Shown in pieces: positions 1-64,000 of a stretch of 64,000 bases of DNA; the first letter of the stretch is position 1, and each line of letters opens with the position of its first letter. The stretch lies in NCBI GenBank assembly GCA_965655095.1, contig OZ296648.1, forward strand, positions 42,284,001 through 42,348,000. The letters are read 5' to 3'. Both the position numbers and the translations under genes were made by a program. The notes under the pieces are model-generated. The model had not been told where the DNA came from. It did no database searches and saw nothing but the letters and a program-made list of their open reading frames with translations. This DNA is from Haplodiscus bocki (Eukaryota).

Positions 1-1135
1 TCCGCTCGAACCATCAACAAAAGAAACGGTTGTGAATGCGAACGTTCAAAAGATATGAGGAGCTCCATAGAAGGCAGAGCAATATAACAGGCACCTCTAA
101 TTGGGCTAAAAGTTGCAAATCTGGTATTAAACGGTGATATTTTTCGCAATAAGCATCCGCTCCCCGAGGCTGTGCTGGTAAAAAGTGTAGACAGCCTTAT
201 GTCGACGACGTTCAGATGCTCTTCAACTGATAGACCCTTTCAATAGAAAGTTGGCATAGGTGATCCAACAAATCTGGTGCCATCGTCTGTGTTGGTTGTT
301 CAAGCTCAACGGTTGCGCAGAAAAGGATCTTTTGAGGCTTTTGGGTAAAATTGTCTTTTAAAAGTTCTTCTATGTCGTGTTTCTTTCCAGCAACAGTTCC
401 AGAAGGTAATCTTCTCCAAATCCCTAAACTGGGAAAACTTTCAGAGCGCGGTTGAACGCTGTTCGAATTGATGACTTTTCCTGTTCGGCTCCGTGTGCTC
501 GAAGGAAACGCAAGTTTATGAGATTGTTCAAGATTTTCATGAAATGGTTGAATACTGTCCCACAATTTTAGCAAATGTTGCGAAAGAATCTCTTATGGCC
601 AAAATGGAAGTGTGTTGCCATTCCTGCCTTGAAAGCTGATTTGAAGGAACGTAGGGAACATTTTACTCTAAATTCGTTTAGTAGCGGTCGTGAAAATTAC
701 GATGTCGTTTCTGATTCTGCCAAGTTCCGTAGAAATTTCGCAGATAGTTCTTTTCTGTTTTTTTTTCACCAGTCATTTCTGATCAAAAGTGGGTTGCTGA
801 AAATATAGAATTTTCAAGAACTCGGTTACTATTATCTGCTTCAGGACTACTCTATTTGGTTCTCATCCACTTGAAAGAACACACCGAATTTTTTAAATGA
901 GCGTTCAGTTTTGTTTGCCAGCAATTAGCTACTCGGGTCCTAGTCAGGGCTGTCCTGTCTGTTTCTTCGATTTGTGTTCCTGTGCTTAAATTTGTTCCAG
1001 AATCATTCTTTTGTTTGCACGCGCGTACTAAACCTACTCATATTTCACTATCGCCGGCTTTCTTTCTGATGTTTGCTGACATGTTTTCAAACCCGGTGCG
1101 GGGGTTCTGTCACCTCTAGAGTGAGCGCCAACTGT
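1..1135 (-). mobile_element. Possible decayed Gypsy-like LTR retrotransposon 5' part (PBS and gag relic)
   Basis: Minus strand reads ...TACACA-gt-TGGCGCTC (1130-1123), resembling an LTR end followed by a primer-binding site. A broken ORF follows from an ATG near 1081, with a fragmentary ORF at 212-574. No diagnostic protein motif was seen. Confidence 0.3.
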
Positions 1136-1759
1136 GTACTGTAAAATTTTGAACCGTGTAACTGCTTTATTTTTAGAACGAATAAATTAATCGTGATACC
1201 TAAAAAATAAAAAACCTAGCTGAAAATGGGCTTTTTTGTTGACATTTTGAAAATGTTGCTGTCAGAGTGTTTTACTGCTACCATGGTTTTCGGTACAGAA
1301 AGTTTAAGTTGATAACTTTTTGATCAAACATACAGCACCGTTAAAAAATAAACACGTCAGTTCGGGTTCTCGAATTAATGGTATAGATCGATAGTCTGAA
1401 ATATTGATGTAGCACGCAATAAAGATACAAAAGTGTCTACAGTTGTTCGATGACGGTTCCTGTAGAAGCTTTTTGACAACTTCATTGATCGCAATGTCGG
1501 CGGCGAAAAACTTATCACAAATGTGATTATGCTGATGAATTGATTATCCCAGTGTTGGGCAAAAAGTGGTATGCACTCCTTTTGCAAGGAAGCGAATGTC
1601 TTCCTCCACGATCATCTTTGTCACAAATTAAGACCAAAAACATGTTTTTTTTCTACCGACAGGGGAAAATATTCGCTGCATGAACACCGTTGAAAGTGTA
1701 TAAGAAGTGCTCACATCTGCGCATGAAGATAAACAATTGATTTTATTCAGTCATATTTG

Positions 1760-2850
1760 GCATCAATTTTCGTATTCGAGAACACAATGTTGAGACTCTT
1801 CGGTCAGAGTCGACATGAACTGCTGATGATTTTTCATGGAGAAAAACCATTTCTGTATTCGCCGTCAATATGTGAGAAGCTTGTTGTGTGTTGGTAAGGT
1901 GCAAAACCATGAAGTAGTGCTTGGCAAACTGTGAAAACGGTAAACAAGGGCCACGACGGGTAAAGGCAAATGCTTCATAGGAATTTGATTAGGTTTTGTC
2001 ATCATTATCAACGGCCAAAAGAAGGCCAACAGTTTTTGGAAAAGGAAAGTGTTCGAACGTTCGCTTCCAAGAAATGCCTAGATCGTATTCAGAGCAATGA
2101 CGAATCTAGGTATAAGTTCGCGATTGAATATCTTCATGATTCCAGCAGCAACTTTCCATTGTTACGAGAAAGCTTTTTACCATAATTTCAGCGTAGCGAT
2201 CTTTGTCAATGTGATCTCAATGGCCATGTAAACATTTTCCACTGTCATTTTCCGGACGTGCGAGTTTGCATGAGTAAAGTTCAATTGCGTGAGGAATCTT
2301 TAGCATCTCAAAAGGCGTTTGTCACGAAAGAAAACATTTGCTCCAACTTGAAAGAACAAAACATCTCGGATAGTCTCGTTTCTGCTTCTTCATCTGAAAA
2401 GGCTTGAATTGTGCTATCGCTAGGATTTTCCTCATAAATGTAATCTTGGCATTTCAACCACTTTTCTTTGACTCCCTCATTTTTTCAAAAATTTGTCAGC
2501 AGGAACGCTTTCTGGGCGTAAAATCCATTCGCAGAAGAAATTTTGATTCAATTTACAATAACCGCGCAGTCGGAAAAGTGAGTGCAAGGCACCCTTCGCA
2601 AATTTGAAATTTCACCGTCCATGATGTTCATTGAATAGTATCCCAAATCTGTCAAATCTGATTTTGTTATTTTACAATTCACCTCCAAGTAAAGGTTTTG
2701 AGGCTCAACAAAGTTTGTTGTGTCCCGTTATTTCAAACTCCCAAGTACAACCATTGGGAGCGTAAACGAGGCCAATCTTTTGTTCGAACGAAGTATCAAA
2801 AAAAGTGGAGGTTCTCTATTTCTCGAACATGTCTAAGGAGCTGTGATGCC
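1760..2850 (-). pseudogene. Polinton major capsid protein relic
   Basis: Manual translation gives N-terminal SLDMFEK..EPPLFFDTSFEQKIGLVYAPNGCTWEFEITG..EPQNLYLEVNCKI and C-terminal HYFMVLHLTNTQQASH, resembling Polinton MCP ends. Disrupted. Confidence 0.6.
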
Positions 2851-3189
2851 TCCACTGATAATAATTAGAAAACATGCTTAACTTCTGGTATTTTGGACCG
2901 GATTCTCGCAGACTTCTTTTCCGTTTCAAGGTCATTTTTCTAACCTGTCCGCCCACTTGTTTCCTTTTTGTTGAACGGACGGCTGATTCCGCAGCCTGCA
3001 TTGGTGTTTTGCGCTGTGTTGAAACTTCCACAATTTTCAGTAAGCGCCGATCAATCAATTGTTCCCAATTCATTCGGCTGCTGGAAGCCAAGACCTTCTC
3101 GCAAATGGTAATGCAAATTGACAAACACCGGCTGCCAATGAACCAAATCCCCTTTCACGTTGCCGTAAACAGCGATAAAAGTCAAGTAG

Positions 3190-3866
3190 AACAGGTTGTC
3201 CGGTAATTAGATGGCATTTTAGAACTTTCAGAATGAACATTAGTGTCAAAGCGACTCGTCTCATCAAGAAAAAGGCTATTTTTTATCCTGTCACTGATAC
3301 CAATTAATTCTGTAACTCTTCTATGGCACAGGCAAATAGCTTACTGAAAGGAATTCTTAAGAAAACTTTGTGAACTGTCGTTGACGTAACTTGGAGCTTC
3401 CCGTTCGATAATCATTTGTAGCTGTCAATTGTCCACAAAGAGGCGATTAGACTCTGGTATCATGTTGCTATGAAATGATGCTTGTGGCGACCGAAAACAT
3501 GTTCGTTCCAGGAAACAGAACCGATGTATATTCACTTCTGATTGGTTGCTTCGTCTTCTCACTTTCTCGTGGTGACCAACAAAATCCAACTCCTGACTTG
3601 TTTACGTCAGGCAATCCGGTGAAGCCCGGAACATCCAAGATACTCCGATCGTAGACACCGACACTATAAATTTTCTTGAGTCAATTCCACGGTCTTTTGG
3701 GCAATGTTTTTCAAGCTTGTCGAAAAATTAAGATCAGCTACAACGACTCGGCAGTCACCTTCTAGGTGAAGTCGATGTGCTAGCTGATTGCGAAAAACCA
3801 CTGTTGTGAAAATCCATTGATCCGGTGGATTCGAGATGAATGTCGAAATTGTGAAGTTACTCATGT
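3190..3866 (-). pseudogene. Polinton minor capsid (penton)-like relic
   Basis: MSNFTISTFISN...FRNQLAHRLHLEGDCRVVVA resembles the N-terminal F.ITL.SN...F...L...L.LEG.W.VAL pattern of this Polinton gene. It lies between integrase and MCP. Confidence 0.5.
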
Positions 3867-3918
3867 CAATTCTTGTTTTTAATATTCTCTTTCAAGGTTT
3901 CACCGCTATAGTCGGCGA

Positions 3919-4790
3919 TTACATGTCAGTAAATTGAAACTTCGTGTTTTCGAAGGCCAAAAGTTTGTTAGTGAAATATTGATTGTAGCCCTTTTTAAAT
4001 TGAAAGTCTGCTAGTGCAATGCACTTTTTATGTCCGACTGGGAAACGCGGTTTTTTGACGAAAGTCTCGTGATTTTTCCGCAGCTTTTGCTCGTAGCTGG
4101 AAAACAAGTTTTTTGATACCTTGTTGGGTGCAAGTTTGGTTATTCTCTTCACGCGGGATTTGATTGTTTCAACAAACGACTGCAACGTGGTGATGTAGTT
4201 GTAAGTCCATGTGCTCAAAATACTTGTAAATTAATCTTTTGAGCGAACGAAGGTTTCTTTCAGCGATGCTGGCTTGGTCATACTTTCTGCCGTAGTATTG
4301 TTCATTTCTCCTGTCCCAAGAGTTCTTGAAAAAAATCTTTAAAATCTGTCCCTTTGTCTCACCAAACCTCTTCGGTTTCTTTCTTCGCAATCATTCTTCT
4401 ACAAGTTCTTGCAATTCCTTCAGCTGCCTCGGCGCGCCTCGTTAAAACTCAGGTAACGCAAAAGAACATGTACCACAACCATCCCTGATTCCCGTGTTAA
4501 AATCGGCTACGTTATACACAAATGCTCAGTCGACTGACGATTTTTCAATGATGTCATATGCAATCACGTCTAGGCGTGCTAATTTGCCTTTGGTTTGTTC
4601 ATATTTCGTATGAGCGTCTTTCAGTTTTAGGAAAGCTTCAACTGTTTTTCCTGATATTTTCGCTGCTCTCTCAACATTGGCTACACTACCAAATGCGGAT
4701 GCTCCGTCATCATAAAGATGTTCTAGCCTCTTCTCCTCAGCTGTCCAGACATCCCCAACATTTGCCTGCTTCTTCTTCTGTTGCAGAAAC
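3919..4790 (-). pseudogene. Polinton retroviral-like integrase relic
   Basis: LYDDGASAFGSVANVERAAKISGKTVEAFLKLKDAHTKY...LDVIAYDI (Polinton integrase N-terminus), IAERNLRSLKRLIYKY (catalytic E helix), KPRFPVGHK...FKKGYNQYFT (C-terminus). Split across three frames. Confidence 0.8.
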
Positions 4791-5729
4791 CCGCTCAATT
4801 TGCTACTCATCTTGAATTCTAAATCATTTCCTAGTTCGATTGGGAGTTTTTGATTTCGCTCGGACAAACTCGTTTTTCGATTTCGTGATGGGTTATCATC
4901 CGTGTCCTTGCAGAGTTTGCAACAAACTGGGAAGTCAAGTTTTTTCCCCGAAAAAAATTGTAGTCTGGATCTGGTGGATCTTTCTTGCTAGGTTGCATGT
5001 TTCAAAGAAGAACTCTTTCATCATTTGATGTATTTGTTCCCAACTCTAATCACGCCGTCTTTGTTCACGATTACATCTTCAGTTTCTTCAATTCAATTGA
5101 TTTCGTTTAATCTTTTTGAGCAAGATTCAGTAATAGGATGGATCTGAAAACACGTTTTCGCAAGTCTACCTGGCTTTTTTCTCTTCGTATTCCTTTTCAA
5201 TGAGTTCTTTCGTGTTATCCTCGTTCAAGGCTTGACGTTGCAAAACTGCGAGAAGTTTTGCTCTTGCGTGAGAAGTGGGATCGTCGAACATATCTAGCGC
5301 CTTTCCCTGCTTTTCAACAATTCCCTTTCGGAATCAAAAAAGTCCTGCGAGCTCACTTGTAAGATAGCAATACCAAGGGTGACTGATTAGCTCCAACAAT
5401 TTTGATCCAGTTGGTAAAGCAACACTTCTTGCCTCTACTTTGTATTTGTTGAATCATGGCACAGAAATTTTAGTTCCTTCTCGCAGTGCAAGAAATCATT
5501 CATGTCAAAAGGAAAAGTTCCCTTCGTTTTATTCGCAGCATATTCACGAAAGGATTTAACTGTGCTGTCAGCACAATGATCTAAAAATTTTGGATAGCCT
5601 TTCAGCCTTTCGATAAATCTTTTGTAAAATCATTTTTTTCGAGTTCATTTGTCAATGGTATTTCTTAGACTAGTGATGAAGGTGAATAAAATTTTGCAGG
5701 GGCCGGTCCCATTACTTTTCAACAAAAGA

Positions 5730-6250
5730 GTAGCGAATCAAGGCTTCAAGGATCAAAATCAAGGAGTGGCCACATCGTTTAGACGTAGCCTTCTTGTAAA
5801 AATCGCTCAGAAGTTATCTTCCATTCAGCAGTCTTCCATATACTTCAATTTGTAGAACAACTCGTGGTGATTTGAAAAGGTTAATTTGAATTGTATTCAG
5901 GTCTATAGGTGGCGACCACTTGCTTTGAAATGAATTTCGCTTGACGAAAATGCAATGAATTTTCTAATATTTTCCCGCAGATTCAGTTCTTACAAATTGT
6001 TCTTTCTGTTAAATTTCTTCGCATGAATCATCGCATACCAGTAGAAAAATCGCCAGTTCTGTTGATCATTCCAAAATCCAAGCAAGGTATAAATTCAAGA
6101 TATAATTCTTCAAACATTTCCTCTGACAGTGGCTGATAGTCCATGTAAAAAGAAAACGTATTGTCTATTGGTGGGGAAAAGCAAACATGGAAAAGACTAA
6201 CCGAGTCTTTCCTGGTTCATTGACCCAAACATGGACATAATAAGAAGGTC
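5730..6250 (-). pseudogene. Polinton DNA-packaging ATPase (A32/FtsK-like) relic
   Basis: Manual translation: LLVCDDSCEEI*QKEQFVRTESAGKY*KIHCIFVKRNSFQSKWSPPIDLNTIQINLFKSPRVVLQI...FYKKATSKRCGHSLI, matching the Walker B and downstream motifs of Polinton ATPases, with in-frame stops. Confidence 0.75.
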
Positions 6251-9200
6251 GTCACCGAAAAATAACTTACTCAAAACATTGGAACTGAAAACAAATGACC
6301 AGCTGCTCCGATTAAAAAACAAAACCAAACTGTTTTACCTTCGCAAGACGGGGGATCAAACACCAATTATAGTAAAAATTCAATCACTACAAGTAATAAA
6401 ACAGCCACTTGCGTGAAGGCAAAACTTGAGATCGTGGCAAGGTGGTGGAATTACAAAAGCTGCGGAATAACCTTTCACTCTGACCATGGTCAAAAACAAT
6501 GTCTTCAACTGGTAAGCCGTCTACTGAGTCGGCAGTATGTCATTCCATTTCGTTTAGAAGAAGACTTTGAAAAGCAAAAATTCATTTCAGAAAAGTTACA
6601 TGGAAATTACAGACGACATCAACAAAATAACTTCAAAAAATGTCATTGACAAAATCATTAGCAAAAAGTTTAAGACAATGTAATTGTTAATTCATTAAGT
6701 TATTTTTCATCAGCTCTTCTTCACTCCTTCTTGGAAATGAGGCTGGGAAAGGAAGAGCTTCCAGAACACCCCGTCCACCAACTAACTCTTTTGCAATCTG
6801 CTTGGGTACCAATGGGTAATCAATTCGATCTAGTTTCGTCTGGTTCAAAAACTTGTTCTAATCAGATTTTGTAGTCAACTGTTGAACATGAATTTCGATT
6901 TGATGAGAAGTATATGTTAATAAAGCTGTGATTGAGTTTATACTTTAATTGATGCGGCTGAACTCCACGGGTATCAATTGGATGATGGCTTTTTTAAACT
7001 ATTATGGGAGGCAAACTCTACTACCTCCGATTTAACAAGGCAAATATGAGTATGAGTTTCGTTGATCAGTCCCACCGCCATTGGTTGAATTGCTGCCGTT
7101 AGGTGTAGATACAGTTTCGGGGATAGGACTAGCTCTGGCTTCTGAAGTTTCGTTAGGCTCGTTGGCATTGTTATATCTGGTTGATTAGGCAAATGTAGAA
7201 GCAAAATGCGTTTTTCTTTGAGCAGTGGTCGAACGTTCAGAGTTATTCAAGTTAAAGCAAATCGTGTCGATGCAACGAGACCAACCGTTACTTTAGTACA
7301 ACCAACCATCTCTATATCGATGATGCAGAATTTCTTTCGCAACAAGCCACTTTTCCTGTCATTTTATATAGTAAACAGCATTTGGAAAAAGCACTTTTAG
7401 ACTTGTGGAAAAATTAAACGGCAACGAGAACACAGATGTTCCAGCGTTCCAGTCCAGTGCATGCAAGTGTCTTGTTAACCGATACAACGTTCTTGTGACA
7501 ACTTGCGGATTAAGGTGTTCACCAAAAGGAGGTCGATATCGAATTGCTAGGCGCGCAAACTGGAAATTCTTTGAAGAAGGAGGGAATTTTGTGTCAAAAC
7601 CCTTCGAAATCGATTTTAACTATTTTTGTTGACAACAATTCAGTTTTTTGAAGCATCTAGGATCGAAAACATATTTCAGAGCGAAGACGGCAGACAATTG
7701 TTGAGTGACCGTTGAAAAAATACTGGCAACTGTCAAGAGAAGGGATTTTTCTCAGGATACAACCTAGTTGGTAGATTTAGGTTCAGTGAAACAACCAACT
7801 ACTGACTTTTGATTTCTCCTGGTTCTTGTTTTCGGTAAATTCTCTCCGACGAATGACCGAATATCTTCAAAGAGACCAATCATAAAGCGATGATGATCTT
7901 CGTCCGCAAGCACGTCACAATTCTCAAAATTAATTTGCAGTTACAACAGATCGTTTATAAAAAAACAAAGGGAAAACTTCATTGGATCTTTCCAAGTTGT
8001 CTGAAGAAAATTACGAGGAATTGCAAAAAATCATAGCTATCACAAGCTGTGATGAACATTTCAAAATTTTCCTTGTTTTAACTGAAGCAGACTGATTTTT
8101 GTTTTTGTTCAAGCAATTTTTCTATTGTGTTTTGGTGATGTCAGAATTATATTTGTTGAATTGCAGAAATCATCGCGATTTAATATAGTTCTCGTTGCTG
8201 GATCTTCATATTGGAAAACAACTAACTAAATATTGTAGCAACCAGTATTCGTTATATTACTGAATTCCACAGCTAACAGCCAAAAAAAGGCTGGTAGACG
8301 GCTGGGTGTTCCACTCTAAAAATCATGAGTACATTCCATTCCATTGGTTATCAGTCCAAGGTGAGGCACGAAAAAACGCGCGCTTATTTAATCATAGTAA
8401 ACAAACCTTAACCCTTGGAGGTTTTGTGAGGCAAAGTGAAGCGAAGAATTCCGATTTTATTTTCCAGAAAAATCGAACCTGCCTTTCTTTTGTAATTGTC
8501 AGCATAGTCCACGAAGATAACTTTTACAAATAATTCCACGATCTTTTGCTTTTTGAGACAACAAGATTCTTTCATTTCCAGTTTGAGAATATTATCAACG
8601 GACCATGACTTGTATTTTTCTCAAGAGCATTTGAAGCCGACTGATAGCTGACATTTTTCCGAGACAAATGTCAATTCCACAACATGTTTTTTTTTCAAAT
8701 CTGATCCCGCCGTACATTTCGGGGCAAAAGCATGAAGAGCCTTCGGCATCCCCCCTCAGGTTCGACTGTGAACTCGCTTCCGTGATGATACATTTTATCA
8801 AGGTCATCGTATTAGTTTCAGAGAAACTGATGTGACAAACTATTGCGAACAAAGACATTCCGAAGAGTGCTATCAGTGAAACCCAAAATCTAGCCATCAA
8901 AGTGAACTGAAACGGATCCATTTAGCTGACATAATGATTTCCGTTCCCCGATGCACCGGATTCTCAAACAAAGCTCATCTTTTGAGCATCAGGAGTTACA
9001 TTGTCACAATGCTGTGATGATGGCGCAGAGGATAAGTCACCAGTTCCTCATTAAAAGAAAGTTCAGACGAGTAGGTTCGAAAACAGCTAGGGTCCAATTT
9101 CTCGTAACTTCGATTCGAAAATACTTTGAGATTATACACCGATGAAAAACCACTTTAGGATTATACCCGTTGCGGATTACCCTGGAAGATTACCTTTGAG

Positions 9201-9459
9201 CGGATACGGCAGAAAAATACACTAGTTTACTGACGACATTTCGGAGATTTAGGGTTGAAATTTCGAAAAAAATCTATTGAAACCTGATATCCCATTCTTG
9301 CAAAAATCAATCGGAAAACTTAATCACTGCAACCAAAACGTTGTTATCTTGCTCCATATTCTTTAGAAAAATCAAGCAGAGTCTTTCTCTCATATGGAAC
9401 GTTTTTGACCCGATTTCTGCCACTTCATTCACGCCACAACGACAAGTTTCATCACGTTT

Positions 9460-9850
9460 CTGAACGTGCAAATCTTTTTCGACCAAATCGTAGAATATTT
9501 ACCGTAGAATGCGACTGAAAGAGTTAGATCTCTCAAAACGTTAAGAATTTGTTTCTTTTTCGAAAAAAAAATAGGTTTTTCGAAAAAAACTTGAATTTTT
9601 TCAAAATCGCGTAAGATGGCAAGTCTGCTGTAGAATGCATACCAAATGGCATTATTTTCCGAAGAATTCTCATCCGCACTAATTATGTTTTTTTTTTCGG
9701 CAAAAAAATCAGAAAACTTCTAACGTTGGAAAAATTAGAAACTATGGTGAAGAGTGCTTTTCAAGAAAAAATCGTCCTCATCTTTCTAAAAAGCCTTCTT
9801 TACAAGAATGTGGCGCAAAAAAGCATGTGGTATCCGGCCGTCTGGTTTGT
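9460..9850 (-). repeat. Interspersed repeat related to the element at 38243
   Basis: The minus-strand start AAACCAGACGGCCGGATACCACATGC...GCGCCA resembles ACAAGACGGCCGGCTAGCACCGGCAT...TCGCCCA at 38243. Confidence 0.45.
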
Positions 9851-12275
9851 TGTATATTGAAGTCTCCTGGCTGGTAATCAGTGAGATATTCAAATTATTG
9901 GTCCATTTCAAACTTACTTCCAGGCCAAAGGATGAAACTTGATAAAGTAACTTCAAACCGCCAAAAAATCGATTTCTAAATTTTTCCCAGTAAAGCTATT
10001 GAAAAACTCCAACAAAGAAGATGCAACATCTAAAAAATTTAAGTCTCCTTTCCATACTTTAGAAAATAGGTTCTGTGAAACACACAGGCGATGCGGAATT
10101 TCGCAAAACAACCTGACATGTCAGTTTGGATCACGGATCCCGAAAGACATTTGCAAACATGATCGGAGATTTGATTGACATTTTAGGGAAAACTGTACCA
10201 GCTATCAGTCAACAGTTTTAAAAATAAGTCAAATTGAGACAAGTATCAATCGCACTGACTCACAATCAAAAGAGGTGAGGTTAGGCCATTTTAATGCTCA
10301 ATTCTCAACAGTTTGCACACTGAAAAACGAGAAAAAGAACAAGTTCCAGTCAGAGGGCCTCATAAACGAAAATTCGATATGCTTATCAATCACATTTTTT
10401 TCAAAATCTTTCAAATGTCCCACGAAGTTCCTCATTTCGGACGGGATCACAAAATGTCGTACGAAAAACTATCAGAATACAAAAACCGAGTAACGCTATG
10501 TTTTCCGCACAAAGGACAAGCGCGAAAAATGAACACTTATCTGCCACAATCTCTCATTCGAAGAACTGATTTGCCAATCAAGTTTTTCAGGCTATGCCAT
10601 TTTGCTGCCCAATGTTTAAGTTGTACATTCAAAAACGAGATAATGAGCAACAACCAGTCACAGTTTCTCATGCTCAGAATTTTGATACGTCAATTATGTA
10701 TTCTCAGGTTATGTCAATTAGCTGCCCAAAATTTAAGTTTGCAGAGTAAACATGAAAACGAACAAGTACCTGCCCAAAAAACATCCACTTTTGACCATTT
10801 ACGCTACAGCACTAGATTTTCTGATGGCGTCGAAAAATGCAAGCTTGGCAGAGGAAAACAAAACTAAGCAAAGGCCGGTTTTCAATACACATTATTCTTT
10901 TCAGTCACATTGTGTGGAAAAATAGGAGTGAAATTTGACTACTCTCGAAAAGGCTCAATTTCAATTGATTTTCGCAAATGAGCAATCGAATCAATTCCTG
11001 ACCGCAACCAAAATATCATATGCAAAAAATTGCAGTTTCCTTGCTTTTCCTTTGCAAAATATAGGCCGTTTCAAGATTTATCTTTCAGGATAAACTATTA
11101 CAAATTGACGAGAAATCGACGAAATAGCCAAAAATAGCTCGATTTTCATGTTTCTTTTCGCAGAAACCGCACCGCCAGAAAAAACTATTGTGTGAATAAA
11201 AAAACTTCTCCTGCTTACGTCTGTGTAGAATTTACATGATTTGGAGGCCTATATGCGAAAATAAACTACTTCTAGTAGGACAAAGTACCGTCAAAGTAAC
11301 TGAAATCAGTTCGATTTTAAAGTTTTTTTGTCGGAAACTTATCGAACCCCAACTAAATTTTAGCAGGTGGTAGAGCCGTGCCGTAACTTTTGTGCAAAAA
11401 TTAGAAAAATCTGTCAAATAAGTAAAGAGAAATTGAGCATTAAACGAAAAAATCAACATTGAAATTTAACGTGAAAAAGTTTGTATCACAATTTTCCTCA
11501 CAGATTGGATTGGATAGATATAGTCGGCTGAACAAAGGCCGCTAGCTAAATAATTTGATGAAAGTATCCTACTTTATAATTTTTCTACAAATTAGATTTA
11601 CAGATGTCTAAAAAGGTCAAGGCGTGCCCTTTATAATATAAAAATCCTTCGGCGTCAATATTTGAAAAAAAAGTTAACGCACTGGTTATTAAAAATCATG
11701 TAACACTAATGAAGAGACTGAATGGTACGAACAGTAGATGACATCGGAGAACGCATGAATTAGCGCAACGAATATCGAGAAGCGAAAAGAGTAAAAATGC
11801 AACAATCCAAATCGCCAAGTTGACTTTTGTATGAGTACCGAACTACGGAAACTGAAAAGGCATTTCCACTGAAACCTTTGAACAAAACAACACAAGAATT
11901 TAGAAAAGTAATCAAATTAGTCAACGACTCCGTCTTTTTCGACAATTGATAATTCAATAACAGAGTGATTACTCTTAGCAATCAAATGAACTACGTTAGC
12001 GCATAAAGATTTAAGCTTTTCTTTTTTCCAATTTTTATGGCAGCAAATGCATGATACATACTGAAAGGGCAAAACCACACTTCTTATAATTAATGTTTGC
12101 GTCCCTTTTTTGTTTATACACTGTATCAAATATTCTAGTCTGCTAACAGGTAGAAAAAATACCCGTTGAATATTGCTTGGGTAAATCTAACTATTGACGC
12201 AAATCACATCGTGTGGGCATATCTCAACAGACAAACTTATCCTCGTTGACAATTATGTGCGTGGAGTGGACATAC

Positions 12276-12502
12276 TTAGCAGGTGATATTTCCTCTCCGC
12301 GGAATGATTTGACAACCTTCACCCCGTAGACGATGATTGGTCGTCTGAGGATGTGGGCTAACACAAATATATGCAGTTGTTCTAAGGGCTGTCCTGGCTG
12401 GGCTGCTATCTTGCTGAGGGTGCACCATTCTGCTTCCAGCTGCTTGTTGTCCAGAGTGAAGCCAGCCTCACTCGCATTTCGCACCTCCTGCTCCCTCCAT
12501 CG
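12276..12502 (-). CDS. ZRANB1: TRABID/ZRANB1 coding exon (central OTU domain)
   Basis: RWREQE...AAQPGQPLEQLHIFVLAHILRRPIIVYGVKVVKSFRGE is nearly identical to the TRABID OTU signature. Acceptor ttgtaccag|CGA is phase 0, matching the upstream donor at 33944. Donor AA|gtatgt at 12275 (phase 2). Confidence 0.93.
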
Positions 12503-15500
12503 CTGGTACAAGGCTCTGACAACAAAATAATCTAACATTGACATGTTAAACATTTGGCCAGAACAATCCCCACATATTATCCAGGTTTGACTCTCGAAGT
12601 ATAAAACATGTTTTCTGTGATTTCTTCTCAGTCATCTCGAAATAATGCTCGACTGAATAGTTGAAGAAGACATTGGATAAACCCTACTACTCAATGAAAG
12701 AAACGTTTCGAGTACAGTAAGCATAATAAAACATAGGCACAACTAGAGTTGTCCACGGGCTTCGAGTAAAAACACGTCAGTCACAGCATTCCAAACGCTG
12801 GCCGAAAATCGTCGCTTCTCTAGCTGCTGAACGCTAGCTGCAGAAACTTTAAATCCTTAAAAACGGAACAACTTCAGGCTGAGAAATTAACATTTGAAGC
12901 CATTCTCTCTAGAACACATCCCAAGAAAAGATTGCTGCAGCGGTAACTTGGAAACATTTGAATTGGTCCCAAAAAGGGCCTGACGTAATATGTAACGATG
13001 ACATTTAACTTGAAAAACATTAGCTTTACGTAACATCCATATAATGTGGTAAAAACCTATGTTTTACAAAAATTTCGGGTTTCCGGAAACTTTTCCCACT
13101 ACGCTAAGCTGTACAAAAATGAGCAACTCTTTACTGACACGCTTCCCTGCTGCTCTTTCTCATACTGTGCGGTTGTGCAGGAAGTAGCACTGGCAACACA
13201 AACAGTTGCATTTCAAAAACAAGTCGAATTTTTGATGATTTTCGACAGAAATTAACGTTAGTCGCAACGTTTTATAAGTTCAAAAAAATCAATAAATATT
13301 TAGAATCGACCCTGAAATAAAGTTTCGTTGATTGATAGGCGTCACAGTACCCATTGTTTGGAGCTAAGCGAGCTATAAAGACAAGTTTCACGTGAAAATT
13401 GGATTTTCTGATTAAAAAGCCGAGTTTCGGGCAAACTATCGAAAAATTTTCCGCAAAATCCGATAATCCCTTGGAAGCAGCAGAAAGTCTTTAGACCTCA
13501 TTCACGTAATTTACAGAACTGTGAGGCACTGCTCGAAGGTACTACAGCTGCAAAAGGACCAATTTAGTAGAAGTAGAAGTTTAGTTTATAGTACGAGCAA
13601 AAGGTATACTCGGTTTGGGAACTTAGACTCTCTTGGGGTCATAAAATTCGTTTTTGTAAGTCAGACACCGAAAAACCAGAATCAAATCGGCAAAAAAACT
13701 TATTCGAATATTTTAACCACCCAAAACCTAGGGAAGACTTGTGGAAGACAACCGAAACCAACCCGTCAAATTTTGCATCTTATTGGGCAGTTAAGAAAGT
13801 ACAGCCATACTCTGAAAACACATCATTTCCATTCACATACCAAAAAATCAGTTTTTCGTTCGAAGAAACAAGTTGAAGGACAATTACTACCACCAAAAAA
13901 CCTGAGTCTCGGCTAGGAGCCTGTGAAAACATACCAGGAGCTCGGATAGGATTTGAGATATAGGCGTTAAAAATGAATTTTCCGAGATACAAAAATTCGG
14001 CAAAAAAATGGAATTTTTGACAATCGATCGGCGGAAAAAATTCGGCCAAAACAAAAACCAGAGAATGGACAAACTGAGACCACGAACAACAATTATTCGG
14101 TAAACCAGGCTGTTCAGAGTCTTGAAAAAGTACTCCTGAGTTGAAAATTAGCGAAATTATACGTAAACATACACAATTCCAGAAAGTTTCCGCGGAAACA
14201 ACCCATGTTGGCGGAAAATTTTCGCTAAAAAATTTCTCCGGAAAGTAAGGTCCGAAAAACTTTGGTGGTACAAGAGGCTCTACACGGCCTCGCAAAAGTA
14301 CTTTTGGGTCCAAAAGTGCCGAACTTACAAAAAAAAACACGGAATTTCGGAATACTTTGGCAAAAAGTGATGGCAGAAAAATTCGGTAAAAATTTCGTCT
14401 TTGTCTTTGCTAAGAGCTACAAAAAAATATACTGATGCCCCTCCTCGGCTCAGAGATATAGGCGTTTGAAGAACAAATTTTCTCGCAGATGCCACGAGAT
14501 CTGCGAAAAAAATCGAAAAACAAAAACGTCAAACCACCCACACTGGAGCAAGAGGCGGCTTCGGCGCTGCCATCGATTCGCTCTGTCCGCTCGAAGCCCC
14601 GAAAATTAATAAAAAAACGTCACGATAGGTGCATTCTCGTTTCACTCGAAGTCTTAAAAAACTCAATACGATATTTGATCTAAAAAATACAGGAGTTAGA
14701 AATCAAGCCATGTTGAGTTTCAGCAGAAACCAGGACAGTTCTTCTGAAGTCGAAGAAAAATTTTGGTCGACGCAAGTTTTATTGTTTCTACTTAAACTTC
14801 TTGAAATTTCGGGCAGTGAGTTCCAGCACAGCAACATTTTAAGCAGAACCTTCTCATTGAAAAACTCCAAATAGTTAATTGTTTGTGCCCCAATTTTTTT
14901 TCATCATCCCAACTACTTTCAACAATTTAACAAGTAGAGGTATTTAGTTAAATTTGGTTCTTCAAATGCTCGACACATTAGTGAAAACGGCGGTAAAATT
15001 GAACGACAGTGGACGCAGCCAGAATTGGCAAACGAGCGGGGGAAAGGTCCACATATTCAGTTGAAAATTTTCCGTCAGCATTATTTGTAGAAATGGTAAG
15101 AGAACATAGATTAAGCTGGGACATCGAGCCCGCTACCTATCGATTTGTTGAATTATATCAGGAGGGCATCATGAAAACTTTTGGACCGAAAAATTTCTGG
15201 GAATTTTAATCGTTTTGCTTGTCAAAAAAATGTAGGCTGAAAAAACCTCAACGAGATCTCTTTCAGACATAATTGACTTTTGCTCAAGCACTCAATGAAC
15301 TAAATCGTATCGGTAAACACCAGGAAAAACAATTCTGAATATGGACTTTATTCACCAATCATTGCAACTTCGGAATTTTTGATCGTTTTTTTTTCAAATT
15401 GAAACTGGAAGACGGAATAGCTTGAAGGACAAATTTCATAGATGGATTTAGTTAGCAAAAGAGTTAAAATTGGATAACAAGGAACGCATAAAAACTGACT

Positions 15501-17149
15501 TGTCACTAAGAGTTGTATTTTAAAAAATGTTTTGAGCTTTTTTTTCGGAAATGAAATTGGACGACCAAAAAATCTATTTCAAATAACCTTCTCAAGATAT
15601 ATTCAATTTTTGGATTGGGCTCTGCATGAAAGAAATCAAATCGGATATGTTTTCACTGAGACAAAATCTGAAAATCATTTTATATTCACTTATCATCATA
15701 TTTCAAGCACTTTAGGAGTTTCTCCCAAGAAACATTTTGGAAGCCCTAAATTTGTTCCACGTGACCTTTCTAGATAGTTTCATTTTTCGATAGGACGCTG
15801 AATGAAGTAAATCACACAGGTAAACACAGAAGGACACACGTTTAAAAACCGGTTCAATCATTCATCACTAACTTTTTTGGTCATTATGAACCCTTTCACG
15901 ACCTTTAAAGGCCAAAACTTGTTATATGAAACCTCTTTCAGATTCCTCTTTCAAACTTTTGATTGACCGTTCAACGAACAAAAGCGGACGTGTAGTCACT
16001 GATAAAAACAATTTTGAAACATAGCCGCCCAAGGAGGATAGGACTCCCGCAAAAAATTTGGGATAAGCACAATATTCCATTTAACACCTATCATGTTTCC
16101 CGAGAATTAGGATAACTGAATTCAAAATGTCCCAAGCTTTACACTTTTATAGCAATATTAACTGAGTAACAAGGGAATAACTTTCAATTTGTTTATTTAT
16201 GCCTTTTCACTAATAGTATGATGATCTGTATGCTTTGTCCTGTACTGCCACGCAAATTTACCGCTGTTTGAAAAAAATAGTATACTCGAAATGTCGCACG
16301 AAAATCCAAGTCAAATGACTACGGAACAACAAAAAATTCAAATTGTTTGTCATTTGTGCGTTCTCGTCACTACTTCGATACTCCATATGGTCCATCATCC
16401 ACCCCCACGCAGCTGGGCTGTGTTTTGAAAAAAAATGAAAATTTTTCAAATGTTGCACGAAATTTCCAAATTTCGGACGATTGCAAAATATCGTACGAAA
16501 AAGCGTTTTAGAAGAAAAAAACCATTGAAAATGGACAATAGACAGCATTTTATGCTTATTTTGTCACTTTTGGACCATCATATCTGTACAAAAACCGGTC
16601 CAACTTGAATGCTTTCATATATTGCTAGCTTCAGAAAAAACTAGCTTGAACACGAGAAAAATTTTTCGGATTAACGATATTGCAAAATGAAGATTTCTGA
16701 GAACTTTTGCGGGAGAGAAAAAAACTACGATAAAATACAGCTTCATTTTTACTAGGTCTTGAAGCGGGCGCGACCTGGTATGATATTACTTTCATCTTAG
16801 GTTTCGATATTAAAATATAACCTCAGAAGCGCAGAGGACTTTGAAAATTTTCAATTTATATTTCGGCCCTCGCATAGCTACTAAGATTCTAGGTATGGTC
16901 CCTACAGTACACCCACGCAGCTTTACAGCGTTTCGCAGATTTTTCAGATGTCGCAGGAAATTTCTTATTTTGGTCGAGGTCGCAAAATGTTGTACAAAAA
17001 AAGCTCAAAGAACAAAAACCGAGTAACCGAGTAACACTACAAGTACTTCGTAAAACTAAAATCCTCCCAAGTCCTAAAACGCCCGACTAATACAAATTTC
17101 TTCAATACAAAATACATTCATATTTTTTCCGAAGTTCGAACGAGAAGAA

Positions 17150-19344
17150 CGAAAACATTTGTTGCACATCTAATCATCGAATCAAAATGAAGCGAATAAA
17201 GAAACCTCAGACAAGGGAAAGTTTTGACCGAGAAGTGTTATTAGCAAAAATGATTTCACTGTGAAGTACAAGAATCAGTTCAGAAAGACAGTGAAAAACT
17301 CCTTGTTTTCAAAGACACATGTATCTTGTACGAAACTTTCCGAAACTCTCAGAGAAACAGTTAGCAAAGCATTGAAAGAAAACATCTCGAAACAAGTGGC
17401 TAAAAACCAAAACAAAGAAAAGATAACAGATTAAATAAAAGACCTGTTTGACAAACGTAGAAAAACAAATTACCCCTATATTGACAAACAAGTGAAAAAA
17501 ATGCTACGAAGCATATGCTGAATATCTCGAAAGAAAATGTGACGACGTTGAAGACAGTATACTTGTCAACCCTGCGGAAGCACACACACGAACTAAAGAC
17601 ATTTCAGGAAAGAAACGGTATTCCTGCAAAACGTGTTTGATAAGAAAAAAAACCGAACATTACTCATAAAAAACAATGATGTCAAAGAACATTGGTTACA
17701 ATATACAAAGGAACAATACAACGACTCGTGTAGACGTGATTCGAAGCCCTTCAGGTTTGAGGAACCATTAACAGGACCACCTATTTTGAAACAAGAAGTT
17801 TGGTGGGCAATGAAAGGTAAAAAGCGCAAAGCATTGGGACCTGATGGCATTCCAATAAAGCGATCAAAACACTGGAGGAGCTAGGGCTTGACTTGGTGCA
17901 TCGCCTTCTCCAACTGATCTACGAAACCGGTTAAGTACCAGAAGAGATGCTCAAATGTTTTCATCACACTGCCGAAAAAAGTCGGTGCAAATGAATATGA
18001 AAACTTCAGGAGCATTTCCCTGATGAGCCATATTCTTAAACTGCTATTGAACATTGTTATACAAAGAATTGAAAAGAAGGCACACCTATTAATTAAAAAA
18101 GAACAATTTGGCTTCATGCCAGACAGAGGAACTCGTAACGCCATTTTTGTCTACGAGTCATGGCCGAAAGAGCTTTGAGCCACCAATAAAAACTTTTCAT
18201 TTGCTTCATAGATTTTGTGAAGGCTTTTGACAAATACTTGCACTATGAAATGTTCGATGCTCTAGATGGCACTGGTGTCGATGATACAGACCCCCCCCCC
18301 CCCCCCCCGCCTTTTTCAAAAAATCTATTGGAAGCAAAAGGTTACTGTGAAAGTGGGAAACGAAGAAACGGATAACTTTTATGTAAAAACTGGTGTTCAA
18401 CAAGGTTGTGTTGCGTCGCCACTGCTCTACAACACCTTCAGCGAGAGAATATTGCAGTCCATAGAGAACTTACAAGGGGTCAGCGTTGGTGGGATGAACA
18501 TAAACAACCTAAGATACGCAGATGACACTGTTGTCATTGCAAAATCGGGAGAGAAATTTCAGCTGCTAAAGACAACTCTGAAGTAGGCATGTGATACTTA
18601 TGGAATGGAGATCACTACCATGAAAAACAAAACGGAAGTTATGGTGGTCGCAAAAGATCCAGAAAGATGTTCGATACAACTGAATGACATTATGATTAAC
18701 CAGACAGATACTTTCACGTACCTTAGGACGCTGATAACAGAGGACGGAAGATGTGCTAAAGAGATCAAGTGTCGAATAGCCCAATCAAAAACGGCCTTCA
18801 ATAATTTGAAAAACATCCTAACAAATAAAAAATTATCTTTCAAGACAAGATTCTGAGTGTTTTTGTTATATGTGGCCTGTTCTCCTGTGTGCATTCCAAA
18901 CTTGGACTCTCCACTGTGAGACGAAAAAGCTATTAGAGAGCGTAGAAAAGTGGTACCTCATTTGAACGAGAATGGAACGAATCTCGTAAACCGCCCACAA
19001 AACTAACGAATTTATACTGAGCAAAACACAAAAAACCCGAAAGCTCATAAAAATTATTGAAAGCAGACAACTGAAATTCTTCGGACATGTAATCAGAAAG
19101 GAAGAACTGGAAGAAACCATTTTGTCCGGCCACATCAACGGCAAAAGAAAAAAGACGACACAGAAAAATGTATGTTGATGGAATATCAGAAAAAGTAGGA
19201 AAAAGTCGAGCCGAGTGCATCCGAGCAGCGGAAAAGAGTGGAAACTTTTATGGAAAGCCTATGTCTGAGACCAGACACGGCACTGTCAAGAAGAAGAAGA
19301 AGAAGAAGAAGAAGAAGAAGAAGAAGAAGAAGAAGAAGAAGAAG
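17150..19344 (+). mobile_element. 5'-truncated RTE-clade LINE (RT pseudogene) with (AAG)n tail
   Basis: RT motifs KALGPDGIP, FRSISLMSH, EQFGFMPDRGTRNA, GVQQGCVASPLLYN, NINNLRYADD, EIKCRIAQSKTAF. Multiple frameshifts and stops; ends in AAG repeats. Confidence 0.9.
19288..19344 (+). repeat. (AAG)19 microsatellite, the RTE 3' tail
   Basis: Perfect AAG run directly after the RTE 3' end. Confidence 0.95.
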
Positions 19345-21749
19345 GAATCAAGGCCTCTGAATAAAAACTGGGCTTTGATTACATTTGGTTAGTTTGGAAA
19401 TCAATAACTGATTCCCCACCGAAATGATACCCAAATCCATAAACACAGCGAAGCGAAGGCTTCACAACATATGCTAATTAAACGATGCAAAATCGCGAAT
19501 TTTGAAAAATGTTATTAGATACTATACAAACATAAAAAGAGCAACAACAATCAAGAGGTTATTCAAAAAATAATTATAATACTAGGTGTCCCCTAAAAAA
19601 CAAAAAAACGTTTTGAATATGGAGCTCTCAAAATAGCCAATAGCAGAAATGAAACTACTTCAGAAAGTTCTTGCCTCGCTCGTCAATCAGAAAGGAAAAA
19701 AAACTGTTTCAAATTTTAAAGTGAAAACTGCATCACTTCGCTGAAATATATCTAGACAGCTTTCATTATCTGAGACCGAAGTGGTCACGTTATTTGCACA
19801 TTTTCGTGAGATCTGTAGTTGTCATATCTGATGACTGCCAAAAAAGATCGAATTGGAACAAGTTAGGGGGTTTGGTTACCAATATCAGCTGCTTTGGGTC
19901 ACTCAGTAAAAACAGGTACCTGGCACGCTGTCTTACACTCCAAAACTTGATCTGTCAATCATGCCTTTTTAGAGCCTAATGTTTAAGAAACACTCAGAAT
20001 TTTGTACGCGAAAATGACGAATACCAGAAGACATTTTTGACCGTTTACACTAGACCTATAGATTTTCTGATGGCGTCAAAACTGCAAGTGATCAACGCAA
20101 AAAAACTTCAGTTACCTGTTCTAAAACATATTTCTGAAGTAACATTTCACACCTGTAAAAATACCCAAATCGATACCATACAAACACTTTTAGTTCACTT
20201 TTGATTTACCGCCATTTCGCAAAAACTCCGAAAACGAACTAAAATCTAACATATCAAACTAAGATCAAATTAAATTTAAAAAACTTCAAAACACCAATTT
20301 CCGGAAAAATTTGCACTAAAACTTTTCCACCACAACCAAGAGAACGTATGTAATACATTGGAGCTTCCTTGTTTTGACTGCGGAAAATAATATTCATCTC
20401 CAGACCTTCAATGAGGATAATGGATTAAAACTTTCCAAAATCGAAAGTCGAAAAACATCATTTTCAAGTTCTTCCCCCGAATTTTTTTTACCGCAACAAA
20501 CAAATACCGTATACTAAACTGAAGCCTCCATGTTATGCATTTAGGAATCAACGGTCATTTTCAGACTGCTCTTCAGGTATATAGGATTAAAACTGAAAAA
20601 AAGTAACTTAAAAAAGTAACTTCAAAATTCAAAAAAAATGGTCTTCAGGTTTTTCACAAAGAACCTATCGAGCACCTTTCTCATCGCAATCGAAATTCCT
20701 TATTCAAACCATTTAAGTCTCCGAATTACGCCTCCTGAAAATACTGACCATTTTTAGTTTTTTTCCGGGATATAGCACTAAAGTTCTCACAAACTTCGAT
20801 CTTCAAGTTTCCTCCGAGAACACCGATCGAAAACTATTCTGACCACAATCGAGTATGTGAGAGACTGGAGTACTCTTCTTATGCAACTGCAGAAGAGTGA
20901 CCCTAATTTGGAATTGGATACACAAAACGTTTACCATATGTCTGCGAAATGAGAAGAATATCTCGATTTGAGTTTTTTTCTGCTAGCAATCGATCGAAAA
21001 AAAATTTCTGACCATGAACAAAAAACTAACACATTGGAGACTCCTAGTTATGGCTATACAACGTTCAAGCAGTTTGAAGACTTAGATGCCAAGAAAAATG
21101 ATGAATGAAAAAAAAATCGCAATGCCCAAATATTGCTCGACTTTCAAGGTTATTTTTATAGAAAAAACCATTAAAAAATTTTCGGACTTCAACTGAAAAC
21201 TGGTAACTGATTTAACTGAGTCTGCTCACTACGCCGTTGCAAAATTTATTTCATTTGGAGGCCTATATTTGAAAAAAAAACGGCTTCTAGTTAGACGAAT
21301 ATAGTCACCGTCGCCAGAATTAGCGCGAATTTCAAATAGCGTTAGCAAAAAAAAACATCTAAAAATTGTCAACTTAAATTTGATAGAAGATAGATCACAG
21401 ACTTTTCGTAACGTAGCTGCAAAATTGGAAAAATTCCCTGAATAGAGAGGTTAAAGAGATACTGAGCTTTGAATCAGTTTCACTCGGAAAGTAGGTGTTT
21501 CGGGGACATTCTGGGTAAAAACGCCTCAGACGAATTTTTGAATTTGCATTTGGTAATAGAAAGTTGAACGGAATATTTCTACGAAAGTAAGTAAGCAGAA
21601 AAATTCGAAAGCAAAAACGGGTTAAACGAGCACATGTTAGTAATTAATTAATGCGAGTTGTCAACGGCCAGACAAAAGAAACGTGCATCGTAATAAGCTG
21701 GCGTTGCCAGCTCCATGAGCAACTTGAGCAGTCTTGTCTTAAAGCACGC

Positions 21750-22700
21750 CCTTCAGAGTGCTACGGGATACTGCTTCAAACATGAAAAATGCTTTTGATT
21801 TTTCAATTTTCTCGAACCCGAAGTAGAAAAGGAGAAATAGAAGATGTCTCTTTCGTGGAAAATACTTTCATACGACTCCGCATAGGCAACAGACAGCATG
21901 GATGGGTGGCACATAGTCTGCAACTTGGGGTGCGAGATGGAATAAAAAGAACAAGCAACTACGAATACAAACAAATAAAGCACATTGCAGCAAACTTCGA
22001 CAAAATTAATGCACCTCTTGGTCGGAAATCACATACTTGAAATCATATCGTCAGGTGTCGCTTTGCTGACCGCATTCTGCCTTTCCTAGAATTTTTTAAA
22101 GAAGGTACGGAATTTTTTCAAGGCGAAGAGTATCCAACAGCTCCAAAATTAGTACCAACAATACAGCATCTTCAGGATACACTCATCGCAACAGAAACTT
22201 CAAATTCGTCTGTTAATGCTTCCAAACAATTTGAAAAAACAATCCAAATTATTGAAGGAACGTCCGCTTTTCATGGTGGCTACGATTCTGCATGCAAGCC
22301 AGAAATTGAGATTCACTTAGCCAGTGAAAAATGTCGCGCAGGACTATTCATTTTCCAAGTCCGATTATTTGCAAACAACAATGGCTAATTTCGAAAATAC
22401 TCAAGTGGAGAAATTTATGATTATGCAGTCAGGAACGTTTTGACCTCGAACGATCGGAGAAGTTTCATTCTGGCTCATTTGGAAAGGCCATGTTTCAACG
22501 GTGTCGACGTATATAAGTCCTGGGATTCGGTTGAGTCCAAGAATTTAAACAATCTTGTGAAATTTTGAGTGTACCTGTCGGTTCTGGTACTGTGGAAAGG
22601 ATGTTTTCACAATGCAATATACGGACCGCAAATCGGAGAAACAGGTTGTCGCCTAGGAACTTGGAAAAATTGTTTCAAATTGCTGTGTACAAAGTTTGAG
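21750..22700 (+). pseudogene. Old hAT transposase relic
   Basis: WVAHSLQLGVRDG (CxxH motif region), FLEFFKEGTEFFQGEEYPT, TVERMFSQC...RRNRLSPRNLEKL (hAT C-terminal dimerisation motif). Heavily disrupted; no TIRs found. Confidence 0.7.
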
Positions 22701-25700
22701 TTTGAATTCAAAATTCCAACTTTAGGTTTTTGAGCTACACGAAATTACATGAAAATACACTTAGTTGAAATACATGACTACAAGGTACACGAGACTTTCC
22801 TATATACAGAAGAAGATACATGAAAAAAACCTAACACGTTAATTCACAGACCACAACTAAATCTATTATAGTGATGGTTTCCAAACTAATATGATTACCA
22901 GCTGTAAATTTGAGCTGGTTCTGCGCAAAAATAATTCCACAGTTGATGAAGCATTACAGCATGCATGATTTCAAATATAATTGGCAATCATTTAAATCTA
23001 TAGCATTGAGTTTCGTTGAGCTAGAATAACATCGACAAAAATCTCCAGCTTTAGGTTGGACGCTCGATATTTGCCAATAAAATTACAAACTTGATCATAT
23101 TTCTCGCACAGATAAGAACGGCAGGCATTTATATAAATACTGAGTCAAATGTGAACAAGCCTGCAAAATAAACCACAGCATATTTCAACTGATCTAAGGA
23201 CTACTAAAGAAAAGGACCGAAAACAGACTTTGAATAGCAACTTTATAGGGTATTTACGACTTCAATAACAAACAATTGGGCAATTTTGGAACAAATTTCA
23301 TGTCAACCAAGTAACTGAATTTGATGAATGTATGATACACTGATAAGTCATGATAACATAAAAAATATTTCAACTGGAATTTAAAACCGCTAAAAAATAC
23401 ATTGTGTTTAAGACTGATTTCTGATTGCCAGAACATACTATCTTACGCTCAAGCCACAACAAGTCTTTCGAATGGTTATTAGAGGCATCTAAATTACCCG
23501 ATTTTGTTGAACACGAGAATCTTCATTTCTCAAATCACTTTTCTCGCTTCACTCGACTAGTGGCACTGCCAATAATGCACACAATTGTCAAGGTTGCTTC
23601 ACATAGACCGGCAAAAAAAGTCATTATTTTAGTATTTTCAGAGATCAAATGCTACTTTCTTGAGCTTCGTAGACTCCAGATCCTCATCGGTTCACCTCAA
23701 GCGGCTAATTACGATCCTTTTAGTGCTTTTCGAAGCAATTTTGCGTTTCTGGATTAAGTTAGTAAGTTTTACTGTAAACTTTTTGTCTGAAAACTTGGAT
23801 TGCGGAAATTTTTGGATGAAAAAATAAACACAAGGCGCTCTCCAAAGCGTCAAGGTGCAGGAACACTGTAGTACATAGCCTCACTCATCTATAAATTTCT
23901 CAAAATTTTTTCTGGGGACTTGGCAATTGAGAGACTATCGAGCAGTGATCTCACGGTTGTATGTTCCTGCTGTCAAGAGTGGGTTGAACCAAAAGCAGCG
24001 GTTATAACCAGCTCAAGCGTTTTTTCGAGCTGGATGAGTGCGATCATTGCAAATTTAATGTGCGAAATCTCAATAAAGTGCCTTTTTTTTCTCGGCGGAA
24101 GTGTTTATCGTATACGTTTGCCTCAGCTCGCTATGTCTTTTGTTGCTGGCTTGAGGCTAAGCAATTTCAGCTGCAATACTCGTTGCTCTATTGCCTGTTG
24201 CCTTTTGCGAGGCTTGCGCTAAGCATTTAGAGCCTATGTTTTAATATTATTTCCCGAAAAACAGCAACTACCAACCAATATTTCTTGATAACCCCCATAT
24301 ATGTCAAAGATCAGCAAAAAACCAGAAATCTTTGTGAAACCCCCGAAAAACTTTTTTTCCAAAATTTAGGGTTTTCGAACAAAAAGATAGTTTAATCACT
24401 TTTGTCTCCCGATTTCACGGTTCCGAAGATTTTGTAGAGGGACTCTTGATTAATAGATACTGCCTACGAAAGCTATTAGTTCAAAAATTTTGGCAAATGC
24501 TACAAAAAATTTTGCATGATTTGTATCTAATTTTGATCGGGGGTATTACACGAGAAAATGTTGGAACCGAGGTCCAAATTTTTGCCGAGCGACAAAGGGT
24601 GAGAGAAGTTCTCGCCCGAGTTTGTGGCACATTTGCTCCTTGAAATTGATTTTCAAAAAACTGAAATTGAATGTGTCTCTACAATTTGAAGAGCTCTAGA
24701 CGGTGGAAAGAGCTTCAGACGGTGGAATGAACAAGCCCTTCGTAACAGTAGGGCCTTTAAAAAAACGCCTGCTAGAAAACACATCTTTTCAAAACAAAGA
24801 GCCCCCTAACGAAGCTTGTGGTGTTAAGACGATTTTTTCCGGAAAAAAATAGTACAGGCAAATACTTAAATCAATTGCAAAAGCCACCCCTGTGTGTTTT
24901 TAGAAAAAAAATGGATCTTCAGCTATATTTTTTTCCTCAAGCCCCGTTTGTACATAAAGATAAAGTTTCCGAAGAGCCAAATGACAAAAAAGCGTCCCCG
25001 CAGTTTATCACCCTGCAACCTACTAAGAAAATAACTATTCCACGCCCAAACAATTATAACATTGAAAATTTGATTTTCACACTTTTCTCAATGACTTTTA
25101 GTGTTAAGAGTCTTACTAAATTTCACAAAAAAGTTTATATAGTCTTAATGAGTGAGTCCTTACCAGTAAAGTGGTAATTACTCACTCAAATCACCCATGG
25201 AGAAAGTAATGGCTCACCTAATTGTAATTTGGGGAGAAATAATTCTCAGGGGGTACTGGAGAAGACAACCAAAAGATTTCGACAGCCCACCTCATTGTGT
25301 TCCACAAACTTTTCGAAAAGACAATTATCTCATATTGATAAACATGGAGATCATGAAATTGGTCTCTTTCTTCGATAATGAATTCCAAGCATTTCACTAA
25401 ACTTTTACTTCGATATGAAATCAAAGCACCTCACTCAACTTTCGCATCTCTTCACAAATTCTTAATTCACATTTCCAATTATCATTCATTTCTAAGCACT
25501 TTTTGACTAATCGTACAGTAGTGTGATAAAAAGAGATCCGTACTCTTATTTGTGAAATCTCCCATATTCAAAAAACTGAAAATGATAATTACGCCATTTT
25601 GCTGTCCAAAGTTTGAGAAGTTTGCTGCACAATGAAAAACGCGAAAATGAAACCTAGCCGAACAAGGCGGATAGGACTTCGGAAAAAAATGAAAATTCAT

Positions 25701-25789
25701 TGATTAGCTCGCTCTAACCGCTACTATGATGGTACTGAACTCCCACGTACTTTGCTGCGTTTTGAAAATAATGAATCCCATATAAAATG

Positions 25790-26000
25790 GAGATAGTGAA
25801 CTGCGTCTCGGCTTTTCTAAAACCTATCGAAGTTTTTCTGACGTCAGTGCCGAGAGACCTAAGCAAGCAAGTAAAATAACGAGCCAATGAAATGAGTAAA
25901 TAAAACTCTGATAGTGTTTATGTTATGACGTCATGATGATCATGCCAAACGAAGAAAACAAGTGAGTTCATCAAATCGTCCGCCGCATTCACTCGCCTGC
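25790..26000 (+). repeat. Interspersed repeat; inverted copy at ~37760-37970 and diverged copy at ~28195-28370
   Basis: Shared blocks such as AGTGAGTTCATCAA.TCGTCCGCC.CATTCACTCGC and AAAATAACGAGCCAAT occur in reverse complement at 37.8 kb. Confidence 0.75.
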
Positions 26001-27277
26001 TTTATTTAGCGTGATAATAATGACTTCAAAGCCGAAAACGAGAACGTATCGTTAAAAAAAGTCTTGGACAGATTGAAAAATTAATTTGCCTATGTGGCAG
26101 AAGGGTTTGGTAGTTTTCGAAATGTCGCAAATTCCATATTTTGGACGAGATCGCAAAATGTACGAAAAAGCGTCAGAAAAAATACAAAAACCGAATAACA
26201 CTATAATTACTTCGTAAATTAAAATTTTCCGGAGTCGTAAGAAGTACCTGCCATACTTTCATTCTAAAAATTAATATGACAATCATATCTTTTCAGATCA
26301 TGCCATTTTGATGCACACTGCTCAAAATTTGCACATTAAAAATGAGATCATGAACAAGTGACTGCCACACTGTCTTCAACAATATCAACAAAATTGACAT
26401 CACTCTTGTCTGTTCAGGTTACACTATTTTCCGCCCAAAGTTTAAGAAGTTCGCACTGTAAAAAAGACCGCGAAAATTAACAACTACCAGCCACCTTGTC
26501 CCATATTCAAAACATAAGCACCAAAGCATTAAGTGCTAAGAATTTGGCATAGGAAAAAACTTAGAATGAGAATTTAACAAATTCCCATCGCGCCGAGAAA
26601 AATTTCAGACTAATCAAAGCGTCAAAAATTTCAGAGTACACAATAGTCCAGCAGTCAATTTCGATCCCTTGAATAGTTTGCAATTTTTCGACGGTTCTGG
26701 AATCAACAAACTTTAGACGTAATGAATGACCACCAATTTGAAAAAGCTGAAAGCAACATGCAACTTAATGTTAAAAAAATTTGAAAATATACGAATCTAA
26801 GTACCCGAATATTTGAATCTAAGATTCAACTACCACAAGTACTTGAAATCTAAGAGTAAAAAATGACGCTCGCTTCCGCTTGAGGAAACGTCACAAAGTC
26901 AAACAAAAGTAATAATAGGCAAGGACCATTCCTGTTCACTTCAGCGATCAGCCTCTCTGTCGGTCAATCACAAAGACGTTTGCAAAGTACGAAGAAAAAA
27001 GTAAAATCTATAGGTATTTAAGTTTCATTTGAAGCCTCAAAATAGATACGTCAATCATGTAAGACAGTTTGTCAATCAATTATGTCCTTTCAGGTTACTT
27101 CATTTTGTTCACCCAATGTTTGCACATTAAGCAACGCAAAAATGTACAGGTACCTGCCAAAATGAGGCCGTTTTTGACCGTTCACACTAGAGGACTTTAC
27201 TCACATGACCTCAAGAAATGTACAAGTTTCAAAAGAATAAACAAAAACTGGGCAATACTCTCCAGATGCGTCAGCCA

Positions 27278-27453
27278 CTGGTTGCACTCAAAAGTTGGCA
27301 GAGGTTTAATATTTACAATAAGAGAATCAGCAATCCTTGAAAAATACCTAACCTAAATGTATTAAGATTAGGTATAAAATTGGTTCTGAAGGATTGTTAA
27401 AATTCTTTGTCAGTGTAAATATTAAGGAGCTGCCAACTTTTGAGTGCAATCAG
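27278..27453. mobile_element. Small Tc1/mariner-type MITE
   Basis: TIRs of about 40 bp: CTGGTTGCACTCAAAAGTTGGCAG..TTAATATTTACA and TGTAAATATTAA..CTGCCAACTTTTGAGTGCAATCAG. Flanked by CA (left) and TA (right). Confidence 0.8.
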
Positions 27454-28819
27454 TAGGTTCCCGGCATCTGAAGAGTAGAAAAAATGTAAACACTGTCGGA
27501 GTTGTAGGCACTCAAAGAAACACAAGTTGTGATACAAAATGAAACTCATATTTCAATAAATGAAAACATAATTTCTTCAAAGTACTGTAATATCAATCCT
27601 AGAAGTTTCATAGAAACACCACAGTAAATTAGATGAACTTCTAAAAAACTTCTGTTTCGACCATATCTCATAATTTTTTTGTAGTTTTTTGAGTATAGCG
27701 CAAAAAAGTGCATTGTCCGGATCTTTTTTCTCAACTAAGACTATGGATGTTTTATAGCACAACTGTATTTTATTCTTTTTAAGCTGCGGCTTATAAAGGT
27801 AAATTTTTGCTCCAATTGCGGCTTATGCATAAGGGATAAATTCGAATACATGTAGTAAAGCCGCCTATACTTGAGGGCAGCTTTTAAACGCTGAAATACG
27901 GTTTATGTCCAAATAAAGCTGAGTTTGGCAAAGTTTTGTGCATATTCATATTCACAGAATTACTCAGCAATTTGATGTTGGAAGCGTTCATTTCTTGTGA
28001 TCTCATGATTTGCTGAACAATTCAGGCCACAATGAAATCGTTACATTGTAAGCTTTGAGGCCTTCCTCTTGTAGACTATGTACACGTGTAGAGTTATGAG
28101 GTTTTAGGTACTAACAAACGCTTCCGCCGGATCGGCAGAGTTAATCTTCAACCTGTCGAAGATTTAAGATCTCTTCACGTTTTTTTTGACTTCTTGTAGC
28201 GGACTACTTGATGAACCCATTCGCTTCCTTCATTCAGCATAATGATGACGCCAAAACAGAAAACAATCAATGAGTTTTATTTACTTGTTTTTTATTATTG
28301 GCTCGCTATTTCCACTTGCTTACTTCGTTCTTTCGGCGAAGACGTCACAAAGATTTGGATAGCCAGACACCCTCGGTGGCTATTCACAAGTCCGAAAATA
28401 AATTTGGGTGCACAAGTCCGAAAATAATTTAGCTAAATTAAAAATATAATCAGTATTGAAACTGGTGCCGTGGACACTCCCATATCTTCCGTTCCGCTCT
28501 CTCGAGGGCAGAATGCGCGTCTTACTAAGCGCGGGTTTTGTTACTTGTCGCTTTTATAACAATTCGGTATTTGACTACTTATCTCGCTACTTTATAATAA
28601 GCGGTTCGAATATGCACGCGCATGTGAACTGCGTAAATTTAATTGGTTGATTTTGATTCTAAGCAGAACTAAAGCAGAAAAAAGTCAAATTGAGACAAGT
28701 AGCTGTCACAAAGTTTAATACTCGAAAAGATGATCTGTTAATCCTATCTTTTCATATTCTTCATTTGCAGCCCAATGGTTAAAAGATTTACACACTTTAC
28801 AACGCAAAAAAGAAGAATA

Positions 28820-29559
28820 TTAGGTGTCCCAAAAAAACGTTACACGCCAAAAATTTAGAGCTATCAAAATGGCCAATATTAGTCGACAAGACGTCAAAAC
28901 CGCTGCAAATATTTCTGTATCTCACTTGTCAATCGTGAGGACTTGTGACTCTTAATGGAAACATCAAAAAGAAAGTTGCATAATTTCGGTTAAATAAGTG
29001 TAAACAACTTTCATAACATGAACCTAAAGTGCTCATTTTCACAATTTGACATTCAGTGGTGTCAATTTTGATGACTGACAGGCAGTATGTGTGGACTTGA
29101 AAAAAGTTCCGATGAATTGTTTATCTATAATAACAAATTATAGATAAACAAATCTCGATTTTCCTGATGCCGCAGGACGGGCGCCAGAGAAGCAGTTCTG
29201 CTTTTCACCTGAAGGTGCTGACAGCCCTTACGAAACCTATTTCCCCATAGCTTGCACTATGGTACCATGTTTGCAACCAATTGGTCTAGCAATGGTGGAC
29301 TAGCGGCAGAAGCGTCCGTGACTTGCCGAAGGTCACAATGGTCAAACTCCTCACATTTTTCTTTGCTCTTTTCTCCGCCTACGCGTTTTTTTGTGACATG
29401 ACCACCACTCCTAAGCTAGGGACAAAGGACTTGCTCAAGGCCCGAAGATGGGTAGTTGAAAGAGAATCGAACCTGCAACCGCTCCTTTACAAGCTGAATT
29501 CTCTAACCCCTATACCATCACTCCCCTAATTACATGTAACGCTTCTTGAAGACACCTAA
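28820..29559. mobile_element. Tc1/mariner-type MITE with TA TSD (partial related copy starting ~19582)
   Basis: Left end TA|TTAGGTGTCCCAAAAAAACGTTACA; right end reverse-complemented TA|TTAGGTGTCTTCAAGAAGCGTTACA. Confidence 0.75.
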
Positions 29560-30282
29560 TACACTGCCCACACAGTCTCATTCAAAACATGGTTATGTGA
29601 TTCACCTTTAAGAACGCTGTTGTTTATTTTTTAGAACGATGTTTATAAGTTTTGCACTTTTGAGAACGCGAAAATAAGCAAGTAACCGCCATGATGTTTC
29701 AAAAAGGGATCTTTTTGACCGTTTATAATAGATGACTAGACTCTCCGATGACGTCAGAAAACTATGCAGGATTGGTCAGGATCAAAAAACTATGTACAGG
29801 CCCAATACACAATCTTCCTTTCAGTCAGAATGAGTAATAAATATCTAGAACTTCGAAGTCATTTTCGTTTGAAAATTTTGAATTAGGGGTCAATTTCTTC
29901 ATTACAACACATTGTGCCAGTTTCTGACAAATTTTTATATTGAATCAGACAAGGCTAGATCGAAGACACAAAGTGTTCAAAACGTGAATGTACCCAGACA
30001 AAGCAGCGTTCGGATAATCGTGCTTCCGGATAACCGAATTACGTATAATCGAGACCGTACTGTTCTATTATTTGTTGGCCACGGGTTATGTATTGCATCA
30101 ATTAAGTCTTGTTCAGACATCGTTAATTGATCAGAGTTACGCGTTGCTCAAACATCTTTAAAGAGTTTATTCAAAAATCCAAAAACAAAAATAGCCTATT
30201 TTTTCCCGCGTTTTCGGTCACGCAATTAGAGACAAGTACTCAAATCCCCGCTTCCTCCAGTCCGTACATAGTAATGTGTGAA

Positions 30283-30352
30283 TCCCGGTGGCGCAGTGCT
30301 TTAAGCTTCCACCCCTGGGACCCAGGTTCGAATCCCGAATGGAGCGGATTTT
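30283..30352 (+). repeat. tRNA-derived SINE-like head / tRNA pseudogene
   Basis: A-box-like TGGCGCAGTG, B box GGTTCGAATCC and a downstream T run. No complete cloverleaf. Confidence 0.55.
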
Positions 30353-30698
30353 TCTCTTGAAAATAAGCAATGTAGCCTAGATTCGGTGAAATTCTAAGCC
30401 ATTTCTTTGTAAGCAACAAATTTGCATAGAATTGCATTTTTCTAAGCAATTTGCTGGCACGGTTTACCCTATACCTGATGTAAAGTTGCTTATAAAATGA
30501 ACTGGGTGTAATGTTTCAACTCATGCGCGAGTGAATTTTAGCCAATCGGAGACGAGTTCGCTTCTGCGTGGGGGGGGGGGAGTTAACAGAAAAGATCGAA
30601 AAATAACTTCACAATTAAACAACTTTTATAAATTCCACACGCTTAGAATATCGCTGCTGTTATTGCAAGAACATCAGAGCTTTTGAATTGATGATAGG

Positions 30699-33011
30699 CA
30701 GGCACCCGGAATTTCTGCCGCCAAAAAAAGTAAATTCTGCTTGTTAAATTCCTCAATTCCGCTTATTTCTGCTCTTTAGGCAAAACGTGGGTAAATTGCA
30801 AGTTTAATTGAAAAATTCATTCAAACTTTTTAAAATCGCTGTTAAAATAACAATAAAGAAGGTTTTTCAAGGCTTCTTCAGATAAATTTGCTCCGTTTTG
30901 GTGAATCAAGTAGTGTTAAAATACTAAAACTTCTCTCCACGTCGGCTGCGGAGGCGGGTGTCCACAGGCTCCGTGAAGCCTTCCACATGAGTGGCAGTTC
31001 ATTGTTCTTCCCCTCCGAAAATTTGTCAATTTCAAAGTTTTCTAAGGGGTATACTGCATTCATATAAATAACCCACTCGTTCAGGAACTCGATATCGGAA
31101 GAAAACCCAGGAATATTAAGATAGTCAACAATATTCCGACTGAGACTTGCCTTCTGGCGAATATCAAAAATTCTTGCGCTTTTGAAGAAGTTTAGCGCTG
31201 GTTTCTGGACATCAACATGCTTGTTAAATTTCTCAGACGCTATTTTAAACGCACTTTGATATGTAATTGGGCAATCTGCCAGACTCCGATTTGCTAAATT
31301 GGCTTCGGATAATATGGCCTCGATTTCTTCCGGAAACTGAACCTGGGTTCTTCCTGCTTCAAGTACCGCCTGAAAATTCGTAATATTATTGTAAACCTGG
31401 TGGGCAATAAGTTTTTGGTTTAACTCAAAGAGTTCAATAAAATCCGATATAGAATTTCCGTAAAAGGAAGCAAAGGCTAATTCTAATATCAGCTCCCAAA
31501 ATTTCGTACCAAGAATAGTAAGAATTTCTCGGGTATTGGAATTCTCATGACCTTGATCATGTTCTGCTTCGAAGAAGGATTTATACAGATGCAGCCTTTC
31601 CTTGTGGTAAATGCTGGCCTGTATCCAACTAGTCCATCTGGTAAAATTTGCTATAACAGGCATCTTGGATTTACTTTCAGCATTTTGCCTCTGAAAGTCA
31701 ACCCAGCGAAATTTTCGCCCAGCATTGATTTGTTTTTTGAAGAGTGCATTAAGCAGAAGAAGGCATTGTTTTGCAAGTTTGAGCTCATGATGCCACGTCT
31801 CACCCACTAGATTTAGAATGTGAGCCCAACATCCGATCCACGTAATTTGCGGGAACACCTAAGTACGGTTACATGACTTTTTGTAAATATGAAACAAAAA
31901 GTCGGAAACGATGGGATACTCACTTTATGTAGAATATCGGAGTAGGCTTTCTTGCAATATGCAGTGTTGTCTGTGATTAGGAAGAATACACAATCGCGGA
32001 GTTGATGAACGATAATTGCGTCATTGGCAGCGGCCGCGACGTTTGCGTGATTTGCGGGTTCGTGTAGAAAGACAGACTCCAACAATAATGCTTTGTCCCC
32101 AACCCTGACCAAAAAATTCAATATTTGCCTTTCTCTCTGGTCCGTTGATTCATCGACTATAATAGACAACTTTTCGTTATTTTTCCTACATTCGTCCAGG
32201 AAAACTGAAACAGCACCATGTACTTCTTCGGCAACTTCAGGTATGTAATAGGTTCGAAGATTGTCAGCGGAACTCAGGGCCCCTCCTTGGTTGGGGGTTT
32301 ATTATTTTGATCCAAGGGGTCATTTTGTCAACTTTCTCCAATGGTATGTTGCTCGCCAAATACATCTTAACAAATCCAGTAACAAATTTGGAACGGCTTT
32401 CCTGGCTTTTCTGCACCGTCGTAAGGGTCACCTGCCTCAAAACTGGTGCCGACGTAGTTTCTTGCACTTCGCGCTTGTTCTTGTGACTTTTACTCTGCAA
32501 ATGATCTTTGATGGTGGAAGATTTCAAATCGACCGAATGACAGCAGAACTTACAGAAAAGCAGGCCATCGTCTTCGTAAAATATAGTCGAGTACTCCTTT
32601 GCGCGAGATGAAACTGTAAATTTCCCGGTAACCTTCGGCATTTTTCAATACGAGAGGATAGAAATATTTTAACACTGGTAGGAAAGGAATAGGAAATAAT
32701 GAAGAGCAGGTTTGCAGGAATAATTCAAAAGCAAGAATATCGCGCATGTAAATTGCAGAGCAGGACCTGTTCTGTGTACTGCCTACGCCTGAAGTGTTTG
32801 CCTAAGTACTTACCGCGTAGTCAACAAGCTCCAATCTTGATTTTGATGCGCATACATCGTATTTTATTTAAAATTTTCTATAACATGCAAACATATTCTG
32901 GAAAATTTCAATTCTGCGGCTATTCTGTTCTAAAAAAGTGTTTTCCGCTTTTGAACCTCAATTCTGCCTATTCTGCCCATTTCTGCTGCCAGCAGATTTT
33001 CCGGGTGTCTG
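30699..33011 (-). mobile_element. Full-length hAT DNA transposon (CGGBP1-like transposase)
   Basis: TIRs CAGGCACCCGGAATTTCTGC and CAGACACCCGGAAAATCTGC; perfect 8-bp TSD ATGATAGG at 30691-30698 and 33012-33019. Confidence 0.95.
30878..32641 (-). pseudogene. hAT transposase with a 65-bp intron (31923-31859) and one frameshift (~32295)
   Basis: N-terminal zinc finger LFCKFCCHSVD..TIKDHLQSKSH; DDE residues in IIVDES, ITDNTAY and DVERSFS; CWAH motif. A GTGAGT...TTAG phase-0 intron joins ILHK|VFPQ. Confidence 0.88.
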
Positions 33012-33177
33012 ATGATAGGTGTGAAGATGATCGGCCAGTCATTTAATTTTGCAACAAAAGCTGTCAACTGTGCGTCAGTTTGTTCACGCAGCCGAGCTGT
33101 TGAATCACTATCAACTTCACAAATTAGAACTTGCTCAATGAAGACGTATAAATGTACACTACAATACATATATAAGC

Positions 33178-33558
33178 AAGACACCGCGAAAATCTGCTGC
33201 GAGCAGAACACATCAGAATTTACTATTCAGAGCAGATTAAGCAGAATGGATAAATTTCCTGTATATGCTCTGATTTTAACGACCTAATCAAAAAAAATCT
33301 CGTCTTCCCACAAAATGAAAAAAACACGTAACTGAAAATCTTGACGTACTGAAACAGTACACGAAAAATCGAAGAAAAACGAGCACAAAATATTCAAAAT
33401 AGCTCATGATTCGATAATTTTTGGTCGGAGAGCATATTTTTGCTCTGAAAAGAAAAAATTCAATACTTTTCGAAAGAAACTTCCGAAAATCAGAAAAAAG
33501 CAGATTTCATTTAGGGCGGCAGCAGAATTTCGATTTGAGAGCAAATTTTCTGTGTCTG
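33178..33558. mobile_element. Non-autonomous hAT MITE related to the adjacent transposon
   Basis: Ends AAGACACCGCGAAAATCTGC and (reverse complement) CAGACACAGAAAATTTGC resemble the neighbour's TIR. Degenerate 8-bp TSD ATATAAGC/GTATAAAC. Confidence 0.65.
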
Positions 33559-33944
33559 GTATAAACTAAGCTAAACTTCGCAAACTATTGCCATCGCAGC
33601 CACTCTTTCAGTAATAAATGCCGTGTTACCCAAACGTTTCATGAAACATTAAACCTACCGGATTAGATTCAAAAGAAACGCTCATGAAAAGCAGTAACGC
33701 CATCATTTGATCGGCATTGAACAAAAAAACGGATATCTCATCAAAGCTGAGCTCAAGAATAGAATGACAAACTCAGTAATATTGAAATGGCGTAGCAGTG
33801 ATGCTATGTCGGTAAAATGAGAACAAAGTGTAAATATGTATTTTGCAGAAAATGTACTTTCTACAAGCAATTTTCAACTTTTATCTCGGCTTCATTATTT
33901 CTTATTCTCTGCTTCATTATTTCTTATTCTCAATGTAAACTAAC

Positions 33945-34441
33945 TTTCCAGAAAGCATTACGAGACTTAGCAACCAAAACTGAACTTTTGACTGACCGAT
34001 TAGAGGTAACAATGTTGGTAACTGCATTGTTTTCTGTTTGGTGATCACCTGCCGTCACCCCACTGATGGTTGCACCTCCGCCTGTGGTGTTTGAACTGAC
34101 TAACGCAGGATGATTGACGGGAAAGGATCCCACAACTGAAGTTGTATTCGTCGTTGCGCCAGTCGCGGTAGCCACGGTTGTAAGTTTAAGGGCCTCGGCC
34201 AGCGCCTTCCTGAGTACATTTTGACTGTCGAACACACCCCACGTGGCTTGTAGAACTGCGTCCAGCAAACAGTCACCGGCTGTTCGGTTCCAAAGAGGGC
34301 GCAACTTACTTTTTAACTTCACTGTCACTTCACGATTCCAATTCACGACACAGTTTTCTACTTCAAGTTCTCTTTTAACCGATTCGTCAATGATTTCACT
34401 CATTAGTTGTTTCTGTACAATTCGCGGAAGTTTGTGAATTT
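33945..34441 (-). CDS. ZRANB1: TRABID/ZRANB1 coding exon (OTU N-part with catalytic Cys)
   Basis: LRPLWNRTAGDCLLDAVLQATWGVFD..VLRKAL is the TRABID catalytic Cys motif. Acceptor gttgcag| (phase 1, giving LPA-E-IHKLP); donor AAA|gttagt (phase 0). Confidence 0.95.
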
Positions 34442-34626
34442 CTGCAACACAGTTGATGAATGATCAACTAACTATGCATTCATTAGAATCCCATATATTA
34501 AAGGGCCACAATTCACTCGAAGTTTCAATTTTTTTATTCAAGTCGATAACATATCTGAAATCTTATGACGTTTCATGAAAAGATTAGGATACAGAAGAAA
34601 ATCCGGAAAAAAACACAGATTCTAAC

Positions 34627-36358
34627 CCGCAGGAAGAACATATGTTTGTGAGTTGTCCTGAAAAACGTAACATTTCATTGCACCAGTTTTCCATCGCAGA
34701 CTGTTCGAGATCGTTCTTGTAATCTGATTGGTTAAATCTGAAGTCACACCACAGGCGGGATGCTTGACATGACATCCAAAACTGGACAATTTGTCACTAT
34801 TCATAAGTATTTCGATGATACGCGCTCTCTTGAACAGAATTGCAATCATCATTAAATTGAACCGATCAACGACACCAGGTATATCTAGAACAGCGGCTTC
34901 AGTGGCCGACAAAATGCGTTTCTTATCTCCACCTGAGAAAAGGTAGGCCTCTAATGGTTCCACTGCACCAACAGATACTGCCCAACACGCCTGAAGAAAC
35001 TTCCAGTCTAATTTGCCCATTGAGAACCGGTTGTTACCCTGAAAATATTTGTAATCACTCATCGGATCTCTACCATTCTGGTCAAGATTCGCAGCCGCAG
35101 CCTGTAGTTGCTGAGCCTTTTTCTTCACATCAGCAAAAGATGGGCTCTTCTTGCGAATATTGAGCCTCTTCATTCTTTCCTCTATTGTAAACACGGCTTC
35201 CCATTTCCGACTATTTGCTCCTTTAGGGGTGTTTTTTCTATTCAAAGTTACAGGCGGTGAGATTTTTTCTTTCCCACTTTGCGTTTCATCTATATTGTTT
35301 ATACTATGCTGCGATCGCTTCTTTCCACAAACAGAACATTTCATAGTTTTCCAATAATTCTCATAGGTACATGCGGAACATTGCCACTTATGACTACTAC
35401 CCACGGTTTTGCTGTTCGGTCCTCCTGAGGTAGAGTGAGTTGCTTTACTATTGCGTCTATCATTAGAAGAAATAGACGAGCCCGCACTTCCATCGTCGCT
35501 CGAAACAACTTCAGGGGATTTAGATTTTGAGAAATTTTCATTATTACAAGATTCATTTGACTTCCTCACCCAATCAGGGGGAGCTCTGCAAACAGCGCAC
35601 ACCTTGCTCCTAGGCCAATTGTAATAGGTACACCTGGGACAAGACCATTTCTGAGAAGAATCTAAAATGATATGTGGAGATGTTGAGTCATTTTCAAAAC
35701 TGTTTGAGGTTGTGGGTTGGTTGCCCTTGGTATCATTTGCATTAGTTTTCAGGATATCTTCAACATTCGTTACAGCGACAGATTCTTCATCTTTGTTTAT
35801 TGCTTCGTTCGATGACGTTCTTTGGTGACAACTTGTGGTCTCCATTTGGTTAAACTCAATAGAACTGGCAGAATCCGGTCTGTTGTTGATAGGATACGAA
35901 TCCATATACGAGAGATTGTTGCTAGTCGACGGAGTGGGCGAGTCTCCCCAGTTATCAATGATTGCGGCAGGATGTGAAGTAGCTGCAGGTGAAACATCTT
36001 TAACTTCGCTGTCAAATATATTACCCGGTGACGGCTGGTACTGCTCGGTACACATTGAACACCGGGCAGATTTACTATAATTTAAGTAAGTGCATCTCGG
36101 ACAAGACCAACTTCCATCATCGGAGGAGGTTCCTCCGCCAATTGTGGGAAGTCCACCGACAATTGATTTGGAACTTCCATTCTCTGTCTTTTCATTCTCG
36201 ATGATGAGAGTAGGCTTTTCACTAACTGTTTCAGACTGCCGTTCTTGGCTGTGTGTGCTATCAGCGCTCTCAGACTTGTCCAATATTGTACACTCTCGAT
36301 GCCGCGCAGCATCTTTACTTTTATTTTCTTCGACTTTCAGCCCATCGCTTTGAAGCAT
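34627..36358 (-). CDS. ZRANB1: TRABID/ZRANB1 large coding exon (3 NZF/RanBP2 zinc fingers + AnkUBD)
   Basis: Three W-x-C-x2-CTY-x-N-x6-C-x2-C fingers; AnkUBD-like DWKFLQACWAVSVGAVEPLEAYLFSGGD. Acceptor tttttgcag lies 8 nt before ATG 36358; donor GCGG|gttaga; 185-bp intron to the next exon. Confidence 0.93.
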
Positions 36359-36906
36359 TCTAGGTTCTGCAAAAACGGATCGGACTCCTCTACAAGAAAC
36401 TACATTGTTTTACAAACTTGCAAATTTCAAGTGAAGCTGAGCTGTACATCAATTTTTAACATCACAAACTGAGATAAGCTCAATCAGCGTCATACAGTAA
36501 GCACATTTAATTAAGATCAGTACAAGCAACACAAAAAGACAAGTCACAACGCAGACTATACAAAATTATTGGGGTTGAGTTGTCCAAAACTTTTTGCCTC
36601 TTCAAATACCCACCTCTAGGTTCGAAATGAACATCAGACAAACCATAATTCTTTAATTATTTTTCCGGTGATAATTTATGTGTGAGGAGAGTAGACCAGG
36701 TATACACTTATGAGAAAATGGGCCCATAAGGGGCAGAGCAATATCAAAGCTACATTGGTCATACACGGAACTACCAGGTAAAACAAAAAGAGGAGTTCAG
36801 GTATCGAAGTCTTCAGTATGCCTTCTCACAGGGAAGCAACAACCTTTTACCACGATGGTCCCAACTTTCAACAATGGTAGCATCTACCTATTTTTATAGT
36901 ATAATT

Positions 36907-37351
36907 CAGTGATGTCCCGTTAAATTGATGGTTTAACCATTGGTTAACCAAACCGTTTAAAATTCGGTTCGTGAAACGTTTCAGTACAAAGCGTAATTGG
37001 TTAACCAATTCGATTAAATTAGCGTCCAATTTACCCAATTTGAAAGCAATATTTCTAATAAAATCAGTTGAAATCACAAAAATTATTCAGATAAGTTGCA
37101 CATCTAAGAAATGCCATTAAAAAATTAGACTTAGAGCCATCTTCGACTAAATTCGATGATCGCAACCACTCATTCATCAGTTTTTGTCCAAATTTCCCAG
37201 GAATTGACCATCGACGACTATACGGCTACAATTGGCTTAAGACCTGTTTGAAATTTCCTCTGGACTCGAAATCTGTTTAACCGACTCGGTTTTAAAAATT
37301 GTTAACGCTTATTGATAAAAAACGGCTAAATTAATTTACTGGACATCACAG
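36907..37351. mobile_element. hAT-type MITE
   Basis: TIRs CAGTGATGTCCCGTTAAATT and CTGTGATGTCCAGTAAATT; degenerate 8-bp TSD GTATAATT/GAATACTT; subterminal GGTTAACC motifs. Confidence 0.6.
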
Positions 37352-38242
37352 GAATACTTGAATGCTATTCAGCTCATTAATAGAACCGTTAGGCGGTTAA
37401 AAAGTTAACCGGTCAAAATTTTTTTACCAGTTACTAAACTTGTAACTAATGAAATGAAAAATGCTAAAATGTTATTTTTAATCAGCTGTTTTCGAGGCAA
37501 CACTTGGAGACTCTTGAAACTTCAGATAGTTCGGAAAGCATTATCAAATGTTTTGAAAATGTAATTTCTACGAGTAGTTGCGCTTTTTGTGATAAATATT
37601 GGGAGAACAATGATTTTTTTTCAAGTTGTGATATCTCCATTTCCAGAAAGTAGCAAACTCTTCTGCCAGATCTGCAGGTTAAATTTTCAATCTGCTCAAG
37701 ATATTTGACAGATCTGTTCACGTTTTTTTTGAAGTCACTATTTCCCTCAGAATGGAGGAAGCGTGCGAGTGAATGTGGCGGACGACTTGATGAACTCACT
37801 AACTTTCTTCAATCGGCATGATTATCATGACGCCATAACATTAGCACTATCAGTTTTATTTATTCTTTTATTGGCTCGTTATTTTCTTCTCCTTGCTTCG
37901 TTCTCTCGGTACTGACTGTCAGAAAAATTTTATTAGCTCTAGAAAGCCGAGACACGGTTCACTATCTTCATTTTATAAAAGGATGAAAAATTATGTCATC
38001 AAATTAGTGTGTTTTTCTTCTTTAACAGGACCGTTCCGAAAATCCCATTAATTTTCAAAGGTTAACCGATTGGGAAAAATTAACCGCTGACTGCTCCATT
38101 CATCACTAATTGTCAATTTGTTTTTCAGATTAACTGATACCTCCAGGGGCTCTGAAAAATCAACTTCGACCTCCACATGGCATCAGGAGAGAGGAAAGAG
38201 ATAACACTGTATTATTGTATAGGGATAGCTCACACTAAATAT

Positions 38243-38945
38243 ACAAGACGGCCGGCTAGCACCGGCATATTTTTCGCCCAACTACAAACATTTTGATCTT
38301 TTGCAAATGGTTGAAAACAAAACTACTGTTTTGACAATAGTTTTCAATGGGTTTTCATAAGCATCAATTCGACGACTGATTTCTGTACTTTATGCAAAAG
38401 GGTATCAAGATTTTCCGTTGAAAATTTTTTGTCTCCCAGTGCCGAAAATTTCCGTAGGGGAACCCTTTAGTGTTTCACTAAGTTCGGGCATCGAAAAAGT
38501 TTGGATAAGAGAGGGGGGGAATATTAAGATTTTCTGTCGAAAATTTTGTCTCACAGTGCCGAAAATGTCCGTAGGGGAATCCTTCAGTGTTTCATTAATT
38601 TCGGGTATCGAAAAGGTTTGGATAAGAGAGGGGGATTATCAAGATTTTCCGTCGAAATTTTTTTGTCTCATAGTACCGAAAAATTTCGTAGGGGAACCCT
38701 TTAGTGTTTCACTAATTTCGGGTTTCAAAAAAAGTCAGGGATAAATCGTAAAAATATTTGGCACGGCAGTGACTCGAACTCCGAACTTACTGCTTGAAAA
38801 GCTTGTTGTCATACGCCTACCGCTGTCATTTATCTTTGAATGAAAAGAGTTGGCAATTTTGGTCTGAAAAAAAAAGAAAAACGACCCTACTGAATAAATA
38901 ATTTTTCTAGCATATTACATATGCGGCGAAAACTAATAAAGTGTG
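38243..38945 (+). repeat. Non-autonomous element containing ~3 tandem copies of a ~117-bp unit (38401-38735)
   Basis: The unit TATCAAGATTTTCCGTCGAAA..TGTCTCACAGTGCCGAAA..CGTAGGGGAA.CC.TTAGTGTTTCA.TAATTTCGGG.ATCGAAAA.GTTTGGATAAGAGAGGGGG is repeated about 2.9 times. Confidence 0.8.
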
Positions 38946-39818
38946 AATGATTTATGCATCAAGCATAAATGATTTTATCAATGTTTTACAAGGCATTGGG
39001 TTCTTGACGCGGAAATCACGCCAACTAGTGGCTGAATGTACAAGGACTGCGTTAGACTCACTTGAAAGGAAACTCTTCAGTCTGCTTTTGAATACCTGAA
39101 GACTTACTTGTATCTCGCATGCTTAAGGGCAGTGAGTTCCACCTCAGGGAAATATTGTGAAAGAAAGACTTGGAGGATCATGAAACAGATGGTACCTTCT
39201 CCAAAATAATTGATTTGATTCGAACGCTTGTTCAATCGGAAATTTGCCGAGGGTAACTTTATTCCGTCTACAAAAGCTTTTTTTATTGTTGATATACTGG
39301 AAGAAATGGGTCAATGACTTCAGTTCAATATGTTGCCGAATGGCAAGTACAATTTTCTGTATTCTCAAATCAAATGAACCCTTATTACTGGAACGAAAAT
39401 AAACGGACTTTAATGCCCAATTCATCTGCTTCTCTAATGATAGTAACAACGGTGAGGTAATTTGCAGCAGAAATAAAGCCGAATATTCGAAGTGCCTCAA
39501 AGCAAGAGCGGGTTTCTCGTTTAAAGAAGAATGCTAATGCAGCTTTGGTAACCTTGAAAATTTGAAGTTTTCTGGACCGAAATAATGTACCGTGACAGGG
39601 AACGAAAAAGATTGAGACATTTTCTGGTACGGAGGGAAAGAAGGCTCTCCAGGTCGTCATCAAACCAAAGCTGAGCAAAAAAATTGGAGCGTGGAAATTT
39701 CATTGTGTGAAATACAATGGAAAACAGCAAATGATTTTTAAAGCACTAGGCAAGTTAAACATCAATTTACCACAACTGAAACATTTAATGGAAGTGAATA
39801 CGAGTTGAGACCATAGCA

Positions 39819-42034
39819 CAGGGGTTCAGAAAAATTAATTGGTCCTCCAATTAATTGATTAGTCCGAATTTTCCAATTAAATAATTGATTGGTGATGTGT
39901 CCAATTAATTGCCATTAATTGCAATTACTTGACCTTGAAAACGGATAGAATTCTTTTCCATATGTCATCTGGCTCTCTTCGTATAACTGTGATGCATACA
40001 TGTTCATTATCTTCCCGTGAGGCATACACGTGCCTAATACATGTGTTAACCGGTTAGAGATTTATAATAGATTCATTTCGTATGAATTTGGAGACTTGAA
40101 TAGAAATAAAAATTCGCGGCATCACATTTTGACGAGGCTTGGAGTATATTGAGGCATAAAGAAAGTTTCAAAACGATAACTTCATAAAAATAAATGAGTT
40201 AGCGTGTCCGCCTAAAGTTTCCGAATATGGTATGTTAAGTCGATTTAATCGCTCCACTTTCAGCTACTGCTATGATGAGTACAGAAAATGCCGCAATTGC
40301 TCGTCGCTATTGCTCGGAGACAGAAGAACCAGACAAGTGGAAGTGCAAATGTGGCAAGTAGCTGATCAATCGGAAGGATTGTGGATGGACAAATTTGATC
40401 ATCCACATTAAGTCGCAGCATCTAGAATACGCAACAGAAGGCGACCCACAACAAACATCAATGGCATCTTACCTTGTCACCAATCCTGGTCACAAAATTG
40501 GAAGGTCGGCCATGGATGTCCATGGATGGAACGAATGGGTTTGTCAAGGACCAAAACATTCTCCTTTGTTCAGGATCCATTAACTCAAAAATACACAAAC
40601 GTTGGAAGCATGACAAGACCTACTTTGCTGAAATACATGGATCTACTAACGAAAGAAGTCGAAAAGACAATTTCGAAAAATCTACCCAATCAGTTGTCTT
40701 TAGCCATTGATGGCTGGTCGAAGGGTTCGACGCATTTGGAGTGTTTGCTGCATAAACCGAACGTAACGAAAAGGGGTACTCTTCGGTCCTTTTGTCAATT
40801 TTGCCAATGGTTGATGAAAAGAGCTTCACTGCGCAGGACCATTATGAGCATCTGACGTACGTCTTGAACGTATCCAAGAAGACGTTCGAAAATGTCGTGG
40901 CGATCATCGGAGACAACGTTGCTACGAACAAACGAATAGCTGATCTCTGTGGGGTCAAATTTGTTGGATGTGCATCTCACCGACTGAACCTCGTCGTCTC
41001 CACTTAATTGGAGCGTCATGGTCCTCTCTTGGAAAAAGTGAACACTCTTATGGGAAAGCTTCTGAGTCCGAAGTTGGCAGGTACGCTTCGCGAACAGACA
41101 AGCTTGAAACTCATTCAAAGAAACAAAACTCGCTGGTTGAGCACCATGGACATGGTTGAGAGGTATATATTCGACTGAAGCCATTCCTGGAGGTTCTAAG
41201 CAAAGATCGGAAACTTGTTGACATGCTTCCCACACCGAGAGAAAACAGCGACCTTGATAAGGTTCAGGAAAAACTGCCAACATTGAGATCTGTCACTGTT
41301 GCTCTACAGGGAGAAAACGTGGATCTCGGCGATGTGAGAGCTCTTTTTGACGGACTTTTATCGATATATGCAGAACCTGAATTTGCAGAATATTTACGCC
41401 AAGATGCAGAAATCGTACACTCAAAATCTTTCAAAAGTGCCATCGTCAAACTATTGTCTAAACAGGAAGAAGAACTGAATGAGGAAGAAAAACAGGATGT
41501 CACTGCCTTTCTTATCAAGCATGGCTGCCCGGCGCCCGAATTGGTTGACTCTGATGAAAATGATTTCGTTGTGAAGTGTTTCAAGAAGAGACGGATGAAG
41601 AAGGTAGCTGAACTAAAGAAGGCAAAATACACTGATGCTCGTTTTATTCTGTCAACTTCAGACCTATTGGAAAGATTTTTCAGCAGTGCCGGCTTTGCTT
41701 ATGGGGAACATCGACAAAGTTTACTTCCAGTAAATCTCGAAATGCAATTGTTCTTGAAGTCTCTGGAACGAAGAAACCGTGTCAAAGATTGTTACCGAAC
41801 CTACTCAGATAGATTAACTTGTGAGAAACTACTTTTAAATTTCAGTTATATATCAGTTTGCAAGTTATTTCATAATTTTCGAACAATTTACTTTGTCGCT
41901 GAAACATCTTTTTAATTACCAAATAATTGCGATTAATTGCAATTATAATTGCGAAGAGACAGCAATGCCAATTAATTAATTCGTCGGGTAAACGATTGAT
42001 TGGAAGCTTACCAATTAATTTTTTCGAACCCCTG
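39819..42034 (+). mobile_element. Full-length hAT DNA transposon
   Basis: 25-bp TIRs CAGGGGTTCAGAAAAATTAATTGGT and CAGGGGTTCGAAAAAATTAATTGGT; perfect 8-bp TSD CCATAGCA at 39811-39818 and 42035-42042; subterminal AATTAATT repeats. Confidence 0.95.
40272..41770 (+). pseudogene. hAT transposase (BED finger, DDE, dimerisation motif), disrupted
   Basis: WKCKCGK..GWTNLIIHIKSQH, LAIDGWS, IIGDNVATN..VGCASHRLNL, TRWLST, LERFFSSAG..LPVNLEMQLFL. Several stops and frameshifts. Confidence 0.88.
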
Positions 42035-42099
42035 CCATAGCATCACCTACAAACTTCTCACGACCGAACTGAGAGCGAGAACATCATCTCATGTCCAAA

Positions 42100-43532
42100 C
42101 TTTCGTCACTGGAAGTCAATAAGAGCTGACATCATAACATCAGCTACAAACTGTAAGTCAAAAAAATAAAGGCGTCGGGTTTTTGACAGACAAAATCTTC
42201 TGCAGCAAAAAAAATGCGTCGACGTTTTCAGTAAAAACATCATATCGGTCACACTTTCGGAAAAGAGGACATAACCATCGTCCAAGTGTATAGCCCGATA
42301 AAGTTGAAGAAACATATGAAGAACTTAAATGCATCCCCGAGAAGCTTACGTGCGACAAAGGAAAGCAATTAATTGCCATAGGACACTTTGATGGAGTAAA
42401 TGGCCACCATGCTGAAACCACAATGTGTAAGGATTTTGTAATTAATTACAGAAATCGCAAAGGAGAAATGTTTCCAGATCTTTCCGCTCTGGATTCAGTG
42501 ATCCTAAAAACCAGAAGTATCAAACAGTTGGAACGACAGCAGTGATCGTGGCTGTTTGCAGATCGGAGCCTTTCAGATTACACTAGGAGACCTTACCTTC
42601 AGCACCTGTGTCAGCAAATGCAAAGTTTTGCATAAAACTGACAAATTCTCTGATCACTTCCTGTTGTAGCAGAATTAAAAGTGACAAAAGTCACCTCCGT
42701 TAAGTCAACAGTGGAATTGAGTCAAATAAGCAGCAGGAGTTTCAACAAGAGCGAACTTATCTTGGTTGAAACCTTGAAATGCCTCCCAAAAATCAAAATT
42801 CTCCGCCCATGACATCTCTTTTGGAGAAAAGCATTAAGACAGCGGACATTATGCAAACAGAAACTTGCCGAAAGAAGTGAAACACGTGGATGACGAATGC
42901 ATCTAAGAATTGAAAAATCAGCGGTCTCGAGATCAGAAAGTTAAAAAAAAATCGGACAATTATCAACCGATCCAAAAGCAGGAATGCAAAAAAATAGAGA
43001 TCCAAAAACTCTCGAAAAATTGTATTACTTCGTGAACTACATGATAGAAAGAGAAATTTGGCAAGCTCAATAGATTGTCCAATCAAATCAATCTGTGAGA
43101 AAAAACAACTGTTAGGGAGATAATTTACTTGCCCCTGACTTAGCTTGAACGAGAAAGCTAAAAACCAGAAAGACTTTACAAAAACTATCGGAAAGGACGG
43201 ACACTTAGAACAGTCAAAGAATGAATAAAAGGAGGTACCAGTTCGTCGATTATACATATTCACAGCACGAAAGAAACACACGAAAGAAAACCTGGGAAGG
43301 TCTTTAGTTAGGACACTACTGGTACATGCTTTTATGAAAAAATTCTGGTATAATAAAATTAATGATAATAATATTAATGATAAAACGTATATTAAAAAAT
43401 TTGAATTTACAAAGTTGCTGGGATTATCCATCCCTTACGAAAAATATTCACGAGACACACAAAGAGCGTCTACAGCCAAGTCACCATGAACATGAAATAT
43501 TTTCAGAAGTCTTGAACGAAAAAAACACCATA
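42100..43532 (+). pseudogene. Old decayed LINE ORF2 (endonuclease/linker), continued at 47279-47520 beyond the inserted younger LINE
   Basis: SDHF-PVVAEL-like endonuclease end at ~42650. An RT fragment SGVSLGNVLGFLFILNVDD..FSADTK resumes at ~47320, on the other side of the TSD. Confidence 0.5.
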
Positions 43533-43656
43533 TATATATATATATATACTGAATTTACGCCCAAAGCGAGGGGACTGCTCCCATTAAATGAGTTCATTGA
43601 TAACAGTTTCCGTTGTTGTTACTCTTGAAATATCTGTCGAATCAGGCTTCAATAGT

Positions 43657-46375
43657 TTATGCATTCATGATCATCTGTCTTCTGTGGATGCTCCTACACG
43701 TTACACATAGGCAAACAAAGTGCCATGAGCAGATGTTGTTTTCTTGATATTGTTCAACAAATTTTTTCCACATTTGGGTAAGTAATTTCTTTTTGATATT
43801 TTCATTGTCGGTGATGTTCAAGTGTTTGGAAAGGACATTAGCTCGATAACAGGCACGATAAAAGAAATTGTCACGTAATAATTCACAGGATATTTGGGGT
43901 AAGTAGAACTGTATTTCATTTCGCCCATATTTCATAACAATATTGGAATCAAAATTTACATCATATTTGTGTGTAACAATACCCGATAACAGAATAATTT
44001 CTTTCATCTCCATGAAATATGTCAAAGGCAAAATTTGCAGGTGAGATAATCTGTCCTTGTAGGAATCTAAATAGCACATCCATTTGGTGATTTTCTTGTT
44101 GAAGGCCTCTAGAGCTCTGACATCCATTCTTGATAAGGAATAACACTCTGATGCATAGAGAAGTTGGGGGATAATTGTACTCATGTACAAGAGAAGTTTT
44201 GAATATTGCGAAATAGATTTGCTGACATTTCTCTTCAACATCTGGAATGTTTTGTTTGCCTTTGCAAGCTTAGTTTCTATATGAGCAGTCCATTTGAGGT
44301 TGTTACTTACCACCAGACCCAGGTCAGTATTTCGAGTACACTCAGCAATTTCCTCAGAGTATATTTCAGGTGAAAAATTTAGCTGTCCCTTGAGCAAGAG
44401 ATAGTGACATTTCCTCGAGTTGAAAAGTAAAAAGCGGGTTTTACTCCAAATTTGCAAGCTCATGAGGTCGTTTTTGAGAAGAAACGATTGAGAGCAGGAT
44501 CCGATATATATACCAGATAGGTCGTCGGCAAAAAGATATGCATATAAATAGAGCAATTCATTTGGTAAGTCATCGATGTAGATAATGAAGCAAAGAAGAC
44601 CAATAAGGGTACCTTGTGCTACACCGCAATTGATTTTTTCCACTTTTGAAGTGGCGTTATTGATTTTCACCATTATTTTCCTGTCTGTAATGTATGATGT
44701 AAGCAGTGAGTAAATCTGTGAGGATAACCCAAGTCGCTGGAGCTTTTTCGTTAGAATTACGTGGTCTATGCTATCAAAAGCTCGTTTAAAAACAAACAGG
44801 AAGAGCGCAATGCATTCAGATTTTGTCCATTTCTCATATATATGGGATAAAGTCTTCAGTAATCTTAGCACAGGTGATCGTTTCGCTCTAAAGCCATACT
44901 GTAAGTCGTTTGAATGTGGGGAATACGTTGCTAACAGCTGGTTGTATACATTTATTTCAAAAATTTTTGAAATGGTGTTCGGCAAGCTAATAGGGCGATA
45001 ATTTTCAACAAATTTTTTATCACCTTTTTTGAATACGGGAACTACTAATGTAAGCTTCCACGTTTCTGGGTAAACTCCCAGACGGGCTACATTTCGATAG
45101 ATGTTATACAATGGGTGTTGAATAGCATCTGCGGTGTTTTTGAACAATGCGACTGGAGGTTCATCAGGACCTTTTGCTTTATTCACATTGAGTTTGTTTG
45201 ATGTTTTATAGATTTCAGTCTTCGTGATCCTGATTTCTGTATTCCCAGGGTTGCTATATTCAGGAGTTGTAGTCATTCTATCAGTTTTGTTAACACTGCT
45301 GAAATATTCACAAAAACAAATTAGCTCGATCTTTATCATCCTCAGCCCAATTCCTGTCATTCGGGATATCTCTGTAAATACGTGGAGATATTTCTTCACG
45401 TTTAAGTTGTCGAAAGTGGCGAAACATTTTGCTTGAGTTTTTGGTAGCAAAAATAGTTCGCTGATATTCACACAGATCTTTGCATAATTCATTGGATAAT
45501 GTGGCCTGTAGGCTACATTTTTTAATCAAAAGAGTGTTGCACGGTTTAGTTTTCAGACGTTTGACAACTGTATTCAATTTTTTGATTAGATGTGATGTAG
45601 AACTGCTGACCCATGGTGCTAAGGACGAGCGATGCAATGTTCCTACTGGCGTAACCTGTTCAATAAGTTGATATATCCAAGAGTAAAATTCTTCGATATT
45701 TTTGTCACAGTTACTATAACACTTAGGTACGAAAGGAGTTTCTATCATGAGAGAAGCCAAAGAATTAAAATCACATTTAGAGAAACTATACTCTTTCTTG
45801 TGATTGGTGATATTCTTGTAGTATTTATGATTGCTTTTAATGCAAACACTAAATCGGACAGGATAGTGATTTGAGCTGGGACCGTTTGGCATGACAGAGT
45901 TGCATTCAATTATAGACTGGAAGATTTCAGGATCTTTGGTCAATATGAGATCAAGAATACTGCTTCTGGTGGTATTAAAGTTTACCAATTGTATATAGTT
46001 TCGTTGCTCAAATTCATTGATAAATAATCTTTCATATTCATCAGCAGATTCATTGATATTCCAGTTGGTTTTTAGAGGATTCATATCACCACCTAGTATC
46101 TGGTAGTCAGTTTTGTGATTTTCTATAAAATTAAGAAGCATGATCCACTCATTAATAGATGCTCGATATTTACCATTTGAGGGAGTGTTATAGACTACAA
46201 TCAACGCAATTGAGCATGATCCAGCGTCAATTAGGACAAAAACAGCTGATTGTCGCAGATAATCCGAAGTAAAAGGAATATTTGTGTGAGGAATATTTCT
46301 TTTGATAGCGATTGCTCGTTTGTCAAGATTAATCAGACTTTGGCAGTTGAATAGAAATACATCATACTGAAATAG
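43657..46375 (-). pseudogene. LINE A ORF2 (APE endonuclease + reverse transcriptase); one frameshift at ~45312 and an in-frame EN deletion
   Basis: EN motifs LFNCQSL, ILGGDMN, ILDLILT, SNHYPV. RT motifs KAKGPD, NYRPISL, QYGFR, GVAQGTLIG, YLFADD. One extra T in ANLF(C)EYFSSV shifts the frame. Confidence 0.9.
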
Positions 46376-47260
46376 TCAGTTTTTCTCAGGTAGCTGGTTT
46401 GTTGCAGAAAGAGCTGCTTGGTTTTTCAGAATTGCATAATCAGATAGGTCAATTTCTTTGCCGTCAACAAAAAGTTTAAGATCTCTAATTTTGATTAAAC
46501 TTCTTTCAGTGCCTTGGTTTAGCAGATCTCTGCGTATTTGCGGAATGCGATTTTCATTCAATTTTTCTTCTGAGGATAGCATCCTGCTAATGAAAATTGG
46601 TTTGTGAAAGTTTTTCATTTTTGGACCCTTTGATAAAATTTTCCGAACATCCCAAGCTGATGATAAGGTGAGTATAACTGCGCGCGGTCTTTCTTTGTTT
46701 CTTACAAATTTTCCTAGGCGCTTTATGTCCATTATTTGCGGGGATTCTTCAAGGTGAGTTAAGACTTCATTTACAGCATCCATTTCATGATTCAATATCG
46801 CAGAAGCTCGATTTTCAGGCGAAACTTGCTCAACGTTTGCTTCAGCTAAATTGTGAATTTTTAGTTGAAAAGGAGCATTTGGGGGTAACTTATTGTCTTT
46901 TACAAGATCTGTTTCAATATCTTTTGGCTTATTTATTTCGCGCGCAGGCTCGAGTTTCGTCTTAATTTCAGTAAGAGAGTTTTGTACTGAATTCACCGAA
47001 ATTTTCAGCTCTTTGATAGCAAGTAAGGAATTGGACTTAGCTTCGGATTTGAAGGCATCATTGTCTCTGCAAGAGCTACAGATCCAGAGACAACCACTAA
47101 CTCTGCCCATCACAGTGACATCTTCTTGAGAGAGCCCAGCACATGAACATCCATGATACCAGACACTACAATTGTCACAGGCAATGCCAGAGGGGTCGCC
47201 ATCTTTCACCACTCTTTTGCAAGATCCACATTTCGACGTCGAAGTTGAAGTTTTTGACAT
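46376..47260 (-). CDS. LINE A ORF1 protein (PHD finger + coiled coil + RRM-like region)
   Basis: Intact 294-aa ORF. PHD-type CGSC..IACDNCSVWYHGCSC..WICSSC; C-terminal KRLGKF..RPRAVILTL typical of LINE ORF1. Confidence 0.88.
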   Translation of the reverse strand: MSKTSTSTSKCGSCKRVVKDGDPSGIACDNCSVWYHGCSCAGLSQEDVTVMGRVSGCLWICSSCRDNDAFKSEAKSNSLLAIKELKISVNSVQNSLTEIKTKLEPAREINKPKDIETDLVKDNKLPPNAPFQLKIHNLAEANVEQVSPENRASAILNHEMDAVNEVLTHLEESPQIMDIKRLGKFVRNKERPRAVILTLSSAWDVRKILSKGPKMKNFHKPIFISRMLSSEEKLNENRIPQIRRDLLNQGTERSLIKIRDLKLFVDGKEIDLSDYAILKNQAALSATNQLPEKN

Positions 47261-48159
47261 TTCAATCGGAAACTATTTACACCATAGACATTCTGAGATC
47301 CGAAGACCCTCTGCAAAGTCTCAGTGGTGTCTCTCTAGGGAATGTGCTGGGCTTTTTATTTATTCTCAATGTTGACGACAGGCTGGAATTAACAATGTCC
47401 CAAAGCTTTTGTTTTTCAGCCGACACTAAGTCGATCGTCTCGGTAGCACTAGTTCCAAAAATGCCCAAAACTATCTTGTTGCGCTGAATCAACGGTCACT
47501 TATTATTAATATTTCCCTTATGCATTCACATGCAAGATCCTTATCACTATTATACGGAGGCAGAGCATCAAAGCGAACCCTCCAAAGTCTAAACGGCCTG
47601 TCTATGAGCGCCCTAAAAATAAAAACGTTAAAAATTGTCTCGGAAATTTTTCAACAAATAACACCGACTTTCAAAGTTTTTCTGAGCGAAGTTTCAACAA
47701 TAAGCTAAATTAGTCTTCTTGCATTCCGGTACTGAAAATTGATTTAGAGAAAAATCATAAAAGTACTCCCCGGTATATCACGGAATTTCTCTGCAAATTA
47801 TTTATTTGAGGGGCTTCCAGTTTGTCGGAACTTGTACCCCGAATAGAAATAGACAGAATTGAGGGCTCACTCCTGAACAAACTATTTAGAAGACCATTTC
47901 AATGGAGCCCACTGTCAGATTTTGGATAAAGTTTCAAAATTTTTCCATTGTGAATTCCATAGACAGTGAATACTTTACATAATGCAAAGTGGGGAAAAAA
48001 GTTTCAGTTTTCTTTTGAGGGCGTTTTTTCGCGGAAGAATTCCCTTCAGGTTGAGTATTGGATACAATTTATTTAAAGGAAATGTTTCCAAGATAAGAAA
48101 TCCGTATGATTTAACGGGTTCTAGGTACGATTCATTGTGTCTTATTAACTTATTAAATA

Positions 48160-48861
48160 GTGTCTTTTCAGGAAGATGATTACTGGGGCAGCCGTGGCGG
48201 CCCCCTATTCTTTTCCCCTCAACGACAAATGGTCCATATTCTTGGCACCTCATCACTCTCCCGAGACATCCAAAAAATTGATTACAACTCCAAGCGAACC
48301 CTGAAGAAAACAATAACAGCAATCCCTGGTCTTTCGTTCAATCAGAACAACAAAAACGACCTCAAGTTTATTCCCACCTTGCTGTCAGAAGGAAGCTTGT
48401 CAAAGAGTTCAAAGAAGGAGAAACTTATCATCTGGCACGACGCTGTCAACAATTCCCTCTCCAGACACCCTTCAAACTTCATTACCCGATTGAAGCCAAA
48501 GCAGCTACAGCGAATTCTCACACACAACAAGGACTGCATATCAGCAATTGTGTACTGCAAACGCTCCGGAACTCCTGACGTGTTTCAAAAATTGTTTGAA
48601 AGTGGTATCCTGACGCTGAACGTGAAGAAGTCCAATTTGTCGAAACGAAAATCGAAATTTTTGTTCAACATCAAAGACCTTGCCCGAGTTCATCCAACGA
48701 CAAAAATTGACTTCACCATTCAACTAAGATTCTTAAATCTCAGGAGACACGAAGAAAACGGGAAAAGAATGTTTCAAGAACTGTCCTCGCTCACGCCGAA
48801 GAACCTGAAAAACTCATTACAAAGAAACGCTCCAAAAGCTGTGAGAACAAACCCTCCTTGA
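48160..48861 (+). CDS. SGNH/GDSL hydrolase-like ORF upstream of LINE B (3' end replaced by an inverted-repeat insertion)
   Basis: Motifs in SGNH block order and spacing: HILGTSSL (I), AIPGLSF (II), LIIWHDAVNNSL (III), RVHP (V). The likely start is the Met of MVHILG. Confidence 0.5.
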   Translation: MSFQEDDYWGSRGGPLFFSPQRQMVHILGTSSLSRDIQKIDYNSKRTLKKTITAIPGLSFNQNNKNDLKFIPTLLSEGSLSKSSKKEKLIIWHDAVNNSLSRHPSNFITRLKPKQLQRILTHNKDCISAIVYCKRSGTPDVFQKLFESGILTLNVKKSNLSKRKSKFLFNIKDLARVHPTTKIDFTIQLRFLNLRRHEENGKRMFQELSSLTPKNLKNSLQRNAPKAVRTNPP

Positions 48862-48967
48862 AGCAGCGAATAAACCAGAATGAACAAAACTGAAGGTAAC
48901 GCCTTTTCACGAGCACAGTTCTTGAAACATTCTTTTCCCGTTTTCCTCGTGACTCCTGAGATTTAAG
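48732..48967. repeat. 58-bp inverted repeat (3 mismatches) with ~120-bp spacer; MITE-like
   Basis: 48732-48789 matches the reverse complement of 48910-48967. A partial extra copy lies at ~49030-49070. Confidence 0.85.
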
Positions 48968-49092
48968 TATCTCGGACGTTGCTTGGGACCCGAGAAGTGT
49001 CCACAGGTTTCGAAGCTTTGTTCTCCTGATTTTCTCGTGACACCTGAGATTTAATTATCTCGGAAGCTGCTTGGTGGCTGGGAGCTCAAACA

Positions 49093-51918
49093 ATGAGTCC
49101 ATCAGAACCCCGCAAACGTGGCATGACCACATGCAAAACTTGCGATGAGAAAGTATCTGGAACACGACGCTTTTGATGCTTCTCTTGTGGTGTAGTACTC
49201 CACAAGTGGACAGAATGTACTGGTTTCTCAGCTTCAGTTGTCAAAAGTTTGCGAAAAGTGACAAAAAACGTGCCCCTCCTTTGCAATTTTTGCGCTGAAA
49301 ACGAACGCGAAACGCTGTTTCAAGACGTCTACGCCACCAGAATGAACCGCCTCGAAGAAGAAAACAACCACAAACTGCAAGCAATACAGGACAAACTCGA
49401 CGAGTACAAAATGAACGTCAGCGACACGTACTCATCTGTTGTGCCTCTGAAAAAAGAAACTAAAAACATTGACTTGAAGCTACAACAGCCTGTTCAAGCG
49501 AAAGCATTTGAGTCAAAGGTTGCAGAACGCAGAGGCCTCCGACTACGAGACATTCCTGAAATGTCTGGCATTCCTCCTGACAAAGCGTTCAAGAAAACCA
49601 TGGAAAAGTAGAATCTGTCTTCGAGTTCCTTGCCGGAAAGAAGCTCAATATCAAAAGCCTAAAAGGAGCTCGCCAATTCAGAGACCTCAGTCCCAAACCA
49701 CGAATCTTGATAGTACAGGTCGATAACGAAGCGTGTCGTACACTTCTGTTGAAGGCCTCACGAGAACTGAAGAATTACCGAGAAATGTCGGGACCAGTAC
49801 TTCTCTCGAAGGAACTTACAATCGAAGAACTAAAAACTGAAAACGAATCACTTCGAATGAGAAAAGTGAAAATCGATCAAGGAGTTCATAGGGAGAAGCT
49901 TCGTATCCGAAATCTCAAACTTGAGATGCAAATTGACCAAGGGGTTTGGGAAGAGGTTTACGACAACATGGCGGACGGTGCTGAAGCACCGTCGGCCTGA
50001 CTACCTAACCGAAATCACGAAATGCAAGTAGACCTACTGATGTGGTATGTTAGAAATATGCCCGATTTGAATCGTCGAACAACTTTATCAAATCCACTTG
50101 CCTTGCAACAATTCCACATCATTAGCCTGTGCGAAGCTGGGCTAGTAGACACAAAACTGAACAGTGGCCTTTTTCTTGGAAACCGGCCAAAATTCCGTCG
50201 TGATCGACAACGTAAGCGATCCGGGAAATCGAGTCACGGTGGCGTACTAATCGCCGTCGATAGCTCGATACCCTGTGAAGAAATTACCGAGTTCAACGTT
50301 TTTTAAGACGTTGTGAGCATTGTCTGCCATTTTTGTTCAATTCAATTTTTAGTTTTATCGGTTTACTGTCCCCCTGAAAATAGTCTTCACCGATGGGCTA
50401 GCAGTAACTTTACCCACTAACTGCAAGAAATTGACAAGGTTCAACAACAATACTACATAACGGAAATCATCGTCACTGGAGACATCAGTTTCCCGATAAC
50501 TGATAGGAACAGTTTCTCAAGCACGAGTGACTACGAAAACTCCAAAGCTGGAATGTTCGTGAACAGGGGCTTCGAACAAAATCTAAGGAAGACAACAAGC
50601 GGCTCACTTGATTTTTGTCTGCTGATTAAACCAGAAAAAGTAGTTCGATGGTTTAGCAAAACCTTTTCAATCAAAAGTGCCTTTCTTATTGGAAACTTTC
50701 GCTCTGATCATGACCCTTTCTCAATTTTCTTCAATATGCAAACTCTTTCCGTTAAAACAACCCAGACTCACTCCTTTTCCTACTCAAGAGTGGATTTCAA
50801 CAAGGTCAACAAGTACATCATTGAGAACCCCTTCTCTTTATACTGCTATAGTAATTGCGACAAACTTTTGGAAACGTGGTATGAGTGGCTACATGAAATC
50901 ATGCTTGCAACAATTCCCATACGTACTAATCATAGAAGCAGTCTCCCAATCTGGTTCACATCGCCAACATCTTGCATCATCAGAAAACTGAAGTCTCTAC
51001 AACGCAAATTGAATTCTGAACCATCGCCTGCACTGCGAAACAAAGTTAGAAGTCTAGAAGACCTGGTGGCCTCAAAGATCAACGAAGATCTCACGCTATA
51101 CAAAGAAAGTAATTTCAAATTTTTACATTTTAGCACGATACAAAGATACTTACGCTGTATTCGTTGGCCTGATCCCATACCGACCGAAATTTGCCATGAA
51201 AACTCAACAGCTAACACGGACGAAGAGAAGAGCTTTCTTTTTAATACTTTCTTCTGTAGTGTCTTTTCGAAATCTAACGACCATGAAGATGAATGTACTG
51301 CTGAATCTACCGAAATACCTGCGATATTGGAAGACCAATCGATAGAACCAAACTTTTCAAATGACATTACAAATCTACTCAAATCTACAGAAGAGTGTAA
51401 CGAAATGGATTTGCAGAACGTCACAAGTCAACTACAAAACCCGCCTGATCCAACTGAAGCTGATACCAATTAATTTATACATCGAAATGCACTATTTACT
51501 AACCTTCTGTAAATAGTAGCTGATCAACACAACTTCGACTGGAAGAAGCACATCAACCCTATTGAAAAAAACTCCATGAGAACATCAACATCAACCCCGT
51601 GTTATCTATCAAAAAAAAAAGAGCAAAAGCAAAGACATTTTTTGGTACAGAACTCTTCAACTTCACCGAAGACTATCGAAAACTGTAAATTTACAAGAAC
51701 TGTGCTACGTGAAAGAAGGTATCCAAGATTACAACTGGAAGTTCCTCATCAACAAATTTTGTGAAGGAAACTTGTGCTCATGGCAAATCAACTGTCAATG
51801 TTGAACCTGCTCGCCATGAAGTAACTGGTATTTGCGTGGGCTCAATACCCTTCCGTTGGAGAAACAAAATATTATTATTATTATTAATCTTATTTATGAA
51901 AATATTATTATTATTATT
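49093..51918 (+). mobile_element. CR1/L2-like LINE (element B): disrupted PHD-ORF1, endonuclease, RT internally deleted, (ATT)n tail
   Basis: ORF1 from ATG 49093 (CKTC..CFSC..H..C..LLCNFC; stop at 49174, frameshift ~49600) ends at TGA 50000. EN motifs ISLCE, RRDR..HGGVLIAV, VTGDI, SDHDP. The sequence jumps to a post-RT fragment NFDWKKHI at ~51530. (ATT)5 occurs twice within 51871-51918. Confidence 0.85.
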
Positions 51919-53111
51919 GTAAAAAATGAAACAAGCGTGTGCTACATTTTAACTCGTTGTGAAATCTACAAATTATTTTGCAAAATTAGCGGATGTGGAA
52001 ATCAAATCTCAATCGTTTTTCGAAAGTAACACATAACTATTTCAGTTTTTCAGATTCTGGGAAAGTTTTCCCGTCTGAAAGAAAACAACAAGATTCTTAC
52101 AAGGATTGAATGAGACTATTTGTCTTGTATTAGTTTAAAAGCAAATTCATTACCGCATACTGAGATCTATATTTAGTTAGTTCTTCATCCAGAATGCAAA
52201 AGATATTATAAAACTCTTACAAGAGGTTAATATCATCTGCAAAATGTGCAGTAATATGTGATAACAATTGTTTGGAAGATCATTTTTTCTTAAAAAAATA
52301 ACGAAGCACCAGGTATTTCCCCTCGCAGAACCCCGCTTACATTAGCAGCTCAACAAGAGAAAGCATTTGAAAAATTTTACACTGTGATACGGCTAGAGAG
52401 ATTTGAGCAGAACCAGTCAAAGGCAACACCCCCAATGCAGTATTGTTGTAATTTCATCAGCAGTCGTTAGTGGTCTATGGTAGCAAATGCTTTCCTAACG
52501 TCAAAAAGAATACAACAACACACCATAATTTTTGCAAATGTCTGTTTTTCACTTATATCAACAAGAGCATCAGTCGTCAAAACATAAGTTTAAAACCCGA
52601 TTTGTTTTCAAATGAAAATTTCCATTTAATTAGGTTTGCATTGTTGCGATTAATCGAAGTTCTCTGGAAGTTATACTAAAAGATGGAAGAACAGAGATAC
52701 GCCTAAATTTATCAACCCCTTGAGTTTGTCCAAATTTATTTGTCGGTAATAATTTAACGACTTTGAAGCAATCTTGGCAAACGCGTTAAAAAAGTGAAAG
52801 ATTAAATTCAACTAACAAGGGCTAGGCTAAACGATTTGCGCAAGCGTTATGTGCTTTTTAGTGCTTAACCCAAACAATCCAACTTTCACAACATTTCTTT
52901 GGAATTTTGCCAGTTATATTAAAATTTTTTCGTAGATCGCTGTAAAATTAATTCAACATACATTTCTTCGACTTTGCAACCTTCTGAGTAGTCATACAGT
53001 CAGTTTATAATTTTTGCATTGCGCGTTGATTTTGCAAAAACCTGCACTGAGAGATGCTTCTTTGTATTTTCCTACTGGAGACTCAGAACGGAAACAAAGG
53101 GTAACACTTAC

Positions 53112-53193
53112 TGGAGACATTCTTGCTAGCACCTGTGCCGATGCCGCCTGCCTAGAGCTGCTGCTGCTGCTGCGAGGTGCGGTCTTCGTCGTT
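53112..53193 (-). other. Candidate upstream (5' UTR) exon of ZRANB1
   Basis: GC-rich, apparently unique segment with (CAG)5, a consensus donor CCA|GTAAGT at 53111, an upstream tgcag and long pyrimidine tract, and a CpG-containing patch at ~53430-53460. Same strand as ZRANB1, whose first coding exon begins with an acceptor. Confidence 0.4.
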
Positions 53194-56100
53194 CTGCATA
53201 GGCACAAGTAACCAGAGAAGAACAGAAAACTGATTAACTGAAAAAAACGGAAGACAGGATTGAATAATTTAGAAGAAGAAACTAGAACTGAGATAGCACA
53301 CCCAGGAGCGCCACTGTGCTTTTTGGAAAAGTAGCTCTAAGAATCGCTAAACAAGTGTTGAATCACCGATAAGTTTTTTTTCATTTTCTTTAAATTGCTT
53401 CACCACTACTCATTTGAACGTATGTAGCAAATACACGAGACGCGCGAGCAGCGGAGCATCCACAAAAATTTCCAAATAAAGAAGAAGTGACAAGTCCAGT
53501 AAATTTGAGGCGGTGTGGGTAAGATGTCTCTGATCCGCATCTGACGGCGTTAAAGTAGATCTTATCGAAATTTTTAGGAGAAGTCCAACTTTCCAATTCG
53601 AATCGTCGATAAGAAAACATCATGTCTCCCAGCCCGTACTTTGATACCATTTTCTTTGTTGATGAGTGTAAAGAAACAAACAAATCTCTAGATTTTGGTT
53701 CTTTTTCTGCTCCTAAAAGTGGACTCCTTCAGTTGTTTTTAGCCGTACTTTCGTCTACTTGGTCATCTTAGTCCTTCGTTTGACGAGTTTCCTTTATCAT
53801 TACTTTGTGTTTATGCTCGTGACCTATTATAGGTGGAAATTTCTGTTTCTGGGTTTTCTCTGACTTTCGGCAGCACTCGATTTTTTTCGGCATGAGTATC
53901 AATCATTCAGTAAAACTTGTCCAGAAGTCTGTCGATTGACATATCAAATTTCCGCTGGTTATTTAGTTTAATCCTCTTTGGTGTAATAAAAATCATCAGT
54001 TTTCAGAATACTCGATGTTCAAATTTTTGGATTACATCGGATATGGATAATTGTTTTCAGTTGTATCTACTGGCAAAACGTTGGTGTTGGAAAGGAAATA
54101 GGAAAATTCCTCGATGTTTCTATTGGTTTATGTCATTTTTCGATTGACAAGCTCCTTTGAATGATCTGTAAGCTTTTCTAGTCATCAAGTGCAATTCACT
54201 TTTTCTAGTTTGAGCGATTGAAGAGTCATTTTTAACCATTCCCATCGTAATATATATGCAAAATTAAAAGTCCAAAAAAGTGGAAGTTCTGTCTAAAAAA
54301 TGATTATAAAACTTTGATTATCAAAAAGGCTGAGAGTGCAAGTTGAGCACATCAGTAAACATTATTTTTGATACAATTTTCAGCAAAACACAGTTTGTTT
54401 TGAAGTTATTCAATTTTGTGTGCCAAAAACCGCACCTTTTTGTTAGTAGTCAAATTTACATAACCAAAAAAGTCATTTTTTAGTCCTTTACAAGTGATTT
54501 TTCACAAATTAAAAGATTTTCCCCCGACGAAAAAACTCATTTCGTCTTGGCATATTCAAAAAAGGTAATTTAACGGAAAGATGAGCTCTCTAGCTAGTCT
54601 CAAAAAAAAGTATTCAATTTTTCCCAAAAGTACCAGTTTTGGCCGTTTTCGGCTACCTAGGTCCGGTTTCAAAGTCTTTCTTCTTGACATAGAAGAAAAG
54701 TGTCAAAAACTTCTCTTTCAATTTCCTGGGGCAAAACATTTGGAACATTCTGTTGATTTTTGCGTGTTCTATCTCTTCTGGCCTGCCGAGGGGTAACGTT
54801 TTTGTAGGTCGAAATTTTTCTCTCTCTGCGTGACTTCAATGGGTTGTAAAACAGTGAGGCGTCCTTTTAAAACCCCTTACGTTTTTTCTACTGTTTCTTT
54901 CTGTTCCTCCTTTTACTTTGCTTTCAAAAAACTGTAGTCCGCTGGATAGTTATTTTGCTGTTTTTTACTAATGGGCAAAAAACTGAGTTTCTGAACGTTT
55001 CTGGTTGTTCTACAGCAACTCCTTCTACAGTTCTGAGATATAGGAGATCATAATCGACCCATTTTTTCAGAAACTTTAGTTCATTTTCTTAAATTTTTGT
55101 TTTGGGTTATTTTGAGACGTTTCAAGTGTGTTGTTCACATCGACCAAAGTTTTACTGAACTCAATTCACCAATTTTTTCACTGCATCTTTCGTTGACGAC
55201 ATTTTTTGAGAATGTTATTTTCATTGCTTCTGCTCATATTGCAAACCTAAGGTTTCCTTCAGCTGTAGTTTTGATCAGTTAAAGCCGTTTGTTGCTATCT
55301 TTGTGCACCTTTGAGAATGTTGCATGCAAACTTTGGGCTCTAATTTCTTAAAGGCGCCATTTTTGAGACGCGGCAGCAACTATATGCTATAGTGTCGGGT
55401 AGTGGAAGCCCTGCGCATGGTCACAAGTCCCTCCAATTTCCCATATTCACTTCTAAGTTTTTCTTTTATTTCGGGCATTTATATTTTTGTGTTAATTGTG
55501 TTTCCACTTTTATGCACTTTCAAACTTGGAAGTGAACTAAGTAGTCATAATTTTACCATTTTCCGAACCGTATGATGGTTCTTTTCGTCAACAACTTCCA
55601 TTTTTTCCAATGCAACAAAGTTCACCCAACGTGTTCCTTTTGCATTGTAGTTTTCATTGGTGAAAACAATTTTGCTCCGATCGTAACAGTCTTCTGGAAA
55701 AAGAGCGAAAAATAATGTTTATGCTGCGGTACCTTCGCTACGTTAATGCACGTGACAGTGCCGCTCCAAATATCTTAACACTGGCTGAGAAGTTGGTTCT
55801 CTCCAACGTTGAGTTTACTCAGGTCAATTTCACTTTCCACGTATGATTCTCACTGCTAATTTTCACAAAAACTTTGTGTATTAACACATCAAACACAAAG
55901 TGGCAATGATGATCTTTTCAGACACTTTATAAGGGATGTCCATTTGCGAACTGTTTGGGCTTTTTGTTCCTTCTTCTCCAACTACACTTCAACTTATGTT
56001 ATTTCGGTCCTTGTAAAAAAAGTTGATCAGCGTTGTTGAAAAACGCTAGAACAAATCTCACACTTTCTCTCAGGCTCTGGAGTTTTCGCTGGAATTTTGC

Positions 56101-57599
56101 CGTGTTTTGCTGGCGGTAATCAGTTTGGAAACTGCTGTTTGTTGATTTTCAAACTTTATGCACCTCCATGCAGTGTCCTTTGCGAAACACTCAAACTTAT
56201 GTACGCCAAGTTCTCAGCTTTGATTACTTCAAATAAAAAATGTTTTAAAATGTTTTGGGGAAAAAGCTGAGTGAATCAACAAAGTCCATTTTTTGTTCAG
56301 TTGTTCCACGAGAATTGTTTTCTGTTTTTTAACAGTAATTGAAATACGAATTTCCGGGCTCCAGCTCTGTGTTTCGGTGACAACTGGTCAAGTAACAAAT
56401 GGTTGATAAAAACCACATCACGTAATTTGGAGGAGAAACTTTTCCCGTTTTTAATTTCACTTAGAAACACTTTTTCTGACAAAATGTTTTCATAGCGCCT
56501 TGAAGCAAATTTGGTTATACAGAGCAAGAAAACGGTAAATTGCAGGGCGCAATGGCTTCATTTTTTATCAAGCTTGTGATAGTATAAAAAAGACTGCAGG
56601 AAACTCAAACTCTGATTTTTTTACGGGACCATCGCGTAAAAGCTTTTGCTCTTTGTACTCCCTTTTACCAAGGTCCCTGTTTCATTCTATTAGCGCGTGA
56701 CTTTCCGTTTGATCAAAACAATTCTCCCAATCCCACCAGTTATCCTGTGATTCCCTGCCTCAAAAATAACCACGAAGGCAAATGAACAGGGTTGGATAGT
56801 TTCCCTTCATGAAACTCACCAAGCGGTTTCTCAGAAATTGAACGAACCCAGCTCAAAAGAACGACGAAGAAACCAAAAATTCTACCGAAAAGAAGGCGGC
56901 TCCCTATTTTACGCAATTCCTCCCATAAAATGCCTTTTCTCTCCGTGAAGTTGAAATTTTAAAAAGAAAGTGAATTTCAACAAACAAAAATGTCAGTGTT
57001 TTTTATTTCTATACATCTGTAAACGTCTTTGCTTTTATAAAGCCTCACTTTTAAAGCGGTAAAATATAATTCAATATGTGTAATTTATCTATCGCTACTA
57101 TCAAGTTTTTTCGTAAGAATCAATTATTGAACTTAAACTATAGCAACCAGAGCAGAGTGGTTATTTATGGTGATAACAAGCGAGCCTCTTAAATTTTTTG
57201 CACTACGCACAGGCATCCTTGTAAGTTTCACCTCGCGCAGCCAGAACAATTTTTGCCCCAGTTTCTGTTTTGCTTTTTGAATTCTTTTTGCATGCAGCCT
57301 CAGCGCCGAAAGGTTGCTTCTTGCAATGTTGGCCAACTCTGCACTTTTTTGTCCTTTTTTTGGTCTTTGCGTTTCTTAGTGTTTTTTATTGTTTTTAACA
57401 GTTCGCTGATCAAAATAAATTTTGTTTTTTTAGTTTGCGCTTTCATACGTTTTTCTGTTAACCCATGGCAAATTTTGCCTGCTTTGTTCCTTTTCTTTTA
57501 CTAGAATATGGACAGCCCAACAATGTAGAATTCAACCAGTTGTTCACGAGGTGAAGCTTCACTGAATGTGCTTTGAAAGATTTTATGAATCTACTTTTA

Positions 57600-58350
57600 T
57601 TTACCCATCAACATTTATGTTGAGTAACTGTCTTTAATTCATGTGGCAAGTTCCTCCAGCGACGTTCTTCCATTCGGTGACCAAATAGACTAAAGTGGGC
57701 GTTCTTCGAGTGTAGAACGCTGAGATAAAGTGATGCAGAATACACTACAGTACCTTGCTACCCCCTTATTTATGTTGTTCGCCTTCTGCGACGCTCCAAT
57801 GTCGCTGACATCGTTTCCGCTACGTTCCTTCACCAACATCCATTGGTCACGTCTTTCGCGGCCGCGTTCTAAGCAACGTTTCTTGTGGCCCATCTTTTCT
57901 TCCCCGATTATGTAGCCGCTCTTCCTTCTAGAGCTTCCGTTCTACCAACTTGTCCCCGATACAAAACGAACAAAAAATTTCCAAATCTTGTATGTCCGTT
58001 TACCACTGCTGAAATTAGTTTCAACCCCTTTGTCATTGCCTTCCCTGTCACTTCTGTCAAGGTTTGCACGTGAAAGTTGGATAATCTTGCATTGCTGGTT
58101 ACGGTACATTGAAACCAATCATACCTCTGTCCACGACGCGCTGATTTTTTTTGATCGGAAACCTTGGCTCTTTCGCTTGGAATTGTATGCGCACAACAAC
58201 CCTGACACCCTCACCGGTCGGCCAGTCCCCACTGCCCCCCAGTAAATCAAATCTCTTTTGCCATTGAACAGTGCTGTAAAGGCCTCGTTTTCCTTTTCCA
58301 CAGTTACTTCTTGCACTTCCAGTTCATCAGCTGGATCCTCATCCTTGAAT
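57600..58350 (-). pseudogene. Highly decayed LINE RT relic (RTE-like)
   Basis: EVQEVTVEKENEAFTALFNGK resembles the pre-RT helix; FGHRMEERRW resembles the RTE C-terminal motif. Otherwise degenerate. Confidence 0.3.
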
Positions 58351-58938
58351 TCATACGGAACAAGCTCAGGTCACTCTCCTTCCCATTTCCGAGAGCGCTG
58401 TGCAACTGCTTCTTGATGCTGTTTCTCTCAGTTTGGTTTACCGAATTTCTATTGACTGGCTCCTGATTGTTCACATTTGTTCGTGTATCCTTTGTTCGTT
58501 TTGAATTTGCTCTTTCCCTCTCTATTTTTCTTTGTTCTATGACTTTCAGTCGGTCTCCTTCAGTTTGATACTACTGGTGTTCCACTTTTTTGTTGAATAG
58601 AACTTGCTCTACATGTCTTGTCGTCATTACTGAGATCCGCTGTCTTATTGACTATTGGTTTCGATAATCACTTTCCGCTTGCATCTAATCTTCATCAAAA
58701 CGTTGAAGTATTTTCTGTGCCTCCGTATACCCCAAAAAATTGGGAGACAGTTTACACTTGATTGCCTGATGTCTGCGTGTCATTTATTCTTTTTGTTTCT
58801 TCAGGGTCATGATACGAAGTAAACACTCATCCAATAGTGCAGATGTCGATGTTTTGTTTCTTTTATCTTAGTGTTTCCCATGGATACCGACGATCAAGCC
58901 CCAAACGTGACATCGCAACAACACTCCAGTACAACCAA

Positions 58939-61900
58939 TGGTGCTACAGTTAGAGCTAATTGTTCTTCTTTAGTGATAAAAATTTTGTTAGCACAACCAT
59001 TTTCGAAGACTTTTTAAACTCAATCAAGCTAAAATGCCTCACGCTTTGACGGCTAGAAAACCCCATTCCATGATTTGCGTCTTGACCTCTTCTTTGCCGC
59101 CTCAATGGCGCAATTTTGAGTTTATTTTGCATTGTGACTGAAACTCGGCAGAAGAATATGGACCTACTTCTCGACGGTTTTAGATCCCAGTAGGCTCGCA
59201 ATCAAAACAATTTGAAGGCCGAAGTGAAAGCTCGCCGTCAGCAGCCGGGACAAAATTCCACCGCATTCTTTCGTGATGCACGCAGTTTAGCCCTCAATAC
59301 CCATTCCTGTCGAGGCTGTCCGCAGTGAAATTATTTTGAGCATTTCCTTTTCGGTGTTGTGTAACCTAATTGATCGGTGGGAGCAATTTTTAGGGCGCAA
59401 CCGTTGGTTCTCAAATGCAAATCTTTACTCGGATTAAACGGTTTGAAATTGCAAACTTTTGCTGTTAACAACATCAGCACTGACACCCCTTTTGACACAT
59501 TTACTGTGTAAGTTCGACATCTCCGCACAAAAATCCGGACACTGTGGTGCAGCATCTCGTAGTGACAAGAAAACGTCTCTACGTGATCGAAGAAAGCACT
59601 CCGACATCCAAAAGTATAGCCGGTAACGGTCAACTTCGCCAGGACAAAGACAAAATAACAGATAATTGAGTTTCAAAACAACCAACCCCACCAACGAACA
59701 GAACAACGCCTGAAAGGGCAACAACAACCAAAACAAATCCAAAGTTTGCTCCTCAGAGGAAACGAATACCAACTAACAAGATCGAAGCTCCAGTCAACAG
59801 CGTAAAAGTGAACAAAAAAGCAAAGCAGTGCGGCCAAGAAATCCTTCTTGTCGTGAGCGTAAAGCGTTGGTCACTTTTGAAAGAAATGGTTTCTTTTGGC
59901 ACGATTGCCATGCCCAAGGCAAGAGCATAATTGGAATGCACCTTCTTATCAATAATTTATATGCAGGGGCAACCTAAAACACCTCCAATCGCCGGACTAT
60001 TCGAACACAGTGGAAGATGACAAAGGTGTTCTTGTACGGGTCAAGGACTCAGAAAATCCAATAAAGGCTGTTTGTGACACAGGCCTACCTGTTTCTTGCT
60101 TGAGCCCGCGAAATTGTTTGCCTGTCGTCCTCAAAAGAAATAGTCATCCCCTAAGTCACGTTCTAACAGGTTTTTGCCCCCAACCAGGTGGACTTTCCAG
60201 TAAAATGTCATATTGCAAAGGGTTTGAAAATAGTTTCATGAAGTTTCCATACAATTTTTCAACACTTGAACCTTCAGAAGCTGAGTGTTCGTTATATCTT
60301 GACGTGTTATGATTCTATGTCTTTTGAAATGATGTTAAGTTTAGGCCAAGTTACGTCCGCGAATCTATTCAATAGAACAACAACGGGTCAATAAGGGAAC
60401 TAACGAAAAATTTTGCATACTTTTCAGGAAGGAGGCGATTTTTGTAGGTAAAAATGACGTTGGTGATCATACAATAGTGGCAAAAAAATGATCTTTGAGC
60501 CTCCACAATATTTTCGAGACAAACAAGTTTTTTTCAACACTCTTTCTGAATTCCAAGGAGATACCAAACTAGCTCGCTTCATCAATCCCGAGGAGGATCG
60601 AACGATCAACAGAGCCTCAACAGCGAAAAAAATGGAGATTTGGTGAGACGATACGTTGGCCCCAAAATATTTAGCTACCCAACAGGAGCACAAGCGAAGT
60701 GCGTTTATCAAAGATGACCTCAAGCTCGTCTTCCCCTTATGAAAGCCAATACTGAAACATAATTCGCCCGCAAAATTGACGCAGTAAATCCGTGACTTTT
60801 CACTTGTGTTCTCCAGAGATGATTGGGACATCGGCGTAAACCATCTTTTGCAGCATTGAATTCAGGTTTATTCAAGTTCGCCCTTTTTAATAACGCCAGA
60901 TGTCAATGCAGTCCACAACGGACCTTCAAGAAAACTTGGAGAGAACCCTTAAACTTGAACTTTTTGGGCCGTACTGTTGCCCCTATCGCCTGTTGAATAA
61001 GCAGACCATTAGGACTTGGTAACCGATGCCGTCCATTGAAAAAAAGTTCCACATATTGAACGGTAGTTGTTACTTTTCCACCAATGACATGTCTTGGGGA
61101 TTCTATCAACTCCGCAGGGAAGAAACAAGTCAGGACTATACAACGTTTAGTACATCATTTGGATCACTTAAATGGCTACTCATGCCAAATAGCGTCATCG
61201 GGGCTTCAAACGCATCTCAGTCTTTCATAGAAAAGGACTCATAAGCCTATCTTGGAATTTCACATTCCCTAATTTTGATGAATGCATCTATTTCTCTCGC
61301 AATATCAACAAGTACTGAGAACTCTCGAAGATTTTTAAGAGTTTAAATACGCCCATCCCAAAAAAACCAAAAAAAGTGCAAGTTTGTCAGGCAAAAATTA
61401 CTTTTCTCGAATGACGTTGTCGGCCATGAAAGCATCAAAGCCAACTTTGCGAAAAACTTTGATTACTAACAAACGTCTCGCTCCAAAGCAAGCCATGGAT
61501 TCTCAGGCCTCTGTTATTTTTGTCGATAGTTTGTTAAAGCATCCGCAAAAACAGCCCGCATTATGCATCAACCGACCGAGAGAACAGAGGATTTCTTCTT
61601 GCACTCCAATGAACAAGAAGCATTTGATGTTCTGAACGCAAGACTCACCTCCGTTCCGCTTTCGAGTTTCCCGAGCATGCGAAAAACTTTCATATTGTAT
61701 ACTTACGCTGGACAGCAGGCAGTGAGTGCAGTTCCCGGTCAATTTTAACATGTTTCAGAGCGCGTTCCTTGGTTTGCTTCTATTTCTTTCAGCGATGTTC
61801 AGAGGCGATAGTTCAAAACAGAATGTGAACTTCTGGTTATCGTGTCTTTTGCAAGACATTTGAAGCGAATTTTATTACGAAGAATGTTCCAAAGTGACAC

Positions 61901-64000
61901 TGATCACGGAGGTATGCAGTGTTTTGATAACTTCAGAGACGCGGAGGGTCTAGGGGCACGTTGGCTACAAAAATCAGTGGCTTTTGAATATCAAATTGTG
62001 CGTGCATCGCAGTGGAACAAGCATTAAACATGCTGACTTTATGTCTGGAAAGCCCTGTTAGGATGGCCCGCTGGACCACTTGCCGACGCATGAATGTATG
62101 CGGAGTTTCAAAGCAAAGCACCCAACTCAGAGAACGATGAGTCAAAAGACTCAATAAGGCCTTATTGACTCCGCAGGAGCAAGAAAAAGGAATCAGTCAC
62201 AATCCAAAAAGGCATGCGGAACCAAAGCTACTGCATCAACATTTCATTAAAATGGATGATGTTCAGGAAAGGAGGCAACAAAATTTTGACCAGCTACAGG
62301 TGTTCTGGTAAACAGAGATATCAAGGAAGGACGAACTAATAGAAGTGAATTGATTACTATTCGATTCCACAGATTCAAAAGCGCCTAGCATCTCATCAGA
62401 AACAAAACTGACTGCAAGTTTCCCTCAGCAGGATCGCAAACAAATCGCAACCACGTGCGCGAAAATGGCATCGTTGACCTCCAAGGAAGTAGTTTATGCA
62501 CAGAAAATTCTCCGAACAGTATCATTCGATTTTTCAGTTGATAAGCAAGCCAGAGGTTCCGGACAAACCAGTTCACAGTTTCCTACTTTTAGCATGCAAA
62601 GCTATGTTGCAACACGCGCAGAAACACAAAAATGAAGAAAAAGTGTACCAAGACTGTCGACATAAATAAAAAAGTTGACAATTGGAGACATTTTTTGAAT
62701 GTTTTTCACAATTCACACTTAACTTGAACACCAACATCAAAATGTCATTCTTAATGGAACACAGAGGCGAAGAATATGAGAAACTGAGTTGTAACAAGCA
62801 CTAGAAGTCGACCAGAGTCTTAGCTCTGTTTTTTCTTGGGTCAAGATCGGGGAACAACCCTATCACTCAGTACCGCAAGGCCAGTCAAGATGTATTTAGT
62901 TTCCCCAGAGCAAATTTGACACGCTTAGAGTCCTAATTGGTATCCTGTGCTAAAAGTTTGAAAATTCTACTACAAACTCAAGTCACTTGCAACTTTTGCA
63001 CCCAATGACAATGAGAGCCAATGTTTTGAAATCAATCCATAGTTAATCAATGGTTACCTATCAGCGAGATATAAAAACTCTCAAATTGATGCGAACTATG
63101 TTTATATGGCCATGATATGAGAAAGATGTAATTGTGTTTGTCTGAAGCTGTCTGGCTTGTCAGCGACACAACAGCACCGAGAGAACAATAGAAAATATAC
63201 GCAGAGTTTCATCAACTGCTCTCCCCGTTAGCAAGTTGCCCACATTGGTACTCTTTTCCTTCGACCGCTATCGGGCTCAAGTTGCAACTCGTGCATAGCT
63301 TTCATTGGTGATCTTTTTGTCTAGTGGTAAGAGGCAGACCCATTGTCAAACAGCTGAAGTGAGCGCTAAAACCATACTGCAACATTGGAACAGCCGCTTT
63401 GGCGTTCCCTCGAGTATTCAAACTGAGCAAGGGCGAGTCATTGAATCAAAACTTTTCCAATGTCTCATGCAGTCTATCATGATCGATAGAACACGAACTA
63501 CTTCCTTCCGTTCACAAGTCAAATCTCTAATGGAAAAAAAGAACCGAACATCAGTGAACTTGTTTATAAAAACTGTCGATGGTTTTCAAAGCAAGTGTAC
63601 TGAGAAGCTCCGGCATGTGATGATGGCATTTCGCACTTCCGTTGACGAAGCTACCGACTACACACCCTTGTTTCGTACTTTTGGTGAAAAAATGCACTTC
63701 TCCATTGAGGGTCAATATCCGTCACCAGAACTAAAGAACGATAGCTACGTGCATCTGTTTGCTCAAGAAAAACGTGTTGACACGCAACGAGCTCACCATG
63801 CACTAGGCTTCCATCTCCAAGTTTCTCAATTGAGATGCAACGCTTTTTTTAAACGTAAATCACATGGCCCCCGAAACACACATCTCGTGATACACTCTGG
63901 TCACATAGTTCCGTCGCTCCCAAAAGATTGACTCTTAAAATCTCATTCCCGTGGAAAGGTCCACACACCATTGTAGTGTCGTAATGATGTCACATAATAG
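58939..64000 (+). mobile_element. Decayed Ty3/Gypsy LTR retrotransposon internal region (gag-PR-RT-RH-IN), runs off the window
   Basis: PBS-like TGGTGCTACAG at 58939; protease AVCDTGLPVSC (~60070); RT YFSTNDMSWGFYQL..TTFSTSFGSLKWLLMP (~61070); RNase H FILYTYAGQQAVSAV (~61690); integrase RFGVPSSIQTEQGRVIES..TDYTP (63305-63931). Domain order PR-RT-RH-IN. Confidence 0.88.

Follow-up and report, generated by a model that had tools for sequence, protein, structure and literature searches.

Comparison of LINE families in the Haplodiscus bocki genome indicates, with a probability of roughly 80%, that ORF2 of element A and its relatives is expressed by low-level programmed readthrough of a UGA codon, yielding an ORF1p-ORF2p fusion. 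In element A, identified in a 64,000-nucleotide stretch of contig OZ296648.1 (the window), ORF1 and ORF2 share one frame across a single stop codon, this stop is UGA, its UGA-CUA context is conserved in old lineages, and a usable AUG for ORF2 is missing. Ribosomes would start at the ORF1 AUG, as the PHD ORF1 is open in intact copies, and the majority would stop at the UGA to release free ORF1p. A minority, helped by the 3′ CUA, would decode the UGA as an amino acid and continue through a linker of 9-21 codons into the endonuclease (EN) and reverse transcriptase (RT), producing an ORF1p-X-ORF2p fusion of roughly 1260 aa that would be the source of EN and RT and probably the active enzyme. The stop would thereby impose a high ORF1p:ORF2p ratio, like gammaretroviral gag-pol readthrough. 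The readthrough rate may be on the order of 1%, by analogy to the Sindbis UGA-CUA site, for which 0.4% in vitro and 2.0% in cells are given without structure (PMC3159437).

Element A (43529..47279, minus strand) is an APE-type non-LTR retrotransposon (LINE), as seen from its APE-then-RT ORF2, its dispersed copies (27 loci on 11 contigs) and its simple-repeat tail. The window copy is near full length and defective, with 98% identity to the intact copy L282 across 43537-47279, and its 5′ boundary at 47277-47279 is common to most family-A copies. ORF1 (46376..47260, minus strand, ATG at 47260) encodes 294 aa with an N-terminal PHD finger, which falls below the Pfam cut-off (E 0.002), is matched in the Atlas to PHD-bearing clusters (feature matches of 0.94-0.95) and lies over the cut-off in family S (E 2e-6). 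The ORF2 frame (43657..46375, minus strand) holds the APE endonuclease (PF14529, E 5e-8) and reverse transcriptase (PF00078, E 3.7e-21), both over the cut-off, and is followed by a 3′ UTR and (TA)n tail (43529..43656, with (TA)n at 43529-43548). This frame is 967 codons long in intact family-A copies and open in L282. In the window it is broken by an in-frame deletion of 186 nt, private to this copy, in which EN motif II is lost (site at 46301..46316, minus strand), and by a 1-base insertion at 45312 (minus strand); the resulting +1 frameshift leaves this copy unable to make ORF2p itself, and the copy is dead. We take element A to be CR1-like from its general features, the FastTree tree covering only unnamed relatives. 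It combines a PHD-type ORF1 with an ORF2 in which a Pfam search of the window found no RNase H family match, which is the combination expected of the CR1/L2 group (Jockey superfamily), where PHD-type ORF1s are a feature (PMC4120745).

At the junction, ORF1 ends on the minus strand in CCT GAG AAA AAC, followed by TGA CTA (46373..46378), which is the ORF1 stop in the type II readthrough context. The frame then runs on as TTT CAG TAT GAT GTA TTT CTA TTC and reaches the motif-I Asn in AAC TGC CAA AGT. ORF2 thus opens without an AUG, as nine codons (LFQYDVFLF) plus the motif-I Asn (46346..46375, minus strand). An earlier sequence-only reading, which misquoted the ORF1 end as GAA AAA AAC, correctly placed ORF1 and EN in phase over the single TGA (46378-46376) and saw no in-frame ATG upstream of the motif-I Asn (46348-46346). 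Its further remark that the first Met lies deep inside EN is an artefact of the private deletion, since intact family-A copies have their first Met at codon 36, within motif II and downstream of motif I. Two ATGs at 46360..46365 (minus strand) are out of frame (+1 frame, open for 10 codons) and lack conservation in other families. Reading GAG AAA AAC as a -1 slippery site was rejected, since this feature, too, is unconserved beyond family A. Two contig runs of unrecorded kind over the junction region show no joint and unchanged hexamer letters.

The junction recurs far beyond chance, as that reading had argued from two elements: across 19 families, 189 of 201 copies carry TGA and 173 carry TGACTA. 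In family A the majority is the in-frame TGA (26/26) rather than a sense codon, TGACTA is kept in 25 of 26 copies, and no in-frame ATG precedes motif I. The anticipated enrichment of TGACTA over families is also present, as the hexamer predominates in 20 of 21 related families of the genome, always 9-21 codons upstream of motif I; the exception is family M, a single copy with TGACTG. At the level of sequence, these observations leave the readthrough interpretation supported. The junction consists of UGA followed by CUA, one of the two triplets (CUA or CGG) that, with an in-frame downstream ORF, define type II readthrough sites.

The type II context is under purifying selection. Median endonuclease identity among 20 family exemplars is 30%, and a control of six other conserved-Leu columns indicates that synonymous sites between families are saturated. 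In these columns CTA makes up 15 of 96 codons, whereas 18 of 19 family exemplars have it directly after the stop, which places the hexamer under selection. Against a Leu-codon usage of 15.5%, the binomial P for CTA after the stop is 4e-14, a value that is overstated because families share ancestry and are not independent. Conservation is limited to the six bases TGACTA, with positions -1 and +7 variable, and the linker after the stop takes seven lengths (9-21 codons), every one in frame. Replacement of the stop by a sense codon is fixed in none of the families, and the 11 sense variants among the 201 copies are scattered. Inside a family, decay of the hexamer resembles that of the flanking sequence (2.2% vs 2.6%), and the numbers of copies are therefore not separate evidence. 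Young families with intact ORF2 frames of 912-970 codons carry the junction, which implies that transposition proceeds with it. None of nine natural ORF2 stops is TGACTA. It is extremely improbable that the hexamer is a functionless inherited stop context, with ORF2 translated from a downstream AUG or supplied in trans. The families do descend from one ancestor, but every other synonymous site tested has been randomised, and the downstream AUGs (codons 21-208) would remove the catalytic Asn of motif I. A metagenome scan added one locus from 224 candidates, L231, which is 92% identical to family C and has TGA CTA. Locus L278, an apparent exception with its own ATG and no TGA, was rejected as a decayed copy; when it was aligned with 13 of its 17 other matches, TGACTA was the majority in the 14 rows, with seven exact, five one base off and two further off, and its ATG is absent from most aligned copies.

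The main competitor to readthrough is AUG-independent termination-reinitiation, as reported for human L1 ORF2p (PMC5972666, PMC3894237, PMC5009743), in which ribosomes stop at the UGA, restart nearby and make a separate ORF2p, UGA-CUA being retained since slow termination aids restart. Besides the L1 and SART1 precedents, it would fit the position of ORF2, which in all families starts just upstream of the EN fold as a stand-alone ORF2p would, and the in-frame ATGs near motif I in families B, N and P. A predicted start of the relative P0005, 14 residues upstream of motif I, also counts against readthrough. However, an in-frame ATG upstream of motif I is absent in 16 of 19 exemplars, and the ORF2 frame has neither a conserved start codon nor a UAAUG/AUGA overlap. 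No SART1-type stop-start overlap with an in-frame AUG was found, the ATGA overlaps in families D, E, I and K being in the wrong frame, and SART1-like downstream structure is absent. In families N and P the in-frame ATG lies immediately before the catalytic Asn, and families A and O have none of the seven near-cognate codons tested before motif I. Furthermore, turning CUA into AUG takes two substitutions, and the better start codon CUG is the majority in no multi-copy family. SART1 coupling and L1 reinitiation likewise concern bicistronic LINE mRNAs with low translation of ORF2 after ORF1, but yield a separate ORF2p through an AUG overlap or across a 63-nt spacer, whereas the LINEs described here have neither spacer nor AUG. 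We consider reinitiation unlikely.

A second lineage also bears on this choice. Lineage T, placed by the tree outside the TGACTA clade, has TGA-CAA-CTA in all 11 copies of one family, and its first Met occurs only at codon 86. The stop is followed by CAR-YYA, the type I readthrough motif, just as UGA-CUA is the type II motif (PMC3159437, PMC7026636). Under reinitiation, the Gln that follows the stop within this other readthrough motif would be unexpected. A search for a divergent sister family of lineage T suitable for a selection test found none. As controls, two lineages in which ORF2 has an AUG of its own terminate ORF1 with TAA-AGG or TAA-GAT.

Routes at the RNA level, namely (trans-)splicing of the junction, conversion of the UGA into a Trp codon by A-to-I editing, or a non-AUG start driven by an IRES near the end of ORF1, are highly unlikely. 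The family-A junction CTGAC...TTTCAG resembles a branch point and acceptor, a reading that we rejected because it is unconserved beyond family A: just 9 of 20 exemplars have C before TGA, and the AG further downstream lacks conservation. Family B has a hairpin immediately 5′ of the stop, yet structure at the junction is conserved neither 5′ (mean z -0.23) nor 3′. Folding of 20 exemplars gave no 3′ enrichment, with a mean z of +0.28 (80 nt) and +0.17 (150 nt), leaving the conserved 3′ stem-loop for which the sequence-only reading had proposed a test unsupported. Type II sites are argued generally to include a 3′ structure (PMC3159437), and because a conserved local one is missing here, readthrough may be low. 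Decoding of the UGA as selenocysteine, or as a host sense codon, is also most improbable. A UGA-C context is permissive for selenocysteine too, but a SECIS search of 10 loci with intact elements gave no match at E<=1, nine intact ORF2 frames (8500 codons, 104 TGG) contain no TGA while two terminate in it, and the site lies in a variable linker.

Viral readthrough offers the closest parallels to the proposed mechanism. The type II sites of Sindbis and ONNV nsP3-nsP4 use the same hexamer to make a downstream polymerase as a minor fusion (PMC3159437, PMC13517186), although these are RNA viruses with an extended 3′ stem-loop, which was not detected in the LINEs here. The TMV replicase (type I, CAR-YYA; PMC3159437) shares the CAA-CUA context of lineage T and differs in its stop, UAG rather than UGA. 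In gammaretroviral gag-pol, Copia Tca2 and VdLTRE5, a structural protein and RT also share one frame over a stop with a readthrough-set ratio (PMC7026636, PMC3441728). However, these are LTR elements, and MuLV has UAG-G, a pseudoknot and a protease that processes the fusion; no protease domain was found in the LINEs here. Among LINEs, the 2A StopGo elements (CR1/L2/Crack/Rex1/Ingi) similarly recode co-translationally upstream of APE (Odon 2013, PMC3708506; Luke 2013, PMC3894237), and in them PHD can share a polypeptide with APE-RT, which shows that additional N-terminal sequence is tolerated. Those elements have a single ORF and peptide-driven skipping, in contrast to the stop codon here; the 2A motif NPGP is absent before APE in 20 junction translations and present in other lineages of the same genome.

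The same two papers (PMC3894237, PMC3708506) call the translation of ORF2p from bicistronic LINE mRNA an open question, with reinitiation and 2A skipping as worked cases. The only precedent that we found for LINE readthrough is the Paramecium non-LTR Group 3 (Guerin et al. 2017, PMC5405496), in which ORF1 and ORF2 are likewise in frame over one stop and read-through was suggested from the consensus. That suggestion, one sentence in the passage concerned, comes with no context motif, conservation test or experiment there and concerns a separate ciliate clade, whereas the present elements form an animal clade in which ORF1 is of the PHD type and UGA-CUA is fixed, joined by a second lineage with CAR-YYA. 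Our search of literature other than Repbase notes and subscription journals found no paper on readthrough in animal LINEs, and a term look-up in the available text of PMC4120745, PMC13343379 and PMC11203168 gave no mention of it.

For this kind of element, readthrough would be a route lacking earlier demonstration, and a six-base signal held in about 20 old lineages provides a sharp, cheap test in which young intact families can be used. It is tempting to speculate, at somewhat short of even odds, that readthrough is common and overlooked in animal two-ORF LINEs, with at least two origins here (UGA-CUA and UGA-CAR-YYA), that the active retrotransposase is the unprocessed ORF1p-ORF2p fusion, co-assembling in the ORF1p particle like Gag-Pol, and that PHD-ORF1 CR1-like elements of other invertebrates do the same. 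If readthrough holds, LINEs would share the gag-pol strategy, retrotransposition would hinge on how faithfully the host terminates translation, and the fusion would provide a simple physical basis for cis-preference and fixed stoichiometry. In practice, annotation of such families wrongly starts ORF2 at an internal Met, and the stop within the frame can be mistaken for decay.

Element B, on the plus strand of the window, had been put forward as a second witness. Its broken ORF1 (49093..50000) ends in TGA, and the TGA CTA junction (49998..50003) stands, with TGACTA in 26 of 30 family-B copies, but in-frame ATGs before motif I weaken its testimony. Codon 8, a CpG site upstream of motif I, is ATG in 14, ACG in 13 and other in 3 of the 30 copies, and a further in-frame ATG lies at codon 14. 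The decayed 5′ part of ORF2 (EN, 50001..51473) gave no RT match in its frame. Upstream lies ORF0 (48229..48861, plus strand), with homologues in families N, O, F, C, K and Q. An Atlas search gave no usable match for ORF0, PDB sequences gave weak histone-like noise only, and Foldseek returned nothing at E<=0.001. From its homologues and predicted structure, ORF0 is likely SGNH/GDSL-hydrolase-like in fold: the model of the family-N homologue (pLDDT 85.8) has its best Z of 10.6 (rmsd 4.0, 159 aligned) to SGNH hydrolases.

The minus-strand LINE of the window (element A, about 43529-47279, with a (TA)n 3′ end) has a 294-aa PHD-like ORF1 that one TGA (46378-46376) splits from an endonuclease (EN) in the same frame, as the sequence-only reading had described. 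The junction reads CCT GAG AAA AAC TGA CTA TTT CAG TAT GAT GTA TTT CTA TTC AAC, and Pfam finds EN (PF14529, E 5e-8) and reverse transcriptase (RT; PF00078, E 3.7e-21) downstream of the TGA. This copy is dead, because an in-frame deletion of 186 nt, private to it, takes out EN motif II and a single extra base at 45312 causes a frameshift. A DNA search of the 1.5-Gb assembly returned 27 family A loci with 96-100% identity, one of them truncated at the junction. The TGA is in frame at 26/26 retained junctions, with TGACTA at 25/26, and five family matches among the 150 listed in an EN search have an uninterrupted 967-codon ORF2 frame. Since family copies keep both the TGA and intact ORF2 frames, the in-frame TGA is the state of the family and not decay. 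The claim that no in-frame ATG lies ahead of motif I holds for family A; the first Met, which had been placed deep inside EN, is ORF2 codon 36 in the intact copy L282, where the motif-I Asn comes earlier, as codon 10. Fragments of this family on contig C11 (L017-L019, L026) form a tandem array with a spacing of 3617 bp.

We consider programmed readthrough of the junction UGA, yielding an ORF1p-ORF2p fusion, to be the probable explanation (probability about 0.8). The majority of ribosomes would terminate at the UGA and release free ORF1p, and perhaps 1 in 100 would insert an amino acid, probably Trp, Arg or Cys, and read on into ORF2, giving a fusion of about 1260 aa (294 + 1 + 967). The N-terminal extension would be tolerated, because LINEs with PHD, APE and RT in a single chain exist, both elsewhere (PMC3708506) and in this genome. 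Single-ORF LINEs here (L062-L082, L289, L290, L294, L295; frames to about 1470 aa) carry 2A-like motifs (DIHPNPGP, GIEANPGP, GIEQNPGP), then PHD-like fingers, then EN, a layout as in the LINEs of Odon 2013.

The search for related families used EN proteins and Pfam models as queries, which are blind to stop identity, and each junction was taken as the first in-frame stop upstream of motif I. The first EN search gave 150 matches (25 family A and 5 others as loci, 80 of the remaining 120 fetched), a second EN/Pfam search 150 (30 loci and 20 more fetched), two further searches 150 each (30 loci each, 13 more fetched), and the last three 14, 150 and 18 (10, 10 and 13 fetched). The tally covers 283 loci, with 31 duplicates and a metagenome locus removed beforehand. 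Its 201 junctions in 19 families (A-S) include 189 with TGA and 173 with TGACTA, and 11 junctions belong to a separate lineage, T; the 74 loci left unassigned comprise 67 of other lineages or host genes, 5 whose junction is lost, and 2 that represent further families, U (one copy, TGACTA) and V (majority TGACTA). The proposed enrichment across families is present, TGACTA being the commonest or only state in 20/21. Family M has TGACTG in its one copy (L, R and U are likewise single-copy), and the old, mixed families P and Q keep TGACTA in 1/4 and 2/6 copies, the rest being scattered variants of it. EN identity among 20 exemplars, one representative copy per family, is 18-55% (median 30%). A FastTree tree built on 55 rows, with P, Q, U and V omitted as too short, joins 17 TGA-CTN families and five database proteins in one clade (SH-like support 100) and puts lineage T outside it. 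Tests class these elements as LINEs, while CR1-like is a label taken from their features. Family N (L262-L264 and search matches) has more than 20 near-identical matches with a 944-codon open frame; four of these matches on contig C2 lie about 15.6 kb apart, reflecting very recent activity or segmental repeats.

Synonymous sites in these ORF2s are saturated, because conserved-Leu columns and other conserved residues use mixed codons: CTA makes up 15.5% of Leu codons and 15/96 codons in six other conserved-Leu columns. Directly after the stop, CTA occurs in 18/19 exemplars (binomial 4e-14, overstated since the families are related). Around the junction, bases at -2, -1 and +7 vary, and the spacing between stop and motif I comes in seven lengths (9-21 codons), all of which keep the frame. 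A sense codon replaces the stop in 11/201 copies and TAA in 1, neither being a state of any family. Among copies of one family, the hexamer has changed about as often as the sequence beside it (25/1133 vs 299/11300 sites), as expected of inserted copies, and the evidence for selection sits between families. On these comparisons the junction is, in our judgement, real and under selection, and a hexamer of no function is scarcely credible.

AUG-independent reinitiation at ORF2 is an unlikely alternative, although reinitiation is described for SART1 or L1 (PMC5972666, PMC5009743, PMC10275272). An in-frame ATG before motif I is absent in 16/19 exemplars, and the linkers of families A and O lack all seven near-cognate codons tested. 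In families N and P, an ATG sits immediately before the motif-I Asn, and a start there would cost the first strand of the EN fold. The plus-strand element B shares TGA CTA, as had been noted; its family does have in-frame ATGs before motif I, at codon 8 (ACG in 13/30 copies) and codon 14. Among five database relatives, compared as proteins, the called start lies after motif I in three, just before it in one and 14 residues before it in P0005. Two lineages with their own ORF2 ATG end ORF1 with TAA-AGG-ATG or TAA-GAT, and TGACTA occurs at 0/9 natural ORF2 stops. Lineage T (L286, L287, L296-L304) has TGA-CAA-CTA between ORF1 and EN in 11/11 copies, with no AUG until codon 86. Type II readthrough motifs are UGA-CUA/CGG and type I CAR-YYA (PMC3159437, PMC7026636). 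Readthrough gains most over reinitiation from this pattern, in which two lineages carry the two classical signals and those with an ORF2 AUG use strong stops; it is drawn from one T family and two controls. Routes at the RNA level appear very improbable. In one control lineage (L216, L226, L228, L229), TAA AGG ATG (in frame in L228) is a candidate reinitiation junction, and a second ATG follows about 45 codons later.

The junction of the TGACTA families fits the type II sequence definition but shows no conserved local 3′ structure of the kind usual for such sites (PMC3159437). The conserved 3′ stem-loop sought was not found (mean z +0.28 over 80 nt and +0.17 over 150 nt; control windows -0.26 and -0.38). 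Sindbis UGA-CUA alone gives 0.4% readthrough in vitro and 2.0% in cells (PMC3159437), which by analogy suggests a probably low rate here. Selenocysteine insertion or recoding of UGA can be given almost no weight: the element loci searched have no SECIS match, and the host does not read UGA as sense, since 8500 ORF2 codons contain 104 TGG and 0 TGA. An inverted repeat immediately 5′ of the family B ORF1 stop (49972-49997, plus strand) is present in 30/30 loci and is not general in other families.

Two junctions from outside the assembly extend the sampling little, as both are close relatives. In the metagenome locus L231, which matches family C at 92%, the junction reads TGA CTA; a contig from run X5, labelled as another organism, spans the family A junction and differs at 13 of 550 bases, 0 of them in the hexamer. 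The available text of Luke 2013 (PMC3894237) names stop-start coupling, reinitiation, IRES and 2A as ORF2 routes, without readthrough; that of PMC4120745, PMC13343379 and PMC11203168 does not mention readthrough, nor that of PMC13517186 'retrotransposon'. For Paramecium Group 3 LINEs, read-through was suggested from an in-frame stop (Guerin 2017, PMC5405496), and LTR-element cases are known (PMC3441728). The literature searched, which did not cover Repbase notes, subscription journals or bioRxiv supplements, holds no readthrough in animal LINEs. Readthrough here would thus bring to animal LINEs a recoding strategy known from viruses and LTR elements; for LINEs it had been suggested once, in ciliates, and the literature searched holds no demonstration of it.

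An ORF of about 200-230 aa lies ahead of the PHD ORF1 in the window (48229-48861, plus strand) and in L263 (341-994), L276, L169, L121 and L238. Its homologues make three-ORF elements of families B, C, F, K, N, O and Q, with an intact frame in B, N and O; family A lacks it and has a 5′ leader of about 19 nt. The predicted family N structure (pLDDT 85.8) resembles SGNH/GDSL hydrolases (best Z 10.6, rmsd 4.0, 159 aligned). PMC4120745 reports esterase ORF1s from vertebrate groups only. Elsewhere in the window, host gene exons at 33930-36409 (minus strand) encode three RanBP zinc fingers and an AnkUBD by Pfam. We take these exons to be a ZRANB1/TRABID-like gene, whose division by introns, together with the kinds of element present, is our reason for calling the eukaryotic host an animal. 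Broken frames at 30878-32644 (minus strand) and 40412-41915 (plus strand) look like those of DNA-transposon transposases.

What the first reader, a model, noticed from the sequence alone, without database searches (positions are those of the whole stretch)
49980..50060. LINE B independently shows the same ORF1-TGA-CTA-ORF2 in-frame junction
Seen: ...CCG TCG GCC TGA (49998-50000) CTA CCT AAC CGA AAT CAC GAA ATG CAA GTA GAC CTA CTG ATG TGG TAT GTT AGA (EN motif I region), all in one frame. Elements A and B show no visible nucleotide similarity around the junction except TGACTA, so the hexamer appears conserved while its flanks diverged. Caveats: B has an in-frame ATG at 50022 that could allow reinitiation, and neither element has the +7 G of the strongest UGA-CUAG motif.
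Basis: partly seen in the sequence, partly recalled or inferred. Interest (0 to 1): 0.7.

Follow-up and report, generated by a model that had tools for sequence, protein, structure and literature searches.

The report
Leaky-stop junction in coral LINE elements
A dead copy of a jumping gene (LINE) in what appears to be a coral genome keeps the family's hallmark, one in-frame TGA-CTA "leaky stop" between its two genes; five deeply diverged relatives share it, so the endonuclease/reverse transcriptase is most likely made as a rare read-through fusion, as retroviruses make Gag-Pol.

Summary
ORF1 of LINE B ends in TGA at 49998-50000, CTA follows, and the endonuclease start of ORF2 continues in the same frame. 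The window copy itself is dead, with four in-frame stops, a 1-nt deletion and a ~1.1-kb RT deletion.

The junction is a family trait:
- The intact sister L008 has ORF1, then TGA CTA, then 967 open codons.
- Other B copies and piled contigs keep TGACTA.
- Five lineages with only 25-31% ORF2 identity (A, B, L002/L082, L007, L010) all have one frame, one TGA, then CTA (four lineages) or CTG (one).
- Flanking sequence matches only at chance level.
- In four lineages the first in-frame Met lies after the catalytic Asn of the endonuclease.

ATG 50022 is not conserved. ATG 50040 is conserved, but only within B.

The best reading (about 0.65) is type II UGA-CUA stop-codon readthrough giving an ORF1-ORF2 fusion. 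AUG-independent reinitiation is the main rival. There is no expression or protein evidence.

A and B are homologous, so this is a retained feature and not an independent origin. The scan has noted the same junction in other windows of this genome. The reviews of LINE translation that I could search do not list readthrough. I class it as a new variant of a known kind.

The parts
48142..51894 (+). LINE B: a decayed copy of a ~4.8-kb CR1-like non-LTR retrotransposon family, ending in a (TAT)n-type tail
   Evidence: blastn against the intact sister L008 (4070-8858) gives 91.7% identity, with a ~1080-nt internal deletion near 51380. The 3' end is seen.
48160..48861 (+). Extra upstream ORF (233 aa) in the 5' region of the B family; function unknown
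   Evidence: ORF list. A 226-aa counterpart is called in L008 at 4091-4771. Pfam gives no match for the window ORF and only a sub-threshold hit for the L008 counterpart.
49093..49997 (+). B ORF1 (about 302 codons in intact sisters); here broken by an in-frame stop at 49174 and a 1-nt deletion near 49604
   Evidence: It is 75-87% identical to about 60 sister ORF1 products, and 18 of them end at the same ...APSA/APSV position.
49998..50003 (+). ORF1 stop TGA plus CTA: the candidate type II readthrough hexamer
   Evidence: It is identical in L008, L009 and L011. The shown rows of the contig pile-up list no variant at these six bases (18 weaker rows were not shown).
50001..50039 (+). 13 in-frame codons between the stop and the conserved ATG; they contain the non-conserved ATG at 50022
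   Evidence: The T>C variant at 50023 turns ATG into ACG in sister copies.
50040..50057 (+). Conserved in-frame ATG followed by EN motif I (MWNVR in sisters); the catalytic Asn codon is changed in this copy (50046)
50001..51802 (+). B ORF2 remnant: EN plus linker, RT core deleted; in-frame stops at 50304, 50418 and 51802
43530..47279 (-). LINE A: a ~3.9-kb family member, 98% identical to L001, with a 171-nt EN deletion, a frameshift near 45400 and a (TA)n tail
46373..46378 (-). A junction: TGA CTA, in frame with the EN motif FNCQSL ten codons downstream

Best explanation
The site is the ORF1/ORF2 junction of a dead copy of a CR1-like (PHD-ORF1) LINE. In the living family, ORF1 and ORF2 form one continuous reading frame of about 1260 codons interrupted by a single UGA in the UGA-CUA context. 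Most ribosomes stop there and make ORF1p. I infer that a small fraction decode UGA with a near-cognate tRNA and continue, making an ORF1p-EN-RT fusion. That would set a high ORF1p to ORF2p ratio and tie the enzyme to its own RNP, as Gag and Gag-Pol do. Shown here: the in-frame layout, the conservation of the stop and its 3' codon across deep lineages, and the lack of a usable AUG in four of the five lineages. Inferred, not shown: that readthrough occurs, how efficient it is, and that the fusion is the active enzyme.
For: (1) Intact representatives have exactly one stop in a 1030-1260-codon frame. After the TGA, L008 has 967 open codons, L002 945, L010 860, and L007 722 up to the contig end.
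(2) Five lineages with 25-31% ORF2 identity, separated by 2-3 substitutions per site on the RT tree, all have TGA followed by CTA (A, B, L007, L010) or CTG (L002 and its 77%-identical relative L082).
(3) Flank identity is at chance level (0.28 and 0.32) while the hexamer is at 0.93. CTA is only 1.8% of codons and 17% of Leu codons in these elements, so four or more of five being CTA has p about 0.004 even if Leu is taken as given (my arithmetic).
(4) The first in-frame Met comes after the catalytic EN Asn motif in A (codon 36 against 10), L002 (108 against 9), L007 (59 against 18) and L010 (82 against 18). An AUG-started ORF2 would lack Asn in all four, and would lack the ETW Glu in L002, L007 and L010. 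In A the first Met sits three residues before that Glu.
(5) Within the B family, L008, L009, L011, the window copy and the contigs of runs X1, X3 and X6 keep TGACTA.
(6) UGACUA, more generally UGACUD, is the experimentally established type II readthrough hexamer (Sindbis, O'nyong-nyong, PSIV; UGACUG in Trocara virus). UGACUAG supports readthrough in human genes (PMC13517186).
(7) There is no 2A motif and no UAAUG overlap.
(8) Relatives use other fusion-like layouts, including single long ORFs and a +1 overlap without an AUG.
Against: There is no RNA, ribosome-profiling or peptide evidence; no RNA run holds the stretch. No 3' stimulatory structure is shared between lineages: fold z-scores are -0.7, +1.3, +1.6 and -0.2, and only B reaches -2.4, with no covariation. 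B has a conserved in-frame ATG 14 codons after the stop, directly before the EN motif, so B alone could reinitiate. TGA is also the common ORF2 stop in these elements (3 of 4), so 'always TGA' carries little weight on its own. The lineages share ancestry, and the RT tree neither shows nor excludes a single origin. Human L1 shows that ORF2 can be translated without its AUG by another route (PMC5972666).
Confidence: 0.65

Rival explanations
1. Termination-reinitiation. Ribosomes finish ORF1 at UGA and some restart nearby, at ATG 50040 in the B family or without an AUG as in human L1. ORF2p would then be a separate protein, and the shared frame would be incidental.
For: B copies all keep an in-frame ATG just before the EN Asn motif. 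L1 ORF2 translation is AUG-independent and SART1 uses stop-start coupling (PMC5972666; PMC3894237). There is no shared 3' structure of the kind many readthrough sites have.
Against: Reinitiation does not need a shared frame, yet all five lineages are in frame (chance about 1/81 once the first is given). It does not explain why CTA/CTG is kept while the flanks are randomised. CUA differs from AUG at two positions, so it is a poor near-cognate start. Four lineages have no AUG before the catalytic Asn, and none has a UAAUG-type overlap.
Confidence: 0.22
2. There is no special mechanism. TGA-CTA and the shared frame are inherited leftovers or coincidence, and ORF2 is expressed some other way, such as an IRES or a separate transcript.
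For: The lineages are related, so they are not independent draws. The window copies are dead. TGA is a common stop in these elements.
Against: At 25-31% protein identity and chance-level flank identity, six neutral bases would not survive in five lineages. None of the roughly 35 more distant LINE loci surveyed has TGA-CTA at the junction. The linker length varies (9-18 codons) but the frame never does.
Confidence: 0.08
3. The UGA is decoded as a sense codon by a dedicated route, such as selenocysteine or a host suppressor tRNA, and not by context-driven leakiness.
For: UGA is the codon used for Sec, and only UGA is seen at these junctions.
Against: Sec insertion does not need CUA after the stop. 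The context matches the viral type II signal exactly.
Confidence: 0.03

Closest known systems
Type II viral stop-codon readthrough (alphavirus nsP3-UGA-CUA-nsP4, PSIV UGA-CUA; Beier and Grimm classification)
   Same: The hexamer is the same: UGACUA, with a UGACUG variant as in Trocara virus. The polymerase lies downstream in frame, and the upstream product is the abundant one (PMC13517186).
   Different: This is a nuclear retrotransposon, not an RNA virus. No extended 3' stem-loop is shared between lineages. Readthrough has not been measured.
Retroviral and LTR-retroelement Gag-stop-Pol readthrough (MuLV UAG-GGA with pseudoknot; Candida Tca2 gag-UGA-pol)
   Same: The logic is the same: a nucleic-acid-binding structural protein, a leaky stop, then the RT-bearing enzyme as a fusion.
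   Different: The stop context is different (type III UAG-G plus pseudoknot in MuLV). Tca2's bypass mechanism was itself questioned (abstract of PMC2194720). LINEs have no protease to separate the fusion.
Cellular UGA-CUAG readthrough genes of mammals and insects (PMC4132726, listed; reviewed in PMC13517186)
   Same: Lineages L007 and L010 carry the full UGA-CUAG. A and B carry UGA-CUA followed by U or C.
   Different: Those are C-terminal extensions of host proteins, not junctions between two genes.
Known LINE ORF2 translation routes: SART1 UAAUG coupling, human L1 unconventional termination-reinitiation, 2A 'StopGo' in Ingi/L1Tc and some metazoan LINEs (PMC3894237, PMC5972666, PMC3708506)
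   Same: They address the same problem, making a little ORF2p from a bicistronic LINE RNA. One relative, L012, does carry NPGP before its EN.
   Different: None of the defining signals is present here: there is no UAAUG, no inter-ORF spacer and no NPGP. The review of LINE protein biogenesis does not mention readthrough.

Membership tests
Programmed stop-codon readthrough, type II (UGACUA/UGACUD) | UGA stop followed directly by CUA (or CUG/CUU) | tested here: met
   Window B 49998-50003 and A 46378-46373. The same holds in L001, L003, L004, L008, L009, L011, L007 and L010. L002 and L082 have CTG.
Programmed stop-codon readthrough, type II (UGACUA/UGACUD) | Downstream ORF in the same frame, open and coding, with no other stop between | tested here: met
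   There are 722-967 open codons after the stop in L007, L010, L002 and L008, and a single stop in the whole frame. The window copy itself is broken further downstream.
Programmed stop-codon readthrough, type II (UGACUA/UGACUD) | Stop and context conserved across diverged relatives beyond the neutral expectation | tested here: met
   Hexamer identity is 0.93 against 0.28 and 0.32 in the flanks, and CTA is 17% of Leu codons. ORF2 identity between lineages is 25-31%.
Programmed stop-codon readthrough, type II (UGACUA/UGACUD) | 3' stimulatory RNA structure (needed only conditionally for UGACUA) | tested here: inconclusive
   Only B folds better than shuffled sequence (z -2.4), and that stem has no compensatory changes. 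Four lineages show nothing.
Programmed stop-codon readthrough, type II (UGACUA/UGACUD) | A read-through protein product is actually made | not testable with these tools
   No RNA run holds the stretch, and no proteomic or ribosome-profiling data are available.
APE-type non-LTR retrotransposon, CR1-like group with PHD-type ORF1 | APE endonuclease and RT in ORF2 | tested here: met
   Pfam Exo_endo_phos_2 and RVT_1 hit A and the ORF2 of L008. Invariant N, ETW, GD.N and SDH motifs appear in the alignment.
APE-type non-LTR retrotransposon, CR1-like group with PHD-type ORF1 | Cys/His PHD-like finger at the ORF1 N-terminus | tested here: inconclusive
   Pfam PHD hits are below the curated cut-off (18.6 and 21.7 bits against 24). 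Conserved C..C..H..C..C..C columns are present. B ORF1 gives no Pfam hit.
APE-type non-LTR retrotransposon, CR1-like group with PHD-type ORF1 | Clade placement by RT phylogeny against named reference elements | not testable with these tools
   No reference LINE library was available. The RT tree of session loci only is unresolved at depth. Indirect hints are the microsatellite tails and a relative whose ORF1 carries an esterase/OSK domain.
Termination-reinitiation or translational coupling (SART1, L1) | Overlapping or adjacent stop-start (UAAUG), or a start codon upstream of the essential EN residues | tested here: not met
   There is no UAAUG. The first in-frame Met lies after the EN Asn motif in four of five lineages. 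It is met only in B, at ATG 50040.
2A 'StopGo' LINEs | NPGP motif at the junction | tested here: not met
   There is no NPG(P) anywhere in the five representatives.

The most novel reading that the evidence does not exclude
A whole group of cnidarian CR1-like LINEs makes its endonuclease/RT only as a Gag-Pol-style ORF1-ORF2 fusion through UGA-CUA(G) readthrough. Neighbouring LINE lineages reach the same end by other recoding routes: a +1 shift at a conserved CGC-UAA-C ORF1 end, in-frame UAG-GG stops, and single fused ORFs. Under this reading, LINEs would mirror the full retroviral repertoire of recoding.
Probability: 0.45. Interest if true: 0.75.

Novelty: new variant of a known kind. Interest (0 to 1): 0.6.

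Why it matters
How LINEs translate ORF2 from a bicistronic RNA is a long-standing open question. The mechanisms described so far are stop-start coupling, unconventional reinitiation, IRES and 2A. This would add a clade whose sequence alone points to classic leaky-stop readthrough. It would give a simple natural system in which to test that idea, because the signal is six bases long and the prediction is a fusion protein. It would also imply that ORF2p need not be a free protein. Finally, it matters for annotation: ORF finders will miss or truncate ORF2 in these elements because it has no start codon.

Tried and rejected
**Literature**
- Nine searches found no paper describing readthrough at a LINE ORF1/ORF2 junction.
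- My memory lead that Candida Zorro3 uses readthrough was wrong. It has an inter-ORF region and needs its first ORF2 ATG (PMC1965478).
- A second memory lead could not be checked in this library and stays unverified: that Arabidopsis ATLN/Ta11-type LINEs have an in-frame amber codon between their ORFs.

**Searches that gave nothing usable**
- The search for related loci with the ORF1 alignment failed because no stretch was conserved enough. The ORF2 alignment worked instead.
- L005 and L006 are deleted ORF1-EN fusions and tell nothing about the junction.
- L080 and L081 are weak ORF1-like hits with no ORF2 behind them, so they are also uninformative.

**Hypotheses tested and not supported**
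- A shared 3' RNA structure is not supported.
- Monophyly of the TGA-CTR lineages on an RT tree is unresolved. At least two changes are needed on the quick tree, one origin is not excluded, and long branches are flagged.
- Near-cognate initiation at the codon after the stop is rejected, because four of five lineages have CUA and not CUG.

**Not attempted or not obtainable**
- No RNA run was found, so expression is unknown.
- I did not build family consensus sequences. Natural copies were compared instead.

Full report
**Observation.** ORF1 ends GCC TGA at 49998-50000. CTA follows, and the frame runs on through ATG 50022 and ATG 50040 into the EN motif I region. The three-frame translation reads ...AEAPSA*LPNRNHEMQVDLLMWYVRNM.... 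Element A, on the minus strand, has AAC TGA CTA TTT at 46378-46370. TGACTA occurs 26 times in the window against 26 expected. The hexamer is therefore unremarkable as a word; what matters is its position.

**What the two elements are.**
- B spans 48142-51894 on the plus strand. It is 91.7% identical to L008, an apparently intact sister found in a public assembly.
- The window copy of B is dead. It has in-frame stops at 49174, 50304, 50418 and 51802, a 1-nt deletion near 49604, a loss of about 1080 nt of the RT core near 51380, and a changed catalytic Asn codon at 50046.
- A spans 47279-43530 on the minus strand. It is 98% identical to L001. Its ORF1 is intact (294 aa), but it has a 171-nt deletion in EN and a frameshift near 45400.
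- Pfam finds Exo_endo_phos_2 and RVT_1 in A, and a sub-threshold PHD finger in ORF1.
- Both elements end in short microsatellite tails.
- Runs holding small parts of the stretch are labelled coral metagenomes, and the main holders are coded.

**A and B are relatives, not independent inventions.** ORF1 matches at 29% over 76 aa (E 7e-08) and ORF2 at 33% over 199 aa (E 1e-25).

- A profile search returned about 60 B-family ORF1 products at 75-87% identity. Eighteen of them end at the same ...APSA/APSV position.
- Ten products, including the window's own, were called straight through the stop. Eight have W in place of TGA, one has C and one has a frameshift. Seven of the W products and the C product continue with L after the stop and one W product with V, then ..N.NHE[M/T]QV.LL and, in eight of the nine, MWNVRSM or a near variant; P0038 shifts frame at that point.
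- DNA of L008, L009 and L011 shows TGA CTA CCT.
- L008 has 967 open codons after the stop.
- Public contigs were laid on 49700-50300 at 80% or more likeness, from two runs of the coded organism and one reef metagenome; a fourth run laid nothing. The rows shown list no variant at 49998-50003, but they do show T>C at 50023. Eighteen weaker rows were not shown.
- A-family copies L001, L003 and L004 keep TGA CTA TTT.

**Deeper relatives.**
- L002 (ORF1 44% identical to A) and L082 (ORF1 77% identical to that of L002) have TGA CTG CAA.
- L007 and L010, from a JGI metagenome, have TGA CTA GGC and TGA CTA GCA. That is the full UGA-CUAG motif.
- ORF2 of the other four lineages is 25-31% identical to that of B. 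RT-tree path lengths from A and from B to the other lineages listed are 2.2-3.3 substitutions per site.
- Each representative has exactly one stop in a 748-1260-codon frame.
- The linker from the stop to the EN Asn motif varies (9, 10, 16, 18 and 18 codons), but the frame never does.

**Is this more than chance or inheritance?**
- Anchored at the stop, mean pairwise identity is 0.28 for the 30 nt upstream and 0.32 for the 30 nt downstream. That is chance level. The hexamer is at 0.93.
- CTA is 1.8% of codons and 17% of Leu codons in these elements. Even if Leu is taken as given, four or more of five being CTA has a probability of about 0.004 (my arithmetic).
- TGA alone is weak evidence, because three of four ORF2 stops are also TGA.
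- Among roughly 35 more distant LINE loci with a recognisable EN start, none has TGA-CTA at the junction.

**Start codons.**
- In A, L002, L007 and L010 the first in-frame Met lies at codon 36, 108, 59 and 82 after the stop.
- In all four that is behind the catalytic Asn motif (codons 9-18).
- In L002, L007 and L010 it is also behind the ETW Glu; in A it lies three residues before it.
- An AUG-started ORF2 would therefore lack essential EN residues.
- B differs. ATG 50022 is ACG in L009, L011, the only contig laid there in run X1, the one in X6, and four of the ten read-through products.
- ATG 50040, directly before WNVR, is present in every B copy whose DNA was read and in all but the frameshifted read-through product.

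**RNA structure.**
- The 150 nt after the stop fold no better than shuffles in A, L002, L007 and L010 (z -0.7, +1.3, +1.6, -0.2).
- B reaches z -2.4, with a long stem starting about 30-40 nt after the UGA. Four B copies give no compensatory change.
- UGACUA is reported to have high basal readthrough and to need a structure only conditionally (PMC13517186).

**Neighbouring lineages**.
- L021, L022, L023 and L025 have a recognisable ORF1 homologue that ends in a conserved ...CAT CGC TAA C. Their ORF2 lies in the +1 frame and has no Met before the EN motif.
- L034, whose ORF1 carries an esterase/OSK domain, and L071 have in-frame TAG GGT junctions.
- L018, L019 and L020 carry single ORFs of 1375-1558 codons.
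- A further family (L028 and relatives) has an ordinary spacer and an AUG.
- The TGA-CTR layout is therefore specific to part of this group, and fusion-type layouts are common around it.
- The RT tree is unresolved at depth and does not settle whether there was one origin or several.

**Literature.**
- UGACUA/UGACGG is the type II readthrough signal. The alphavirus form generalises to UGACUD, and UGACUAG works in human genes (PMC13517186).
- Reviews of LINE protein synthesis list SART1 stop-start coupling, L1 unconventional reinitiation, IRES and 2A, and do not mention readthrough (PMC3894237; PMC5972666; PMC5009743).
- Nine full-text searches found no description of a LINE readthrough junction.
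- The library is incomplete, and one memory lead (Arabidopsis LINEs with an in-frame amber codon) could not be checked.

**Mechanism.**
- The best-supported reading is context-driven readthrough of UGA giving an ORF1-EN-RT fusion at low frequency.
- Shown here: the layout, its conservation, the absence of alternative signals, and the match to a validated leaky context.
- Inferred: the readthrough itself, its rate, and the activity of the fusion.
- The main rival is reinitiation, with an AUG in B or without one as in L1. It explains neither the constant frame nor the conserved CUA.

**Earlier scan notes.** The same junction has been noted in several other windows of this genome, once with a follow-up that reached the same conclusion. 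I treated those notes as leads only.

Noticed in passing
L021:1940-2130, L022, L023:2186-2241, L025 (JGI metagenome contigs): A related LINE group has ORF1 ending in a conserved ...GGG AGG CAT CGC TAA C. Its ORF2 lies in the +1 frame, overlaps ORF1 by 56-254 nt, and has no Met before the EN motif. Skipping the T of TAA would join the two frames, so this looks like an antizyme-style +1 shift at the stop.
   Followed up: partly
L034:2049-2054, L071:3112-3117, L076:543-551: Other LINE relatives have in-frame TAG GGT (or TAG GGG) junctions between an upstream ORF and the EN-RT ORF, resembling the type III readthrough context. In L034 the upstream ORF is 513 codons long and carries an OSK/esterase domain.
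   Followed up: partly
L018:2005-6150, L019:963-5087, L020:520-5193; L014:121-5607: The nearest RT relatives carry one long ORF of 1375-1558 codons with about 450 or more residues before EN. L014 has a 450-codon ORF with a KH domain, then TGA CAT, then 1378 codons in frame.
   Followed up: partly
L012:154-520: An NPGP (2A-like) motif sits about 13 residues before the EN Asn motif of a related LINE, as described for some metazoan non-LTR elements (PMC3708506).
   Followed up: no
window 48160-48861 (+); L008:4091-4771: The B family carries an extra ORF of about 230 codons in its 930-nt 5' region, kept in the intact sister. Pfam gives no match for the window ORF and only a sub-threshold hit for the sister's.
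   Followed up: no
window 50027-50125; L008:5907-6010: In B, a 12-13-bp stem pairs the region around the conserved ATG (CUGAUGUGGAAU) with AUUCCACAUCAU about 70 nt downstream. The fold z-score is -2.4, with no covariation among four copies.
   Followed up: partly
window 47279-46946 versus L002:4983-5318: The first ~340 nt (start of ORF1) of A and of the L002 family are 80% identical in DNA, although their RTs are separated by more than 3 substitutions per site. This suggests exchange of ORF1 modules between LINE lineages.
   Followed up: no
window 34622-36358 (-): A 578-codon ORF with three RanBP-type zinc fingers and an ankyrin ubiquitin-binding domain. It looks like an exon of a TRABID/ZRANB1-like host gene.
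   Followed up: no
window 30878-31858 (-): A 326-codon ORF with weak transposase-like hits (IS66 DDE, hAT dimerisation domain). It is probably a remnant of a DNA transposon.
   Followed up: no
P0089 and P0035, P0043, P0045, P0053, P0088 (public gene calls): Public gene callers translated the junction TGA as W, apparently using an alternative code. This produced artificial ORF1-EN fusion proteins in the protein collection.
   Followed up: partly
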